DNA from: a virus
Lineage: Duplodnaviria > Heunggongvirae > Uroviricota > Caudoviricetes
DNA: 37,037 nucleotides
IMG/VR virus record: IMGVR_UViG_2541047915_000010
Coordinates: 1 to 37,037 of that record
Strand: one strand, 5' to 3'
This document shows, one piece after another, positions 1 to 37,037 of the stretch. Both the position numbers and the translations under genes were made by a program. A model generated the notes under the pieces. The model made no database searches and was not told where the DNA came from. It saw nothing but the letters and a program-made list of their open reading frames with translations. How positions within the stretch are numbered: position 1 is the first letter of the stretch; each line of letters starts with the position of its first letter.

Positions 1-56
1 GGTATCCGTTCTGCTGAAGTGTCATGGCGTTGATTTTACGGTGACTCTTCGACAGT

Positions 57-84
57 GAAAAGAAAAAAGGCCGCAGAGCGGCCA
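57..84 (-). terminator. Rho-independent terminator (read on minus strand) downstream of int and the 138-aa ORF
   Basis: Perfect 6-bp stem ggccgc / gcggcc (69-74 and 78-83) with a 3-nt loop; on the minus strand it is followed by a T-run (complement of gaaaagaaaaaa at 57-68). Confidence 0.5.
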
Positions 85-189
85 TAAACACAAACAAAAA
101 TCAATAAGTTAGATAATTATCAAAGACTTACAGACACACAAAAACACAGCCAACCACAACAAATAACAGGGATGTGGTCACTTTGTGGA

Positions 190-606
190 TCATTCGCTCC
201 CCTCTTTTTCCTTATTTCGTTGAACGCCAATTGCGACACACGTACTAAGCAAATCTTTACATTTCTCTACATCTTCAGACTTACGCAATTTGATGCTTTT
301 TACAGACTGCGGGCTACTGTCCGTAGCACGATACATCGTTATTTCAATATCATTTCGGTCTAAGAGTCCCATAATGGCTTTTGCAACCTCCACACCCTTC
401 TTCGCGAAATCAAAGAACAGAGCAAGTTTATATGGATTTTCGACGGAAAAAACTTCAATTTTGCTAAAACCAACATCGTGTAGAGAAAAATATTGCTCAA
501 CCTCATCTCGAAGTTCTGGATCGCATACAATGTCTATTCTCCAGTACTGACCTAAATGCAAATCGCTATTAACTGTTTTTTCCACAACATCCTCCTTACC
601 CAGCAA
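190..606 (-). CDS. Hypothetical protein, AT-rich ORF between the prophage end and int (possible cargo gene)
   Basis: 138-aa ORF in the track, co-oriented with int and immediately downstream of it; region is visibly AT-rich; no motif recognised. Confidence 0.4.
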   Translation of the reverse strand: MLGKEDVVEKTVNSDLHLGQYWRIDIVCDPELRDEVEQYFSLHDVGFSKIEVFSVENPYKLALFFDFAKKGVEVAKAIMGLLDRNDIEITMYRATDSSPQSVKSIKLRKSEDVEKCKDLLSTCVAIGVQRNKEKEGSE

Positions 607-1570
607 TAGGATTAAATCTCACCGCATCCTGCAAGTAATCCGGCGCAAGATGGGCATAAATCATCGTTGTCTGAATCTTTGCGTGCCCCAGAATTTTCTG
701 GAGCGTCAGAATATTGCCGCCGTTCATCATGAAATGACTGGCGAAGGTGTGGCGCAGCGCATGAACAGCCTGGCCGTCAGGAACATCAGGTGCGACCGTT
801 TTGATGACATCGCGAACCAATGGATAATCCAGCGTCGGAAACACCAGTTTCCCGCCCCGTTTTTTGATCTTTTCAAACAGGCTTTCAGAAATAGGAACGG
901 TACGGTTTTTGCTGTTCTTCGTTTTTGAAAAAGTGATTCGACAATGAAGAACACGGCGCTGCTCCAGTGCCGCTACCTCGCCCCATCGCGCCCCGGTCGA
1001 CAGAAGGATTTCGACAGCCAGCCGTTCATCGGGATTTTCAGCCAGTGCATCCAGCAACTGAACACATTCAGACTTACTCAGATATCCCATTTCGCGCTCG
1101 TTAACCTTCATTCCTTTAAGGCCTTGAACGGGGTTATCGTTAAGAAAATGGCCGGATGAGATGAGTGCGGTAAACATCGCGCTTAACGCCCCAATCTCTC
1201 GATTAATGGTGCTGGGCTGTATCCCCTGCTCTATCCTGGACACACGTAGCTCGGTGAGCATCGTTGTATTAAGTTTATGCACACACGGGTCATCCATTGC
1301 CTCACTCAAGCGCAGCAATTTAAGGCGCGTGTTATGCCCTGACTTCATTAGCTGGCCGTGGTATTTCCACCACAAGTCAATAAGCACCGACAGCGGACGG
1401 CGATCAATGGAGTTTCCTTTCCACTCATTGTTATGCTGTTGCGCCAGCACCCACCGCTCATATAAAACTGCATCCGATTTCGTTTTAAATTTTTTGCGAA
1501 TGCGTTTGCCTTTACGCCCCTCAGGGCGCATGTCAAGAAGATACCCTCCCGGAATTGATTTTATGCTCAT
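596..1570 (-). CDS. int: Tyrosine integrase (P2/186-type)
   Basis: ORF 596-1720 trimmed to the internal Met at 1570 (MSIKSIPGGYLLDMRPEGRKGKRIRKKF, a typical phage integrase N-terminus); C-terminal catalytic region with HALRHTFASH and an LGH...TMIYAHL tyrosine motif; located next to the C repressor as in P2. Confidence 0.85.
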   Translation of the reverse strand: MSIKSIPGGYLLDMRPEGRKGKRIRKKFKTKSDAVLYERWVLAQQHNNEWKGNSIDRRPLSVLIDLWWKYHGQLMKSGHNTRLKLLRLSEAMDDPCVHKLNTTMLTELRVSRIEQGIQPSTINREIGALSAMFTALISSGHFLNDNPVQGLKGMKVNEREMGYLSKSECVQLLDALAENPDERLAVEILLSTGARWGEVAALEQRRVLHCRITFSKTKNSKNRTVPISESLFEKIKKRGGKLVFPTLDYPLVRDVIKTVAPDVPDGQAVHALRHTFASHFMMNGGNILTLQKILGHAKIQTTMIYAHLAPDYLQDAVRFNPIAG

Positions 1571-1619
1571 TCGTGAAACCCCAGCGTTACAAGACCACCA
1601 TGCCCCCAGCGTTCCATGA

Positions 1620-1928
1620 TTAACCGGGCTGTGTACCAGTCTTGCGGGATTTTTGAGAAGACGATGTGTTTTCTGGCCCATCAGGGGAGAGAGAGGGACT
1701 GATCTGCCCAGCAGCCTCATTTGTTTTTCCCGTCATAAGCCAATTCATGTACTTAAAAAAGCGAGGGTGATTAACAATCTTGATAAGCACTTCGCCCCCT
1801 ATGTTTTCAATCCGCCCCGTTTCATAACGACGCAAAGTGCCGATAGGCACATCAATCAGGCCGCAAAATTCTTCGCGCGTTAAATCCTCTGATTCACGAA
1901 TCACTCTAATTTTTTCACCGATAAGCAT
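1620..1928 (-). CDS. C: Immunity repressor C (HTH, XRE-like)
   Basis: 102 aa, MLIGEKIRVIRESEDLTREEFCGLIDVPIGTLRRYETGR helix-turn-helix; P2 C-like size and position, divergent from the early operon and upstream of int. Confidence 0.8.
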   Translation of the reverse strand: MLIGEKIRVIRESEDLTREEFCGLIDVPIGTLRRYETGRIENIGGEVLIKIVNHPRFFKYMNWLMTGKTNEAAGQISPSLSPDGPENTSSSQKSRKTGTQPG

Positions 1929-2024
1929 TGACAGTGTTCCTATAAGTACACTAAGCTTGCGCGCAAGGTGTACTTATAAGTACACCAAGTCACAAACAAC
2001 CACAGATAGCGCAGGTTATCACAC
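1929..2024. promoter_or_regulatory. Immunity switch region: divergent Pc/Pe promoters with repeated operator half-sites
   Basis: Lies between divergent C and the first early gene; tataagtacac occurs at 1941-1951 and 1975-1985, and gtgtacttataagtacac (1968-1985) is an 18-bp palindrome; TTGACA at 1928-1933. Confidence 0.5.
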
Positions 2025-2303
2025 ATGGCAAAAGTCCTGAACACACACGAACAGGCAGACTTTGAGCGTTTAGCAGCGTTCTATCCCTACCGCGATGAGC
2101 ATGGGTTACCAGTACTTGAAGAAAGCCTGAAAGATTACGCAAAGCGTACCAACCAAGCTGTTAACACAGTGAAAAGACAGGCTGACAGAGGTTCAATTCC
2201 CATCAACCAGGATGAAAAGAACTCAAGACGCACAGTAAATCTCTTCGCTCTTTTCCTGAAAACAATCAGGAGCGCAGAAAAATACGTGCAGATGACAAAA
2301 TAA
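2025..2303 (+). CDS. Cox/Apl-like early regulator (first gene of the lytic operon; assigned by position)
   Basis: 92-aa ORF immediately rightward of the operator region, as for P2 cox / 186 apl; sequence itself not recognised with confidence. Confidence 0.4.
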   Translation: MAKVLNTHEQADFERLAAFYPYRDEHGLPVLEESLKDYAKRTNQAVNTVKRQADRGSIPINQDEKNSRRTVNLFALFLKTIRSAEKYVQMTK

Positions 2304-2317
2304 CGAGGTGTCATTTT

Positions 2318-2656
2318 ATGCTGAAGCAACGCCGTAATTTTCGTACCGGAACAGAACGCCACGCTAACCGTTTCACTACCAGTGCATCACGCAGCAACAT
2401 CCGCTACAGCCTGAGTGATACACACGCAACGCCGGATGGCTACCCAGTAAAACAAATCGGCGAGCACGCCTGGCTGATTGAGAAAGCTGGAATCGTGATC
2501 CACAAATGCCCACGCAATCCGTTTACCGGAAACCGCATTTTTGCATTGAGCTGTGGTGACAATCAGTTCGGGCAGGATTTCACATTATACGAAGCACTTC
2601 GCACGGTTGATCGTCTGCTTCGCGGGCAAAGTTTTATTAAACAGGCTGATTTATAA
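2318..2656 (+). CDS. Hypothetical early-operon protein
   Basis: 112-aa ORF with a GAGG RBS a few nt upstream of the ATG at 2318; no motif recognised. Confidence 0.45.
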   Translation: MLKQRRNFRTGTERHANRFTTSASRSNIRYSLSDTHATPDGYPVKQIGEHAWLIEKAGIVIHKCPRNPFTGNRIFALSCGDNQFGQDFTLYEALRTVDRLLRGQSFIKQADL

Positions 2657-2666
2657 CAGGTGCTTT

Positions 2667-2954
2667 ATGACCAAAGACCATGCACAAGGTGTATTTATCC
2701 GTTTTATTGATTTTCGCGGTGAACTGTTATTACGTGCATCCGCTATTGACGGAGTGACTCCGGCGGGTAAAAACGGAGCCGACGAAGCCACTTACGTTTA
2801 TCTGAACGGCACGCGACTGCTTGCGGAACTTCCGTACCAGACCGTACGAGAAATCATTAGCGAAGCTGAAAAGGCACGCCAGGTTAATGGCGATGAACCC
2901 TATATCGAAATTATTTGTATGGATTCAGAAGCTGAAATACAGAAAGCAGATTAA
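2667..2954 (+). CDS. Hypothetical early-operon protein
   Basis: ORF 2553-2954 trimmed to the ATG at 2667, just after the upstream stop; 95 aa. Confidence 0.4.
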   Translation: MTKDHAQGVFIRFIDFRGELLLRASAIDGVTPAGKNGADEATYVYLNGTRLLAELPYQTVREIISEAEKARQVNGDEPYIEIICMDSEAEIQKAD

Positions 2955-2962
2955 AGGGCGTT

Positions 2963-3208
2963 GTGATGGGCAAAGAATATAAAACTCTCATTAACAAAGC
3001 ACTTGAGCGTTTTTATTTTCGCTTAAGTGCATCTGGCGCTCATGCTGAACGTGCGGCCCGTGACTCATTGACCAGAGCAATCCGAAGTCTGTATGACGTG
3101 GCTTTTTACGCTGATGATCTGGATGCACTTAACGAACTTTCCGAGCTGATCTGTGCCGCAGAATGCGGGGAACATATTGAACCGTATAAGCTGGGAAATA
3201 TCGCATGA
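2963..3208 (+). CDS. Hypothetical early-operon protein
   Basis: 81-aa ORF in series with the early genes. Confidence 0.4.
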   Translation: MMGKEYKTLINKALERFYFRLSASGAHAERAARDSLTRAIRSLYDVAFYADDLDALNELSELICAAECGEHIEPYKLGNIA

Positions 3209-3318
3209 GTATATTTATCTCATGGCTTGTTCTGATTATTTCGGTGGTCTGCGCCATTGGGATTATGCGAATTATTAATTCAGTAAAAAAGATTGAACGC
3301 TTTTTCACTGAAGAATAA
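3205..3318 (+). CDS. Small hydrophobic peptide (37 aa, single predicted TM helix)
   Basis: ATG at 3205 overlaps the upstream stop (ATGA); translation MSIFISWLVLIISVVCAIGIMRIINSVKKIERFFTEE; below the ORF-track size cutoff. Confidence 0.3.
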   Translation: MSIFISWLVLIISVVCAIGIMRIINSVKKIERFFTEE

Positions 3319-3404
3319 CCGCGCAAATAAGCCCCCAGGTTAAATAAGAAAATGTGAAAACAATCCGCATTCGCGGAGGTATTCGCACACGCCAAGGAGG
3401 CGTA

Positions 3405-3608
3405 ATGGCAATTAAGCATTTTCCTGTCGTTCGTTTCACCTCCAGAGGACGTGAATACGAAGTTGACGAACGCCTGATTACCACAATCGACAAACACCGT
3501 TCAGAAAAGGATGCACATCACATCTATCTCACTGACGGCACTTACTTCTGCGCCACCAACGTGGTGCAGGTGAATCTTATCAGACAGGTACAGGAGTCAC
3601 GCAGATGA
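3405..3608 (+). CDS. Hypothetical early-operon protein
   Basis: ORF 3354-3608 trimmed to the ATG at 3405, which is preceded by an AAGGAGG RBS; 67 aa. Confidence 0.45.
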   Translation: MAIKHFPVVRFTSRGREYEVDERLITTIDKHRSEKDAHHIYLTDGTYFCATNVVQVNLIRQVQESRR

Positions 3609-3850
3609 CCATTCTGGACTACATCGCTGCCAATCCGGGTTGTAGCGGTGGAGAAATCGCCGCAGCACTGAATACACCAACCACAACCATTAATGCGGAG
3701 CTACGCCGTCTCTGGCGCAGCGGTTCAGTCATAAGAAAAGAGCGCAAAACAGGCGGTCGCTTTTCTTATCAGGTAAACCCGATGCCGTTTGGGTGTAGCA
3801 ACCCACTAACCCAGATGTTCAACCAGCTACTGAGGGAAATCAGAGCATGA
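3605..3850 (+). CDS. Putative winged-helix DNA-binding protein
   Basis: 81 aa; start overlaps the upstream stop; GCSGGEIAAALNTPTTTINAELRRLWRSGSVIRKERKTGGRFSYQ resembles a wHTH fold. Confidence 0.45.
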   Translation: MTILDYIAANPGCSGGEIAAALNTPTTTINAELRRLWRSGSVIRKERKTGGRFSYQVNPMPFGCSNPLTQMFNQLLREIRA

Positions 3851-3991
3851 GCACCTCCAACTGCCGGAAACCACGTCGGGCTTCAGCAGCTCATCCGGCA
3901 GCAAAACAAACTCCATTAATTCCTGTTCCGGGCCTTTCCTGCACCTTGTGGCGGGAGGCCTTCGCACATCTGTAACAAGAGGATTGCCGCA

Positions 3992-4357
3992 ATGATTCTC
4001 GCCAACGACTTTCTTGAATACCTGCTCAACACAGAGCGTGATCTTGCCGTTCGCGTGCGTGAACGTTATGACATGTACCTGAAATCCCTGCCTGTACCGC
4101 AGCTCGCTGACGGAAAGATTGTTATTGATGGTCGCTACATGATTGACAGCCACGAGGGAAATTACAGGCTTTACCGCATTGAAGGTGGCACCCCGTCCGT
4201 TATTGGCATTTACCAGCGCCCATCCTCTGCAATCGTCGATGTGATTGCCGACAGCATCCGCATCACACATCGCCATGCCGACACAGAAGACACCGTGCTG
4301 GAAATTCAGCGGCTGGCTACAGTCTGCCGCGACACCCTGAATGGCATGACGAAGTAA
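3992..4357 (+). CDS. Hypothetical early-operon protein
   Basis: 121-aa ORF with an AAGAGGA RBS upstream; no motif recognised. Confidence 0.45.
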   Translation: MILANDFLEYLLNTERDLAVRVRERYDMYLKSLPVPQLADGKIVIDGRYMIDSHEGNYRLYRIEGGTPSVIGIYQRPSSAIVDVIADSIRITHRHADTEDTVLEIQRLATVCRDTLNGMTK

Positions 4358-4363
4358 ATCACT

Positions 4364-7186
4364 ATGACGGCAGAGTACATCAGGGACTGGCAACAACCGC
4401 GCCACGCAGTGGGGCGTGAAGGAACGGGGATCCCCGCTCCTGAATCCGCGCTTTCCTCCTGGCTGGATGCCTACCGGGCAGAGAACGAGCACCGCCAGGA
4501 AATGGCTGATGCGGCGTTCTCCGCCACGCCGCTGGGCAACCTGATTAATAAAAGCCTGGACGCACAGGAAAAACAGGACAAAACCATCACACTGGCAGGA
4601 GACGCCAGAAAACAGGCACGCGGCGCGGTGGATGAAGCCATGGCCTCGCTGCGCCTGCTGCCGTCCTATCTGCGCGATCCGCTTATTCGCCACCTCTCCT
4701 TCCTGCGCAAAAAACAGGAAGCCGATCGTCAGAAAGGAAAAAACGCCAGGCAGGCAGAACGCTATGCGCGTGGGACCCTGCGCAAAATATTCGAACGTCT
4801 GGAGCGCACCGATCACCGCTGGCTGACACCGGGTTATCGCTCCCTTGCCGGACGCGAACGCCTGGACGATTTGCTTTACCTGCCGCAGCTCAACAAACAC
4901 CAGATAAAGACGCTGGCAACCATGACGGCGGCGATGTTCAGCAGCACCTTCGAAAAACTCTGCGATGGCTTTGGCGCGACCGATGGCGAGCTGACCATGG
5001 ATGTAACCCTGAAGGCGTATCAGATGCTGGCCCGCATGGCGTTACACCTGCACGCCATGCCTCCACATTATGACGCACTGACAACAGACAAAGACCGGAG
5101 GAACGAACCGGACACGGAGCTGCTGCCGGGCGCAATCCTTCGCCTGACCTGTGCGGAATGGTGGAAACGCAAACTGTGGCTGTTACGTTGCGAGTGGAGA
5201 GAAGAACAACTCCGCGCCGCCTGTCTGGTTTCCAGAAAAACATCGCCCTATCTGAGCCAGGACGCGTTAAGCGAGTTTCGCGCACAGCGCGAGAAAACAC
5301 GCGATTTCCTGAAAAGTTTCATGCTGGAAAACGAAGACGGGTTCACGATTGATCTCGAGACAGTGTATTACGCGGGAGTAAGTAACCCGGTTCACCGTAA
5401 GGCAGAAATGATGGCCACCATGAAGGGACTGGAACTTCTGGCCGAAGCCCGTGGCGACAGAGCGGTGTTTCTGACTGTCACCTGCCCGTCAAAATACCAC
5501 GCAACAACGGAGAACGGTCATCCGAACCCCAAATGGAACGGGGCCACCATGCGCGACTCCAGCGATTACCTGGTTAACACGTTTTTTGCGGCGGTCCGCA
5601 AAAAACTGAACCGCGACGGCCTGCGCTGGTATGGCATCCGCACGGTGGAGCCTCACCATGACGGCACCGTGCACTGGCATATGATGGTCTTTGCTCATCC
5701 GGAAGAAATCGACAGCATCGTGACCATCACCCGCGATATTGCCATTCAGGAAGACCGCCACGAGCTGGGCAATGATATTACTCCGCGCTTTAAGGTGGAG
5801 TACGTCGACGGCACCAAAGGCACGCCAACCAGCTACATCGCCACCTACATCGGAAAAAACCTGGACAGCCGCGCCGTGGATGGCATCGACCCGAAAACGG
5901 GCAAACCACGCGTTGACCACGAAACCGGAAAATCAATGGCCGAGAGCGTGGAGCGCGCCATCGGTTGGGCACGCCTTCACCGGGTCCGCCAGTTCCAGTT
6001 CTTTGGCATCCCCTCCCGTCAGGTGTGGCGTGAACTCCGCCGCCTTGCCAGCCAGATGGCACGCAACCCGGAAGGCCCGCAACGGCTGAAGGATGACGCA
6101 ATGGATGCGGTACTCGCTGCCGCTGATGCCGGATGTTTTGCCACCTACATAGAGAAACAGGGCGGCGTACTTGTTCCACGCAAAGACTACCTGATTCGCA
6201 CCGCCTACGACCTCGCCGATGAGCTGAACGATTACGGCGAACAGAGTGTACAGATTTACGGGATCTGGTCACCACTCATCGGGGAATCCTCCCGTGTGTG
6301 CACGCACCCGGATAACTGGAAGCTGGTAAGACGTAAACCGGAACAGGAAGGCAGCGCCCACGAAAATGGTTTTGACCTTCAGGGCGGCCCTGCCGCCCCT
6401 TGGACTCGTGGCAATAACTGTCCCCGTGTACAGGAAACGGACAACAACGGGACAGAACAGCCGGAAGAACGGCCAGCACCGTGGCCGCAGCTCCCTGACA
6501 GCGTTGAAGTGAACGAATGGATGCGCTCACTAAAACGGCACGAACGCCGGGCGCTGATGCGTTCGCTTCGTGACAAACAGGCAAAAAACAGCAGTGATGA
6601 AATGCAGAGCTGGACACAGAGCCGCAAACAGCAGCGGCCTTTGCCTGATAACCACGAATTACTCGCTAAAGAATGGCGGGAGTCTGCTGAATCTCTCGGC
6701 CTGCATATCGGTGAACAGCAGATGCAGCACCTGTTACGGGGCGGCAGTCTGTACGTTGACGGCAGCATCATTGCACCGCAGGGATTTGAAATTGTACGCA
6801 AACCGGATACCCGCCCGGACAGCCGAATCACGCAGCTCTGGCAGCGCCTGAGCCGTAACCACGGCGTAAGCAGTACGGAGATCCGCCATAACCCGGTCGC
6901 CAGCTATCTGGAACAGCTGGGGACATTAGACCCCGAAGCCGCCGCACGCCTGGCATCCACACTTCAGCAAGACCAGAACACCATGAAAACACCCGTTACC
7001 GTGCTTTCTGACATGCTGCGCGCCATCCGCGACGCAGAGCACGCACAGAGAATCAGTGAAACCACTGAACGCGCCCGCCGCAAAGCAGACCTGCTGCGGG
7101 GTGGCCTGACCAGTGGAAACAAAAAACAGACAGAAACGGGATTCACAAATCCCGTAAATGAGCAAAAAACGCGCCGCGATATATGA
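4364..7186 (+). CDS. A: Rolling-circle replication initiator / nicking endonuclease (P2 gpA family)
   Basis: 940 aa; HUH motif region GTVHWHMMVF and tyrosine pair in TSYIATYIGKNLD, as in P2 A; position after the early genes. About 180 aa longer at the C-terminus than P2 A as I recall it. Confidence 0.85.
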   Translation: MTAEYIRDWQQPRHAVGREGTGIPAPESALSSWLDAYRAENEHRQEMADAAFSATPLGNLINKSLDAQEKQDKTITLAGDARKQARGAVDEAMASLRLLPSYLRDPLIRHLSFLRKKQEADRQKGKNARQAERYARGTLRKIFERLERTDHRWLTPGYRSLAGRERLDDLLYLPQLNKHQIKTLATMTAAMFSSTFEKLCDGFGATDGELTMDVTLKAYQMLARMALHLHAMPPHYDALTTDKDRRNEPDTELLPGAILRLTCAEWWKRKLWLLRCEWREEQLRAACLVSRKTSPYLSQDALSEFRAQREKTRDFLKSFMLENEDGFTIDLETVYYAGVSNPVHRKAEMMATMKGLELLAEARGDRAVFLTVTCPSKYHATTENGHPNPKWNGATMRDSSDYLVNTFFAAVRKKLNRDGLRWYGIRTVEPHHDGTVHWHMMVFAHPEEIDSIVTITRDIAIQEDRHELGNDITPRFKVEYVDGTKGTPTSYIATYIGKNLDSRAVDGIDPKTGKPRVDHETGKSMAESVERAIGWARLHRVRQFQFFGIPSRQVWRELRRLASQMARNPEGPQRLKDDAMDAVLAAADAGCFATYIEKQGGVLVPRKDYLIRTAYDLADELNDYGEQSVQIYGIWSPLIGESSRVCTHPDNWKLVRRKPEQEGSAHENGFDLQGGPAAPWTRGNNCPRVQETDNNGTEQPEERPAPWPQLPDSVEVNEWMRSLKRHERRALMRSLRDKQAKNSSDEMQSWTQSRKQQRPLPDNHELLAKEWRESAESLGLHIGEQQMQHLLRGGSLYVDGSIIAPQGFEIVRKPDTRPDSRITQLWQRLSRNHGVSSTEIRHNPVASYLEQLGTLDPEAAARLASTLQQDQNTMKTPVTVLSDMLRAIRDAEHAQRISETTERARRKADLLRGGLTSGNKKQTETGFTNPVNEQKTRRDI

Positions 7187-7232
7187 AGCGCGCATAAAAC
7201 AGGCAAAAACGGGATTTCAGAATCCCGTAAAC
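7135..7232. promoter_or_regulatory. Two copies of a 20-bp palindrome upstream of parM (candidate parC centromere/operator)
   Basis: acgggattcacaaatcccgt (7137-7155) and acgggatttcagaatcccgt (7211-7230), each within a repeated caaaaacgggatt...atcccgtaaa context, flanking an AT-rich stretch (atatat at 7179-7184). Confidence 0.4.
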
Positions 7233-7262
7233 GATTAATTAATCAACATAAGGAAAAGCGAC

Positions 7263-8222
7263 ATGAAAATTTGTATCGACGACGGCTCCACCAACATCAA
7301 GCTGGCATGGACTGAGAACGGCGAACGCCGCAACGCCATCAGCCCGAACAGCTTCAAGTCGGAATGGTCTGCGCCGTTCGGTGGCACGCAGCCCGCGAAC
7401 TACATGCTTGATGGCGTGCGCTATGGTTTTGATCCGGTCAGCGATCGCTTTGTCCAGACGACCGACACGCAATACCAGTACAGCGATGTGAATGTCATTG
7501 CCATTCATCACGCGCTGGTCAAATCAGGCATCACACCACAGGAGGTGGATGTGGTTGTCACCCTGCCACTGAGCGAGTATTTCGACACAAACGCACAGCC
7601 GGACATGGCCAACATCAACCGCAAAAAAGCGAACGTTATGCGCCCGGTGGAGTACCAGAACGGCGAGGCATTCACTATCCGTAACGTGCGGGTTATGCCT
7701 GAGTCCATTCCGGCTGGCTTTAAGGCACTGGCTGACATGAGTCCGTTTGAATCCCTGCTGATTGTGGATTTGGGCGGAACCACGCTGGATGTGGCAAAGG
7801 TTCAGGGGCAACTGGCAGGTATCAGCCAGGTGTTTTGCGATCCACACGTAGGCGTTTCTCTGATGGCCGATGCCGTACTGTCAGTGATGGCCACTAACGG
7901 TATGCGCACCAGTCACCACATCGCCAATACCATTATCGAACATCGCCATGATGAAGCCTGGCTGCGCCAGCACATCCACAATGACGCGCATTACGCCAGC
8001 CTGATGGCGGTTATTCGTGAAAAGGAAGAAACACTGAAACAACGCGTGATCCGCGCGCTGGCGGTTTTTTCGGGTTACGGGCGGGTGATGGTTGTCGGTG
8101 GAGGGGCGGAGATTGTGGCACCCGCTATCCGCGAAGCCTGCGGAGTTAATGCGACTTTCATCGCGGACGGGGTGCCACAGTTTGCTCTGGTTAATGGGCT
8201 GTACGCAATGGACAAGGAGTAA
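7263..8222 (+). CDS. parM: Actin-like segregation ATPase ParM/StbA (type II partition)
   Basis: 319 aa; N-terminal phosphate-1 motif MKICIDDGSTNIKLAW and DLGGTTLD, VGGGAE motifs; strong collinear similarity to plasmid R1 ParM as I recall it; RBS AAGGAAA upstream. Confidence 0.85.
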   Translation: MKICIDDGSTNIKLAWTENGERRNAISPNSFKSEWSAPFGGTQPANYMLDGVRYGFDPVSDRFVQTTDTQYQYSDVNVIAIHHALVKSGITPQEVDVVVTLPLSEYFDTNAQPDMANINRKKANVMRPVEYQNGEAFTIRNVRVMPESIPAGFKALADMSPFESLLIVDLGGTTLDVAKVQGQLAGISQVFCDPHVGVSLMADAVLSVMATNGMRTSHHIANTIIEHRHDEAWLRQHIHNDAHYASLMAVIREKEETLKQRVIRALAVFSGYGRVMVVGGGAEIVAPAIREACGVNATFIADGVPQFALVNGLYAMDKE

Positions 8223-8226
8223 ACCA

Positions 8227-8538
8227 ATGACGACACCAACCAGACGGATAAGTTTCTATCTGAAGCCTGCGGCCGTCAAGAACGAAAGCGAAGCATGCGC
8301 CTGGCTGGACAGCCTTACACCAGAAGCCCGCAAAAGCGGCCAACGCGTGGCTTTTCTGGCCGGGCTGGCACTTCTGAAAATGAATCCAGCAGAGGCTTAC
8401 CGACTGGCTGCATGGGCTGACGATGAGGCGTTATCAGTGACACAAACCAGGACAGAATGCCCCGCGTCACAGCCAGTATCAACCGCACAGATAACCAGTC
8501 AGATGGCCGGAAATATCCGGGCGTTATTTCCCGAATAA
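8227..8538 (+). CDS. parR: ParR/StbB-like centromere-binding adaptor
   Basis: ORF 8092-8538 trimmed to the ATG at 8227 (AAGGAG RBS 8 nt upstream); 103 aa; RRISFYLKPAAVKNESEACAWLDSLTPEARKSGQRVAFLAGLAL parallels the R1 ParR N-terminal RHH region; directly downstream of parM. Confidence 0.75.
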   Translation: MTTPTRRISFYLKPAAVKNESEACAWLDSLTPEARKSGQRVAFLAGLALLKMNPAEAYRLAAWADDEALSVTQTRTECPASQPVSTAQITSQMAGNIRALFPE

Positions 8539-8544
8539 CACAAC

Positions 8545-8566
8545 ATCAGGGCGCATCCGCCCTGAT
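8545..8566 (+). terminator. Hairpin after parR (possible terminator)
   Basis: Perfect 9-bp stem atcagggcg / cgccctgat with a 4-nt loop; the downstream T-tract is weak. Confidence 0.35.
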
Positions 8567-8636
8567 GACTTTAATCCGGGAACATAAACAAGGGGGACAC
8601 AATGCAACACATTGACAGAGAAAAAGGAAAAAAAGC

Positions 8637-9044
8637 ATGAACAGAAAACAGAAACAAGAGTTGAAATACTTCTTACGTAAAGAAATTGCCAGGCTTGAAG
8701 ATGCAGAGTCACAATCATCAGAAATTCCGTTCGGAATGGATATCAACGACGCCCGTATGCTTCAGGCATACCGTATAGCTCAGGCTGCACTACAGACAAA
8801 ACCGTTAAATAACATACATGAAAAGTATGATTATTTTACGGATACCGCTTGCTTGCTGACATCTGAAGAACAAAAGATAGCCCAACTTTTAGGCGACGCA
8901 TGGAACCTGTATTTAACATTGCCAGTTGAGCATCCAATGGGTAGAGATGAATTTTGCCGGGCAATTCATCATTGCCAAAATATGGTGTTGGCACGCCCGG
9001 CCATCAGGGCGTTGGCCAGGAAGGGGCAAGGCTATAAAAGATAA
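8637..9044 (+). CDS. Hypothetical protein (cargo of the A-to-cos variable region)
   Basis: 135-aa ORF with an AAAGGA RBS, followed by a strong terminator; no motif recognised. Confidence 0.5.
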   Translation: MNRKQKQELKYFLRKEIARLEDAESQSSEIPFGMDINDARMLQAYRIAQAALQTKPLNNIHEKYDYFTDTACLLTSEEQKIAQLLGDAWNLYLTLPVEHPMGRDEFCRAIHHCQNMVLARPAIRALARKGQGYKR

Positions 9045-9046
9045 GT

Positions 9047-9078
9047 AAAACGCCCTCCTCCAGGGCGTTTATTTCAAT
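9047..9078 (+). terminator. Rho-independent terminator
   Basis: Stem aaacgccct / agggcgttt with loop cctcc, followed by atttc T-rich tail. Confidence 0.6.
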
Positions 9079-9104
9079 GCACAATAGTGCACAAATTTGC
9101 ACAA
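9078..9104. repeat. Three phased TGCACAA direct repeats (10-bp spacing), putative protein-binding iterons
   Basis: tgcacaa at 9078-9084, 9088-9094 and 9098-9104, with another copy near 9169-9175; in the non-coding region upstream of the portal gene where cos is expected. Confidence 0.4.
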
Positions 9105-9477
9105 TTTTTTTGAACGACTTTTTACCCTTCCGGCCCGCATGGCGGCTGGATCCGTCAAGGATCCGTGCGTGCACAAAAAAACGCGTTTTTTCTGCGCGCA
9201 GGTGACGGGGGAACAGCCCGCGTTTCAGGGGGTAAATAGCATTCCCTGAGCGATGTCGCAGCGACACAACAGAATGGCCATATTTCTCACGCTGAGCGTG
9301 AAAAAGATGTGAGGGCTTTTGATTTGATAGGGTGAAAGGTAAGGCCGTCAAAATCGCACTGAGGCGGCGAGAAAATACAGTCAACGCGGTGGGATTGCGT
9401 AAGAGTCTGACCGTCGATGGTGGCGATATACTGGAAGGCGTCGTGAAATTATCTGATTGATACAGGAGCTGGAGAGT

Positions 9478-9502
9478 CGGGGCATAAATTTTTTATGCCC
9501 CG
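9478..9502 (-). terminator. Perfect hairpin immediately downstream of Q (possible terminator)
   Basis: 11-bp stem cggggcataaa / tttatgccccg with a ttt loop; no clear U-run on either strand. Confidence 0.35.
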
Positions 9503-9528
9503 GCGAAGCAGCAGACAAGCGAAGCGCG

Positions 9529-10575
9529 TCAGGATGTGGGCTGGGTATCTAACAGTGCGTAAGGGTTAAAGCGGATCACCTCTTCGCCAAGCCAGTCATT
9601 GATGTGCTTCATGGCCTCCATGACGGGCATCAGCTCGTTAATTGCGTAAACCCGCGCGGCCTTCTCCACATCACCAAACGCACTTTTTTCGCCCGGCATC
9701 GCCCCCATCAGTTGCGGCGGAACGCGGTGCGCAGCCAGCACATCATCACGGGATGCCGCCTTAACATTCATGAACTCATCCTTTGCAGTGATCTGCTGGA
9801 ACGGCAAAATTTGCACACCTTCTTTGCCCCCGTTGGGCGCATGGATGAGCACGTTTTTAAACGCACCACCGCCACGCGCGCCCTGTAACGTTTCTTTCAG
9901 GGAGTCCATGCTTTCGCGGTTTACCTGCGCTGCACCGATGTAGATGATGCACCCGGCGTGGGATCCGTTGTCGTAGTACAGTTTTCTGAACATGTCCGCC
10001 GAATGAGAAAGGCTGGCCGAGAGTAATGCGCCAAGATATTCCGGCATGCCGTAGATTTCCTGGTTAATATCCGGATTCATCAGGTGGCACACTTTGCCAG
10101 GGCGAAACTGGAACGCGTCCTTGCCATCCTGCACATACCACCATGATTCAAGATCGCTTCCGCGTCGCATGTATTTCGCCAGTGCGTGCCGTAATTTAAG
10201 CGGTTCGCCGAGCATATTGCTTCGAAGCTCAAGGAATGCGTTACCGAACACAAACCAGTCCAGCGCCAGCGCCGAGAAATCCTGCCGGGAAAGCAGCGGG
10301 TGCGGGATGTAGCAACCGAGTAATACATTGCGCTTAAAGTAAAGCGCAGACTGATGCCAGGACGTTTGCCGGGCTGCTCTTGCCAGACCGTACCAGTCCA
10401 CCGGGGTTTCATACCACCGCCCGTTATCAGCACAGTACATATTGTCCAGCAGGTCATGCCCGGTCAGGCGATAAGGACCATCAAATGTGAATGCACTGAG
10501 CGATGATTCTTTCCTGAGCGCATCAGCGAGATCAATGCGTGAACTCATGCGCACCTTTTTATTTTTTCTGCTCAT
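9529..10575 (-). CDS. Q: Portal (capsid portal vertex) protein
   Basis: 348 aa, size and position as P2 gpQ; adjacent to and co-oriented with the large terminase. Confidence 0.85.
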   Translation of the reverse strand: MSRKNKKVRMSSRIDLADALRKESSLSAFTFDGPYRLTGHDLLDNMYCADNGRWYETPVDWYGLARAARQTSWHQSALYFKRNVLLGCYIPHPLLSRQDFSALALDWFVFGNAFLELRSNMLGEPLKLRHALAKYMRRGSDLESWWYVQDGKDAFQFRPGKVCHLMNPDINQEIYGMPEYLGALLSASLSHSADMFRKLYYDNGSHAGCIIYIGAAQVNRESMDSLKETLQGARGGGAFKNVLIHAPNGGKEGVQILPFQQITAKDEFMNVKAASRDDVLAAHRVPPQLMGAMPGEKSAFGDVEKAARVYAINELMPVMEAMKHINDWLGEEVIRFNPYALLDTQPTS

Positions 10576-12326
10576 CAGAACTCCATAACCGTGAAACGCT
10601 CGTTTTCTCCTTCGCCGCCAATCGGTTCGTTAATGACAGCAAGCATGGTTGCCCACGCAAGGTCGCCGTGGCTGATCCCCCTCGCGCGGTCCGTTTCGTA
10701 AGTGATAAAGCCGCCCGGTGTTTTCACCTTACGCACGGCGTTAAAGGCCGCGACCAGCTCGCGTTCGGCGCGATCGTATTCCCACCGCCCGGCACGCATT
10801 ATTTGCAGCATTTTCAGTACCAGCGACCGTTTTGATGACAGCGTGAAGGTGTACGGAATAGCAGCAGGGAAAAACCGTTTCACTATCTGATAAACAGCCT
10901 CCCCGTTCCCGCCCGTCACATCAATGCCGATGTGTTCCACGTTGTAGCGATACGTGAACTCTTCAATGACTCTGGCCTGTTCTTCAAACTCCAGCCCCTG
11001 AACGCGTCTCGTCTCCACCGTTCGAAAACGGCCACCAGGAACAGCCGGAGGAACCACCACGGACACAGCGCCGCTGTCGCCGTTGCCACTGCTGCCGTTT
11101 GCGTCATACCCAATCCATACCGGACGATTCCCCATCGGGCGGGGAGCAAAAGGTTTCCAGTCTTTCCAGTCGTCGTATCCGTCAACACCGCAGCCAATCA
11201 GGATATTCAGGTTAAATGCCGATTCCCCTTCGCGGACAAACTCACACATATAGAGATTGAGGAACTCGTCTTCGGTGTTTTCATCACGAATTTCGTCGAT
11301 ATCGGTGTGTTTCCAGCCGTGATTAACCACATCTTCCAGCGTGACAATTTGCCGCCACGTCCGGTCAGGGCAGATAAGCCCGTTATGCAGCGTTTTCCAG
11401 TCCACAGAAAAACGCTGGCGTTTATGCGAGGCCTTTTTCTCGTTCCAGCGGTCGCCGTTCCAGTAGGCGTATGCCTCGTGCGTTTCGGTGGATGGCGTGG
11501 AGAAGTAGGTGCGCCGCAGTCCGCTGAGGGTTGCCATAGCGCCAGCCACCTTGCGCAGTTCAGCAAAGCGACTGACCCAGAAAAATTCATCAAAATAAAA
11601 ATTGCCCGTATAGGACTGTGCCGACGCAGCAGAAGTGCCGAGAAAATGCAGCTCTGCGCCGTTGGAGAGGATGATTTTATCGCCCCCTTTCAGCTCCACA
11701 TCAACTTCAGCCGCGGCCTTCTGAATAATGCTTTTAAACTGGAACGCCTGACGACGCGACGCAGACAAAAAAATCTGGTTACGCTGGTAAGGTTGCGCCA
11801 CATCGTCACGCAGCGCCATCAGCAGAGCTTCCTGTGCAAAATACCAGGTCGCCCCAATCTGTCGGGATTTCAGGATCATCCTGTTACGTATCCCGGCTTC
11901 CCTGCAAAGGGTCAGGGAGTCAAACCAGCCCCGCTGATGCCACTCCAGCCTGCTGATGATTTTTTCCCGCAGTGCGGAAATCTGTTCCGGCGTGAAATGA
12001 TTTTTGAGTTTTTTCGCCCGGCCTTTCTTTCCTGCGGCCATCACATCCGGCTGGCCATCATGCAGCTTTTTAAGCTGCCGGGTCAGCAGGTCTATTTCCT
12101 TAAAGTCACCGCCTGTTTTATTCTGTTTTTCAGTAAGCTGGATGAGACGCGCATCGATGGACTGCGTGACACGCTGCACGGGTGGCGTTTCATCCCACTG
12201 GTCGCGTTTTTTCCACGCATAAATCGTGTTCGGGTTTATTCCCATCAGACGTGATATTTCTGCGGGCGGATAACCCTGCCAGTAAAGTTGCCGCGCACGC
12301 TGGCGCACAAAAGCGTCCTGAATCAT
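10575..12326 (-). CDS. P: Terminase large (ATPase) subunit
   Basis: 583 aa, size as P2 gpP (about 590 aa); N-terminus MIQDAFVRQRARQLYWQGYPPAEISRLMGINPNTIYAWKKRDQWDE is a small HTH; divergent from O as in P2. Confidence 0.85.
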   Translation of the reverse strand: MIQDAFVRQRARQLYWQGYPPAEISRLMGINPNTIYAWKKRDQWDETPPVQRVTQSIDARLIQLTEKQNKTGGDFKEIDLLTRQLKKLHDGQPDVMAAGKKGRAKKLKNHFTPEQISALREKIISRLEWHQRGWFDSLTLCREAGIRNRMILKSRQIGATWYFAQEALLMALRDDVAQPYQRNQIFLSASRRQAFQFKSIIQKAAAEVDVELKGGDKIILSNGAELHFLGTSAASAQSYTGNFYFDEFFWVSRFAELRKVAGAMATLSGLRRTYFSTPSTETHEAYAYWNGDRWNEKKASHKRQRFSVDWKTLHNGLICPDRTWRQIVTLEDVVNHGWKHTDIDEIRDENTEDEFLNLYMCEFVREGESAFNLNILIGCGVDGYDDWKDWKPFAPRPMGNRPVWIGYDANGSSGNGDSGAVSVVVPPAVPGGRFRTVETRRVQGLEFEEQARVIEEFTYRYNVEHIGIDVTGGNGEAVYQIVKRFFPAAIPYTFTLSSKRSLVLKMLQIMRAGRWEYDRAERELVAAFNAVRKVKTPGGFITYETDRARGISHGDLAWATMLAVINEPIGGEGENERFTVMEF

Positions 12327-12480
12327 TGCTCCCCCTGAGTAATTACAGGAAGATTACCCGCGCGCGAAACCGTTCTCCTTAACCCCCTGTTCTGGCCGTT
12401 TTCTTACAACAAAAGTCCTTTGTATCAGCCTGTTACGCTTTGCCATCATGACTGAAGAACCAGTCAGAGGGGCAAAAACT
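12327..12480. promoter_or_regulatory. Divergent late-promoter region between P and O (expected Ogr-dependent promoters)
   Basis: Positional, by analogy with P2 PP/PO; I could not confidently place the TGT-N12-ACA activator element by eye. Confidence 0.35.
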
Positions 12481-13317
12481 ATGGCTAATGAAAAAAAGAC
12501 ATCCCGCAAAAAGTTTCGCGTGGCTGTCTCCGGATCAACTGTTGATGGCCGCGAAATCAGCCCGGTACATCTGCGTGAAGCCGCCGAGAACTTCAACCCG
12601 GATGTTTACGCTGCCCGCGTGAACGTTGAGCACTATCTCTCGCCATGCCCGTCAAGCGAATTTTCCGCAATGGGCGATGTCACCGCGCTGAGTACGGAAG
12701 ATATTACGGAAGGCCCGCTGGCCGGACGTACTGCGCTGTATGCAGAAATCGAACCGACCGAGCGCATGAAGCAGCTTGTCGCTGACGGCAAGAAAATCTA
12801 TTCCAGTATCGAACTGCACCCGCAGTTCTCCGTTAACGGGCGCGCCTATCTGGTCGGGCTGGCGATGACCGACACCCCGGCAAGCCTGGGCACTGAGCGC
12901 CTGAAATTCACGGCACAGCAGCGTCAGGCGGTGATGACGTTCAACAGTATCCAGGGTGAAGCACCGCTTATCTCCGAAGCCATCGAGTCTGAAATCATCG
13001 AAATGGCAGAACAACGCCAGGAAGAAGGCACCCAGTGGTTTAACCGCGTAATGGGGATTATTGGCCGTGGCCGCAAAGCGGATGACGCCAGTTTTTCCCG
13101 TATTCAGGAAGCGGTGGAAGGCGTCGCAACGTCACAGGCCGACATTATCGACCGTTTTAATGTGCTGGAAACCCGCCATCAGCAGGACCGCCAGAAAATT
13201 ACGTCACTGACCACAGAGCTGACAGCACTGAAGGAAAAACTGCGCACGCAGGACGGCGATCCGCAGAACCGGTTCACCGCAACGGGCGCAGCCTCCGACC
13301 AGCTGGCTGACTTCTGA
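12481..13317 (+). CDS. O: Capsid scaffolding protein
   Basis: ORF 12448-13317 trimmed to the ATG at 12481 (RBS cagagggg); MANEKKTSRKKFRVAVSGSTVDGREI and YLVGLAMTDTPASLGTE match the P2 gpO pattern. Confidence 0.85.
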   Translation: MANEKKTSRKKFRVAVSGSTVDGREISPVHLREAAENFNPDVYAARVNVEHYLSPCPSSEFSAMGDVTALSTEDITEGPLAGRTALYAEIEPTERMKQLVADGKKIYSSIELHPQFSVNGRAYLVGLAMTDTPASLGTERLKFTAQQRQAVMTFNSIQGEAPLISEAIESEIIEMAEQRQEEGTQWFNRVMGIIGRGRKADDASFSRIQEAVEGVATSQADIIDRFNVLETRHQQDRQKITSLTTELTALKEKLRTQDGDPQNRFTATGAASDQLADF

Positions 13318-13339
13318 TAAGACAAAGGAGCAAATTTTT

Positions 13340-14392
13340 ATGAATCTGGTGATGTCAGATATTACCCGCAACAAGCTGGGTTGCTATATGGCGCAGCAGG
13401 CGTCGCTTAATAATATCCCGGTTTCTGCGCTGGTATCGCGATTTACCGTAGAACCCTCGGTGCAGCAGCGTTTTGAAAACGCCTCAAAGGAAAGCACCGA
13501 ATTTACAAAAAGAATTAACGTGATCGGCGTGACCGACCAGAAAGGCGAAAAAATCCTCCTGGATACCACAGGACCGATTGCGCGCACGAATACCAGTTAT
13601 GACGGCACAAAACGCCGTAACCCGAATAACGTGGTTGATCTGAAAAACCGCAAATACCAGTGCGAACAGGTGAACTATGACACGTTTATTTCATATCCGC
13701 AGCTTGATGCCTGGGCGGCACATCCTGATTTTCAGTCCCGCATCAGCGCACAGATTGCCCGACAGGTGGCGCTTGACCGCATCATGATCGGTTTCAACGG
13801 CACGTCTCACGCGGATGAGTCCAACTTCAGCACCAACAAGCTGCTTCAGGACGTTAACGTGGGCTGGCTGGAGCACATCAGAACCGACGCCAGCGAGCGC
13901 GTTATGAATGACGTGACGCTGACCTCCCGCAACATGGACAACACCGTGGCGCACGCGGGTAAGTATGCGAACGCTGATGCACTGGTACAGGACGCACGCT
14001 CATCCCTGCTGGATGAATGGCACAAGGAAGCTGACGACCTCGTGGTGATTATGGGGCGCAACCTGTTTAACTCGCTGCGTCTGCCCGTGCTGAACAGCAT
14101 CAGCGGCCAGAATCCCAATGCGGAATTACTTGCCGGGCAGCTCATCCTGTCATCGCGCACCATTGGCGGGCTGGGCGTGTTCCTTGCGCCGTTCTTCCCG
14201 GATGCAACGATGCTGATCACCTCGTTCAACAACCTGTCGATTTACTGGCAGAAAGGTTCAATGCGTCGCCTGATGAAAGACGAACCGGAATACAACCGCA
14301 TCGCCACCTACCAGTCCATCAATGACGCTTATGTCGTTGAAGACTATGGCAAGTGCGCGATGGTCACTGGCCTGAAGTTCGCCGACAGCTAA
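13340..14392 (+). CDS. N: Major capsid protein
   Basis: 350 aa; KFTVEPSV, MIGFNGT, VGWL, YVVEDYG segments are shared with P2 gpN; AAAGGAG RBS. Confidence 0.9.
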   Translation: MNLVMSDITRNKLGCYMAQQASLNNIPVSALVSRFTVEPSVQQRFENASKESTEFTKRINVIGVTDQKGEKILLDTTGPIARTNTSYDGTKRRNPNNVVDLKNRKYQCEQVNYDTFISYPQLDAWAAHPDFQSRISAQIARQVALDRIMIGFNGTSHADESNFSTNKLLQDVNVGWLEHIRTDASERVMNDVTLTSRNMDNTVAHAGKYANADALVQDARSSLLDEWHKEADDLVVIMGRNLFNSLRLPVLNSISGQNPNAELLAGQLILSSRTIGGLGVFLAPFFPDATMLITSFNNLSIYWQKGSMRRLMKDEPEYNRIATYQSINDAYVVEDYGKCAMVTGLKFADS

Positions 14393-14437
14393 TCAACTCA
14401 CGGCGGGCATCATGCCCGCCTGTAACGGAGAGAAAAA

Positions 14438-15238
14438 ATGATTACTCCTGCACAGCAACACTGGCAGAACGTGATGGCACAGCGCGCAGGCCGGGCGAAT
14501 GAAGGCGTGGACCACGCCGCGCGTACCGCGCATGAAGAGGTGCTGTATCGTCTGCGTCTGGCACAGGCCCGGCTTAAGGGCGTACAGGCCAGAAGCGCGA
14601 AAGCCGCCATCAAAAAAGAGTTATTGCCGGACTTTTCCGGCTGGATTGAAGGAACGCTGGAGGCTGACGGCGGGCAGCAGGATGAAGTGATTGCCACGCT
14701 GATGGTGTGGGCGATTGACTGCGGCGATCTTCCACTGGCATTGCGTATTGGTGCGTATGTGGTTCATCACAACCTCATTATGCCGGATAACTTTGGCCGT
14801 ACTGCTGCCACAGTGCTGACCGAAGAAATCTGCAACCCGGTACTGACGCAGGCCGGAACGGATGCCGACGCGGATTTATCCGCCTTTATCGAACCACTGG
14901 ACACCCTCCGGGAGATTGTCACCGACCAGGACATGCCGGACGAAGTGCGCGCCAAATTATGCAAGGCGTGCGCCTTTGCCCGCCGTGGCCTGAGTGATGC
15001 GGACAGCATGGCCCTGTCACTGAAGCTGCTGCGCGAAGCGATGCACCTGAACCCGAACGCAGGTGTGAAACGCGAGATTGCAACCCTTTCCCGCGCCCTG
15101 AAAAAAGCCGATTCCGCAGCCGCACCAGAAGACGCCAGCGCACAGCAGGCGCAGGACGAAAGCAGCAAAAGTAAAAAGACAACGCGGAAGCCTGCAACAC
15201 GAAAAACCACCGCGACGCAGAAGACGAAGCGCGGTTAA
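14438..15238 (+). CDS. M: Terminase small (endonuclease) subunit
   Basis: 266 aa, position after N as P2 gpM; basic C-terminal tail. Confidence 0.75.
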   Translation: MITPAQQHWQNVMAQRAGRANEGVDHAARTAHEEVLYRLRLAQARLKGVQARSAKAAIKKELLPDFSGWIEGTLEADGGQQDEVIATLMVWAIDCGDLPLALRIGAYVVHHNLIMPDNFGRTAATVLTEEICNPVLTQAGTDADADLSAFIEPLDTLREIVTDQDMPDEVRAKLCKACAFARRGLSDADSMALSLKLLREAMHLNPNAGVKREIATLSRALKKADSAAAPEDASAQQAQDESSKSKKTTRKPATRKTTATQKTKRG

Positions 15239-15340
15239 CGACTGACCCCGTCAGCGGGCGGCGTGCTCGGTGTTCCGGTCTGACTCCGTGACCGTTTACA
15301 CCGCGCACCCACCGCCCGATTTTTTTCAGGAGTGAACCCC

Positions 15341-15835
15341 ATGAGTATGGTTGCCAGAACTGAACCAAGACCCGCAGAGGACGACATCACCGATACCGAT
15401 GATGGCGACACTCGCATTTCAGCAGGTGCATTCTGGCCGGATATTGTGCTGCGCGAGCTGCGTCTGGCGGTACGACTGCCGGGCCGCGTGACCACCTCCC
15501 GCCTGCTGCATACTGCCACCGGGGCCGTGGCTCACGTTACCCGCGAGCTGGAAGCATGGCAGCAGGAACAGCAGGCGGCTGGCCATCAGACGCTGGCCGA
15601 TGTTCCGGCACCCGTAATTAACGGAGAAAGCGTCAATCTCTGGCACTGGCGCAATGCTGTTTATACCGCCACACGCGCCCTGATTCTGGAGCGTTACCGC
15701 GATGCGGACACAACGGACAAGGGCGACCGCCGGGCGGACGCACTGGATATACAGACATCGGATTTGTGGCGCGATGTGAGCTGGGCCATCTCTGACATTC
15801 TGTGCCGCCCGCGAATCTTTGCGGAGTTGTGCTGA
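15341..15835 (+). CDS. L: Head completion/stabilisation protein
   Basis: ORF 15332-15835 trimmed to the ATG at 15341 (RBS caggag); size and position as P2 gpL. Confidence 0.75.
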   Translation: MSMVARTEPRPAEDDITDTDDGDTRISAGAFWPDIVLRELRLAVRLPGRVTTSRLLHTATGAVAHVTRELEAWQQEQQAAGHQTLADVPAPVINGESVNLWHWRNAVYTATRALILERYRDADTTDKGDRRADALDIQTSDLWRDVSWAISDILCRPRIFAELC

Positions 15836-16035
15836 TGAAAGTGAAGGCACTGGAAGGCGACACCGTGGATTCGCTCTGTTTCCGGTACTACGGCACGACG
15901 CAGGGCGTCACCGAAAAGGTGCTGGATGCCAACCCCGGACTCTGTCAGCAGGTATTTCTGGACGCCGGGCAGGAAGTGGAGATGCCGGAGCCGGAGAAGA
16001 AGAAACGAGAAATGATTCAGTTGTGGGGGGAGTAG
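15835..16035 (+). CDS. X: Tail protein X (LysM-like)
   Basis: MKVKALEGDTVDSLCFRYYGTTQGVTEKVLDANPGL matches the P2 gpX pattern (MKTFALQGDTLDAICVRYYGRTEGVVETVLAANPGL); 66 aa. Confidence 0.85.
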   Translation: MKVKALEGDTVDSLCFRYYGTTQGVTEKVLDANPGLCQQVFLDAGQEVEMPEPEKKKREMIQLWGE

Positions 16036-16037
16036 CA

Positions 16038-16361
16038 GTGAGCACCATTCAAACAGGGATCACAGAGCAGGTTATTGCATGGCTCTTTGACCACCTGCCA
16101 ACGGTGTATGCAGTAGGCGCGGCGGTCAGCATTTCCGCGCTGATGAGTCTTTATGACGGACGAACACTGGTTCAGACCGTAACGGGATCGCTGGCGTGCG
16201 GCGTTCTTGCCATGGCCGTGGCCGGGTCGTTGCGCTTCTTCGGTTTTCCTGAAGATGCCGTGACGTTTATCGGCGCATCAATCGGTTTTATGGGGGCAGA
16301 GAAAGCACGCGACAAGGTTATTGCGGCCTTTAATCGCAGGGTGAAGGAGAAGGACGAATGA
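16038..16361 (+). CDS. Putative holin
   Basis: GTG start at 16038 preceded by ggggggag; 107 aa with 2-3 hydrophobic helices and a charged C-terminus; directly upstream of the endolysin. Confidence 0.6.
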   Translation: MSTIQTGITEQVIAWLFDHLPTVYAVGAAVSISALMSLYDGRTLVQTVTGSLACGVLAMAVAGSLRFFGFPEDAVTFIGASIGFMGAEKARDKVIAAFNRRVKEKDE

Positions 16362-16750
16362 GCAACACATTTAAATTCAGCAGCCGGAGCGAAAAGAATT
16401 TGCAGGGCGTAAATCCTGATCTGGTGAAAGTGACCCGACGGGCACTGGAAATCTCGGAAGTGGATTTTGGTATCACCGAAGGGTTGCGCAGCCGTTACCG
16501 CCAGAAGCAACTGGTGGCCACGGGTAAGAGCCAGACCATGAACAGCCGCCACCTTACGGGGCATGCCGTGGATGTTGTGGCTTATATCGGCAGCCAGGTG
16601 TCATGGGAATGGTCGCTGTACGAAAAAATCGCAGCAGCATTCAGACAGGCCAGCCGGGAACTGAATATTCCGGTGGAATGGGGCGGCGACTGGAAGACCC
16701 TGAAAGACGGACCGCATTTTCAGTTACCACACGGAGCCTATCCGGCATGA
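16358..16750 (+). CDS. Endolysin, L-alanyl-D-glutamate peptidase (peptidase M15 family)
   Basis: 130 aa; SRHLTGHAVDV and DGPHFQLPH resemble the zinc-ligand motifs of M15 phage endolysins; position in the lysis cassette. Confidence 0.75.
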   Translation: MSNTFKFSSRSEKNLQGVNPDLVKVTRRALEISEVDFGITEGLRSRYRQKQLVATGKSQTMNSRHLTGHAVDVVAYIGSQVSWEWSLYEKIAAAFRQASRELNIPVEWGGDWKTLKDGPHFQLPHGAYPA

Positions 16751-17154
16751 AGCTCTGGCCCACGCTGGGTGTCGCTTTCCTTCTGATTGCCGCATGGGGA
16801 ACATCCATACGTCTGTCGTGGTCGCTGGGCAGGGAGAACGCCAGAAACGAAGCGCAGGCCAGCACCCTGAAAAGTACCGTCGACACCCTGAATATCATCA
16901 GCACCGGGGTACAGGATATGCAGCAGGTGCTGGCGCAACTCCGCGTGGAAAATCAGCAACGCAATCAGGACGGAGAAGCCAGACGTGAACAGCTACGCAA
17001 CGATATTGCAAAAGATGAATGCGCCCACGCTTTGCCTGATGCTCGTTTTACTGACAGGTTGCGCAGGCACGCAGAACGCGCCACGGCCAGCGCCGTCAGT
17101 CCGGCTTATACCGCAGACGCTGACCATACCGGTAACGCCTCCCCCCTTCCCTGA
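16747..17154 (+). CDS. lysB: Inner-membrane spanin component (Rz/LysB-like)
   Basis: ATG at 16747 overlaps the endolysin stop; N-terminal TM helix LWPTLGVAFLLIAAWG followed by a charged coiled-coil-like region. Confidence 0.7.
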   Translation: MKLWPTLGVAFLLIAAWGTSIRLSWSLGRENARNEAQASTLKSTVDTLNIISTGVQDMQQVLAQLRVENQQRNQDGEARREQLRNDIAKDECAHALPDARFTDRLRRHAERATASAVSPAYTADADHTGNASPLP

Positions 17155-17305
17155 CACTCCCACATGGGGAAATCTCGGTATATGGGGCGACCGCCTTCTG
17201 GATGCACTGGAAACCTGTAACGCGGATAAACGGGCCATTGAATTACTGGAACAGCGCAGACTGCAACGACTGAACAACGAGGACAACAACCATGCTGAAA
17301 ACTGA
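17015..17305 (+). CDS. lysC: Outer-membrane lipoprotein spanin component (Rz1/LysC-like), overlapping lysB in another frame
   Basis: Lipobox LLTGC (MLVLLTGCAG) followed by a proline-rich segment; starts inside lysB and extends beyond it, as in P2 lysB/lysC. Confidence 0.65.
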   Translation: MNAPTLCLMLVLLTGCAGTQNAPRPAPSVRLIPQTLTIPVTPPPFPDTPTWGNLGIWGDRLLDALETCNADKRAIELLEQRRLQRLNNEDNNHAEN

Positions 17306-17759
17306 TTCCCTGCGTGAAGCCATGACCCGTTCATGCCGATGGTGTCAGGCCAACCCGGAAAAATTCACCATTTTCGTGGAGAGCGGCAACATTGAAACGA
17401 CCGGAGAAACGCCCTCGTTTGTTTACCGCTATCAGATGGTGATGTTTGTCATGGATTACGCCGGGGAGCTGGACGACCTCACGCTGCCGCTGCTGGCGTG
17501 GTTATCCGAAAATCAGCCACAGTTGTTGCTCAACCCTGAGCGTAATCAGGACATCAAATTTTCCGCCGTTATCAATGACGATGACAGCGCCGATCTCCTG
17601 TTTACGCTCCCCCTGCGGGAACGCGTTCGCATCACGCGCAGCAGTCAGGGCACACCGCAGGCAGAACACCTGCCGGAGCCAAAACCCCGCCTGCCATCTT
17701 CCGAAGGCGACTGGTCGCATGTATTCCAGGATGTGACGTGGGGTGAAAGCGATGGATAA
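17292..17759 (+). CDS. R: Tail completion protein R
   Basis: 155 aa, same length and position as P2 gpR. Confidence 0.75.
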   Translation: MLKTDSLREAMTRSCRWCQANPEKFTIFVESGNIETTGETPSFVYRYQMVMFVMDYAGELDDLTLPLLAWLSENQPQLLLNPERNQDIKFSAVINDDDSADLLFTLPLRERVRITRSSQGTPQAEHLPEPKPRLPSSEGDWSHVFQDVTWGESDG

Positions 17760-18387
17760 GGCATTCACCCGCGTGGATGAAACCTTTGAGGCCATCCGCG
17801 ACAGCCTGAATCAGCAGGCCATCAATAACATCGCCAGAAAGCTGGCACAGGATTTACGCCGCGCCCAGCAGGCGCGTATCCGGTCACAGAAAGCGCCGGA
17901 CGGGACCGCGTGGACACCACGCAGACGCCGCGTAACCCGGATACAGGAACGCATTCGCTTTATCTGGAATAACGAAGCACGCACGCTGAAAAACTGGCAT
18001 CACGACACGGGGAAATACGGGCGAACCATCACCGGGTGGGATGAGGATAAAAACAATATCCGCACGTTTTACCGGGATGACATCGACCGTTTTCTGGAAA
18101 TACGCACCCGGCGCATCAACCAGGACAGCACAAAGCGCGTCCCCATGTTCGTAAAACTGCGCACCGCCCGCTACCTGAAAGCCCGTGCAGATGCTTCCGG
18201 TGTGACGGTGGGTTACAGCGGCGTGGCCGCACGTATTGCCCGCGTTCATCAGTTCGGTGAGCGCGATCAGGTTGCGCCGGGCATTTTCACCGATTACCCG
18301 GTACGTGAGCTGCTGGGTATCAGCCAGGCAGATGAGCGCCTGATTTATAACACGGTGCTGGGCCGGATTGCGGAGGCTGTACGGTGA
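17752..18387 (+). CDS. S: Tail completion protein S
   Basis: ATG at 17752 overlapping the R stop (GTG at 17743 is the alternative start); position as P2 gpS. Confidence 0.7.
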   Translation: MDKAFTRVDETFEAIRDSLNQQAINNIARKLAQDLRRAQQARIRSQKAPDGTAWTPRRRRVTRIQERIRFIWNNEARTLKNWHHDTGKYGRTITGWDEDKNNIRTFYRDDIDRFLEIRTRRINQDSTKRVPMFVKLRTARYLKARADASGVTVGYSGVAARIARVHQFGERDQVAPGIFTDYPVRELLGISQADERLIYNTVLGRIAEAVR

Positions 18388-18965
18388 GCGCAGAACTCAT
18401 GCGACTGCTGAGCAATATCATCCGCACCGGGATCATCTCTGAAGTTGATGAGAAGTCCTGGCGCGTGCGCGTTCGCAGCGGCGAACTGGAAACAGGCTGG
18501 CTGCGCTGGAACACCACGCGCGCGGGAGCCTTCAATGTGTGGCTGCCGCCATCACCAGGCGAACAGGTAGTAATTGCCTGCATTGGCGGCAACCCGGAAA
18601 CCGCCATGATAATTGGCAGCCTGTGGAGTGATGCCAGTCCGGCCCCCGGCAAAAGCCTGAAAGAAATCGTGATCAGCGCGCCGGACGGCGCGGTGTTCCG
18701 CTACGACGCGGACGCAGGCGCACTGAGCGCCAGCGGCATGAAAACGGCCACTTTACAGGCATCCGTCAGCGTGAAACTGGACACGCCCGTCGTGGAATGC
18801 ACAAACCTTCTGAGAACGGCGACGCTTGACGTCACAAAAGGAGGAAAGATGAGCGGCAATATCACGCACAGCGGCGGCAACTTCACCTCAAACGGCATTA
18901 CCGTGCATACGCATAAACACGGTGGCGTGAAAGGCGGCAGCGATTCGACAGGAGGCCCGCAGTGA
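18384..18965 (+). CDS. V: Baseplate assembly / spike protein V
   Basis: GTG start with cggaggc RBS; position and size as P2 gpV. Confidence 0.8.
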   Translation: MSAELMRLLSNIIRTGIISEVDEKSWRVRVRSGELETGWLRWNTTRAGAFNVWLPPSPGEQVVIACIGGNPETAMIIGSLWSDASPAPGKSLKEIVISAPDGAVFRYDADAGALSASGMKTATLQASVSVKLDTPVVECTNLLRTATLDVTKGGKMSGNITHSGGNFTSNGITVHTHKHGGVKGGSDSTGGPQ

Positions 18966-19312
18966 CAACCCGCTACACAGGAATGAATCCGGACGGGACG
19001 GGAAACCTGAACGATATGGAGCACCTGAAACAGTCAGTCAGGGATATCCTGACCACCCCGCTGGCAAGCCGGGTTATGCGACGGGAATATGGCAGCCTTG
19101 TGCCTGATTTGATTGACGAACCCATGAATAACACCACGCGTCTGCAATGCATGAGTGCTGCCGTGATTGCGCTGACACGATGGGAACCCCGCATTGCCCT
19201 GGACGCCATCGACGTTGTCTGGAAGGCAGGAGGCCGCGCCGGGGTGACGCTGTCGGGCACTGTCATGCAGACCATGCAGAATGTTGAATTAACCATCACG
19301 CTGAGAGAGTAA
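18962..19312 (+). CDS. W: Baseplate wedge protein W (gp25-like)
   Basis: 116 aa (P2 gpW about 115 aa); aggagg RBS. Confidence 0.8.
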   Translation: MTTRYTGMNPDGTGNLNDMEHLKQSVRDILTTPLASRVMRREYGSLVPDLIDEPMNNTTRLQCMSAAVIALTRWEPRIALDAIDVVWKAGGRAGVTLSGTVMQTMQNVELTITLRE

Positions 19313-19315
19313 ATC

Positions 19316-20212
19316 ATGCCTGCCGTTGACCTTTCCCAGTTACCGGAACCCGCCATCATCGCGGAGCCTGACTTTGAGGCAATTCTGGCTGACACAAAGG
19401 CCATGATGATTGCGTCCTATCCTGCCGAACAGCGTGAAGCCGTCTCCGCCGCGCTGGAGCTGGAATCGGAACCCCTGAACGTTATCGCTCAAACCATGTC
19501 TTTTCGTGAAATGCTGTTACGCCAGCGGGTTAACGAGGGCGCACGCGCCTGCATGTTAAGCCACGGTTCAGGGACAAACCTGGACAACCTCGCGGGCAAT
19601 ATGAACACAAAGCGCCTGGTTATCACTCCGGCAACGGATACCACCGACGCGGTGATGGAGAGCGACACCTCGCTGAGATTGCGGGCGCAGCGGGCGTACG
19701 ACGGCCTGAGTGTTGCTGGCCCGTCAGGCGCATACGAGTATTTTGCACGCAGCGCCAGCGGTCTGGTGCGTGATGCGCGGGCCATCAGCCCGTCTCCGGC
19801 CTGTGTGACGGTTTCCATCCTGTCCACTGAAGGCGACGGCACAGCAACGGAGGCGTTGCTTAATACCATTCGCGCCGTTCTGAATGCAGAGGATACCCGC
19901 CCGGTGGCCGACCGCCTGACCGTACAGAGCGCCAGAATCGTGACATGGCGGCTGAATGCAAAACTGTACTTTTACCCCGGCCCGGAATCCGAACCTATTC
20001 TGGCCGCGGCTGAATCGTCGTTCAGGAAGTGGCTGGCTGAGCAGGGGCTTATCGGTCAGGACGTGGCGTTGTCCGCCATTGCTGCCGCACTGCATGTGCA
20101 CGGTGTGCAACGCGTGGAGATAATCGAACCCACACAGAATATGGCCATCAGCGACATACAGGCGGCGCGCTGTGAGTCATTCACCATCAGCGAAGGTGGG
20201 CGCAATGAGTAA
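19316..20212 (+). CDS. J: Baseplate protein J
   Basis: 298 aa (P2 gpJ about 302 aa); synteny W-J-I-H. Confidence 0.85.
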   Translation: MPAVDLSQLPEPAIIAEPDFEAILADTKAMMIASYPAEQREAVSAALELESEPLNVIAQTMSFREMLLRQRVNEGARACMLSHGSGTNLDNLAGNMNTKRLVITPATDTTDAVMESDTSLRLRAQRAYDGLSVAGPSGAYEYFARSASGLVRDARAISPSPACVTVSILSTEGDGTATEALLNTIRAVLNAEDTRPVADRLTVQSARIVTWRLNAKLYFYPGPESEPILAAAESSFRKWLAEQGLIGQDVALSAIAAALHVHGVQRVEIIEPTQNMAISDIQAARCESFTISEGGRNE

Positions 20213-20813
20213 TTCGTTGTTACCACCATCAGCCAGCAATTTCATGCGTTGTGCCGAAGCCGTCGGAACACGCATTACAGACATTCCGGTAGACCTCAAC
20301 ACGCTGTGGTCGCCGGACACCTGCCCGGTGCATCTGCTGCCTTATCTCGCCTGGGCGTTTTCCGTTGACCGCTGGGATCGCAACTGGCCGGAAGAGACAA
20401 AGCGACAGGTGATTCGTGATGCATGGCTGATACACCGACACAAAGGGACCATCAGCGCACTGCGAAGAGCCGTGGAGCCTCTCGGTTACCTGATTGAAGT
20501 AAAGGAGTGGTGGCAACTCAACGAGGAGCCGGGAACATTTCGCATTGTTGTCGGAGTACTTGATCAGGGCATCACCGATGAAATGTATCAGGAACTTGAG
20601 CGCCTTATTGCGGATGCAAAACCAGTAAGTCGCCATCTGACGGGGCTGGCGATCAGCCTGAGTGTGAACGGAAAGATTTTCGTTGGTACGGGATGCTATC
20701 ACGGCGATGCCCTGACGGTTTATCCCTACACCCCGGAGTCCATTATTGTCGAAGGGGACTATTTCCCTGCCCCGGCCATTCATTTAATTGATAATCTGAG
20801 AGTAAACGCATGA
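20205..20813 (+). CDS. I: Baseplate protein I
   Basis: ORF 20172-20813 trimmed to the ATG at 20205 (RBS gaaggtggg), overlapping the J stop. Confidence 0.8.
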   Translation: MSNSLLPPSASNFMRCAEAVGTRITDIPVDLNTLWSPDTCPVHLLPYLAWAFSVDRWDRNWPEETKRQVIRDAWLIHRHKGTISALRRAVEPLGYLIEVKEWWQLNEEPGTFRIVVGVLDQGITDEMYQELERLIADAKPVSRHLTGLAISLSVNGKIFVGTGCYHGDALTVYPYTPESIIVEGDYFPAPAIHLIDNLRVNA

Positions 20814-22375
20814 CAGTGAAATACTACGCCATTCTGACTAATCAGGGCGCGGCACGACTGGCTAACGCGACGATGCTCGGCAGTAAGCTGAATCTGACGC
20901 AAATGGCCGTTGGTGATGCAAATGGTGTGTTACCAACACCAGACCCTGCACAAACAAAACTGATTAACCAGAAACGCATTGCACCGCTGAATCTTCTGAG
21001 TGTTGACCCTAACAATCAGAGCCAGATTATTGCGGAGCAAATCATCCCTGAAAACGAGGGAGGATTCTGGATCCGTGAGATTGGTCTTTATGATGATGAA
21101 GGTGTACTCATTGCGGTGGCAAACTGCCCGGAAACGTACAAACCGCAGTTGCAGGAAGGCAGTGGACGCACCCAGACTATCCGCATGATTCTGGTTGTCA
21201 CGAACACCGAAGCCATCACGCTGAAAATCGACCCGTCTGTGGTTCTGGCAACCCGCAAATATGTGGATGATAAAATATCAGAGCACGAACAATCACGACG
21301 TCACCCGGACGCCTCGCTGACCGTAAAAGGTTTTACTCAGTTAAGCAGTGCAATTAACAGTGAATCAGAAACACTGGCCGCAACACCGAAAGCGGTTAAG
21401 GCTGCATATGACCTGGCTAACGGGAAATATACCGCCCAGAACGCCACCACTACACAAAAAGGGATTGTTCAGCTCAGTAGCGCCACGAACAGCACGTCTG
21501 AAACGCTGGCAGCGACACCAAAAGCTGTTAAGGCGGTAATGGATGAAACGAACAAGAAAGCACCATTAAACAGCCCGGCACTGACCGGAACGCCAACAAC
21601 ACCAACAGCGCCACAGGGGACTAATAGTACCCAGATCGCAAGCACGGCTTTCGTTATGGCCGCGATTGCCGCACTTGTAGACTCGTCACCTGATGCACTG
21701 AACACGCTGAACGAACTGGCTGCGGCGCTGGGCAATGACCCGAATTTTGCGACCACCATGACTAACGCGCTTGCGGGTAAGCAACCGAAGGATGCCACCC
21801 TGACGGCGCTGGCGGAGCTTGCTACATCAGCAGATAAACTCCCATATTTTACAGGGGCAGATCGTGCCGCGTTAACCGCGTTGACAAGTGTTGGACGTGC
21901 CATTCTTGGCAAAACCAGCACTCAGGGAGTTCTTGATTACCTTGGTTTGGGGGAAGGCTCTGCACTGCCCGTTGGTGTACCCGTTCCGTGGTCCTCAGCA
22001 ACACCACCAACGGGCTGGCTGAAATGTAACGGTGCAGCATTTTCTTCTGAAATGTATCCCAGACTGGCAAGGGCTTATCCCACCAATAAATTACCGGATT
22101 TACGCGGTGAATTTATCCGTGGCTGGGATGATGGGCGCGGGATTGATGCGGGACGTACCCTGCTTTCAGGGCAGGATGGTACAAGTTTTTCTCATTACGG
22201 AGGTAATTTCGACATTGGGTCTGGTCATTCAATCAATAACTATGACCAAATTGTTTCTAACCAACCAGGCTTTTCCCGTTTTTCATTTGCAGGGCCTTCA
22301 CGAGGCGATGGGGTTAATTATGTAACCATTCGTCCTCGTAATATTGCGTTTAATTACATCGTAAGGGCAGCATGA
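20810..22375 (+). CDS. H: Tail fibre protein H (constant N-terminal part fused in this orientation to variable cassette SvA)
   Basis: 521 aa; internal repeat SETLAATPKAVKA twice; C-terminal region begins at crossover site 1 and ends with the shared TIRPRNIAFNYIVRAA tail. Confidence 0.85.
   Translation: MTVKYYAILTNQGAARLANATMLGSKLNLTQMAVGDANGVLPTPDPAQTKLINQKRIAPLNLLSVDPNNQSQIIAEQIIPENEGGFWIREIGLYDDEGVLIAVANCPETYKPQLQEGSGRTQTIRMILVVTNTEAITLKIDPSVVLATRKYVDDKISEHEQSRRHPDASLTVKGFTQLSSAINSESETLAATPKAVKAAYDLANGKYTAQNATTTQKGIVQLSSATNSTSETLAATPKAVKAVMDETNKKAPLNSPALTGTPTTPTAPQGTNSTQIASTAFVMAAIAALVDSSPDALNTLNELAAALGNDPNFATTMTNALAGKQPKDATLTALAELATSADKLPYFTGADRAALTALTSVGRAILGKTSTQGVLDYLGLGEGSALPVGVPVPWSSATPPTGWLKCNGAAFSSEMYPRLARAYPTNKLPDLRGEFIRGWDDGRGIDAGRTLLSGQDGTSFSHYGGNFDIGSGHSINNYDQIVSNQPGFSRFSFAGPSRGDGVNYVTIRPRNIAFNYIVRAA
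21930..21955 (+). other. DNA-invertase crossover site 1 (hix/gix-like, 12-2-12) inside H
   Basis: ttcttgattacc TT ggtttgggggaa; resembles hixL as I recall it (TTCTTGAAAACC AA GGTTTTTGATAA); marks the constant/variable junction of H. Confidence 0.6.
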
Positions 22376-22394
22376 AAACGTTGGTTTGGGGGAA
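22369..22394 (+). other. DNA-invertase crossover site 2 (same orientation as site 1), overlapping the H stop codon
   Basis: agcatgaaaacg TT ggtttgggggaa; identical right half-site and core to site 1. Confidence 0.55.
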
Positions 22395-22862
22395 GGCTCT
22401 GCGTTGCCCGTTGGTGTGCCCGTTCCATGGCCCTCAGCCACGCCGCCAACGGGGTGGCTGAAATGTAACGGTGCAGCATTTTCTTCTGAAATGTATCCCA
22501 GACTGGCAAAGGCCTACCCCACCAATAAATTACCGGATTTACGCGGTGAATTTATCCGTGGCTGGGATGATGGGCGAGGAATTGATGCGGCACGCGCTTT
22601 ATTGAGCATTCAAAACGGGATGTTGGAAAAACACCGCCATATTGTTGTAGCTAACGATGGATATGACACAAAGGATGAATGGGAGTTGGCCACGATTTTC
22701 AAAAAAACATATACGCAAGGCAGCGGGCTTGATGCCACAAATACAGGAGGGAGTTTGATTCCATCACCAACGCTTCATTCACGAGGAAGTATTGGTAACA
22801 CAGGTGGTAGTGAAACCCGCCCCCGCAATATTGCATTTAACTATATCGTAAGGGCGGCTTAG
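22386..22862 (+). CDS. Promoterless alternative tail-fibre C-terminal cassette SvB
   Basis: Begins inside crossover site 2 in the same frame as H relative to the site (LGEGSALPVGVPVPW...); shares the conserved N- and C-terminal segments with SvA and has a different central region. Confidence 0.6.
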   Translation: MGEGSALPVGVPVPWPSATPPTGWLKCNGAAFSSEMYPRLAKAYPTNKLPDLRGEFIRGWDDGRGIDAARALLSIQNGMLEKHRHIVVANDGYDTKDEWELATIFKKTYTQGSGLDATNTGGSLIPSPTLHSRGSIGNTGGSETRPRNIAFNYIVRAA

Positions 22863-22868
22863 TTATAT

Positions 22869-23480
22869 TCAACTGGCTGCTGCCAGTGGTATTTCCGGCA
22901 AGTTGATATCTGGTGCCATGTTTATATCCATTGCGTTCAGCGCGTCTATATAATCCAGCACGGCATTAAGCCGGGTGGTTTCTGCCTGCGTCAACTTCCG
23001 CCCGGCCTGCAACTTCAACTGAATCAGACTTATGGAAGCCATTGCCGCATCAGCCAGTGACTGACGCTTGGTTTCTGCCGCTTCTACTGCGGCACGATGT
23101 TGTGCCTCAGTATCTGTCACCCATTTTTCACCATCCCATTTATCGTATGGTGTTAACGGGGCGATAGTGGTTGTATTTTTCGGGTAGTCACCCAGCGCCG
23201 TGATTTCTTCGGTGTTTCCCGTGTCAGTGCTATAGACGGTTTCACCACGATGGTCTGGCGCATACTCCCATGAACTTAAATTCTCCGAACGGCGGATAGC
23301 ATAGCCCGCTTTATGTGCGCCCGGGGCATCTAAACAGGAATTTGCCGGAATACCGACACCCACAGCAAGATATTCAGTTGATTCGGAAATATATTCCCGT
23401 GTCTCACCATCATAGTTATAAACGACGATGTTTCCTGCCTGTACGGCAATAAGGTCATCATTTAATATCGCGTTATTCAT
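22869..23480 (-). CDS. Tail fibre assembly chaperone (Tfa; P2 G / Mu U family), copy 1
   Basis: 203 aa; C-terminal ...LTQAETTRLNAVLDYIDALNAMDI...PEIPL is the Tfa signature; co-oriented with and downstream of cassette SvC. Confidence 0.75.
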   Translation of the reverse strand: MNNAILNDDLIAVQAGNIVVYNYDGETREYISESTEYLAVGVGIPANSCLDAPGAHKAGYAIRRSENLSSWEYAPDHRGETVYSTDTGNTEEITALGDYPKNTTTIAPLTPYDKWDGEKWVTDTEAQHRAAVEAAETKRQSLADAAMASISLIQLKLQAGRKLTQAETTRLNAVLDYIDALNAMDINMAPDINLPEIPLAAAS

Positions 23481-23875
23481 TATGCGGTTCTCACAATATA
23501 ATTGAAGGCAATATTGCGTGGGCGGGTTTCATTCCCCTCTGAGGATTCAGTTCTGTATTGACTGGTAAATCTACCGTTAATTGCACCTTGCCGGACGGCG
23601 TTATCTGTCGACAACAGACTATCCCCTCCTTTGTCATTTGGCACCAGCACCGTGTTATCCCACGCATCCCATGACCGAATATTATGATAATGACTTCCTG
23701 TTAACCACCCCTGCATGCTTAAGATGCCCCTTCCGGCATCCACCCCGCGCCCATCATCCCAGCCACGGATAAATTCACCGCGTAAATCCGGTAATTTATT
23801 GGTGGGATAAGCCCTTGCCAGTCTGGGATACATTTCAGAAGAAAATGCTGCACCGTTACATTTCAGCCAGCCCGT
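23480..23875 (-). CDS. Alternative tail-fibre C-terminal cassette SvC (inner, left copy)
   Basis: Minus-strand ORF 23480-23965; from TGWLKCNGAAFSSEMYP onward it is fibre-like, while the part above 23875 is read-through of the complementary arm. Confidence 0.5.
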   Translation of the reverse strand, partial: TGWLKCNGAAFSSEMYPRLARAYPTNKLPDLRGEFIRGWDDGRGVDAGRGILSMQGWLTGSHYHNIRSWDAWDNTVLVPNDKGGDSLLSTDNAVRQGAINGRFTSQYRTESSEGNETRPRNIAFNYIVRTA

Positions 23876-23879
23876 TGGT

Positions 23880-24308
23880 GTGCCCGTTCCATGGCCCTCA
23901 GCCACGCCGCCAACGGGGTGGCTGAAATGTAACGGTGCAGCATTTTCTTCTGAAATGTACCCCAATCTGGCAAAGGCCTACCCCACCAATAAATTACCGG
24001 ATTTACGCGGTGAATTTATCCGTGGCTGGGATGATGGGCGCGGGGTGGATGCCGGAAGGGGCATCTTAAGCATGCAGGGGTGGTTAACAGGAAGTCATTA
24101 TCATAATATTCGGTCATGGGATGCGTGGGATAACACGGTGCTGGTGCCAAATGACAAAGGAGGGGATAGTCTGTTGTCGACAGATAACGCCGTCCGGCAA
24201 GGTGCAATTAACGGTAGATTTACCAGTCAATACAGAACTGAATCCTCAGAGGGGAATGAAACCCGCCCACGCAATATTGCCTTCAATTATATTGTGAGAA
24301 CCGCATAA
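23880..24308 (+). CDS. Alternative tail-fibre C-terminal cassette SvC' (inner, right copy)
   Basis: 142-aa ORF identical to SvC over most of its length; followed by tfa copy 2. Confidence 0.5.
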   Translation: MPVPWPSATPPTGWLKCNGAAFSSEMYPNLAKAYPTNKLPDLRGEFIRGWDDGRGVDAGRGILSMQGWLTGSHYHNIRSWDAWDNTVLVPNDKGGDSLLSTDNAVRQGAINGRFTSQYRTESSEGNETRPRNIAFNYIVRTA

Positions 24309-24919
24309 TGAATAACGCGATATTAAATGATGACCTTATTGCCGTACAGGCAGGAAACATCGTCGTTTATAACTATGATGGTGAGACACGGGAATATATT
24401 TCCGAATCAACTGAATATCTTGCTGTGGGTGTCGGTATTCCGGCAAATTCCTGTTTAGATGCCCCGGGCGCACATAAAGCGGGCTATGCTATCCGCCGTT
24501 CGGAGAATTTAAGTTCATGGGAGTATGCGCCAGACCATCGTGGTGAAACCGTCTATAGCACTGACACGGGAAACACCGAAGAAATCACGGCGCTGGGTGA
24601 CTACCCGAAAAATACAACCACTATCGCCCCGTTAACACCATACGATAAATGGGATGGTGAAAAATGGGTGACAGATACTGAGGCACAACATCGTGCCGCA
24701 GTAGAAGCGGCAGAAACCAAGCGTCAGTCACTGGCTGATGCGGCAATGGCTTCCATAAGTCTGATTCAGTTGAAGTTGCAGGCCGGGCGGAAGTTGACGC
24801 AGGCAGAAACCACCCGGCTTAATGCCGTGCTGGATTATATAGACGCGCTGAACGCAATGGATATAAACATGGCACCAGATATCAACTTGCCGGAAATACC
24901 ACTGGCAGCAGCCAGTTGA
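24308..24919 (+). CDS. Tail fibre assembly chaperone (Tfa), copy 2
   Basis: 203-aa protein 100 percent identical to the minus-strand copy at 22869-23480 (track translations are identical). Confidence 0.75.
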   Translation: MNNAILNDDLIAVQAGNIVVYNYDGETREYISESTEYLAVGVGIPANSCLDAPGAHKAGYAIRRSENLSSWEYAPDHRGETVYSTDTGNTEEITALGDYPKNTTTIAPLTPYDKWDGEKWVTDTEAQHRAAVEAAETKRQSLADAAMASISLIQLKLQAGRKLTQAETTRLNAVLDYIDALNAMDINMAPDINLPEIPLAAAS

Positions 24920-24925
24920 ATATAA

Positions 24926-25405
24926 CTAAGCCGCCCTTACGATATAGTTAAATGCAATATTGCGGGGGCGGGTTTCACTACCACCTGTGTTACCAATACT
25001 TCCTCGTGAATGAAGCGTTGGTGATGGAATCAAACTCCCTCCTGTATTTGTGGCATCAAGCCCGCTGCCTTGCGTATATGTTTTTTTGAAAATCGTGGCC
25101 AACTCCCATTCATCCTTTGTGTCATATCCATCGTTAGCTACAACAATATGGCGGTGTTTTTCCAACATCCCGTTTTGAATGCTCAATAAAGCGCGTGCCG
25201 CATCAATTCCTCGCCCATCATCCCAGCCACGGATAAATTCACCGCGTAAATCCGGTAATTTATTGGTGGGGTAGGCCTTTGCCAGTCTGGGATACATTTC
25301 AGAAGAAAATGCTGCACCGTTACATTTCAGCCACCCCGTTGGCGGCGTGGCTGAGGGCCATGGAACGGGCACACCAACGGGCAGCGCAGAGCCTTCCCCC
25401 AAACC
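24926..25405 (-). CDS. Promoterless alternative tail-fibre C-terminal cassette SvB' (inverted copy of SvB)
   Basis: Minus-strand ORF 24926-25459; identical in protein sequence to SvB from GLGEGSALPVG to the C-terminus; abuts inverted crossover site 5 in frame. Confidence 0.6.
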   Translation of the reverse strand, partial: GLGEGSALPVGVPVPWPSATPPTGWLKCNGAAFSSEMYPRLAKAYPTNKLPDLRGEFIRGWDDGRGIDAARALLSIQNGMLEKHRHIVVANDGYDTKDEWELATIFKKTYTQGSGLDATNTGGSLIPSPTLHSRGSIGNTGGSETRPRNIAFNYIVRAA

Positions 25406-25419
25406 AACGTTTTCGTCTT
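25394..25419 (-). other. DNA-invertase crossover site 5 (inverted relative to sites 1 and 2)
   Basis: Plus strand ttcccccaaacc AA cgttttcgtctt, i.e. reverse complement aagacgaaaacg TT ggtttgggggaa. Confidence 0.6.
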
Positions 25420-25473
25420 TATCCCTACCTATACCAACTATGTATTTTTCACGAAACAAAGAGGATGTTTTTT

Positions 25474-26073
25474 ATGCAAATTGGCTATATTCGTGTGTCA
25501 ACAAATGACCAGAACACGGATTTACAACGCAATGCACTGAACTGCGCAGGATGTGAACTGATTTTTGAAGATAAAATCAGCGGAACGAAATCAGCCAGAC
25601 CGGGATTGAAAAAACTGCTCAGAACGCTATCAGAAGGAGATACGCTGGTTGTCTGGAAGCTGGACAGACTGGGCAGAAGTATGAAACACCTGATCACGCT
25701 TATTGAGGAATTGCGGGAAAAAGGTGTTAATTTCCGTAGCCTGACGGACAGCATTGACACATCAACACCCATGGGGCGTTTCTTTTTTCACGTCATGGGG
25801 GCTTTAGCCGAAATGGAACGTGAATTAATTGTAGAGCGTACACTGGCCGGGCTGGCAGCAGCACGCGCACAAGGACGCATTGGCGGACGTCGCCCGAAGT
25901 TGACAAAAGAACAACACGAGCAAATAGCGAGGCTGATTAAAAACGGTCATGACAGGAAACAACTGGCGATCATTTACGACATCGGCATATCGACGATTTA
26001 TCGTTATCACCCTGTAGGCGATATACAGGCTGAAGAAACAACCAGGCAGACTCAGGAAAATGAAAACCGCTAA
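25474..26073 (+). CDS. Serine DNA invertase (Hin/Gin/Cin/Pin family)
   Basis: ORF 25279-26073 trimmed to the ATG at 25474 (gagga RBS 9 nt upstream); MQIGYIRVSTNDQNTDLQRNAL... with catalytic Ser in RVST and a C-terminal HTH (GISTIYRY); about 199 aa. Confidence 0.9.
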   Translation: MQIGYIRVSTNDQNTDLQRNALNCAGCELIFEDKISGTKSARPGLKKLLRTLSEGDTLVVWKLDRLGRSMKHLITLIEELREKGVNFRSLTDSIDTSTPMGRFFFHVMGALAEMERELIVERTLAGLAAARAQGRIGGRRPKLTKEQHEQIARLIKNGHDRKQLAIIYDIGISTIYRYHPVGDIQAEETTRQTQENENR

Positions 26074-26093
26074 TCTGACCATTAGCGGTTTTG
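26062..26093. terminator. Bidirectional terminator between convergent invertase and U
   Basis: Perfect 12-bp stem aaaaccgctaat / attagcggtttt with loop ctgacc; A-run on one side and T-run on the other. Confidence 0.6.
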
Positions 26094-26099
26094 CGTTAA

Positions 26100-26594
26100 T
26101 CAAAACAGCCCTTTAACGGAGCTGGCCGCGCTGTTAAGGGATGATGTGACCTTATCTTTGAAGCCGGACAGCATATCACTGAACGATGAGGATTGCAGGC
26201 GCTCCCGCAAATCCTCATCACAGCGTTCAAGGGTCAGTGAAAATTCTATCTTTTTCGCCTTACCGTAGCGATCAAACTCGGAGCGGGTCGTATTCGTTTC
26301 AGTCAGTACATACATGCCGTAAATCTGCCCGACACCATCAATCAGAGGCCAGGGGCGTCCTGTATATGCCTGCGTGGTCAGCAACGAAAGCGACACTTCG
26401 CCACCTGTAATTTCAGGATAAAGCACACCAGAAAGAACGATGCGATCATCACCTGCACCGATATACTGCCAGCTTGCTGAACGGTTAACGCGTTCATTTT
26501 TCACATGCCGCCAGCTTTTGTTTTGCTGTAACTGCTGATGCGGCAGCGTGCGCAGCTCAAAAACAAACATGCCGTAGATCATCATCATGGCCAT
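26100..26594 (-). CDS. U: Tail protein U
   Basis: N-terminal MMIYGMFVFELRTLPHQQLQQNKSWRH parallels P2 gpU (MMMLGLFVFRLRTLPYQELQRQRSWRH); the true start is probably one of the Met codons at 26585-26588 given the gaggag RBS. Confidence 0.8.
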   Translation of the reverse strand: MAMMMIYGMFVFELRTLPHQQLQQNKSWRHVKNERVNRSASWQYIGAGDDRIVLSGVLYPEITGGEVSLSLLTTQAYTGRPWPLIDGVGQIYGMYVLTETNTTRSEFDRYGKAKKIEFSLTLERCDEDLRERLQSSSFSDMLSGFKDKVTSSLNSAASSVKGLF

Positions 26595-26600
26595 GACTCC

Positions 26601-29417
26601 TCAATCTTTATCGTAAAAACTGCCACGCCCGGCACGGGCGCGCCGTTCCATTTCTGCCCTGACCATTTCACCGACCAGTTTCGCCAGTTCGCGGGGATTC
26701 TGTGTAACAACGTTATGCAGATGAACATGAATTTCACCGCCAAATCCGGAGGCAACAGGCTCCCGGTTACGGGAAGTTGCAGGAACTGATGCCACTGGCG
26801 ATCGTATGGCCTCTGCCACCGGGCGGGAGCTGGCCGCAACAACAGGGACCAGCGCCGGAGGCAGCGGAGCCGGAACCACAGGTGTGATATTAATTGCGGG
26901 GGCAGGCTTACTGACCTGCGCAATCTTCCGCTCCTGCCACTCCCCACGAACAGCAAGTGCGCGGGGCAGGTTCTTAAAGACAATATCGCCGGGGCCAATA
27001 CGTTTTTTCGTCTCATCAACCAGCTTACCTGTGTTATCAGCAATTTTGCTGAGTCTGCGTAGCGTACCGGTATTGCTGTCTGTGAGCGGTTTGTTGTCTT
27101 TGGGTTTATCACCTCCGGTGCCATTGCCATTTTCCACAGGCTTCGGCGGATTGATTTTCGCCAGGTCCCCCTGAAGCAAGGCAACCTTGTCCTGAAGAAT
27201 GGCCGCACGCTGTGCGTCTTCGATTTTCTTGCGCGCCCTTTCCGCTTCATCCGGAAGCACACCGAGCTTTTCAAGTATCCACGCCAGCGTATCCAGCAAC
27301 ATTTTTGCAGGTGTCAGAACAAGTTGTAACGCACCGCCAAGAACATTACCGAATGTCTCGCCAGCACTGGTACATTTATCCAGCGTTTCCTTGCTGGACT
27401 CCATCGGTGACAGCAGCGATTTAAACCAGTTAAACACCTGGCTGATCCCACTCCCGATTGCGTCAAAAACAGGACCAAACCGTTCAAAGGTTTCGCGCAA
27501 CGGGGTCAGCCTTTCCATAATCCCGCTGAACACCCCGGCAAAAAATGCCCTGATGGGATCCCAGTATTTCCAGATAAGGACGGCAGCTCCGGCAAGCGCA
27601 GCCACGATAAGACCAACCGGACTGAACAGCGCCCCGATAGCGCCTCCCAGTAAAGAAACGGAACCCGTCACCATTCCCCATAGTGCTGGCAGGACCCTGA
27701 CAGCATTCATTGATCCGGTCAGGAGAGAAAAACCAAGACGCAGTTTTGCCAGCGGACCAGCAAGCACACCAATAGCCAGCGACAACGAGCCAACCGTTGC
27801 AGTCATTGCCAGCAACGCACCGCCTGCTATCAGTAGCTGGCGCGTCAGTGCCGGATGGGCCTGCGCCAGCGCCGTCACCCTTGATACCACCCGCGTGAGC
27901 CACTGCGTGACAGAACGCAGCGGACCGTCAATCAGATCTGCAATGCGGATGCGCAACCCTTCCCATGCACTGCCGAGTGATTTCAGATCGCCGTCAAGGT
28001 TGTTGGCCATGACCTTTGCTGTGCGTTCAGCCTCACCGCGCGCGCCTTCAAGTTCTTTTCTCAGTTTAGGTAAGGAACCGTCACCCGCTGCATCAACGAG
28101 CGCCATAAACGATGTGAAAGCCTCTTCTCCGGCAATGTCCTTAAAGAACGATACCCGGTCAACTTCCCCGTATTTGCGGGTGGCTTTATAAAGGTCGGCC
28201 AGCACATCCTCCATCGGGCGCATTTTGCCGTTCGCGTCAGAGACTGCCACACCAAGCTCTTTCAGCGCCTCTGCTGCTGCCTTTGGCGGTGATGCCAGAC
28301 GAGCCAGGCTGGCACGCATTGCCGTCCCGGCATCACTCCCTCTGATACCCATATTCGCCAGCACACCCGCCATCGCTGCGGCCTGCTCCAGCGATATTCC
28401 CAGCTTACCCGCCACCGGACCTGCATATTTCATGGTTTCGCCCAGTGCGCGAAGGTCAGTGTTGGTACGGGTAAATGCTGCGGTGAGCGTGTCGCCAACC
28501 CGGTCCATCTGGTCAGCAGAAAGGCCGAACTGCGTCAGGATATTTGAGCCAATATCCGCCGTCTCGCCGAGATCCATGCCGCCAGCCGTTGCCATGCTCA
28601 GCACGCCCGGAAGCGCAGCCTGAATGGCCTGCGGAGTGAAGCCAGCCATTGCAAGAAATGCCTGCCCACTGGCGGCATCGCCTGCGGTGAACTGCGTTTC
28701 AGAGCCAAGTTTTAACGCCTGCTCACGCAGCGCCTTAAACTGCGGGCTGTTCTGGTCGATTCGCGTCAGTGCCTGAACGCGGGACATCTCTTTGCCGAAC
28801 CCGATCGCAGGCTGCAAAAAACGCCCGGCAGCATAGCCGCCAGCCGCTGCCGCACCAATTGCCAGCGCACCACCTGTTTTCAGTTTTCCCGCGGTTTCCC
28901 GCACGCGCGAATACCGCTCACGCGCCCGCGTTACACGCGCAAGCGCCTGCCGTTCGCGTTCAAGCTGGTTGTTGTACTGTTCGGTGCGTCTGATGGCCTG
29001 CTGGATGGTGTTATCGCTGCCTGTCAGGGAAATGCCGTGGCGTTTCAGCTCTCCGCCAAGCTCCCGCATTTTCTGAATTTCCCGTGTGCGCAATTCATTC
29101 AGGCGTTCAAGCCGGGTGCTTAACTGCTGCATCAGCTTTTGTTGTTTTTCGCTGAGCACTGTACCCGTGCGTTGTAACTGATTAAGGGCGTTAAGCTGGC
29201 GTCGCGCTTTCACGATACCCGCATCCGCTTTACTGACAGCGTCGCGGGCGCGCTCAAATGAACGCGCCTGACGCTCGAGATTTTTGATCGCCCCCTGCGT
29301 TCGCTGGATGGAGTCACCAAACTGCCCCATCAGGCGGCGGGCGTTTTCGGCAGGTCGGGTCAGCCTGTCAACGGCGCTGAAAGCGACCCGGATATCAAGA
29401 GTCTTCATTGTCTGCAT
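26601..29417 (-). CDS. T: Tail tape measure protein T
   Basis: ORF 26601-29444, about 940 aa, coiled-coil N-terminal half and Gly/Ala-rich hydrophobic segments; start set at an internal Met (29417 or 29408) downstream of the E' stop; start uncertain. Confidence 0.8.
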   Translation of the reverse strand: MQTMKTLDIRVAFSAVDRLTRPAENARRLMGQFGDSIQRTQGAIKNLERQARSFERARDAVSKADAGIVKARRQLNALNQLQRTGTVLSEKQQKLMQQLSTRLERLNELRTREIQKMRELGGELKRHGISLTGSDNTIQQAIRRTEQYNNQLERERQALARVTRARERYSRVRETAGKLKTGGALAIGAAAAGGYAAGRFLQPAIGFGKEMSRVQALTRIDQNSPQFKALREQALKLGSETQFTAGDAASGQAFLAMAGFTPQAIQAALPGVLSMATAGGMDLGETADIGSNILTQFGLSADQMDRVGDTLTAAFTRTNTDLRALGETMKYAGPVAGKLGISLEQAAAMAGVLANMGIRGSDAGTAMRASLARLASPPKAAAEALKELGVAVSDANGKMRPMEDVLADLYKATRKYGEVDRVSFFKDIAGEEAFTSFMALVDAAGDGSLPKLRKELEGARGEAERTAKVMANNLDGDLKSLGSAWEGLRIRIADLIDGPLRSVTQWLTRVVSRVTALAQAHPALTRQLLIAGGALLAMTATVGSLSLAIGVLAGPLAKLRLGFSLLTGSMNAVRVLPALWGMVTGSVSLLGGAIGALFSPVGLIVAALAGAAVLIWKYWDPIRAFFAGVFSGIMERLTPLRETFERFGPVFDAIGSGISQVFNWFKSLLSPMESSKETLDKCTSAGETFGNVLGGALQLVLTPAKMLLDTLAWILEKLGVLPDEAERARKKIEDAQRAAILQDKVALLQGDLAKINPPKPVENGNGTGGDKPKDNKPLTDSNTGTLRRLSKIADNTGKLVDETKKRIGPGDIVFKNLPRALAVRGEWQERKIAQVSKPAPAINITPVVPAPLPPALVPVVAASSRPVAEAIRSPVASVPATSRNREPVASGFGGEIHVHLHNVVTQNPRELAKLVGEMVRAEMERRARAGRGSFYDKD

Positions 29418-29924
29418 TCCCGCTGCGAAGTGCCGCCCGCTCACGCCAGCTAACCACTTCGCCGGGCGTCATCATGAAGATTTCGGCGGGCGACCAGTTA
29501 AAAATAACGGCAATATCTGCCACAAAGTCTTCTATGTGCTCAAAGCACACAACCGTGATCAGGCTTCCGTCACCTGTTCGTTCTTCCCGCCAGAGTCCGC
29601 ACCGCTCAAAAAATTTACGGCAACCACACATAACTGAATAAAGTCACGGGATGCCATTTTTTTGATCGTCACTTCATCCAGTCGCGGTGATGTCACGCGT
29701 GACAGCAGCGTAAACATGGATTCCGCTTTCAGATTCAGCACATCAGACAGCGACAAATCTCGCAGAGATCCAGCCTGCTCAATAGCCCCGGTGATCTCCA
29801 CATACGTGATTTTTTCGCCGCCTCGCTCAATGGGTTGGGTAAGTTTTACGCCACGCTCACTGGTTTCTTTCACAGTGTCAGCAACTACCGTGTTTTCGGT
29901 ATCGATGTTTTTCGTCTCTTTCAT
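29395..29924 (-). CDS. E+E' frameshift fusion product (programmed -1 frameshift)
   Basis: The -1 frame ORF 29395-29631 overlaps the 3' end of E; slippery heptamer TTTTTTG on the coding strand at 29607-29613, as in P2 E/E' and other tail chaperone pairs. Confidence 0.6.
29559..29924 (-). CDS. E: Tail assembly chaperone E
   Basis: 121-aa ORF between FII and T, as P2 gpE. Confidence 0.75.
   Translation of the reverse strand: MKETKNIDTENTVVADTVKETSERGVKLTQPIERGGEKITYVEITGAIEQAGSLRDLSLSDVLNLKAESMFTLLSRVTSPRLDEVTIKKMASRDFIQLCVVAVNFLSGADSGGKNEQVTEA
29607..29613 (-). promoter_or_regulatory. Slippery heptamer T-TTT-TTG for the E/E' -1 ribosomal frameshift
   Basis: Plus strand caaaaaa = minus strand ttttttg; in E frame ..aat ttt ttg.., E' frame ..aaa ttt ttt gag.. 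Confidence 0.6.
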
Positions 29925-29978
29925 CAGGAAACTCCTTTCAGTCAGAGGCGACGCACTGCGCCGCCTGCATATTACTTA

Positions 29979-30491
29979 TCAGCCAAGCCCAAGCGCGGAA
30001 CGGATGCGATCGGGCACAATGTCCTTGCCGTCCTTCCGGTAAATGAAGTTCAGCAGGTCAATCTCCCACAACGGACGATCGTTAACACTCAGCTTGTAGT
30101 AGGTGTTTTTAATGGCGTAAGTGTGTGATGTGGCTTCGCCCTGTTTGGCTTCCCCCATATCAATTTCCGTCACACGTCCGCGCATTTCGACTTCATACAG
30201 GTCGCTTTCTGCATCGGTGTAGTATTCACCCGCAAAACGCAGCAGCGTGCCGTCAATCGTGCCGCCATACTTAAGGAACAGCTCACGAACTGCGCCCCCC
30301 ATGACAAAGCTCGCATCAAGCGCGGAGTCGTCCAGACCGAGATCAATACTTACCGCCCCCATCATGCCACCACCCCGGTAGCTGTCGGTTTTGCGCGTCA
30401 GCTTAGGCAAAGTGACGGACGTCACCTTACCCACTTCGTTTTCACCATCCACAAACAGCGTAAAAAAGCGAAGATGTTTTGGCACAGCCAT
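29979..30491 (-). CDS. FII: Tail tube protein FII
   Basis: 170 aa (P2 FII about 172 aa); immediately downstream of the sheath gene. Confidence 0.85.
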   Translation of the reverse strand: MAVPKHLRFFTLFVDGENEVGKVTSVTLPKLTRKTDSYRGGGMMGAVSIDLGLDDSALDASFVMGGAVRELFLKYGGTIDGTLLRFAGEYYTDAESDLYEVEMRGRVTEIDMGEAKQGEATSHTYAIKNTYYKLSVNDRPLWEIDLLNFIYRKDGKDIVPDRIRSALGLG

Positions 30492-31675
30492 CAGGCACCT
30501 CCCAGCACCGCAAATGCGGGTTCAAAGTATTCATCAGTAAACGTCTGGTAAAGCTCCATGTCTTCCAGTGGCGGAACGGGCGTATATTTGTAGCGAATAC
30601 GCACACGCCCCTGACGTAAATCCGTGGTGCTGTTATCCACCACGTCATACCAGCACTCCGCGCCAATCAGTTTCCCGGCAGTCACCAGTGAATCCAGTTT
30701 TGCCCTGATGGCACTGATAACATCCTTCACGTTCGCAGGCGTCAGTGGACTGTCGATGGTTTCAAACTGCGCTTCCGCAATTGAATCAGCCAGCACCTGT
30801 GCGGTTCGGGTATACACCTCAAAGATGTAGGCGTTCGTTTCCGGTGTGCGGTTGCCCCAGAAGCGGAACCCGTTGCGACGAATAATGGTCGTGATTTCTT
30901 TGTTGTTGAGGCTGTTGGCATCGCTGTCTTCGGCCTGCAACGACCAGAACACATGCCTCGACATCCCCAGCACATTTTTAACCGGAACGTTGGACAGTGA
31001 TTTGTGCCATCCCTGCTCATGGTCAATGTACGCACGAAGGCCGCACGCATAGGCAGGCGCGGGGAACGTTTCGTTTTTGCCACTTTTCGGGTTGTAGGCG
31101 ATGAAGTCCGGCCATAAGAGCATCACCTCACGTTCGTTGAATTTCTGGCGGTAGGTAATCGCCTCAGCCATCGTGTTACAGCCGTGACATGAGGCATACA
31201 CAAACGCGCGCAGTTTACCTGCAATCACGCACAGGGATTTTGTTACAGCCTCCGTGTCCAACTCCGGCGCGGCCAGAATACGCGGACGGTATCCGATGCT
31301 TTCATCCTGCTCTGCAACAAGCAGCGCATACATCCCCGTATAGCTGCCGTCATCCTCAGAACCACCGATAACCAGTTGATCCTGCGTCTTTCCGCCTTCT
31401 TCTTTGTGTTCAGCCACGCGAACGACGATCACCTTTGTGCTCACCTGGTCTGCGATGGCCTTAAGCGCACGATAAAGCGTCCCCGTTGTCCCGCATTTTC
31501 CCAGCACGTCATTGACGCGGGTCAGCAGTGTGGGCTTGTTCAGCGGGAACAGCTTCGCGTCCGCATCATCCGCCGTTGCCACGATACCGATAACGCTGGA
31601 ATCAACATCGTTAATCGCTGTTACCAGGTCGGTATTTTCCGTAACACGGGCACCATGAAAACGAGTTTCACTCAT
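30491..31675 (-). CDS. FI: Tail sheath protein FI
   Basis: 394 aa; LRAFVYASCHGCNTMAEAITYRQKF, EQGWHKSLSNV, RRNGFRFWGNRT, YKYTPVPPLE align with P2 FI as I recall it. Confidence 0.9.
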   Translation of the reverse strand: MSETRFHGARVTENTDLVTAINDVDSSVIGIVATADDADAKLFPLNKPTLLTRVNDVLGKCGTTGTLYRALKAIADQVSTKVIVVRVAEHKEEGGKTQDQLVIGGSEDDGSYTGMYALLVAEQDESIGYRPRILAAPELDTEAVTKSLCVIAGKLRAFVYASCHGCNTMAEAITYRQKFNEREVMLLWPDFIAYNPKSGKNETFPAPAYACGLRAYIDHEQGWHKSLSNVPVKNVLGMSRHVFWSLQAEDSDANSLNNKEITTIIRRNGFRFWGNRTPETNAYIFEVYTRTAQVLADSIAEAQFETIDSPLTPANVKDVISAIRAKLDSLVTAGKLIGAECWYDVVDNSTTDLRQGRVRIRYKYTPVPPLEDMELYQTFTDEYFEPAFAVLGGA

Positions 31676-31832
31676 AGCTTCAGCCCCTTGTATCCGTTAA
31701 ATGATTCGGCAACAATCATCACCCACCACGCGCGTAATCTCACCCCTGCGCCATTCTCCCGCCACGGCGACAACAAAAAGCAGTAACCCCCTCCGCACGC
31801 ACATGCGACCATGCCATACAGGGAGGGAACAG
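31676..31832. promoter_or_regulatory. Divergent intergenic region between FI (minus) and D (plus); expected late promoters
   Basis: Positional only; 157 bp between divergent start codons. Confidence 0.3.
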
Positions 31833-32942
31833 ATGACCGACACCACCATGCAATTGCTCAGTCAGGGCACAGACCCCGTGAAAATGCCGGATTTTGATAT
31901 TCTCGCGGAGGGTAAAACGCTGTCAGGCATGGCAGAGCGCCTGATGAGCCTGTCACTGACCGACAACCGGGGATTTGAGGCGGACCAGCTCACCATCACG
32001 CTGGATGATGCGGATGGTCAGTTGCAGCTACCGCCACGGGGCGCGCGCCTGACGGTTCTCATTGGCTGGAAAGGAGAACCGCTGACAGAAAAAGGCACTT
32101 ACATTGTTGATGAAATTGCTCATGAAGGACCGCCCGACAGACTGACCATTTCAGCCAGAAGCGCAGATTTTCGGGATGAATTTAACGTCAAGCGCGAAGT
32201 ATCTTGGCATGATGTGACCGTTGAACGCGTGGTGTCTGCAATTGCTCACCGATACGGCCTGAAACCGCAAATCAGCGAAATGCTGATGGATATTGAAATC
32301 GACCACGCTGACCAGACCGAAGAAAGCGACATGTCCTTCCTTACGCGCATGGCGGAAATGCTGGGCGCAATCACCACGGTAAAAAGCGGCAATCTGTTAT
32401 TCATCATGCCAGGTGGTGGCGTGAACGCACAGGGGCAGCCGTTGCCCTCGTTCGCCATTACACGCAGCAGCGGCGATCGCCATCAGTTCCGCATTGCTGA
32501 CCGCGAGGCGTATACGGGGGTACGCGCCTACTGGCTTGATCTTAATTACGGGAAAAAGAAAAAAGTCAGCGTGAAACGCCGCAAACCGCCAAAACCCAAA
32601 AAGGAGAAAAGCAGCAGTCGGGAAGGCGACTATATGGAAGGTGCGGAAGGCAACGTGTTTGTGTTACGCAAGACTTATCAGAACGAGCAGGCAGCAAGAC
32701 GCGCAGCGGCGGCAAAGTGGCAGCAGCTACAACGCGGAGCCGCATCATTCTCCATCACGCTGGCGCGTGGTCGTGCAGAACTCTATCCCGAAATGCATGG
32801 CACAGTGACAGGCTTTAAAAGCGAGATTGATTATCAGGACTGGATTATTGCAAAAGCCGAGCACACCATTGATAACAGCGGCTTTACCACGCAGCTTGAA
32901 CTTGAAGCAAAAATCCCGGAATGGATAGCAGAAACAGAATAA
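31833..32942 (+). CDS. D: Tail protein D (late gene D, gpD family)
   Basis: ORF 31701-32942 trimmed to the ATG at 31833 (RBS gggaggg); MPDFDILAEGK...LSLTDNRGFEADQL...ISARSADFR, basic KKKK..KPKKEK stretch and FTTQLELE end, as in P2 gpD. Confidence 0.9.
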   Translation: MTDTTMQLLSQGTDPVKMPDFDILAEGKTLSGMAERLMSLSLTDNRGFEADQLTITLDDADGQLQLPPRGARLTVLIGWKGEPLTEKGTYIVDEIAHEGPPDRLTISARSADFRDEFNVKREVSWHDVTVERVVSAIAHRYGLKPQISEMLMDIEIDHADQTEESDMSFLTRMAEMLGAITTVKSGNLLFIMPGGGVNAQGQPLPSFAITRSSGDRHQFRIADREAYTGVRAYWLDLNYGKKKKVSVKRRKPPKPKKEKSSSREGDYMEGAEGNVFVLRKTYQNEQAARRAAAAKWQQLQRGAASFSITLARGRAELYPEMHGTVTGFKSEIDYQDWIIAKAEHTIDNSGFTTQLELEAKIPEWIAETE

Positions 32943-33069
32943 ATCTCTTAAAAATATTATTTTTGAGATGTGCTTCTACACTGACAGTAAGAACAAAAGA
33001 TAATGTATCAGCCCACTAGATGTCAGAGGTTGGGGCATCAACCAGATGCTAACAATAATACGGATGTTT

Positions 33070-33106
33070 TTCCCACATGACAGAGGAAGTCAAGTATAAT
33101 CTTCAC
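33070..33106 (+). promoter_or_regulatory. Putative sigma-70 promoter for the 1039-aa ORF
   Basis: Perfect -10 hexamer TATAAT at 33095-33100; -35 is weak; about 90 bp upstream of the ATG at 33191. Confidence 0.3.
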
Positions 33107-33190
33107 AGTCCATCCCGTCCAAGGGAATATGACTCAATAGTAAAAGTTCCAGTTTAGTTAGTAGACCCACACTTTATAGAAGAGTAATTC

Positions 33191-36100
33191 ATGATTGGAC
33201 AATTTTTAAGTGCAACAGAGATTTTAGCAAAGAACTATGTTCGTAATAAAATGGTTAAAAATCCATTTTATTCGAATTTAAAATGGAATTTTATTGAAAA
33301 AAACATCATAAGATTAACATCCTCACCGGTTAAATCAGTACTTTGCATATCAGCTTTTTCATTTGTACTACTTTATGTTGGATATTTAAACGAATTATTT
33401 ATAAAAAATAATCTTTTACATTATTTCCCGTTTAGGCATTCATTAACCGAATGGCAAACAACCATTTTAAGTGGCCAATTGACAATTATTGGTATTGTAT
33501 ACCCCCTTGTTATAGGTTTAGTAAGTGTCTTATTCCAAAAAAAGGCAGATAGAAAAATAGCCCAAACTGCTTATCAGCGTTACTCAGGATTCATGCTTGC
33601 TGGACTCAGCGGGCTTTTCTTATCAGGATTTATACTTCTCAGTGTACTAATTAAAACTGTCTTTGGAAGTTATCTTTATGGTATAGCTTGTCTAATCAGC
33701 ATATTATGGCTTTTGATAAACATAGTTCTTTCTATTTGGTTCTTTATCGTGAGTCTTGAAATTCTTGATGATGTAAAACGGCAAATAATTATAAAGCGAT
33801 ACATTGCCTTCGAAATAGTAATGCCCCATATTTGTAACAAAATCTCAGCCAAGCTTAGGTTATACCCTATCTATCAAAAACATAACTATTCAAATTTAGA
33901 AATCAAGCAAGCCGATTACAAAGGAGAATACATATCTGTGGCTAGCGGTTATTCTAAGGAAGATGAGTTAAGTTTATATCACCGTCCTTTTCAACTTACT
34001 CTTAATCTTATTAATTGCCAACTAAAAAAGAAGAATCATTTTGCGTCATTTGTCATTGGTGATAATCGTGCAAAAGAAACAGAATCCACGGGTAAGATAC
34101 TTTTTAGCGTTAAAAATATCAAACCAGACAGCTTATTAATAAAAATACTTAAGCAATGTTTTTATAGGGCTCCGATTAAAGGAGGAGATTTTTCCGTAAG
34201 TCTTACAATGCAGGCTATAACAGCAGATACGTATATGTATCTGCGGGATTCTGATCTCATTAGTTTTGACGATGCTATCTCTGCATTAATTAATAACTTT
34301 AATAATCTCTGCGATTTGTATTTTTTTCAAGATGATAATACCAACAATAACTTCTTACTGATCACTACAGAATTATTTGAACGGAGTTTTCAATATGAGT
34401 TTTCAGATGAAGTTTATAAAATATCAAATAATTCCATGGATAAAATTAATCTTTCTGAAAGATTTTTTGAATTATGTCTTTGGAGCGGAGTGCGTATTAT
34501 CAATAATAGAAAACATCTTATCAGCAATGAACTTTGTATCTATATGGGAATTACTCGTTCACAATGGTCAATATTAACAGAATGGTTCCGAAACAACCAA
34601 TCACTCTTAAATGCCTCGCTTCGTTCACGTTATAATCGTATATTAAGAACCTATACCACTGTTTGGGAGCAATATCAAGAAAGCATAAACTTTCGTTTCT
34701 GCAATACAGAGAATTCAGATTTATTTGAATTATTTTGCAAAACGCAACTACAAGAACTTCCATCGATGATTATTGATGCAACACAGACTCGCGATCCTTC
34801 TACTATTGATACAGCCGTCGATCTTATTAACCGATGGCAGCACTCAATGAATATTGACAGCCATTCGGTAGAAAAATACAGTTACAAAGGCCAGCTTTTT
34901 AACCCGGGTTTTTTCATATCCAAAAAACTAAACTTCAATTCAGACAGAGAGTGGTTCAATATTGCCATCATAAATGCGTTGACTGACATGCGTATATGCA
35001 CATGTCTTTATCTGACATCAAGAATCAATACTTCTGACAAACTAATGACACATTACATTAAACTTATTTTAGAGGGTAAACTTATTGACCAAACCGGTGG
35101 ATATGAAACTCCCACTGAAGAAATTGATAATGCAAGCCAACTAATCAAGATATTAATTAGAATCTGCCTGTGGACATGGTCTGAAAATATGGAGCATAAT
35201 GGGTGGATGAATAGTTTAGCAAGGCGTTTACGTGACTATGATAAAACAGACATGGTGATGGGCAGAGTTTACAGTAATGTTTTTGACTGTGGATTTATTG
35301 ATATGGAACAATCATGGGTTCAGCTATTATTAATTTTTTCTAACAAGAACGATAGCGTATCAAAAGAAATAAAAGAAGCAATAGAAAACAACTATATAAC
35401 ATATCGTGAGAAGCAACGACTCATTGGAGTATTATCAAAAATTTGTAACTCCATCGAATACACTAAAATCAAGCTGACTTTAACATTGGACGATCTCCAA
35501 ACAAAAAAAGAAAACTTAAGAAAGTTGCTTCAAGAGCATATTAACATGCTAAAGAAAGATCTTGATATGAGACTTCAGGATGCTGCCATAGATGTACATC
35601 GACTAGATAGCACTGCACGTAAAACATCAGAACATCTTCGTAAACGCATCAAGAAAACGCTCCCTCTTTCACTTTTCAAATCTATTGATTTTAAGCAGGC
35701 TAGCGATTGTTTCACAAAACATAAGATATCTATTAAGATAGATAAAGAACCGTATGCCGAAGGAATAGAATCCATCCCTTATATCAATGAAGGTGATATT
35801 CAAGCAGACTTAATTCTCAAGGACATCCAGAGAATAATACTTTCAAATTTATTTAGCACTGGCTGTTCGCAACATACCGTAATAGAAGATTTCAATATGT
35901 TGATTGATCACATAAAATCATCTGCTGACTTGGCTGGCAAACTGGTTCTTGTGATGAGTAAAGAGATCTTTCAGCAATATAATCGTATGCTTTTCGATAA
36001 TCCCAACCTCAGAGAACTAATGAGAAAAAATGATGATGGCTCTATGAACATAACTACTGAATCCGGTACCTGTAAGGTTTACTTCTTACCATTTGTTAAT

Positions 36101-36310
36101 CAACCATTTTCTCTTGTGGTAAAGGATAACTACTTCACTAAATTAATTATTAGAGAATATGATAATAATAAGTTAGTAAATGTCACTTCAGAGAATATCA
36201 AAAGTGACTCAGATAAATTCAAGCTAACTCTTAACTATGAGTTGAATATAGTATTTGAAGGAAACGCTGATTTAAAAATAGCTCACTCGCAAAGAGTGAC
36301 ATCAGAATAA
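33191..36310 (+). CDS. Large uncharacterised membrane-anchored protein (N-terminal 4 predicted TM helices plus a soluble domain of about 850 aa); cargo gene between D and ogr
   Basis: Uninterrupted 1039-codon ORF in a strongly AT-rich segment (Lys/Asn/Ile-rich); hydrophobic helices at roughly aa 50-66, 91-116, 132-154 and 162-192; no catalytic motif recognised by eye. Confidence 0.8.
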   Translation: MIGQFLSATEILAKNYVRNKMVKNPFYSNLKWNFIEKNIIRLTSSPVKSVLCISAFSFVLLYVGYLNELFIKNNLLHYFPFRHSLTEWQTTILSGQLTIIGIVYPLVIGLVSVLFQKKADRKIAQTAYQRYSGFMLAGLSGLFLSGFILLSVLIKTVFGSYLYGIACLISILWLLINIVLSIWFFIVSLEILDDVKRQIIIKRYIAFEIVMPHICNKISAKLRLYPIYQKHNYSNLEIKQADYKGEYISVASGYSKEDELSLYHRPFQLTLNLINCQLKKKNHFASFVIGDNRAKETESTGKILFSVKNIKPDSLLIKILKQCFYRAPIKGGDFSVSLTMQAITADTYMYLRDSDLISFDDAISALINNFNNLCDLYFFQDDNTNNNFLLITTELFERSFQYEFSDEVYKISNNSMDKINLSERFFELCLWSGVRIINNRKHLISNELCIYMGITRSQWSILTEWFRNNQSLLNASLRSRYNRILRTYTTVWEQYQESINFRFCNTENSDLFELFCKTQLQELPSMIIDATQTRDPSTIDTAVDLINRWQHSMNIDSHSVEKYSYKGQLFNPGFFISKKLNFNSDREWFNIAIINALTDMRICTCLYLTSRINTSDKLMTHYIKLILEGKLIDQTGGYETPTEEIDNASQLIKILIRICLWTWSENMEHNGWMNSLARRLRDYDKTDMVMGRVYSNVFDCGFIDMEQSWVQLLLIFSNKNDSVSKEIKEAIENNYITYREKQRLIGVLSKICNSIEYTKIKLTLTLDDLQTKKENLRKLLQEHINMLKKDLDMRLQDAAIDVHRLDSTARKTSEHLRKRIKKTLPLSLFKSIDFKQASDCFTKHKISIKIDKEPYAEGIESIPYINEGDIQADLILKDIQRIILSNLFSTGCSQHTVIEDFNMLIDHIKSSADLAGKLVLVMSKEIFQQYNRMLFDNPNLRELMRKNDDGSMNITTESGTCKVYFLPFVNQPFSLVVKDNYFTKLIIREYDNNKLVNVTSENIKSDSDKFKLTLNYELNIVFEGNADLKIAHSQRVTSE

Positions 36311-36318
36311 TATCTTTG

Positions 36319-36349
36319 ACGGCGCTCCTTAGAGTGCCGTTCGTTTATT
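36319..36349 (+). terminator. Putative rho-independent terminator after the 1039-aa ORF
   Basis: Imperfect stem acggcgctc / gagtgccgt with loop ctta, followed by tcgtttatt. Confidence 0.45.
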
Positions 36350-36445
36350 AACTAATGCTAAAAATCATTATATAGAGAAAGTCATGTTTAAATCTTAGAG
36401 AATACAACCTAGAATAGTGCAAGCACTACAATAAGAGAGGTCGCT

Positions 36446-36706
36446 ATGTTCCGTTGTCCGCTTTGTGGCGCATCTGCCCGTATCCGCACCAGTCGTCCGG
36501 AAAATGATTCAAACACCGTGAGACAAAAGTATTATCAGTGTAACAATCTAGAATGCGGCGTATGTTTCTCAACACTGGAAGCCTTCCACAAATTCACTTC
36601 AAAGCACGTCTCCCCCATTCACTCATCAGAGGGCATCCCGTGGCATGAACTGCCAACTTCACACAGAGGAAACAATCAGATGAGTTTGCCCTTACCTCAG
36701 AATTAA
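36446..36706 (+). CDS. ogr: Late gene activator Ogr (zinc-finger, Ogr/Delta family)
   Basis: MFRCPLCGASARIRTSRPENDSNTVRQKYYQCNNLECGVCF has the CxxC...CxxC arrangement and parallels P2 Ogr (MFHCPLCQHAAHARTSRY...YHQCQNVNCSATF); agagagg RBS. Confidence 0.85.
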   Translation: MFRCPLCGASARIRTSRPENDSNTVRQKYYQCNNLECGVCFSTLEAFHKFTSKHVSPIHSSEGIPWHELPTSHRGNNQMSLPLPQN

Positions 36707-36896
36707 CGAGCAGAATTGCCGGAGTAACAAAAAAGCGATAGATTACGCGCGGGTGCCTTTCGGCTGATGGTCGGAGGGAATACCTGAAGGCCAGATGTGG
36801 AAAGGCCCCGGAAAACATTTTTGTTTAACCGAGGCCCTAACCGTCTACCCTAAGCAAGTGATAGGTTAGCGCCTCCCCGAAAAAGGAGCAAGCGCT

Positions 36897-37037
36897 ATGT
36901 CGCAAAAATCGCTTACGGCCATCACGTTCTGCGTGACGGCAATCCTCATCATCTGGATGCTGCACGGTTCGCTGTGCGAAATACGGATGAGCTTCTGGGG
37001 AGCGGAGTTTGCGGCGTTCTTACAGTGTAAGCAGTAA
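36897..37037 (+). CDS. Hok/Gef-family type I toxin-like small membrane protein
   Basis: 46 aa: MSQKSLTAITFCVTAILIIWMLHGSLCEIRMSFWGAEFAAFLQCKQ; N-terminal TM helix and SLCEIR...AAF, as in Hok (..KSLCEIRYRDGHREVAAF..); AAGGAG RBS 8 nt upstream; the stop codon is the last 3 nt of the window. Confidence 0.55.
   Translation: MSQKSLTAITFCVTAILIIWMLHGSLCEIRMSFWGAEFAAFLQCKQ

Follow-up and report, generated by a model that had tools for sequence, protein, structure and literature searches.

The stretch of DNA analysed here, which we call the window, is 37,037 nt long and ends on the stop codon of a small toxin gene. This gene, hok, runs on the plus strand from an ATG at 36897 to a TAA at 37035-37037, the final three bases of the window, and its product is a peptide of 46 amino acids (MSQKSLTAITFCVTAILIIWMLHGSLCEIRMSFWGAEFAAFLQCKQ). 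The initial annotation of this DNA had proposed that a 46-codon ORF ending at the window boundary, directly after ogr, encodes a Hok/Gef-type type I toxin with an N-terminal transmembrane helix followed by SLCEIR and AAF motifs, and all of these points were borne out. The profile search that it had suggested gave a significant match of residues 7-44 to Pfam HOK_GEF (PF01848; 29.9 bits against a gathering score of 22, E=4.1e-7), PHROG 251 was matched at E=1.3e-22, residues 6-22 at the N-terminus have a mean Kyte-Doolittle value of 2.44, which is in the transmembrane range, and both motifs are present. In a comparison of the toxin with HokA, HokB, HokC and R1 Hok, residues C12, T14, L26, E28, E37 and A39 were invariant, and C12, T14, L26, E28 and E37 are the counterparts of conserved Hok positions given in 10.1101/2025.08.07.668861. 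RefSeq labels the same CDS, carried by identical DNA in E. coli chromosomes, as WP_000078916.1, 'Hok/Gef family protein'. These results confirm 36897-37037 as a genuine member of the Hok/Gef family and exclude a chance ORF; this identification adds little that is new, being already annotated and widespread. That the 46-residue peptide would be toxic is an expectation from its family membership.

The gene upstream of hok matches Pfam Ogr_Delta and is labelled by RefSeq as an ogr/Delta-like zinc finger protein, and an ogr gene lies at most 400 nt upstream of hok genes of the present subfamily in 75 of the 87 related loci. The initial annotation had asked whether the toxin locus is host sequence just outside attR or is carried by the prophage, and had suggested locating attR through a direct repeat shared with the left end. 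This repeat was found: an exact 25-bp sequence at positions 59-83 of the window recurs at 4593-4617 of L001, the complete genome NZ_CP128578, in which the cassette is identical to that of the window and whose coordinates equal the window coordinates minus 32706. Joining window positions 1-83 to the sequence right of the attR core reconstructs an empty site of 175 bp. E. coli genomes contain this site uninterrupted at 100% identity, and in 5118 of the 5426 at least 80% of its length is covered at one place. Since the attR core lies 262 bp past the window end and the empty site lacks the hok DNA, the locus is inside the prophage. The structural module of the window is ~96% identical to that of phage P88 (Xuanwuvirus, Peduoviridae), and in the circular P88 genome hok sits between ogr and the attP/int region. 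It is thus settled that hok is carried by a P88-like (Xuanwuvirus, P2-like) E. coli prophage, as its last gene before attR. In NZ_CP128578 the order is a VgrG/Pvc8-family tail protein gene (a gpD-like ORF), an ORF of 1039 amino acids, ogr, hok, ~300 bp, ihfA, pheT and pheS. The 331-bp region 36707-37037 occurs at 100% identity in five complete E. coli chromosomes, and a homologue of the entire cassette in 1756 of the 5426 complete E. coli genomes.

A contrary reading would make the locus host DNA flanking attR on its outer side, or the ORF a piece of some longer gene truncated at the window edge. Its sole support is the coincidence of the ORF end with that edge, and we reject it as having next to no probability. 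The att repeat and the reconstructed empty site, free of any such DNA in 5118 of 5426 genomes, refute it, and phage records place the locus between ogr and attP/int. Nor does the ORF continue into a longer gene, a possibility that the initial annotation had raised: the TAA is a real stop, the identical 46-residue CDS is annotated in the extended sequence of the complete genome, and it is followed there by non-coding RNA elements and non-coding DNA as far as ihfA. The end of the ORF is the end of the window because the prophage was cut at a gene boundary, and numerous IMG/VR viral contigs end at the same hok stop codon. The cut severs the cassette at that codon, with a 3' stem-loop, an fbi element and a terminator lying within the next ~120 bp (Table 1). 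Prophage callers that cut at gene ends would in this way strip the 3' regulatory third from hok mRNAs.

Table 1. Features of the hok cassette and of the prophage ends. Positions are those of the window; features beyond its end are given with their L001 coordinates.
Feature	Position	Strand	Basis or remark
attL core, AAAGAAAAAAGGCCGCAGAGCGGCC	59..83	.	ihfA terminator; exact 25-bp direct repeat of attR
ogr, late-gene activator of P2-like phages	36446..36706	+	Pfam Ogr_Delta, E=5.3e-14; RefSeq ogr/Delta-like zinc finger protein
Predicted hok promoter	36716..36744	+	-35 TTGCCG 36716-36721, 17-nt spacer, -10 TAGATT 36739-36744; read from sequence
mRNA 5' end with tac-like element, GGGUGCCUUUCGGCU	36751..36765	+	GGGUGCC..., +1 at ~36751; RF01794 model position 1; 15-bp pairing with fbi
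Short upstream ORF	36795..36869	+	24 codons, ATG to TAG, not a canonical mok; stop 27 nt before hok ATG
ucb-like internal element, alternative pairing partner for the 5' end, GUGGAAAGGCCCC	36797..36809	+	RNAalifold consensus
Predicted Sok-like RNA, GCUUAGGGUAGACGGUUAGGGCCUCGGUUAAACAAAAAUGUUUUCCGGGGCCUUUCC	36800..36855	-	~56 nt, +1 G at 36855, end at ~36800; positional homology with SokB and SokC
GAGG, positional homologue of the R1 mok Shine-Dalgarno	36831..36834	+	Rfam alignment; lacks a suitably spaced start codon
Sok-target region, complementary to the 5' tail of Sok	36846..36862	+	predicted to be masked in the full-length mRNA through pairing with a 3' element beyond the window
TAA in place of the mok-like TTG start of relatives	36851..36853	+	-46 from hok ATG; alignment and ORF census
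Predicted Sok promoter	36863..36891	-	-35 TTGCTC 36891->36886, 17-nt spacer, -10 TAACCT 36868->36863; position as in hokB, hokC and R1
Predicted hairpin sequestering the hok RBS, UAGCGCCUCC / GGAG(36885-36888)CAAGCGCUA	36867..36897	+	MFE pairing, GGAG with CUCC
hok	36897..37037	+	46-residue toxin
3' stem-loop, conserved	~37047-37068 (L001 4341-4362)		beyond the window; 4 compensatory pairs
fbi-like element, AGGUCGAUAAGGCACCC	~37086-37102 (L001 4380-4396)		beyond the window
Intrinsic terminator	~37127-37158 (L001 4421-4452)		beyond the window
attR core	~37299-37323, extrapolated (L001 4593-4617)		ihfA terminator, 262 bp past the window end

The leader of the gene was matched by the Rfam model RF01794 ("sok") at 36751-36910 on the plus strand, over the full model length, with 46 bits (E=6.7e-9), which is below the gathering score of 59 and below the 87-118 bits reached by known loci (87 for the R1-type plasmid locus). 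Control searches with K-12 hokC, K-12 hokB and an R1-type plasmid hok showed that this model describes the hok-sense leader, beginning at the 5' end of the mRNA and stopping at the hok ATG, and that it runs antisense to the annotated sokC and sokB genes; the plus-strand match was accordingly rejected as direct evidence for an antisense gene. We read 36751-36910, on the strength of this match, as a divergent hok leader. The predicted hok promoter agrees with the consensus at 8 of 12 positions and was not listed by a generic promoter scan with a threshold of 9/12; the generic scan for promoters and terminators also listed neither the predicted Sok promoter, a weak match to the consensus, nor the Sok terminator, whose hairpin is absent from the list because it is followed by only 3 U. 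Conservation and positional homology, rather than closeness to the consensus, underlie the calls of both promoters and of the Sok terminator: the TAnnnT -10 of hok, for instance, lies at a fixed distance from GGGTGCC in every genomic context, despite differing upstream flanks.

The initial annotation had also suggested folding 36707-37037 to look for the fold-back structures typical of hok mRNAs. That segment alone could not show the closure, since the 5' end pairs with an fbi element situated beyond the window, but on the extended mRNA of 408 nt the fold-back emerged, with a minimum free energy of -174.5 kcal/mol (z=-7.0) and with the first 15 nt predicted to pair with the 3' fbi-like element. 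We then compared 37 distinct homologous loci (71-100% identity) drawn from genomes, viral contigs and E. coli records. Folded individually, all 37 closed their 5' and 3' ends, with 12-16 pairs joining the first 16 nt to the last 30. When placed on the alignment the full-length structure was 93% paired, compared with ~40% for slid controls, with 26 pairs changed on both sides, and it was reached by 0 of 500 shuffles. Within it the tac-fbi helix was 94.7% paired across the alignment, with variation mainly from G-C to G-U, and helix 6, which holds the Sok-target region (columns 101-117 with 342-359, the 3' arm lying just upstream of fbi), had 6 compensatory pairs. The two helices of the hairpin predicted to sequester the hok RBS (helices 7 and 8) were 99.5% and 95.9% paired in the 37 sequences.

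A second predicted state emerged when the 3' end was left out. The RNAalifold consensus calculated without the terminator pairs columns 1-14 with columns 47-59 by almost invariant pairs, and GAGGC (36831-35) with GCCUC (36871-75); when the 3' end was removed in silico, the 5' end re-paired with 36797-36809 in 25-30 of the 37 sequences. The GAGG at 36831-36834 would thereby change partners, pairing with GGCCCC of the ucb-like element in the closed form and with GCCUC 36871-36875 in the consensus and truncated forms. These two modelled states appear to correspond to the closed full-length and open truncated forms of the R1 paradigm (PMC9841398). In thermodynamic models the hok Shine-Dalgarno sequence (SD) did not open upon 3' truncation: its probability of being unpaired was 0.02 in the full-length mRNA and 0.05-0.12 in truncated forms, and rose to 0.37 only with a ribosome imposed at the upstream stop. 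The activation step is accordingly an inferred one, because the modelled SD stays mostly paired after truncation.

An antisense Sok-like RNA upstream of hok, which the initial annotation had expected, is predicted in silico from promoter position, hairpin and strand bias. Relative to the hok start, the layout of the predicted Sok promoter agrees with that of hokB/sokB (TTGCCG-17-TAAGAT), hokC/sokC and R1; its -10 was invariant in 25 of 25 distinct variants and its -35 nearly so. The predicted RNA has a free 5' tail of 13-17 nt, a stable hairpin and a UUUCC 3' end with a U tract of 3 nt, and folds with -22.0 kcal/mol, while the enclosing minus-strand stretch of 76 nt folds with -28.2 kcal/mol (z=-3.6). 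In all 25 variants the antisense strand folded better than its sense mirror (-20.6 to -27.9 against -13.2 to -18.3 kcal/mol), as would be expected if G-U pairs had been selected on the antisense strand. We conclude that a Sok-like antisense RNA is predicted here, its ends being placed by homology with SokB and SokC. The predicted RNA is of the same length class as sokB and sokC of K-12 (57-59 nt) and shares with them the promoter position relative to the hok start and the layout, in which a 5' tail leads into a GGCCUCGG...CGGGGCC hairpin and a U-rich end; it differs from them in the sequences of the 5' tail and the hairpin top, and its U tract (UUUCC) is shorter.

A mok leader, also expected in the 190 bp upstream of hok, did not materialise. 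In the window copy all frames opened by ATG, GTG or TTG, in each of the three phases, end more than 15 nt short of the hok start, and we therefore rejected a canonical mok for this copy; a TAA occupies 36851-36853, where most relatives have a TTG. A census of 93 loci found 53 in which a TTG at -46/-47 opens a frame overlapping hok, 9 whose sole such frame is a long one starting at a conserved ATG at -103, and 28, the window copy among them, in which no upstream frame reaches hok. The short ORF that starts at ATG 36795 has its UAG stop (36867-69) in the anti-SD arm. We did not rely on it as a substitute for mok: this ATG is conserved, but the frame that it opens varies from 1 to 79 codons among close relatives, and the ATG itself is predicted to be base-paired in either RNA state. 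In R1, Hok cannot be made unless mok is translated as far as the hok SD, and premature mok stops abolish it (PMC9841398), and a large recent survey of Hok left mok out because its calling is ambiguous (10.1101/2025.08.07.668861). The toxin peptide nevertheless appears to be under purifying selection, mok-less alleles included: pN/pS was 0.33 overall, 0.26 in mok-less variants and 0.04 in P2-type mok-less variants, where pS was 0.11. With ~30% of loci lacking the frame and the toxin still selected, we tentatively suggest that mok may be dispensable in the present Hok subfamily.

As in hok/sok (parB) of plasmid R1, the cassette encodes a small Hok/Gef membrane toxin behind a leader matched, below the gathering score, by the same Rfam model, and its predicted features reproduce the 5' tac pairing with 3' fbi or an internal box, the GAGGC...GCCUC stem, the antisense promoter overlapping the hok SD and start region and the protective 3' stem-loop (PMC9841398). 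It differs from R1 in that the toxin has 46 instead of 52 amino acids and 28% protein identity, the leader scores 46 against 87 bits, the window copy lacks mok, and the carrier is a prophage instead of a plasmid. The nearest characterised toxin is chromosomal HokA of E. coli, with 43% identity and shared WM..SLCE and AAFL.CK. The HokA family NF007290 is the best NCBIfam match, yet its 34 bits fall so far under the equivalog cut-off of 89 that we assign the 46-residue toxins to a separate subfamily. The hokA leader of K-12 is destroyed by IS150, and no leader comparison was possible there.

This subfamily was found in Escherichia, Shigella, Salmonella, Citrobacter and Klebsiella, and its settings also include lambdoid prophages, between J/lom and tail-fibre genes, and an O157 island. 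The same gene, after ogr and before attP, is P88 gp52 and its equivalents in Chuche, 500465-2, P884B11, PhiR44_2 and Shae_phiSM; these homologues are 93-94% identical in DNA and annotated hok/gef, with allelic differences in the Sok-target/leader segment, and the P88 allele, with an upstream ORF of 19 codons, likewise has no frame reaching hok. The hokW-sokW locus of the Stx2 prophage Sp5 (PMC8621323) is also a hok/sok cassette on an E. coli temperate phage, and the PHROG named 'MokW-like host killing' covers both. HokW, however, is a HokC/D-like peptide of 51 amino acids starting MKQQKAM (text and primer YO-357, PMC8621323), and we rejected identity with it on the grounds of length and N-terminus, 'MokW-like' being merely the name of the PHROG family. 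A match of 83.7% in Stx2 phages proved to be a 46-residue hok of the present subfamily near the tail genes of lambdoid prophages, distinct from hokW.

Taken together, the locus is very probably a genuine hok/sok-type type I toxin-antitoxin cassette of ~445 bp, carried as cargo by the P88-like prophage and explained by an RNA switch. In the full-length mRNA, tac-fbi pairing would hold the molecule closed, with the Sok-target region and the hok RBS both base-paired. If the R1 paradigm (PMC9841398) applies, this mRNA would be stable and inert; slow 3' trimming would take off fbi and switch the leader; the short-lived Sok-like RNA (36855->36800) would pair with the switched leader and lead to its decay; and, once the supply of Sok stops, Hok would be made and the inner membrane depolarised. 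The supply might stop through loss of the prophage, or through a shut-off of transcription by an incoming phage or during induction. Because the window copy has no mok frame, Hok translation would have to begin directly at the strong AAGGAG site of hok itself once the leader has switched, or else receive help from ribosomes that finish translating the upstream 24-codon ORF, the stop codon of which is situated in the anti-SD arm. Control could then be independent of mok and depend on nothing more than Sok and the RNA switch, in which tac-fbi and tac-internal pairing oppose each other and GAGGC competes for the anti-SD, which is a tentative proposal; termination of the short, non-overlapping upstream ORF inside the anti-SD arm is another possible gate that we put forward with similar reserve.

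It could be argued instead that this is a translationally silent, decaying copy in which, for want of mok, Hok is never made. The missing upstream frame, with TAA replacing the TTG of 53 of 93 relatives, the hok SD predicted to be paired in both RNA states and the effect of premature mok stops in R1 (PMC9841398) all fit such a copy, and inactivity has been proposed for the chromosomal hok loci of E. coli K-12; hokA, hokB and hokC are reported to be unable to mediate post-segregational killing, in work as cited in bioRxiv 10.1101/2025.08.07.668861. Decay is difficult to reconcile, however, with an ORF that is intact in all 15 distinct mok-less sequences, with leader variants among them diverse enough to argue for several origins, with the low pN/pS of the P2-type mok-less variants, and with the retention of promoter, tac-fbi, Sok promoter and hairpin, compensatory changes included. 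Moreover, even in the relatives the TTG 'mok' lacks a proper SD, the GAGG being 16 nt upstream, and because of this mok may be altogether irrelevant in the subfamily. We consider a silent copy very unlikely.

Hok cassettes are on record in settings that include the killing of cells that lose the element and the exclusion of lytic phages, as by R1 against T4. For the present cassette, stabilisation of the lysogen through killing of cells that lose the element is the most likely role, although we hold this view weakly; we favour it because the same phage group carries parMR, a homologue of the other stability locus of R1, and in the window parM and a parR-like gene lie at 7263-8538. The same cassette might serve as an abortive-infection or exclusion module, a lytic phage stopping transcription so that Sok decays, Hok kills the cell and the burst of the invader is lost. 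This would suit P2-like phages, which habitually carry defence cargo, and the position of the locus at the prophage end among cargo, beside an AT-rich gene of 1039 amino acids with no assigned function. Against it, a PADLOC search returned no model match for the toxin or the neighbouring cargo, and the survey cited above saw no enrichment of hok near defence systems (10.1101/2025.08.07.668861), and we regard exclusion as possible but on the doubtful side. A role as a lysis helper, with Sok vanishing on induction and Hok damaging the membrane so that progeny are released earlier or in greater number, strikes us as rather unlikely. The hokW-sokW locus, the only prophage hok studied experimentally, doubled the release of Sp5 after mitomycin C (PMC8621323), but the present toxin is not HokW and has HokA as its nearest K-12 relative, P2-like phages already have a holin-endolysin cassette and lysis regulators, and this cassette has its own predicted promoter and lies at the far end from the lysis genes.

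The main value of these results is a clean annotation, in which a prophage type I toxin-antitoxin cassette is placed on the sequence with its predicted promoter, antisense RNA and RNA switch. A literature search found no paper on a hok gene adjacent to ogr in P2-like phages. An enrichment of prophages in hok genes has been reported (10.1101/2025.08.07.668861), and the cassette offers a concrete example of it, with lysogen stabilisation, phage exclusion and help in lysis as possible roles. The mok-less alleles are the only point that may repay experiment: many alleles of the subfamily lack a mok frame, which calls into question the generality of the rule that Hok synthesis is coupled to mok, and if the proposal made here is true they would represent a mok-independent variant of the hok/sok mechanism. 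P88-like phages, for their part, carry homologues of both stability loci of plasmid R1, parMR and hok/sok.

The same subfamily of 46-aa Hok toxins, which brings along a promoter and 3′ elements of its own, also occurs in three further settings in other E. coli genomes (L093-L097): in P2-like prophages at a different integration site, where it adjoins flk; in lambdoid prophages, with the tail-tip/Lom genes on one side and the tail-fibre genes on the other; and in an O157 island, where it adjoins a type B L31 gene. Since homology begins at the hok promoter or just upstream of it, and ends just past the fold-back element of the hok mRNA (fbi) or the terminator, these limits suggest that the hok cassette of this subfamily is a mobile module of about 450 bp. 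The coordinates of the features discussed here are summarised in the table.

Features of the prophage; positions are in the window unless marked L001 (complete E. coli genome NZ_CP128578)
Feature	Position	Strand	Context or basis
ihfA terminator, integration site	59-83; L001 4549-4693		Rfam STnc540
138-aa ORF	190-606	minus	between attL and integrase
ParM/StbA actin-like segregation ATPase, then ParR-like ORF	7263-8538		Pfam; P88 gp17/gp18
1039-aa ORF	33191-36310		between gpD-like tail gene and ogr
RF01794 match	36751-36910	hok-sense	
Variable Sok segments	36812-36829 and 36843-36855		alignment A3 of hok-cassette homologues, columns 60-82 and 96-117

Loci that are more than 93% identical elsewhere carry either of two unrelated sequences, UUAAACAnnnnUGUUUU or GUUAACGUUAAAGUUGAC, at the top of the hairpin of Sok, the predicted antisense RNA; the Sok 5′ tail, together with its target in the hok leader, comes in at least six versions. 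In the aligned sequences antisense specificity looks to have been diversified in cassette fashion at these two segments, whose versions also differ in length by 1 nt, shifting the upstream reading frames. In K-12 hokC, K-12 hokB and an R1-type hok (L003, L004 and L005), the Rfam model RF01794, which goes by the name 'sok antitoxin', aligns with the sense strand of hok, starting at the 5′ end of the mRNA and stopping at the hok ATG. Its matches lie antisense to sokC and sokB as annotated; a match to this model is a marker of the hok leader, not of the strand of the Sok gene.

The hok stop codon, at the right edge of the window (37037), is the exact end of dozens of IMG/VR viral contigs (L013-L092). 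When prophage boundaries are cut at gene ends in this way, the hok mRNA is deprived of about 120 nt, with its fbi and its terminator, and the attR arm is lost as well. The prophage is integrated in the ihfA terminator, and the att core lies inside a match of the Rfam sRNA model STnc540 to the ihfA 3′ region (41 bits, against a gathering score of 38). At the left end, the sole match of the 138-aa ORF was PHROG 14142 (E=8.6e-70), with none found in Pfam.

Upstream of ogr, the 1039-aa ORF has a GC content of 0.30-0.36, compared with 0.53-0.55 for the flanking tail genes, and was present in only 4 of the 87 related loci; it looks like a recently gained AT-rich cargo gene. RefSeq names it 'MFS transporter', and searches against Pfam, NCBIfam, PHROG and PADLOC returned zero matches. 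The cargo slot that separates the portal gene from replication gene A holds the parM/parR-like pair, whose ATPase matches StbA_N (1.8e-82) and the ParM C-terminal domain (6e-69). This pair is common to the same P88-like phages as hok, and homologues of both stability loci of plasmid R1, parMRC and hok/sok, are therefore found in one phage group.
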